Source of the DNA: a virus | Lineage: Monodnaviria > Loebvirae > Hofneiviricota > Faserviricetes > Tubulavirales > Inoviridae | Virus record (IMG/VR): IMGVR_UViG_2600254997_000002 | Length of the DNA: 7,781 nt | Reading direction: 5' to 3' (one strand) | Shown here: one piece after another, positions 1 to 7,781 of the stretch | Layout: every line of letters starts with the position of its first letter | Position numbering within the stretch: position 1 is the stretch's first letter | Notes under the pieces: generated by a model | Databases searched by the model: none | The model's input: only the letters and a program-made list of their open reading frames with translations | What the model was told of the DNA's origin: nothing | Program-made: the position numbers and the translations under genes

Positions 1-335
<335 letters not shown>

Positions 336-548
336 ATGAAAAAAGAAACAAAGCGCGGAGACACAACCGTAAGGATTAACGAAAACAGAAAACTGGAGCT
401 AAAACGAAGAGTGCTGGAAATCGGTAATAAAACAGGTGAGCTACTAAAACCATCAGAGATAGTAAACCACTTAATAGACAACTACTTAGATGATGCGGTG
501 AAAGATCTAATAAGCAAAGAAGAACTTAAGAAAAAAAAGGCAATGTGA
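336..548 (+). CDS. putative small DNA-binding regulator (70 aa), possibly ribbon-helix-helix-like; repressor candidate
   Basis: The track ORF begins at TTG 333; the first ATG is 336 with SD AGAGG at 322-326. Predicted short beta strand (TTVRIN) followed by two helices and a Lys-rich tail. Divergent from the phage operon, which is the usual position of inovirus repressors. Followed by a terminator at 635-662. Confidence 0.5.
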   Translation: MKKETKRGDTTVRINENRKLELKRRVLEIGNKTGELLKPSEIVNHLIDNYLDDAVKDLISKEELKKKKAM

Positions 549-634
549 TCCCTTTTCCTGCATTCAGCAGACTACCCGCGAAGGATCGAAAGGATACGGT
601 TTAACTGGAAACCCTTGAGTTTCCGTTGACTCTA

Positions 635-662
635 CCCCCGTGTTACAGGACGGGGGTTTTCT
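635..662 (+). terminator. rho-independent terminator downstream of the 70-aa regulator gene
   Basis: Stem CCCCCGT (635-641) / ACGGGGG (650-656), 8-nt loop, then TTTTCT (657-662). Confidence 0.6.
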
Positions 663-700
663 CCGACCTGCAAACATAGCCCCGCTCATCCGTAACGGCA

Positions 701-794
701 GACGACGAATCATCATCATCGTGATCGTCGTCCGTCGTCACGGCAGGCGCTCCCGTCCTCGACCCTGCGGGCGGGTGCGGCTGGCGTGACGACG
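701..794. other. pair of adjacent GC-rich hairpins (candidate packaging signal or origin structures)
   Basis: Hairpin 1: GACGACGA (701-708) pairs with TCGTCGTC (725-732). Hairpin 2: CGTCGTCACG (733-742) pairs with CGTGACGACG (785-794), with further interrupted GC pairing inward (744-746/781-783, 748-750/777-779, 752-758/769-775). Confidence 0.4.
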
Positions 795-860
795 TTCTAC
801 TTCCCTTTTCTTCTTCATCGGCGTGCTGGCGTCACAGATACGTCAATACACAACAGAAAA

Positions 861-966
861 CGACACAGTGCGCACAATGGCGTTATGTGTAAAAAGGCCA
901 CTGCGGTGGAGAGTATCGCAGCGGCCTTTTCAACATAACGCGTGTCACATTATGCGCACTGTTATC
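861..966. other. candidate XerCD-dependent attP: two inverted dif-like sites flanking a GC hairpin
   Basis: Plus strand 867-893: AGTGCGCACAA-TGGCG-TTATGTGTAAA. Minus strand 960..928: AGTGCGCATAA-TGTGACACGCG-TTATGTTGAAA. Compared with E. coli dif as I recall it (GGTGCGCATAA-TGTATA-TTATGTTAAAT). The two sites are an imperfect inverted repeat around the 896-926 hairpin. Confidence 0.5.
889..926 (-). terminator. rho-independent terminator for the minus-strand phage operon (weaker in the plus direction)
   Basis: 10-bp stem GGCCACTGCG (896-905) / CGCAGCGGCC (917-926), 11-nt loop. On the minus transcript the stem has one G.U wobble and is followed by UUUUU; on the plus strand there is an A.C mismatch and only TTTT. 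Confidence 0.5.
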
Positions 967-1220
967 AGGACTGATGAAAACCGAAGACCAGTCATCACCA
1001 GAATTGCTGTAACCCATCAATTTCATCAACTGGCCACATCAATGCATGGACGACTCACGCCTTGCGTCGTTCGTCTCGCTAACTGCCTGTTTAAAGGCGG
1101 TCTGGCAGGCGGCGCGTTGCGCTGTCTCCTGCTGCTCTGTAATCTCTCCCTGGCTTCGGCGGTCAGGCAGCTGCATCACATGAAACATCATCATGCCGCC
1201 TTACATGCCGCGTTGCGGCA

Positions 1221-3535
<2,315 letters not shown>

Positions 3536-3546
3536 AAATCACCCTC

Positions 3547-3837
<291 letters not shown>

Positions 3838-3851
3838 TCACCACCTGATTA

Positions 3852-5501
<1,650 letters not shown>

Positions 5502-5505
5502 TTCA

Positions 5506-5676
5506 TCACCAGTAAAAACTAAATGGTTTTACAATTCGACGGAAATCCTGATCGGCTTTTTCAAGAATAACTGAAACAACATATTCTTCAATGGTTGTAT
5601 TTTTATTGTAAATAATTCTTTCTATCTGCTCGATAGTGTATTTCGGCAATTTAACTTTAAATTCTTGAGTAGACAT
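5506..5676 (-). CDS. hypothetical 56-aa hydrophilic protein (not in the ORF track)
   Basis: Hand translation: [59 protein letters not shown] at 5674-5676 (complement) with GAGG 4 nt upstream; TGA at 5506-5508, 4 nt before the pIII ATG. Confidence 0.4.
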
Positions 5677-5766
5677 AAAACCTCACAAATTAGATTTAAA
5701 CCCAATGACGCAACATAACCCACAAAGGGAACCAAACATCATAAAAATAAAATCAAACATAAATAT

Positions 5767-5797
5767 CCAAAAAAAGGGCGGAATATCCGCCCTTCCT
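5767..5797 (-). terminator. rho-independent terminator immediately after the major coat gene
   Basis: Minus transcript: stem GGGCGG / CCGCCC (plus 5776-5781 / 5787-5792) with a 5-nt loop, followed by a run of seven U (plus A-run 5769-5775). Ff phages have a strong terminator in the same position after gene VIII. Confidence 0.65.
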
Positions 5798-5810
5798 CAT
5801 AAAAAACAAC

Positions 5811-6059
5811 TCAGATACTTCTGATGGCTCCCCATACTTTACGAACGCCAGCAAAAGTCAGATAAACTGTAACTCCTGCAACACCGATAGAAAGAATAAC
5901 AGCAGAAACAGAAGACATATCAATGCTGTTAGTCAATGATGAAAAATCGACTGTACCAGCAAAAGACGGAGATACAGCAAGAGCAGAAGCAGCGGAAAAA
6001 GATAAAGCTGCAACTTTCTTATCAACACCCTTAAAAAAATTGGTCATTTTTGCAAACAT
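5811..6059 (-). CDS. major coat protein (pVIII-like), start revised to the first ATG
   Basis: The track ORF (5811..6086) starts on TTG. The first ATG is at 6057-6059 (complement), 8 nt after SD AGGAGA (complement of 6068-6073). Signal peptide MFAKMTNFFKGVDKKVAALSFSAASALAVSPSFA, then an about 48-aa mature peptide with a hydrophobic core and basic C-terminus. Confidence 0.75.
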   Translation of the reverse strand: MFAKMTNFFKGVDKKVAALSFSAASALAVSPSFAGTVDFSSLTNSIDMSSVSAVILSIGVAGVTVYLTFAGVRKVWGAIRSI

Positions 6060-6099
6060 AATTAAAGTCTCCTTATTAAACTCCAAATTGTGGAAATAA

Positions 6100-6234
6100 T
6101 CATGCCAAGAAAAAACAAAATACTGGCAGTGAAAATCCCGTTAAAAACGCCGAGGAATAAATCCCCGACACATCAGGTATCCCCACGCAAATAGCATTAA
6201 TTTGCGTGGAAACTGAATCCAAATTAACAGACAT
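6100..6234 (-). CDS. small hydrophobic protein (44 aa), candidate pVII/pIX-like minor coat protein (not in the ORF track)
   Basis: Hand translation: MSVNLDSVSTQINAICVGIPDVSGIYSSAFLTGFSLPVFCFFLA. Starts 4 nt after the stop of the upstream gene. Its stop overlaps the ATG of a 13-codon ORF (MIISTIWSLIRRL, 6062-6103). Position matches gene VII/IX of Ff phage. Confidence 0.3.
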   Translation of the reverse strand: MSVNLDSVSTQINAICVGIPDVSGIYSSAFLTGFSLPVFCFFLA

Positions 6235-6238
6235 AAAA

Positions 6239-6583
<345 letters not shown>

Positions 6584-6611
6584 TTAAAATGGAACTGAAC
6601 GATTATAGAAT

Positions 6612-7781
<1,170 letters not shown>

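Follow-up and report, generated by a model that had tools for sequence, protein, structure and literature searches.

In the Ff phages (M13, f1 and fd), gene IV is followed by the packaging-signal hairpin A, a long imperfect hairpin in fixed orientation, and then by hairpins B and C of the minus-strand origin. Rolling-circle plasmids swap their single-strand origins (sso) as cassettes, even where their Rep proteins are unrelated. A "G site", one of the G4-type priming signals of plasmids, was reportedly recognised by Masai and Arai in 1989 in R1/R100, downstream of oriR. In the attP(+) of CTX-phi two inverted dif-like sites fold in plus-strand ssDNA; this arrangement was also proposed for Ypf-phi/CUS-1, and inverted XerC/XerD sites have been described for the related Ypf-phi (PMC4266046). 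For primase-dependent priming signals (ssi) of the G4 type in plasmids, PMC6854812 refers to Nomura et al. 1991.

The window analysed here is the whole stretch of 7,781 nucleotides of inovirus DNA. Based on predicted folds, conservation among relatives and prophage junctions, we give a probability of about 0.6 to the reading that the whole of 549-1221 is non-coding, acts in cis and belongs to an E. coli inovirus of the dif-integrating (CTX) type, functioning as folded ssDNA on the packaged strand, which would be the minus strand of the window (the viral strand below). Its ssDNA signals would most likely serve complementary-strand priming, packaging and integration. Like the Ff intergenic region, it is a non-coding block past the secretin gene with viral-strand ssDNA hairpins, which have a fixed orientation and are arranged in adjacent pairs. 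Unlike that region, it shows no sequence similarity to Ff, is interrupted by attP, is separated from rep by the regulator gene and a promoter region, and has parts in common with plasmids. The region is of an ordinary kind, but two of its members are apparently undescribed, and two conserved cis elements are now defined for the clinically common dif-integrating inoviruses of E. coli.

Layout and composition of the region

Positions 560-1260 were 100% identical to the junction of a tandem prophage (two copies) adjoining hipBA in E. coli RIVM_C037166. A megablast search of the phage collection with the window gave no match, and a distant blastn search of the same collection returned only an rstR-like regulator, short gene fragments and one repeat, so no similarity to the intergenic regions of M13 and IKe or to G4 was found. 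On the viral strand past the secretin stop, the proposed order is the post-secretin element, attP, the hairpin block and the putative terminator of the regulator gene. The following features were identified:

634-660, plus strand: terminator-like hairpin ACCCCCGT / ACGGGGGT followed by TTTT (perfect 8-bp inverted repeat and T run)
701-732, minus strand: hairpin 1, GACGACGAATCA...TGATCGTCGTC (inverted repeat and ssDNA fold)
733-794, minus strand: hairpin 2, conserved ssDNA hairpin (covariation and invariant apex)
753-774: apex of hairpin 2, invariant, plus strand CCGTCC TCGACCCTGC GGGCGG, viral-strand loop GCAGGGTCGA
795-850, minus strand: flank of hairpin 2, purine-rich on the viral strand (plus strand pyrimidine-rich, ...CCTCCGTCCTCCTCCCCTTATCTTCTTCA in relatives; conservation)
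867-893, plus strand: dif-like site 1, AGTGCGCACAA-TGGCG-TTATGTGTAAA (XerC arm, centre, XerD arm; sequence compared with E. coli dif)
892-930, no strand assigned: apex of the attP hairpin, 14-bp stem AAAAGGCCACTGCG / CGCAGCGGCCTTTT with A and T runs beside it (inverted repeat, 93% complementary)
928-960, minus strand: dif-like site 2, AGTGCGCATAA-TGTGACACGCG-TTATGTTGAAA, where strand exchange with chromosomal dif took place (prophage junctions)
1005-1221, minus strand: post-secretin element, conserved structured non-coding DNA (19 unique copies aligned, compensatory changes)
1221-1205, viral strand: stem-loop ATGCCGC-AAC-GCGGCAT of this element
1200-1196 with 1162-1158, viral strand: stem GGCGG/CCGCC around an invariant TTTCAT
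1125-1112, viral strand: invariant ACAGCGCAACGCGC, then CTG (1108-1106) and more invariant blocks as far as TTGATGAAATTGATG
1039-1194, minus strand: open frame of 51 codons inside the post-secretin element, almost certainly not a gene

A preliminary description of the window had reported a GC-rich block at 660-1220 with two adjacent hairpins, an attP-like palindrome and a short minus-strand open frame; all of its coordinates were correct and every feature that it described was present. The GC content of 660-1220 was computed to be 55.3%, against 44.1% for the whole window, in agreement with that description, and reached 65.8% at 690-800 and 77.4% at 733-794. The right-hand edge of the block is soft, since the secretin gene has a GC content of 48.1% overall and 50-54% in places.

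The comparison of folding energies with shuffled sequence that had been proposed was carried out, and both regions folded more stably than shuffles. The minus-strand ssDNA of 680-800 is predicted to fold exactly into hairpins 1 and 2 at -34.7 kcal/mol (shuffle mean -24.8, z = -3.6, 0/200 shuffles as stable), and for the palindrome at 861-966 a fold with a central 6-nt bulge is predicted, at -38.7 kcal/mol as compared with a shuffle value of -14.1 (z = -9.1). The earlier view of the block as a filamentous-phage non-coding region bearing ssDNA structures is supported. Among all Rfam families at E <= 1, only a chance-level thermometer match was obtained, at 698-788, and a scan for promoters and terminators gave matches no more numerous than in shuffles.

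The integration site

The E. coli dif sequence GGTGCGCATAA-TGTATA-TTATGTTAAAT was used as reference. The XerC arms of the two sites, which are inverted relative to each other, match dif at 9/11 and 10/11 positions, and site 1 pairs with site 2 in the predicted ssDNA fold. At the left end of the prophage L001 the dif centre and XerD arm are fused to the phage XerC arm (TTATGCGCACT), while at its right end the phage centre and XerD arm are fused to the host XerC arm (TTATGCGCACC). Given these hybrid sites at both ends, the crossover in this genome, which carries the identical copy, falls in the XerC arm of site 2, within or at the border of 950-959, and one prophage end has a regenerated dif. 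The top strand that is exchanged corresponds to the minus strand of the window, which would fit as the integrating ssDNA.

The palindrome, previously called attP-like, combines inverted dif-like sites, predicted ssDNA pairing with a mismatched centre and integration at dif by XerC-side exchange, as in CTX-type attP, and the prophage junctions at the XerC arm of 928-960 show it to be a functional attP. According to the proposed mechanism, the two inverted dif-like sites (966-861) would fold into a forked hairpin, XerC would exchange one of its strands with chromosomal dif, and the apex would double as a transcription terminator. The apex stem at 892-930 is kept in L012 and L003 and probably terminates transcription from both sides, where two units converge. 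The locus resembles CTX-phi attP(+) in the folding of its inverted sites, in the XerC-side exchange and in the regeneration of dif, here with a tandem prophage at dif adjoining hipBA. It differs in that the host is E. coli, in central regions of 11 nt and 5 nt, which leave the 6-nt bulge, and in a spacer between the sites that is a terminator-like hairpin.

The post-secretin element and its open frame

The DNA underlying the 51-codon frame proved to be the most conserved non-coding element of the phage group, which was absent from the preliminary description. Compensatory changes were seen in both of its stems among the aligned copies, and its indels are not multiples of three. It always adjoins the 3' end of the assembly operon, and its identity is 86% between phages in which the neighbouring secretins share only 42%. 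Predicted folding was only modestly more stable than that of shuffles (z = -2.3 and -1.1). A long-range pairing of 1094-1113 with 1195-1214 proposed by RNAalifold was rejected because GGCCG variants pair locally with CGGCC and not with the distal block.

The minus-strand frame with the translation quoted earlier does exist at 1039-1194, and starts 26 nt past the secretin stop. It had been suggested to be either cargo or a composition artefact, with an SD-like AAGGCGG in front of it. A real small protein, whether cargo or accessory, might be suspected from the frame being open over 51 codons both in the window and in UTME-13, from the recurrence of an N-terminal MMxFHV...RRxxGE string and from the minus-strand ORF called here by PGAP in some genomes; in others PGAP calls an ORF on the opposite strand or none. 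The check for conservation in relatives, as had been proposed, showed the frame to be shifted (AF60, E200139 and JNE112863), cut to 19 codons (strain 300709) or closed (2017.17.03CC and 2012C-4221), and among close relatives the C-terminal half is read in differing frames while the DNA blocks are invariant. Differences fall on the three codon positions as 4/8/8, with no bias towards the third, and comprise 13 non-synonymous and 3 synonymous codon changes. Thus neither a conserved frame and length nor a purifying substitution pattern, as expected of a gene, was observed, and no family match was found in Pfam or PHROG. The AAGGCGG, which stands 1 nt from the first ATG and 7 nt from the third, is an arm of the covarying stem rather than an SD-like sequence. 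A protein-coding role is highly improbable on these comparisons, and the frame is almost certainly an accidental one. RefSeq genomes differ in the strand of 1039-1245 on which they place a "hypothetical protein"; annotation as non-coding is due there.

Based on sequence homology, 1149-1221 is related to a locus that about 3,200 IncF plasmids carry downstream of oriR (74-75 nt, 76-78% identity, E = 7e-6 against 7.3 Gb); a G4-like stem-loop and TACTG lie outside the homologous stretch. From its position downstream of repA, this locus is probably the "G site" of R1/R100. The homology covers the secretin-proximal part of the element, with two flanking stem-loops and the CCTGCCAGACC block. On the strand equivalent to the viral one the IncF locus reads CGGCGTAAGCCGG-TACTG, and the annotated primer start of phage G4 reads CGGCGAAAGCCGCCGTCC-CTACTG. 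The element resembles G4-type ssi in this homology to a locus whose G4-like stem-loop and TACTG are on the strand from which priming would be expected, and in being, like them, a series of stem-loops. It departs from them in that the phage has other sequence in place of the stem-loop and TACTG, namely an invariant GCGCAACGCGC hairpin and then CTG. This GCGCAACGCGC, followed by 3 nt and CTG, was found in 19/19 copies, and its GCGC/GCGC stem is only 4 bp. No direct similarity of the element to G4 itself was found, and a literature search on the G site and G4-type ssi gave nothing usable.

The element at 1221-1005 would be a multi-stem-loop. Its most likely role is in complementary-strand priming, as a signal related to the IncF "G site" region, and it may additionally hold a packaging signal. 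As such it would link complementary-strand synthesis of the phage to an IncF priming-site region. Action as RNA (a 3'-UTR or a 3'-derived small RNA of the assembly operon) or as a Xer accessory sequence is improbable. The element would be transcribed, as it lies between the secretin stop and the terminator-like attP apex, but had no Rfam match at E <= 1. It has the XerC-arm side, here that of site 2, in common with the accessory sequences of cer and psi; however, it lies anywhere between 40 and 260 nt from attP, attP does not adjoin it in L016 and L037, and in the plasmids examined the IncF homologue adjoins oriR with no Xer site seen beside it. Cer-like accessory sequences were rejected on the grounds of this variable spacing and because the element keeps to the secretin gene. 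It was also considered whether small plasmids discussed below carry the IncF-related element of the phage; this was rejected, as theirs is a different IncF segment about 220 bp away.

The hairpin block

The preliminary description had assigned 701-794 to packaging or origin structures. Both hairpins are present, and the one at 733-794 stands as a real structure; the one at 701-732 is partly conserved and has lost its 5' arm in close relatives.

The arms of hairpin 2 (733-758/769-794) are 26 nt long and 85% complementary. Its apex, CCGTCC/TCGnCCCTGC/GGGCGG, is constant across copies while the lower stem covaries, and the outer 10 bp (733-742 with 785-794) are confined to this lineage. Two-sided changes were found in 10/24 pairs, with 83.9% of cells paired; this covariation score was reached by 0/500 shuffles, and slid controls scored lower. 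Judged from these alignments, hairpin 2 is under selection as a structure.

Copies of hairpin 2 were identified in Escherichia inoviruses, in rolling-circle plasmids of 2-2.8 kb, in Pandoraea inoviruses and in one Rep_1 element, so that it accompanies three initiator types (Rep_trans, G2P-like HUH and Rep_1). Its orientation is fixed, opposite to the genes, in every context examined. The 2-2.8-kb plasmids carry hairpin 2 and its flanks together with a conserved 75-aa ORF and a Rep gene, which is of one of three unrelated kinds. The flank at 795-850 is kept alongside the hairpin in E. coli phages and small plasmids, and the Pandoraea copies are flanked by a purine-rich equivalent. In the Pandoraea phage L024 the hairpin lies at the 3' end of the secretin ORF and immediately upstream of the Rep gene, and in L170 it is also immediately upstream of rep; the Rep_1 copy is about 280 nt upstream of its gene, on a contig of high GC content that has no recognised inovirus gene. 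The position which in Ff follows gene IV is occupied by the post-secretin element here and by hairpin 2 in the Pandoraea phage. No copy was seen in intact theta plasmids in searches of E. coli and of plasmids, with few genome and metagenome contexts covered. In high-GC genomes and metagenomes, matches that comprised the apex motif but no extended stem were taken as chance occurrences within genes. The related, nearly complete phage genome L003, with a pI 43% identical, has the post-secretin element and lacks hairpin 2, so that the hairpin is dispensable for some relatives; the functions of the two elements may overlap. A literature search for the hairpin sequence itself gave nothing usable.

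The reading favoured here is that the hairpin block (850-690) would be another single-strand (complementary-strand) origin, of the cassette kind that passes between rolling-circle replicons, with the invariant apex of hairpin 2 read by a conserved, probably host, factor. A host reader rather than fast-evolving phage proteins is suggested because the apex is invariant though the assembly proteins are only 38% identical. As would be expected of a single-strand origin, hairpin 2 behaves as a Rep-independent module in unrelated rolling-circle replicons and as an orientation-specific ssDNA structure under selection. It resembles the sso of rolling-circle plasmids in its fixed orientation, its conserved apex and its occurrence in replicons with three Rep families. 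To our knowledge it has none of the ssoA, ssoT, ssoU or ssoW motifs, and unlike the described types it also occurs in inoviruses of two genera. As a single-strand origin it would represent a new type, working in replicons of Escherichia and Pandoraea.

A packaging signal is a close second reading of the hairpin block, and the data for 701-794 fit a host-read complementary-strand origin slightly better. Hairpin 2 would then be the packaging (morphogenetic) signal, the post-secretin element the sole complementary-strand origin, and the 2-kb plasmids would be packaged by helper inoviruses; we regard this as a real possibility, though a doubtful one. Hairpin 2 forms a single imperfect hairpin about 62 nt long, in fixed orientation and comparable to the Ff packaging signal, and its place at the very end of the secretin ORF in L024 recalls that of the Ff signal after gene IV. 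The contexts examined are inoviruses, small rolling-circle replicons and remnants of such replicons, and a restriction of the hairpin to inoviruses and the plasmids co-occurring with them would also fit packaging. Plasmids and phage have only hairpin 2 and its flanks in common, and the small plasmids have a different IncF-related palindrome, possibly a single-strand origin of their own. These tiny plasmids co-occur with such prophages, which are present in at least 9/15 plasmid-bearing genomes against 65/5,426 overall, as raw counts that ignore clonal relatedness. The Zot/pI of the window is 38% identical to its Pandoraea counterpart, a degree of relationship that can be read in favour of a common signal; yet the apex is unchanged between phages whose assembly proteins differ to this extent, L003 does without the hairpin at 43% pI identity, and one copy stands near a Rep_1 gene in a contig without a recognised inovirus gene. 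The more specific proposal, that hairpin 2 is a packaging signal common to E. coli inoviruses and the 2-2.8-kb plasmids, the latter being satellites in inovirus particles, is tentative and rather unlikely. In that case the assembly machinery of both Escherichia and Pandoraea phages would recognise the conserved apex, and the plasmids would be plasmid-like equivalents of the Vibrio satellites RS1 and TLC. Were hairpin 2 a packaging signal, a satellite-helper system in E. coli would be exposed and a handle for phagemid construction for these phages provided.

It is quite improbable that hairpin 2 is instead the double-strand origin with the Rep nick site in its invariant loop. HUH-Rep nick sites typically look like this, with an invariant loop carried by a covarying GC-rich stem, and the hairpin is just upstream of rep in L024 and L170. 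The three initiator families that share it are, however, unrelated; AF60 and RIVM have the same Rep protein and yet differ in outer stem and hairpin 1; and in the window rep lies about 1 kb from hairpin 2, past the regulator gene.

Hairpin 1 has inverted repeat arms at 701-718/722-739. Its 3' half and ATCATCATCAT core are kept in the E. coli copies, its 5' arm is substituted in AF60 and L030, and it is missing from a 2751-bp plasmid; by this comparison it appears as a variable companion to hairpin 2. Beyond the hairpin block, the hairpin at 634-660 is located directly 3' of the plus-strand regulator gene (333-548) and is a candidate terminator, in which case 660-634 would end transcription of that gene. 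It is kept in AF60 and in the sanA prophage L008.

Gene order and the attachment site

A complete inovirus gene set is carried on the minus strand of the window, the inferred packaged (viral) strand. Genes and features in and around block 660-1220 are listed below; L-numbers denote the loci and plasmids compared.

Features of the window
333-548, plus: small regulator gene, ~70% DNA identity to CTX-phi rstR
699-821: counterpart of the block common to small plasmids and phage
701-732: hairpin 1
733-794: hairpin 2
861-966: attP palindrome
892-930: attP hairpin apex, 14-bp stem between runs of A and T
~1005-1221, minus: post-secretin element
1039-1194, minus: 51-codon ORF
1042-1245, plus: RefSeq/PGAP ORF call, with calls at homologous positions in L003 and L012-L016
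1221-2480, minus: secretin gene
2477-3535, minus: Zot/pI gene
minus: coat gene, receptor-binding (g3-like) gene and DUF2523 g6-like gene
6612-7781, minus: Rep_trans initiator gene

E. coli RIVM_C037166 (L001) showed 100% identity to window 560-1260, and its copy spans the junction of two tandem ~7.7-kb prophages adjoining hipBA. The block thus falls in the interval bounded by the ends of the assembly operon and the regulator gene. Genomes with identical 560-1260 carry another regulator gene (window 333-548 versus L001:19556-19756), and identity with them starts at ~528, within the last regulator-gene codons, as if an immunity module had been swapped with a breakpoint where that gene ends. The g3-like genes of the tandem copies differ in repeat length (1,614 versus 1,668 nt); in the window this gene contains a long Gly-Thr/Gly-Ser repeat run of 63% GC (4200-4460), opposite which lie long spurious Pro-Val-rich ORFs.

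The preliminary description had seen a GC-rich block with two adjacent hairpins, an attP-like palindrome and a 51-codon ORF, all of which are present in the sequence. GC content was 55.3% in 660-1220 against 44.1% in the whole window, with a peak of 77% in 733-794; since the secretin gene is itself fairly GC-rich, the right edge of the block is diffuse. On the minus strand the two hairpins fold as claimed (z = -3.6, ssDNA fold against shuffles), and the predicted ssDNA fold of the palindrome gave z = -9.1. The region is of an ordinary kind, the cis-acting non-coding region of a dif-integrating inovirus, with an attP, a covarying hairpin family and a conserved element.

The attP was verified from the sequence of the prophage ends. 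The left end in L001 reads ...ATTTAACATAATATACA joined to TTATGCGCACT and then window 961 onward, that is, the centre and XerD arm of dif (the chromosomal XerC/XerD site) fused to the phage XerC arm. At the right end, ...ACATAACGCGTGTCACA is joined to TTATGCGCACC and then host DNA, the phage centre and XerD arm being fused to the host XerC arm. These hybrid ends place the crossover at the XerC arm of site 928-960, window minus strand. Since XerC exchanges the top strand, the junction position also fits the minus strand as the integrating, packaged strand. A second dif-like site (867-893) is inverted relative to 928-960, and the two are predicted to pair arm to arm in ssDNA with a 6-nt central bulge. 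The hairpin apex at 892-930 is probably a bidirectional terminator. Judged by its sequence, the attP is of the CTX-phi type, as previously proposed for Ypf-phi and CUS-1 (PMC4266046).

Window 868-937 (the dif-like site at 867-893 and the apex) has 81-84% identity to sequence in a few IncF plasmids, beside a STM4504-family gene (L018:3001-3069), and may mark a dif-like site or phage remnant there. AF60-type prophages have a 199-nt insert between window 850 and 851 (L002:10300-10500) which encodes a 45-aa hydrophobic peptide (MHDMILDLLMKYLIAGSLFGMFLFSVITIVLPIVLRAHNKINRSND). Further small hydrophobic ORFs lie directly before attP in L012 (965-1138) and L003 (2553-2759); the two of these three pre-attP ORFs that were scanned had no PHROG match. 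The apparent position for small cargo is directly before attP, not 1039-1194.

Hairpin 2 family

Hairpin 2 has copies with 83-96% identity in related prophages, in one prophage at sanA, in E. coli plasmids of 1,959-2,755 bp and in a phage remnant that ~100 kb plasmids carry. When the apex motif was used to scan viral, genome and metagenome collections, copies were added from many Pandoraea inovirus prophages, from further small contigs of gut metagenomes and from a Rep_1 element on a high-GC contig. The apex, CCGTCC-TCGnCCCTGC-GGGCGG, is identical in all copies. The lower stem differs in sequence among copies while staying paired, as GGCAGGCGC/GCGGCTGGC, as GGCGCGCGC/GCGTGCGGC with one-base deletions matched on both arms, or as a perfect 27-bp CCGCCGGAACGGCAGTTGC.../...GCAACTGCCGTTCCGGCGG, and Pandoraea copies have GC-only stems. 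Both sides changed in 10 of the 24 pairs, giving a score unreached by shuffles, and slid controls were lower; the family shows strong covariation. Hairpin 1 is less well conserved than hairpin 2: AF60 and L030 lack its 5' arm, and the 2751-bp plasmid has no copy of it.

The orientation of hairpin 2 relative to genes was constant across all contexts examined, and the initiators found with it are of three families, Rep_trans, G2P-like HUH and Rep_1. The outer 10 bp of the window stem arise from five substitutions in seven bases at 785-794 (GTTCCTCCG to GTGACGACG), a pattern expected from templated correction of a quasi-palindrome; this perfect 10-bp outer stem occurs in this lineage only. Both the hairpin 2 family and the post-secretin element appear to be undescribed in the searchable literature.

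In Pandoraea inoviruses the hairpin 2 homologue shares sequence with the final codons of the predicted secretin ORF (L024:2157-2330). After it, and directly before the G2P-type rep gene, comes a conserved AT-rich stretch (CTAAATTTATATCCGTAACACTTAACG, viral strand) that is a candidate plus-strand origin.

Post-secretin element and the 51-codon ORF

In many E. coli inoviruses the DNA of ~1005-1221 follows immediately on the secretin gene (or traX), and the phages sharing it differ in Rep type and regulator. Between the window and UTME-13 it is 86% identical, whereas the adjacent secretins are 42% identical. Nineteen unique copies consist of invariant blocks between variable stretches, with one-base indels. 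The C-terminal half of the ORF is frame-shifted in AF60, E200139 and JNE112863; strain 300709 has just 19 codons of the ORF, in two other strains it is closed, and block ACAGCGCAACGCGC is read in differing frames among relatives. In copies that keep the frame, 13 of the 16 differing codons are non-synonymous and third-position bias is absent. The ORF had no Pfam or PHROG match, and PGAP/RefSeq 'hypothetical proteins' over the element are on the plus strand, the minus strand or neither, depending on the genome. Based on DNA-level conservation, a non-coding-like alignment and a frame that is not kept, the ORF is almost certainly not a hidden gene, and its proposed role as cargo was discarded. 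Compensatory changes were observed in two stems (ATGCC/GGCAT versus ATGTC/GACAT, and GGCGG/CCGCC versus GGCCG/CGGCC); the AAGGCGG once read as SD-like forms the second stem's 5' arm.

Between the tandem prophages of RIVM_C037166 there are eight substitutions and one indel within 35 nt (window 1078-1112 versus L001:4795-4830), with only two other single-base differences in the ~260 nt compared. This cluster looks like a recombination patch between variants of the element.

Possible roles in priming and packaging

Every inovirus requires a complementary-strand origin and a packaging signal. Window 1149-1221 matches ~3,200 IncF-type plasmids; the matching stretch of pSLK172-2 is 776-849 bp past the repA stop. 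In R1, leading-strand synthesis reportedly starts from a 'G site' that depends on primase and lies ~400 bp downstream of oriR (Masai and Arai 1989; Bernander et al. 1992, the latter cited in PMC4980987). On the strand equivalent to the viral strand, the IncF locus runs on into CGGCGTAAGCCGG-TACTG, closely similar to phage G4's stem-loop I and CTG primer start (CGGCGAAAGCCGCCGTCC-CTACTG, annotated in the G4 record). Phage/IncF homology resumes past this G4-like stem-loop (CCTGCCAGACC in both), but in its place the phage has another segment, with an invariant GCGCAACGCGC hairpin and CTG three bases later. The IncF homology and GCGCAACGCGC-CTG support, but do not prove, a priming role for the post-secretin element.

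We slightly favor the reading in which hairpin 2, as an origin, and the post-secretin element would both act as host-read priming signals, with the packaging signal not located. Hairpin 2 appears to spread among rolling-circle replicons whatever their Rep family, in the manner of single-strand origins. Its apex is constant though Zot/pI is only 38% identical between the phages concerned, which points to a host reader and weighs against the slightly less probable alternative that the post-secretin element primes and hairpin 2 packages. That alternative would suit hairpin 2 having been seen, among the contexts examined, only in rolling-circle replicons and their remnants, its being, with its flanks, the sole sequence common to small plasmids and phage, and the finding of an inovirus prophage of this group in at least 9 of 15 small-plasmid-bearing genomes versus 65 of 5,426 (1.2%) overall. 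The relative L003 has the post-secretin element without hairpin 2, so that the element may serve both functions there.

The E. coli plasmids of 1,959-2,755 bp (L004, L006, L009, L010 and L005) each have a rolling-circle Rep gene of one of three unrelated types, and share a module of ~600 nt with a conserved 75-aa ORF and hairpin 2 and flanks. These plasmids may be inovirus satellites. A palindromic segment of theirs is ~75% identical to a 'RepA4'-region segment downstream of repA in IncF plasmids of ~740 E. coli genomes (L004:1405-1540; L125:1654-1791). The IncF copy, which reads TTGTCAAC..CTGAATCG...CGATTCAG..GTTGACAA, lies ~220 bp from the phage-matching IncF locus and may be another priming signal.

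Follow-up and report, generated by a model that had tools for sequence, protein, structure and literature searches.

CTXphi is an integrative mobile element exploiting Xer (IMEX) and gives its name to the CTX-type. Its attP1 has a central region of 12 bp and its attP2 one of 5-7 bp; neither works as a duplex, and XerC alone recombines only the folded (+) strand (PMC4246890, PMC3089051, PMC3442271). The integration product consists of one regenerated dif and, at the other end, two non-functional dif-like sites together (PMC3089051). CUS-1 and YpfPhi, the backbones of which share 99% identity over 7.1 kb (PMC4266046), have also been assigned to the CTX-type (PMC4246890 Table, PMC3089051, PMC4266046). 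Direct ssDNA integration of these two phages was inferred earlier from sequence (PMC3089051, citing Val et al. 2005; PMC4246890 Table; PMC4266046; PMC3442271).

The locus described here occupies positions 865-962 of a 7,781-base window (the whole stretch of DNA that was analysed). These positions are almost certainly a XerCD/dif attachment site, and the hairpin that they encode probably acts as a folded single strand in the manner of CTXphi. Taken as a whole, the reading that 865-962 is the attP of an integrase-less temperate E. coli inovirus, which would enter dif via host XerC/XerD according to the ssDNA-fold model, has a probability of about 0.82 in our estimate.

The window is one inovirus genome unit with its genes on the minus strand, and from general inovirus biology we take the coding strand to be the packaged strand. 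The minus strand encodes a Rep_trans-family initiator (6612-7781), a 111-amino acid protein at the position of the ssDNA-binding protein (6239-6574), the major coat protein (5811-6086), a pIII-like protein of 549 amino acids with a long Gly/Thr/Ser repeat (3852-5501), a pVI-like DUF2523 protein (3547-3834), Zot/pI (2477-3535), and a gene IV-like secretin, pIV (1221-2480). A divergent ORF of 71 amino acids is on the plus strand (333-548). The hairpin site is intergenic, approximately 255 nt past the secretin gene and between the convergent pIV gene and 71-amino acid ORF. An integrase gene had been thought absent, and this was borne out: no recombinase domain was found in the 20 window ORFs scanned against Pfam, and none of the seven window ORFs scanned against PHROGs matched an integrase family. 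Megablast and blastn gave no match to the window or the hairpin among GenBank phage records, protein searches returned distant metagenomic inoviruses only (best pI match 39.5%), and an Rfam scan of the window gave no match.

Two other features of the window were observed. The pIII-like gene contains a long (Gly-Ser-Gly-Thr)n/(Gly-Thr)n coding repeat at 4050-4560 with high G+C and strong GC skew, and its annotated length varies among lysogens; in the two tandem copies of one genome (L008) the gene is 1668 and 1614 nt long. A second strong inverted repeat is at 733-794, with 85% complementarity between its 26-nt arms. The core of this repeat, CCCGCCCGCAGGG.CGAGGACGGGAGC, is preserved in an IS110-type relative that has no dif hairpin (L115, described below), which makes the repeat a candidate for a packaging signal or an origin of the minus strand.

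As in CTX-type elements, the phage genome has two dif-like sites that are inverted and only a short distance apart. Site 1 is read on the minus strand from 960 to 928 as AGTGCGCATAA-TGTGACACGCG-TTATGTTGAAA. Its XerC-type arm (950-960) matches dif at 10/11 positions, its central region (939-949) is 11 nt long and starts with the same TGT as the dif central region, and its XerD-type arm (928-938) matches dif at 9/11. Site 2 is read on the plus strand at 867-893 as AGTGCGCACAA-TGGCG-TTATGTGTAAA, with a XerC-type arm at 867-877 (9/11), a 5-bp central region at 878-882, and a XerD-type arm at 883-893 (8/11). Central regions of 11 and 5 bp mean that neither duplex site has the canonical 6-8 bp, and TGT beside the XerC arm is common to attP and dif; both are CTX-type features. 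The earlier note had quoted both strings, and they were found exactly where it placed them, with the arm scores and the non-canonical spacers that it gave. The E. coli dif against which it scored them, GGTGCGCATAA-TGTATA-TTATGTTAAAT, was also correct, as read at the empty MG1655 site beside hipA. Single arms are at chance level in the window: two XerC-like arms with up to two mismatches were seen (2.08 expected), and 49 XerD-like arms with up to three mismatches (36.8 expected). The case therefore rests on the composite arrangement, the fold, and the junctions.

The coding (minus) strand of 855-972 has a minimum free energy of -38.7 kcal/mol as DNA, compared with -14.8 +/- 2.8 kcal/mol for shuffled sequences (z = -8.65; none of 200 shuffles was as good), and the plus strand of the same interval has -34.9 kcal/mol (z = -7.9). 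The hairpin at 865-962 (inverted repeats I5 and I6) dominates the predicted fold of the entire intergenic region. Its basal stem is 15 bp long and pairs 865-879 with 948-962; it consists of the 11-bp XerC arms, where the site 1 arm and the complement of the site 2 arm pair on the coding strand with a single T.G wobble, two flanking pairs, and TG/CA from the spacers. A one-sided 6-nt bulge, TGACAC (942-947), follows within the site 1 spacer, and the central region of site 2 is fully paired with TG...GCG of that spacer. The XerD side is a continuous 25-bp helix (880-905 with 917-941) made up of GCG, the XerD arms, and a G+C-rich extension, with one bulged C and two G.T wobbles, and it is closed by an 11-nt loop (906-916). 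Intrastrand pairing of both sites in the (+) strand is thus predicted to build duplex XerC and XerD arms, as in the CTX-type. The pairing scheme put forward in the earlier note stood in that the sites do pair within one strand, and the model changes its details: the XerC stem is 15 bp rather than 12 bp, the one-sided bulge replaces an asymmetric bubble of 7 versus 2 nt, and the continuous helix replaces an 8-bp XerD pairing.

Prophage copies were sought by megablast of the window against 5426 complete E. coli genomes. Copies covering at least 80% of the window at 98-99% identity are present in 15 genomes. In strains AST240, JNE070796, JNE21-003, two RIVM strains, and S21EC, the element is adjacent to hipBA, and its coding strand is directed away from hipA. 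All six window-type lysogens that were read base by base (L001, L002, L006, L007, L008, and L116) are at dif by hipA. At the left junction, the host flank and host XerC arm (ttggtttatgtt-GGTGCGCATAA) are joined to TGTGACACGCG-TTATGTTGAAA and the remaining hairpin. Between tandem copies, gataac-AGTGCGCATAA is joined to TGTGACACGCG, and at the right junction gataac-AGTGCGCATAA, with the site 1 XerC-type arm of the phage, is joined to host TGTATA-TTATGTTAAAT and the host flank, so that dif is regenerated. The empty MG1655 site by hipA reads cttggtttatatt-GGTGCGCATAATGTATATTATGTTAAAT-catgtctgag and has the same left flank as the lysogens. In E24377A, a relative with the replication module of the window is inserted, and both flanks are identical to the MG1655 empty site. 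Tandem copies occur in L002, L006, L007, L008, L116, and L003, and single copies in L001 and L117. The 61-nt right-junction query was found at full length in 16 of the 5426 genomes, always in the chromosome, and the left junction of the hairpin family was found in 123 genomes. Sixteen complete E. coli genomes carry prophages of this element at dif beside hipA.

Host and phage differ at position 960 (G in the host, A in the phage) and at position 946 (A of TGTATA in the host, G in the phage). The left junction combines the host G with the phage spacer, and the right junction combines the phage A with the host spacer. From this difference in the arm and the divergence after TGT, the crossover can be placed within 947-959 on the minus strand, an interval that contains the predicted XerC cleavage point between 950 and 949. 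As in the CTX-type, the crossover is at the XerC side of the site with the long spacer, both attP sites are at one end of the prophage, and dif is regenerated at the other. An earlier expectation, that the prophage would be found at dif by way of host XerCD, agrees with these lysogens beside hipA, whose junctions are those predicted for XerC exchange at site 1.

A variant of dif itself was seen in the same searches. In approximately 390 E. coli genomes, the match to the right-junction query is limited to its final 29 nt (C-AGTGCGCATAATGTATATTATGTTAAAT), which means that the XerC arm of their dif carries A instead of G at its first position. In E24377A, an A-type XerC arm is the right end of another dif-integrated inovirus. 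Occupancy by an IMEX may generally leave this A as a scar or marker.

In the proposed mechanism, the two inverted dif-like sites would anneal in the packaged coding-strand ssDNA. Annealing would produce an XerC-binding arm in duplex form, a short central region with 5 nt opposite 11 nt and the 6-nt bulge, an imperfect XerD-binding arm, and the G+C-rich stem-loop. With 5 nt, the bottom-strand spacer falls short of the 6-8 bp found in canonical Xer sites and of the 7 nt in attP2 of El Tor CTXphi. XerC would cut the phage strand between AGTGCGCATAA and TGT and exchange it with the top strand of dif, the common TGT would stabilise strand exchange, and replication would resolve the pseudo-Holliday junction. 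The observed left end carries the host XerC arm, the 11-nt spacer, and the intact hairpin sequence, and the right end carries the phage XerC arm and TGTATA-TTATGTTAAAT; the former is a non-functional duplex site and the latter a working dif. Tandem arrays could arise by new integrations or by rolling-circle replication across tandem copies.

The same hairpin architecture is present in Yersinia pestis (YpfPhi), Klebsiella michiganensis, Erwinia, Enterobacter, Kluyvera, Lelliottia, Phytobacter, and Rosenbergiella, and in approximately 45 inovirus-sized IMG/VR contigs. Most of the 55 matches of the contig pattern scan were chance matches in unrelated phyla that lacked an inverted arm, and about a dozen Enterobacterales loci were retained. 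One sequence with a truncated site 2 (L039) and one chance palindrome (L050) were left out of the alignment. The alignment comprises 33 distinct hairpins, drawn from Yersinia pestis (YpfPhi), Klebsiella, Erwinia, Enterobacter, Kluyvera, Lelliottia, and IMG/VR contigs; 95% of its cells are paired, compared with 29-54% in slid registers. Changes on both sides of a pair occur at nine pairs (mean of 1.3 in 500 shuffles, none of which reached nine), most of them contributed by three divergent sequences (L030, L100, and L026) in a set of interrelated sequences. This covariation is supportive of a folded site without being overwhelming. The family was retrieved by a pattern that fixed the site 1 XerC arm, TGT, and TTATG, and those columns carry no information; entropy is 0.24 bits in the stem columns outside the pattern, 1.08 bits in the bulge, and 0.85 bits in the loop. 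Family members have site 1 spacers of 9-12 bp.

In 32 of the 33 variants, the fold of the coding strand is more stable than that of its complement (mean difference -1.7 kcal/mol), because G.T wobbles, which recur at columns 8/88, 28/74, and 30/71, turn into A.C mismatches on the other strand. In the fold model, such an advantage is expected if the packaged (+) strand must fold. Folded ssDNA as the substrate is thus what second-site conservation, covariation, and strand asymmetry suggest when the sequences are compared.

Longer hairpins of 118-120 nt were also observed in a Pseudomonas sp. sequence (L014), in L060/L079, and in L072. They have a site 1 spacer of 9-11 nt and a site 2 spacer of 6 nt, and the intervening sequence between their sites is unrelated. 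The Actinomadura contig L060 is identical to IMG/VR contig L079, and contamination is possible. From these sequences, the hairpin design may extend beyond Enterobacterales.

A natural control is provided by a relative in E. coli E600003 (L115, 3574-13228), in which pI and pIV are 100% identical and the coat protein is 97% identical to those of the window. In place of the replication side it has an IS110-family transposase and a replication endonuclease, and it also carries a phospholipase D-family gene. This element is integrated between hcxB and ybiB rather than at dif; neither a dif-like site nor the dif hairpin was found in it, and it retains a homologue of the second hairpin (733-794). Conversely, the S21EC prophage (L116) has an unrelated Rep and an HTH repressor together with an identical hairpin, and it is in tandem at dif. 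These two elements show that the dif hairpin goes with dif integration. Eight more genomes (H17 and H19-H25) give a partial match like that of L115.

The junctions prove the site and the side of the crossover rather than the substrate; XerC-only exchange on duplex site 1 would lead to the same product. Recombination by XerCD on the double-stranded site 1 of the replicative form, XerC-first as in the VGJphi-type and with the inverted second site irrelevant, would fit the prophage junctions equally well, and site 1 does have the better arms (10/11 and 9/11). We nevertheless regard it as unlikely, since the site 1 spacer of 11 bp (9-12 bp in the family) is outside the 6-8 bp of Xer sites and attP1 of CTXphi, with 12 bp, does not function in duplex form (PMC4246890). 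The conservation of site 2 and its covariation with site 1 across divergent phages, the better folding of the coding strand in 32/33 variants, and the free drift of unpaired positions in comparison with stems also argue against it. Extrusion of the same folded site as a cruciform from the supercoiled replicative form, instead of from the ssDNA genome, would give an identical product, and the repeat is long, nearly perfect, and able to fold on both strands. This is highly improbable: a need for both arms to form would leave no selection for the consistent coding-strand advantage, integration of the duplex does not follow simply from one XerC exchange into an arm, and precedent is absent from the cited literature.

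A different type of alternative is that the hairpin is primarily a structural signal for packaging, minus-strand initiation, or termination, like the hairpin after gene IV of Ff phages, and that its likeness to dif is secondary. Its intergenic position, approximately 255 nt past the gene IV-like secretin and between convergent units, would suit such a signal. The G+C-rich stem extension and loop at 894-927 (AAGGCCRCTGCG/CGCAGYGGCCTT, with the 11-nt loop at 906-916) would also suit it; as RNA, this inner stem-loop folds at -28.1 and -27.8 kcal/mol in the two directions, and T-runs come after it, T5 on the coding strand and T4 on the opposite one. The dif crossover, however, maps within the hairpin. 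In addition, the T-run is interrupted (TCTTT) in the CUS-1 class, and the U/A runs beside the inner stem are the outer halves of the XerD arms. A consensus promoter/terminator scan of 1-1400 did not flag the hairpin, because that scan takes loops of 3-8 nt only and the 11-nt loop exceeds its limit. The relative with identical pI and pIV and 97% identical coat protein keeps a homologue of the second hairpin and is without the dif hairpin; the dif hairpin would therefore not be needed for packaging by the shared morphogenesis proteins, and the Ff-type packaging-signal reading was rejected on this indirect ground. A primarily structural role is thus very unlikely. Nevertheless, from its position and modelled RNA fold, 894-927 is plausibly a bidirectional terminator, and such a role may coexist with that of attP.

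With the folded attP as the preferred reading, the distribution of the hairpin among backbones is of interest. Identical or near-identical hairpins are found with at least three replication modules and two structural modules, and copies that have decayed accompany non-phage cargo, both at dif and on large plasmids, where IS elements carry them. Tentatively, and with somewhat less than even confidence, we suggest that the dif-mimic hairpin is a portable attP cassette swapped between otherwise unrelated inovirus backbones. If this is true, the deposition of defence-like genes by phage-derived Xer cassettes would make dif a hotspot that has been under-appreciated.

Several observations on module boundaries and remnants accompany this distribution. 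Window 549-866 and the hairpin base (855-866) form a module boundary: the sequence just outside site 2 differs among prophages that are otherwise 98-99% identical. The window, L008, and L116 have agaaaacgacac here, and L001, L002, L006, and L007 have tgaatacacaac. One hairpin is combined with three replication modules, and one Rep module is combined with two structural modules (E24377A). Hairpin-like sequence corresponding to window 868-937 (site 1 XerD arm, loop, and site 2) at 80-86% identity is present in 923 of the 5426 complete E. coli genomes (approximately 17%), including 482 places on plasmids. In the copies that were read (L004, 5950-6070; L007, 6213-6350), a shared 50-nt sequence, TGTCAAAGCTCAGTGAAAATGTCTAATCACTGGCTCATTA.AAATGTCCA, is in place of the site 1 XerC arm and spacer. 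On the ATCC 11775 plasmid, this 50-nt sequence comes after an IS200C tnpA fragment, and a gene of the STM4504/CBY_0614 family comes after the remnant. At dif of the RIVM strains, the remnant is followed by a SIR2-family gene and an ISNCY fragment. From their sequence context, the remnants look like decayed Xer elements with defence-like cargo.

The route to the prophage state is hereby explained for a filamentous E. coli phage that has no integrase. Prophages of this kind are found in strains isolated from people, O166:H15 among them. Integration is predicted to be XerC-dependent and essentially irreversible, and virion production is predicted to depend on tandem copies.

VGJphi- and TLC-type IMEXs, like this element, use host XerCD at dif and have no integrase. 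In contrast, theirs is a single duplex attP with a near-canonical spacer and reversible integration (PMC4246890). Two inverted sites with spacers of 11 and 5 bp place the element described here outside the VGJphi-type.

The likeness to CTXphi is much closer. Both have two inverted dif-like sites in an intergenic region, where the end of the late/cargo operon meets the divergent repressor-side genes. In both, one spacer is over-long and starts with TGT (12 bp in CTXphi, 11 bp here) and the other is short (5-7 bp in CTXphi, 5 bp here). Neither has an integrase, and both form prophages at dif in which one end carries the entire hairpin sequence and dif is regenerated at the opposite end; tandem prophages occur in both (PMC4246890, PMC3089051). 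There are also differences. The arms here resemble the dif of E. coli (GCGCATAA) and not that of V. cholerae (GCGTATTA). An interval of 34 nt separates the two sites and is fully base-paired, which gives one continuous hairpin, whereas the sites of CTXphi are approximately 90 nt apart in a forked hairpin of approximately 150 nt. A one-sided 6-nt bulge in the central region and a 5-nt bottom-strand spacer also distinguish the fold described here, and the phage encodes its own secretin and a Rep_trans-type initiator. The element has all of the computationally testable features that define the CTX-type IMEX class.

CUS-1 and YpfPhi have a homologous hairpin of the same architecture, with approximately 84% identity over window 868-959. 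In the CUS-1-like NC101 prophage, the hairpin reads GGTGCGCATAA-TGTCAACGCG(10)-TTATGTTGAAA ... GGTTCGCACAA-TGACG(5)-TTATGCTAAAG, with spacer lengths in brackets. This prophage is likewise in tandem at dif beside hipA, and dif is regenerated at its 3' end. The remainder of the phage differs from that group: compared with the L003 and L024 prophages, pI is 36-38%, pIV 39%, pVI 45%, and the coat protein 47% identical, and the Reps are unrelated, that of the window being of the Rep_trans type and that of the prophages annotated as II/X family. The phage is neither CUS-1 nor YpfPhi. The strategy of CTXphi is thus extended to a further inovirus lineage. The mechanism itself was already known; what the present analysis adds to the earlier CUS-1/Ypf prediction is comparative evidence, namely covariation, strand asymmetry, and a relative with an IS110-family transposase and without the hairpin.

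What the first reader, a model, noticed from the sequence alone, without database searches (positions are those of the whole stretch)
6062..6234. Candidate gene VII/IX analogues: 44-aa hydrophobic ORF and overlapping 13-codon ORF
Seen in sequence: between the pV-like and coat genes there is a 44-aa ORF with a hydrophobic C-terminal half, starting 4 nt after the upstream stop. Its TGA overlaps the ATG of a 13-codon ORF (GCATGA), which ends 2 nt before the coat ATG. Established knowledge: Ff phages encode two roughly 32-aa tip proteins (pVII, pIX) at exactly this position, translated by coupling. Inference: the 44-aa ORF is a pVII/pIX-like tip protein. The 13-codon ORF may be only a coupling element. 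The SD for the 44-aa ORF is weak, consistent with coupled translation.
Basis: partly seen in the sequence, partly recalled or inferred. Interest (0 to 1): 0.4.

Follow-up and report, generated by a model that had tools for sequence, protein, structure and literature searches.

The report
Frameshift-split small gene beside phage coat gene
The 44-codon and 13-codon reading frames are two halves of one conserved 57-codon filamentous-phage gene, split here by the loss of one T in a run of seven; the intact gene encodes a small membrane protein that is plausibly, but not demonstrably, a virion tip protein.

Summary
The arrangement is not the native one. Every relative examined except one has T7 where the window has T6 (+ strand A-run 6110..6115). 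With T7 the two frames form a single 57-aa ORF. It is a real gene: 13 of 19 variable sites among 15 alleles are synonymous. Homologues of 54-128 aa occur in E. coli, Klebsiella and Salmonella inovirus prophages. In every context examined it lies directly upstream of the major coat gene, behind at least three unrelated replication modules. The predicted product has a disordered acidic N-terminus, one 30-residue helix and a basic C-terminus whose tail co-varies with the cognate coat protein's tail. No sequence similarity to Ff pVII or pIX, CTXphi Psh or any Pfam family was detected. The tip-protein reading therefore rests on position and chemistry only. The 13-codon "coupling element" is the gene's displaced C-terminus. 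The window's allele lacks half the helix and the basic tail, so it is either a defective copy or a homopolymer sequencing error. A separate conserved 24-25-aa hydrophobic ORF after the coat gene (5760..5683) is a second tip-protein candidate.

The parts
6062..6234 (-). Frameshifted allele of the conserved 57-aa gene (orf57): 173 nt here, 174 nt in relatives.
   Evidence: Relatives encode MSVNSDSVSTQINAICVGIPDVSGIYSSAFLTGFSLPVFCFFLGMIISTIWSLIRRL as one ORF. Of 19 variable sites in 15 alleles, 13 are synonymous. Homologues of 54-128 aa were found.
6100..6234 (-). 44-aa ORF: codons 1-43 of orf57, then Ala and a premature TGA created by the frameshift.
   Evidence: The truncation removes residues 44-57 of a predicted helix spanning 27-56, including the RR tail.
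6110..6115 (-). Homopolymer (T6 on the coding strand), T7 in nearly all relatives. This is the site of the 1-nt deletion. In frame it reads U UUU UUC.
   Evidence: One search shows a 180-nt match in all 27 complete genomes.
6062..6103 (-). 13-codon ORF: the displaced last 13 codons (Met45-Leu57) plus the TAA stop of orf57.
   Evidence: Same frame and sequence as the C-terminus of the 57-aa ORF in relatives. No SD before its ATG. Six of 7 variable sites are synonymous in this frame.
6069..6074 (-). AAGGAG Shine-Dalgarno of the coat gene, embedded in codons Ile54-Arg55-Arg56 of orf57, 9 nt before the coat ATG.
   Evidence: duplex -9.3 kcal/mol. The same arrangement is seen in distant relatives.
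5811..6059 (-). Major coat protein gene (82 aa precursor with signal peptide).
   Evidence: phrog_2186 at 2.9e-14; Pfam Phage_Coat_B is weak, E 0.0068 and below its cut-off.
6239..6574 (-). 111-aa gene in the pV position (last gene of the replication module). Its stop lies 4 nt before the orf57 ATG. It matches phrog_14411 (unknown function); a DNA-binding role was not shown.
   Evidence: The module boundary at about 6235-6240 is shown.
5763..5798 (-). Terminator-like hairpin (GGGCGG-AUAUU-CCGCCC within a longer stem) followed by U7, just after the coat gene.
   Evidence: -18.9 kcal/mol, z = -4.0. Not picked up by the consensus scan.
5683..5760 (-). Conserved 25-aa hydrophobic ORF (MFDFIFMMFGSLCGLCCVIGFKSNL), a second candidate small virion protein.
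   Evidence: A 24-25-aa ORF sits in the same position across the clade. Invariant residues are M1, G10, C13, G20.

Best explanation
**What is shown**
- The window is an E. coli inovirus prophage with its genes on the minus strand.
- Positions 6234..6062 are a frameshifted copy of a conserved 57-codon gene (orf57). It is the first gene of the structural/morphogenesis module and lies directly upstream of the major coat gene.
- A single T missing from a T7 run makes the ribosome stop at codon 45. The last 13 codons are left behind as an apparent mini-ORF.

**What is predicted**
- The native product has a disordered, acidic N-terminal 26 residues with no signal peptide. It then forms one 30-residue hydrophobic helix and ends in Arg-Arg-Leu.

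**What is inferred about the intact gene**
- It is translated at low level by coupling to the stop of the preceding gene.
- It inserts in the inner membrane with the N-terminus out and the C-terminus in.
- It is taken into the virion as a coat-like minor protein at the end that emerges first, with its basic tail towards the DNA. This is functionally analogous to Ff pIX/pVII.
- The 3' end of the gene also carries the coat gene's Shine-Dalgarno sequence.

**What is inferred about this allele**
- The 44-aa product lacks half the helix and the basic tail, so it is probably non-functional.
- This copy is either a decaying prophage or carries a homopolymer sequencing error.
For: **Split gene**
- The alignment shows T6 against T7.
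- T7 is present in 27 of 27 complete E. coli genomes, in the 10 contexts, in 5 of 5 metagenome contigs and in 6 of 7 IMG/VR contigs.

**Coding**
- 13 synonymous against 6 mostly conservative changes.
- Homologues at 26-45% identity keep the core SVVCVDFxNAIDFxSQSF, then the hydrophobic helix, then IRS[VIL].

**Structural-module membership**
- The gene is always immediately upstream of the coat gene in the contexts examined. Upstream of it lie Rep_trans, Phage_GPA or G2P_X_C replication modules, and the homology breakpoint sits at its start codon.

**Architecture**
- AlphaFold2 predicts a helix at residues 27-56 with pLDDT 83-94.
- The hydropathy window 36-54 scores 2.17, with flank charges of -2 (N side) and +2 (C side). 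M13 pVII scores 2.16 with -3 and +1.

**Coat-like tail**
- The last 8-10 residues resemble the cognate coat tail more than non-cognate tails (permutation fraction 0.0028 and 0.0014).

**Coupling**
- No SD at optimal spacing.
- The ATG lies 3-5 nt after three unrelated upstream stops.

**Ff reference features** were taken from PMC10175506.
Against: - There is no detectable homology to Ff pVII or pIX, to CTXphi Psh, to any Pfam family or to any PDB sequence or fold.
- The protein is 57 aa, and up to 128 aa in relatives, against 29-33 aa for pVII/pIX.
- Exporting a roughly 100-residue N-terminus without a signal peptide, as the long forms would require, is unusual.
- The basic C-terminal codons double as the coat gene's SD, so their conservation is not purely a protein constraint.
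- The tail co-variation test uses six phages that are not phylogenetically independent.
- There are no virion proteomics or expression data.
- Whether T6 is a mutation or a sequencing error cannot be decided from the sequence.
Confidence: 0.55

Rival explanations
1. orf57 is a real membrane protein of the morphogenesis module but not a virion component. It could be an assembly-site accessory acting with pI/pIV or with coat insertion, or a host-directed membrane protein.
For: - There is no homology to any known virion protein.
- Long homologues carry a 70-100-residue acidic N-terminal domain, which is hard to reconcile with a compact round tip.
- The more distant inoviruses have a different pre-coat family, phrog_3679, annotated as unknown function.
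Against: - The gene is tightly linked to the coat gene across module swaps.
- Its C-terminal tail co-varies with the coat tail.
- Its architecture (acidic N-terminus, single helix, basic C-terminus) is that of inovirus capsid proteins (with Ff features from the paper read).
Confidence: 0.22
2. A 44-aa tip protein is followed by a 13-codon upstream mini-ORF that serves to couple ribosomes into the coat gene.
For: The ATGA overlap and the 2-nt gap to the coat ATG are real in this window. One other contig (L019) has the same T6.
Against: - All 27 complete genomes and all other contigs have the fused 57-aa ORF.
- L019 has three further homopolymer contractions that break the coat, pV-like and pII genes.
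- The 13 codons evolve as protein-coding sequence in frame with the rest.
- The coat gene has its own strong SD.
- The 44-aa product ends in the middle of the predicted helix.
Confidence: 0.03
3. The gene is intact in the organism and T6 is a homopolymer-length error of sequencing or assembly. The split then exists only in the record.
For: - The difference is a 1-nt contraction of a 7-nt homopolymer, the classic error class.
- The only other T6 sequence (L019) has four such contractions.
- L001 has a similar contraction in the coat gene.
Against: - Outside the pIII repeat region, the window differs from its nearest relatives by only this one homopolymer indel despite many long runs.
- It carries two other private changes that are not homopolymer-type: an inserted base at 6653 that frameshifts the pII tail, and the S5L substitution in orf57 itself. 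These fit real decay.
Confidence: 0.35
4. The T-run is a slippage-prone switch. T6 alleles are OFF or leaky, and full-length protein is restored by -1 ribosomal frameshifting on U UUU UUC or by transcriptional slippage. That could suffice for a protein needed in about five copies per virion.
For: In the window's frame the run reads U UUU UUC. A -1 shift there regenerates exactly the wild-type sequence ..CFFLGMIIS.. (from the sequence). Recurrent homopolymer indels occur in this prophage family.
Against: - No stimulatory element was identified.
- T6 is rare (2 of more than 45 sequences).
- The run is not conserved as T7 in distant homologues (T5-C-T6 in L021).
- Frameshift efficiency was not tested.
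Confidence: 0.05

Closest known systems
Ff (M13/f1/fd), IKe, I2-2 and If1 minor coat proteins pIX and pVII
   Same: - The gene lies between the ssDNA-binding-protein gene and the major coat gene, abutting the coat gene as gene IX does.
- There is no signal peptide.
- The product is a single hydrophobic helix of about 30 residues with an acidic N-side and a basic C-side.
- The start has no good SD and sits a few nt after the upstream stop, as for gene VII.
- The C-terminal tail resembles the cognate coat tail. By inspection of the sequences, Ff pIX tails also resemble pVIII tails.
   Different: - No detectable sequence similarity.
- The protein is 57 aa (54-128 in the family), against 29-33 aa.
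- There is one gene at this position rather than two.
- A strongly conserved juxtamembrane motif (VCVDFxNAIDFxSQSF) has no Ff counterpart.
- Virion location is untested.
Psh of Vibrio phage CTXphi
   Same: A small hydrophobic ORF lies immediately upstream of, and abuts or overlaps, the major coat gene (cep) of a dif-integrating inovirus. It is regarded as a structural protein on positional grounds (PMC3545932, read; ORF seen).
   Different: No significant similarity (hhalign probability 3%). Psh itself is poorly characterised.
phrog_3679 proteins (86-88 aa) of Inovirus D_HF5_61 and Dulem virus 52
   Same: Same position between the ssDNA-binding-protein gene and a coat gene of the same PHROG (phrog_2186). 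They have a C-terminal membrane anchor whose tail mirrors the cognate coat tail, and are followed by the same 24-25-aa ORF after the coat gene.
   Different: No significant profile similarity to the orf57 family (hhalign probability 1.4%). Function unknown.

Membership tests
orf57 family (uncharacterised 54-128-aa proteins of enterobacterial inovirus prophages) | Sequence similarity over the core motif, the helix and the IRSx tail. | tested here: met
   The 44-aa query hits 57-aa proteins at 5.6e-17 and 1.9e-16, 86-89% identical. The profile search returns 40 proteins. Alignments are A2 and A10. The window copy is truncated by the frameshift.
orf57 family | Gene immediately upstream of the major coat gene in an inovirus structural module. 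| tested here: met
Ff pVII | Detectable sequence or profile similarity to pVII of M13, If1, IKe or I2-2. | tested here: not met
   hhalign probability 0.4-0.8%, aligning only a 6-9-residue CFxLG patch. No hit to the pVII PHROGs that IKe pVII itself hits.
Ff pVII | About 30-aa single-helix protein with acidic residues near the N-terminus and arginine as the last residue (bioRxiv 10.1101/2023.12.30.573655, read). | tested here: not met
   The protein is 57 aa. Acidic residues are present (D6, D21). R55 is invariant but is followed by two more residues.
Ff pIX | Detectable sequence or profile similarity to pIX. | tested here: not met
   hhalign probability 0.8-1.2%.
Ff pVII/pIX (functional class: leading-tip proteins) | Gene located between gene V and gene VIII. 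| tested here: met
Ff pVII/pIX (functional class) | No signal peptide, a single alpha-helix, and a positively charged C-terminus (PMC10175506, read). | tested here: met
   Met for the intact 57-aa form. Not met for the window's 44-aa product, which loses the C-terminal half of the helix and both arginines.
Ff pVII/pIX (functional class) | Present in about five copies at the virion end that emerges first, and required to start assembly at the packaging signal. | not testable with these tools
   Needs virion proteomics, immuno-EM and deletion/complementation.
Ff gene VII-type translational coupling | Initiation depends on termination of the upstream cistron. | tested here: inconclusive
   Sequence only: a weak, mis-spaced SD (-5.1 kcal/mol against -9.3 for the coat gene) and an ATG 3-5 nt after three unrelated upstream stops. 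Coupling itself was not measured.
CTXphi Psh | Sequence similarity. | tested here: not met
   hhalign probability 3%.

The most novel reading that the evidence does not exclude
orf57 and the 24-25-aa ORF that follows the coat gene may be the so-far unrecognised pair of leading-tip proteins of a large clade of integrative enterobacterial inoviruses. This is a group in which pVII/pIX homologues are reported as absent. On this reading orf57 is a coat-like subunit whose N-terminus, 27 to about 100 residues and variable between phages, is naturally displayed at the round tip.
Probability: 0.3. Interest if true: 0.55.

Novelty: new member of a known kind. Interest (0 to 1): 0.33.

Why it matters
- Small hydrophobic inovirus genes are routinely missed by annotation. 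RefSeq leaves this gene unannotated in both records examined. In one of them it calls an antisense ORF instead of the frameshifted coat gene.
- The literature states that integrative filamentous phages lack recognisable pVII/pIX and may build their leading end differently (bioRxiv 10.1101/2023.12.30.573655).
- A conserved, coat-linked 57-aa gene plus a conserved 25-aa gene give two concrete candidates to test in E. coli, Klebsiella and Salmonella prophages.
- For this window specifically, the gene is broken, so the copy may not make virions. The attractive two-ORF "coupling" layout is an artefact of a 1-nt deletion.

Tried and rejected
- **Pfam and PHROG scans of the 44-aa ORF.** Nothing significant.
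- **tblastn and megablast against deposited phage genomes.** No match for the ORF, the coat protein or the whole window. The nearest deposited phages share only about 39% pI identity.
- **Whole-library phmmer with the 57-aa protein.** One true distant relative (P0005) plus repeat-protein noise.
- **Pattern scan of GTDB species-representative genomes.** No confirmed relative.
- **Homology to Ff pVII/pIX.** Rejected. The eye-catching VxCFxLGxI match to pVII is only a 6-9-residue patch.
- **Homology to CTXphi Psh.** Rejected.
- **Homology to phrog_3679 pre-coat proteins.** Rejected.
- **orf57 as a paralogue of the coat protein.** The shared ID[FM]SS motif and tail are only weakly supported (hhalign P = 0.01; 3 of 200 column shuffles reach the score). 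Kept as an idea, not a claim.
- **25-aa ORF as a pIX homologue.** Promising with five sequences (probability 79%, 1 of 300 shuffles). It faded with seven (probability 9%, 11 of 250 shuffles), so it is not claimed.
- **PDB sequence search and Foldseek of the AlphaFold2 model.** Only chance-level sequence hits (E at or above 0.07) and no fold match. A single helix is uninformative for this.
- **Rfam.** No RNA family in the window.
- **Promoter and terminator scan.** Promoter-like sites are at chance level. The scan missed the hairpin after the coat gene, which folding confirmed.

Full report
**Context**

The window is an inovirus prophage with its genes on the minus strand.

| Gene | Coordinates | Evidence |
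|---|---|---|
| Replication initiator | 7781..6612 | Rep_trans |
| 111-aa gene in the pV position | 6574..6239 | phrog_14411, unknown function |
| The finding | 6234..6062 | see below |
| Major coat gene | 6059..5811 | phrog_2186 |
| Hairpin plus U7 | about 5798..5763 | |
| 25-aa hydrophobic ORF | 5760..5683 | see "A second candidate" below |
| 56-aa ORF | 5676..5506 | only weak HTH-type matches |
| pIII-like gene with Gly/Ser/Thr repeats | 5501..3852 | phrog_7187 (unknown function); position and repeats |
| pVI-like gene | 3834..3547 | DUF2523 |
| pI-like gene | 3535..2477 | Zot |
| pIV secretin | 2480..1221 | Secretin |

Near-identical prophages lie next to hipBA in E. coli chromosomes, often in tandem. 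No deposited phage genome is similar at the DNA level. The nearest deposited phages are metagenomic inoviruses with about 39% pI identity.

**Checking the observation**

- The 44-aa ORF runs from 6234 to 6100 and starts 4 nt after the upstream stop.
- GCATGA creates an overlapping 13-codon ORF (6103..6062).
- That ORF ends 2 nt before the coat ATG.

A 44-codon ORF alone is unremarkable here: the window has 101 ORFs of at least 20 aa.

**The key result: one gene split by a 1-nt deletion**

Searching the 44-aa sequence returned only two proteins. Both are 57 aa, and their last 13 residues are exactly the "13-codon ORF". Alignment with close relatives shows one difference responsible: the window has T6 where the relatives have T7 (+ strand A-run 6110..6115).

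| Source | T7 | T6 |
|---|---|---|
| Complete E. coli genomes with the locus | 27 of 27 (180-nt match to the 179-nt query) | 0 |
| Contigs from the exact-protein look-up | 10 of 10 | 0 |
| Metagenome contigs | 5 of 5 | 0 |
| IMG/VR contigs | 6 of 7 | 1 (L019) |

L019 also has homopolymer contractions that break its coat, pV-like and pII genes. It is therefore either error-laden or decayed.

In the T7 allele the sequence reads ..TGT TTT TTT CTT GGC ATG ATT.. (C F F L G M I). With one T missing it reads ..TGT TTT TTC TTG GCA TGA. The ATGA "overlap" is simply Met45-Ile46 read out of frame.

**Is the 57-aa ORF a gene?**

Yes, with high confidence.
- Among 15 distinct DNA alleles there are 19 variable sites. 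Thirteen are synonymous and six give mostly conservative replacements. Within the last 13 codons, 6 of 7 are synonymous.
- A profile search finds 40 proteins. These include many 54-64-aa forms, for example from Klebsiella oxytoca, and 77-128-aa forms from Salmonella.
- The short forms share an almost invariant core: SVVCVDFxNAIDFxSQSF, then a hydrophobic helix, then IRS[VIL].
- All are labelled hypothetical or uncharacterised. None has a Pfam domain.
- RefSeq does not annotate the gene in the two E. coli records examined.

**Where it belongs**

In every context examined the gene lies immediately upstream of the coat gene. Among the E. coli-type contigs it follows three unrelated replication modules:
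- Rep_trans plus a 111-aa gene
- Phage_GPA plus a 141-aa gene
- G2P_X_C plus Phage_DNA_bind plus a 76-aa gene

DNA homology between such mosaics breaks at about 6235-6240, which is the orf57 start codon. The gene is therefore the first gene of the structural/morphogenesis module.

**Predicted protein**

- AlphaFold2 gives a disordered N-terminus and a single helix at residues 27-56 with pLDDT 83-94.
- The best hydropathy window (36-54) scores 2.17, with a -2 N-side and a +2 C-side. M13 pVII scores 2.16 with -3 and +1.
- The window's 44-aa product ends mid-helix and has no basic tail. I infer it is non-functional.

**Translation signals**

- The orf57 start has no SD at useful spacing. It lies 3-5 nt after the stop of whichever gene precedes it. 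This is compatible with coupling of the Ff gene VII type (established knowledge), but coupling was not measured.
- The ATG of the 13-codon ORF has no SD.
- The coat gene has a strong AAGGAG at 6074..6069, embedded in the Ile-Arg-Arg codons of orf57. The same embedding is seen in distant relatives. Conservation of the basic tail is therefore partly a nucleotide constraint.

**Comparison with known proteins**

- pVII and pIX sequences were taken from M13, IKe, I2-2 and If1. Profile comparison gives about 0.4-1.2% probability.
- There is no similarity to CTXphi Psh or to the phrog_3679 pre-coat proteins of the nearest deposited inoviruses.
- PHROG hits to two roughly 80-aa families of unknown function are marginal (E 0.008 and 0.018).
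- PDB sequence and fold searches are empty or at chance level.

Membership in the pVII or pIX families is therefore not supported. What remains is analogy in position, lack of a signal peptide, a single helix and charge asymmetry (features as described in PMC10175506).

One additional observation favours a coat-lattice protein. The last 8-10 residues of the pre-coat protein resemble the cognate coat tail more than non-cognate tails:

| Phage | Pre-coat protein tail | Coat tail |
|---|---|---|
| Window | IWSLIRRL | VWGAIRSI |
| Dulem virus 52 | IIETIKRA | IVKAVRAA |

The permutation fractions are 0.0028 (last 8 residues) and 0.0014 (last 10). This used six phages that are not independent. By inspection of the sequences, Ff pIX tails likewise resemble pVIII tails.

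**A second candidate**

A 24-25-aa hydrophobic ORF follows the coat gene throughout the clade, including the distant Inovirus D_HF5_61 and Dulem virus 52. Its invariant residues are M1, G10, C13 and G20. Its similarity to pIX looked significant with five sequences but not with seven. I record it as a candidate only.

**State of this copy**

Besides the orf57 deletion, the window has two other private changes.
- An inserted base at 6653 replaces the last roughly 22 residues of pII, giving 389 aa against 398 aa in relatives.
- A private S5L change lies in orf57 itself.

These favour real decay over sequencing error, but the question cannot be settled from the sequence. A -1 shift on U UUU UUC would regenerate the wild-type protein exactly. 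This is a sequence observation, untested, and I rate it unlikely to be a designed feature.

**Verdict**

The tip-protein idea is plausible by analogy and is not supported by homology. The coupling-element idea is wrong.

Noticed in passing
window 5683..5760 (- strand): A conserved 25-aa hydrophobic ORF (MFDFIFMMFGSLCGLCCVIGFKSNL) lies just after the coat-gene hairpin. A 24-25-aa counterpart sits in the same position in all relatives examined, down to phages with about 39% pI identity. It is unannotated in the E. coli RefSeq records examined. Similarity to Ff pIX is suggestive but not robust.
   Followed up: partly
window 6653 (pII gene 7781..6612, - strand): A private 1-nt insertion relative to L001, L017, L018 and L019 frameshifts the last roughly 22 residues of the replication protein (389 aa here, 398 aa in relatives). 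This is a second sign that the copy is decaying or imperfectly sequenced.
   Followed up: partly
L001 (NZ_AP041805.1) and L019, at the position matching window 6033..6039: The coat gene is frameshifted by an A7-to-A6 contraction. In the RefSeq record PGAP then annotates an antisense 45-aa ORF (WP_001436442.1) instead of the coat gene. Both tandem copies in L001 carry the same change.
   Followed up: partly
window about 6235..6240: The recombination junction between the structural module and at least three unrelated replication modules (Rep_trans, Phage_GPA, G2P_X_C) falls exactly at the orf57 start codon.
   Followed up: partly
L001 and L002 (E. coli chromosomes): The prophage is inserted beside hipBA (from memory, near the chromosomal dif site; not checked here), as full or partial tandem copies. 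A related Klebsiella prophage (L041) instead has an IS110-family transposase gene at its left end.
   Followed up: no
window 5506..5676 (- strand): A 56-aa non-hydrophobic ORF lies between the 25-aa ORF and the pIII-like gene. It is conserved (56-63 aa) in the E. coli relatives but absent from the Salmonella-type (L020, L021) and Klebsiella (L041) relatives. It gives only weak HTH-type matches.
   Followed up: no
L041 5893..5988 (Klebsiella oxytoca prophage): An extra 31-aa hydrophobic ORF (MLLVLMSLPVFGLLWGAFCFVLMQRLFCIDG) lies directly upstream of the orf57 homologue. It is another pVII/pIX-sized candidate and has no counterpart in the window.
   Followed up: no
L040 5953..6030 (CTXphi): A 25-aa hydrophobic ORF (GTG start, MLELWLGLFGSAVIIIGFVSGLYLV) follows cep and overlaps the orfU start, with Gly at position 10 as in the 25-aa family. 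It may be a frame echo of the OrfU signal peptide.
   Followed up: no
window 4180..4450 (pIII-like gene, - strand): A long, variable Gly-Ser/Gly-Thr repeat encoded by an 18-nt-type tandem repeat. Its length differs between relatives by multiples of 6-18 nt.
   Followed up: no
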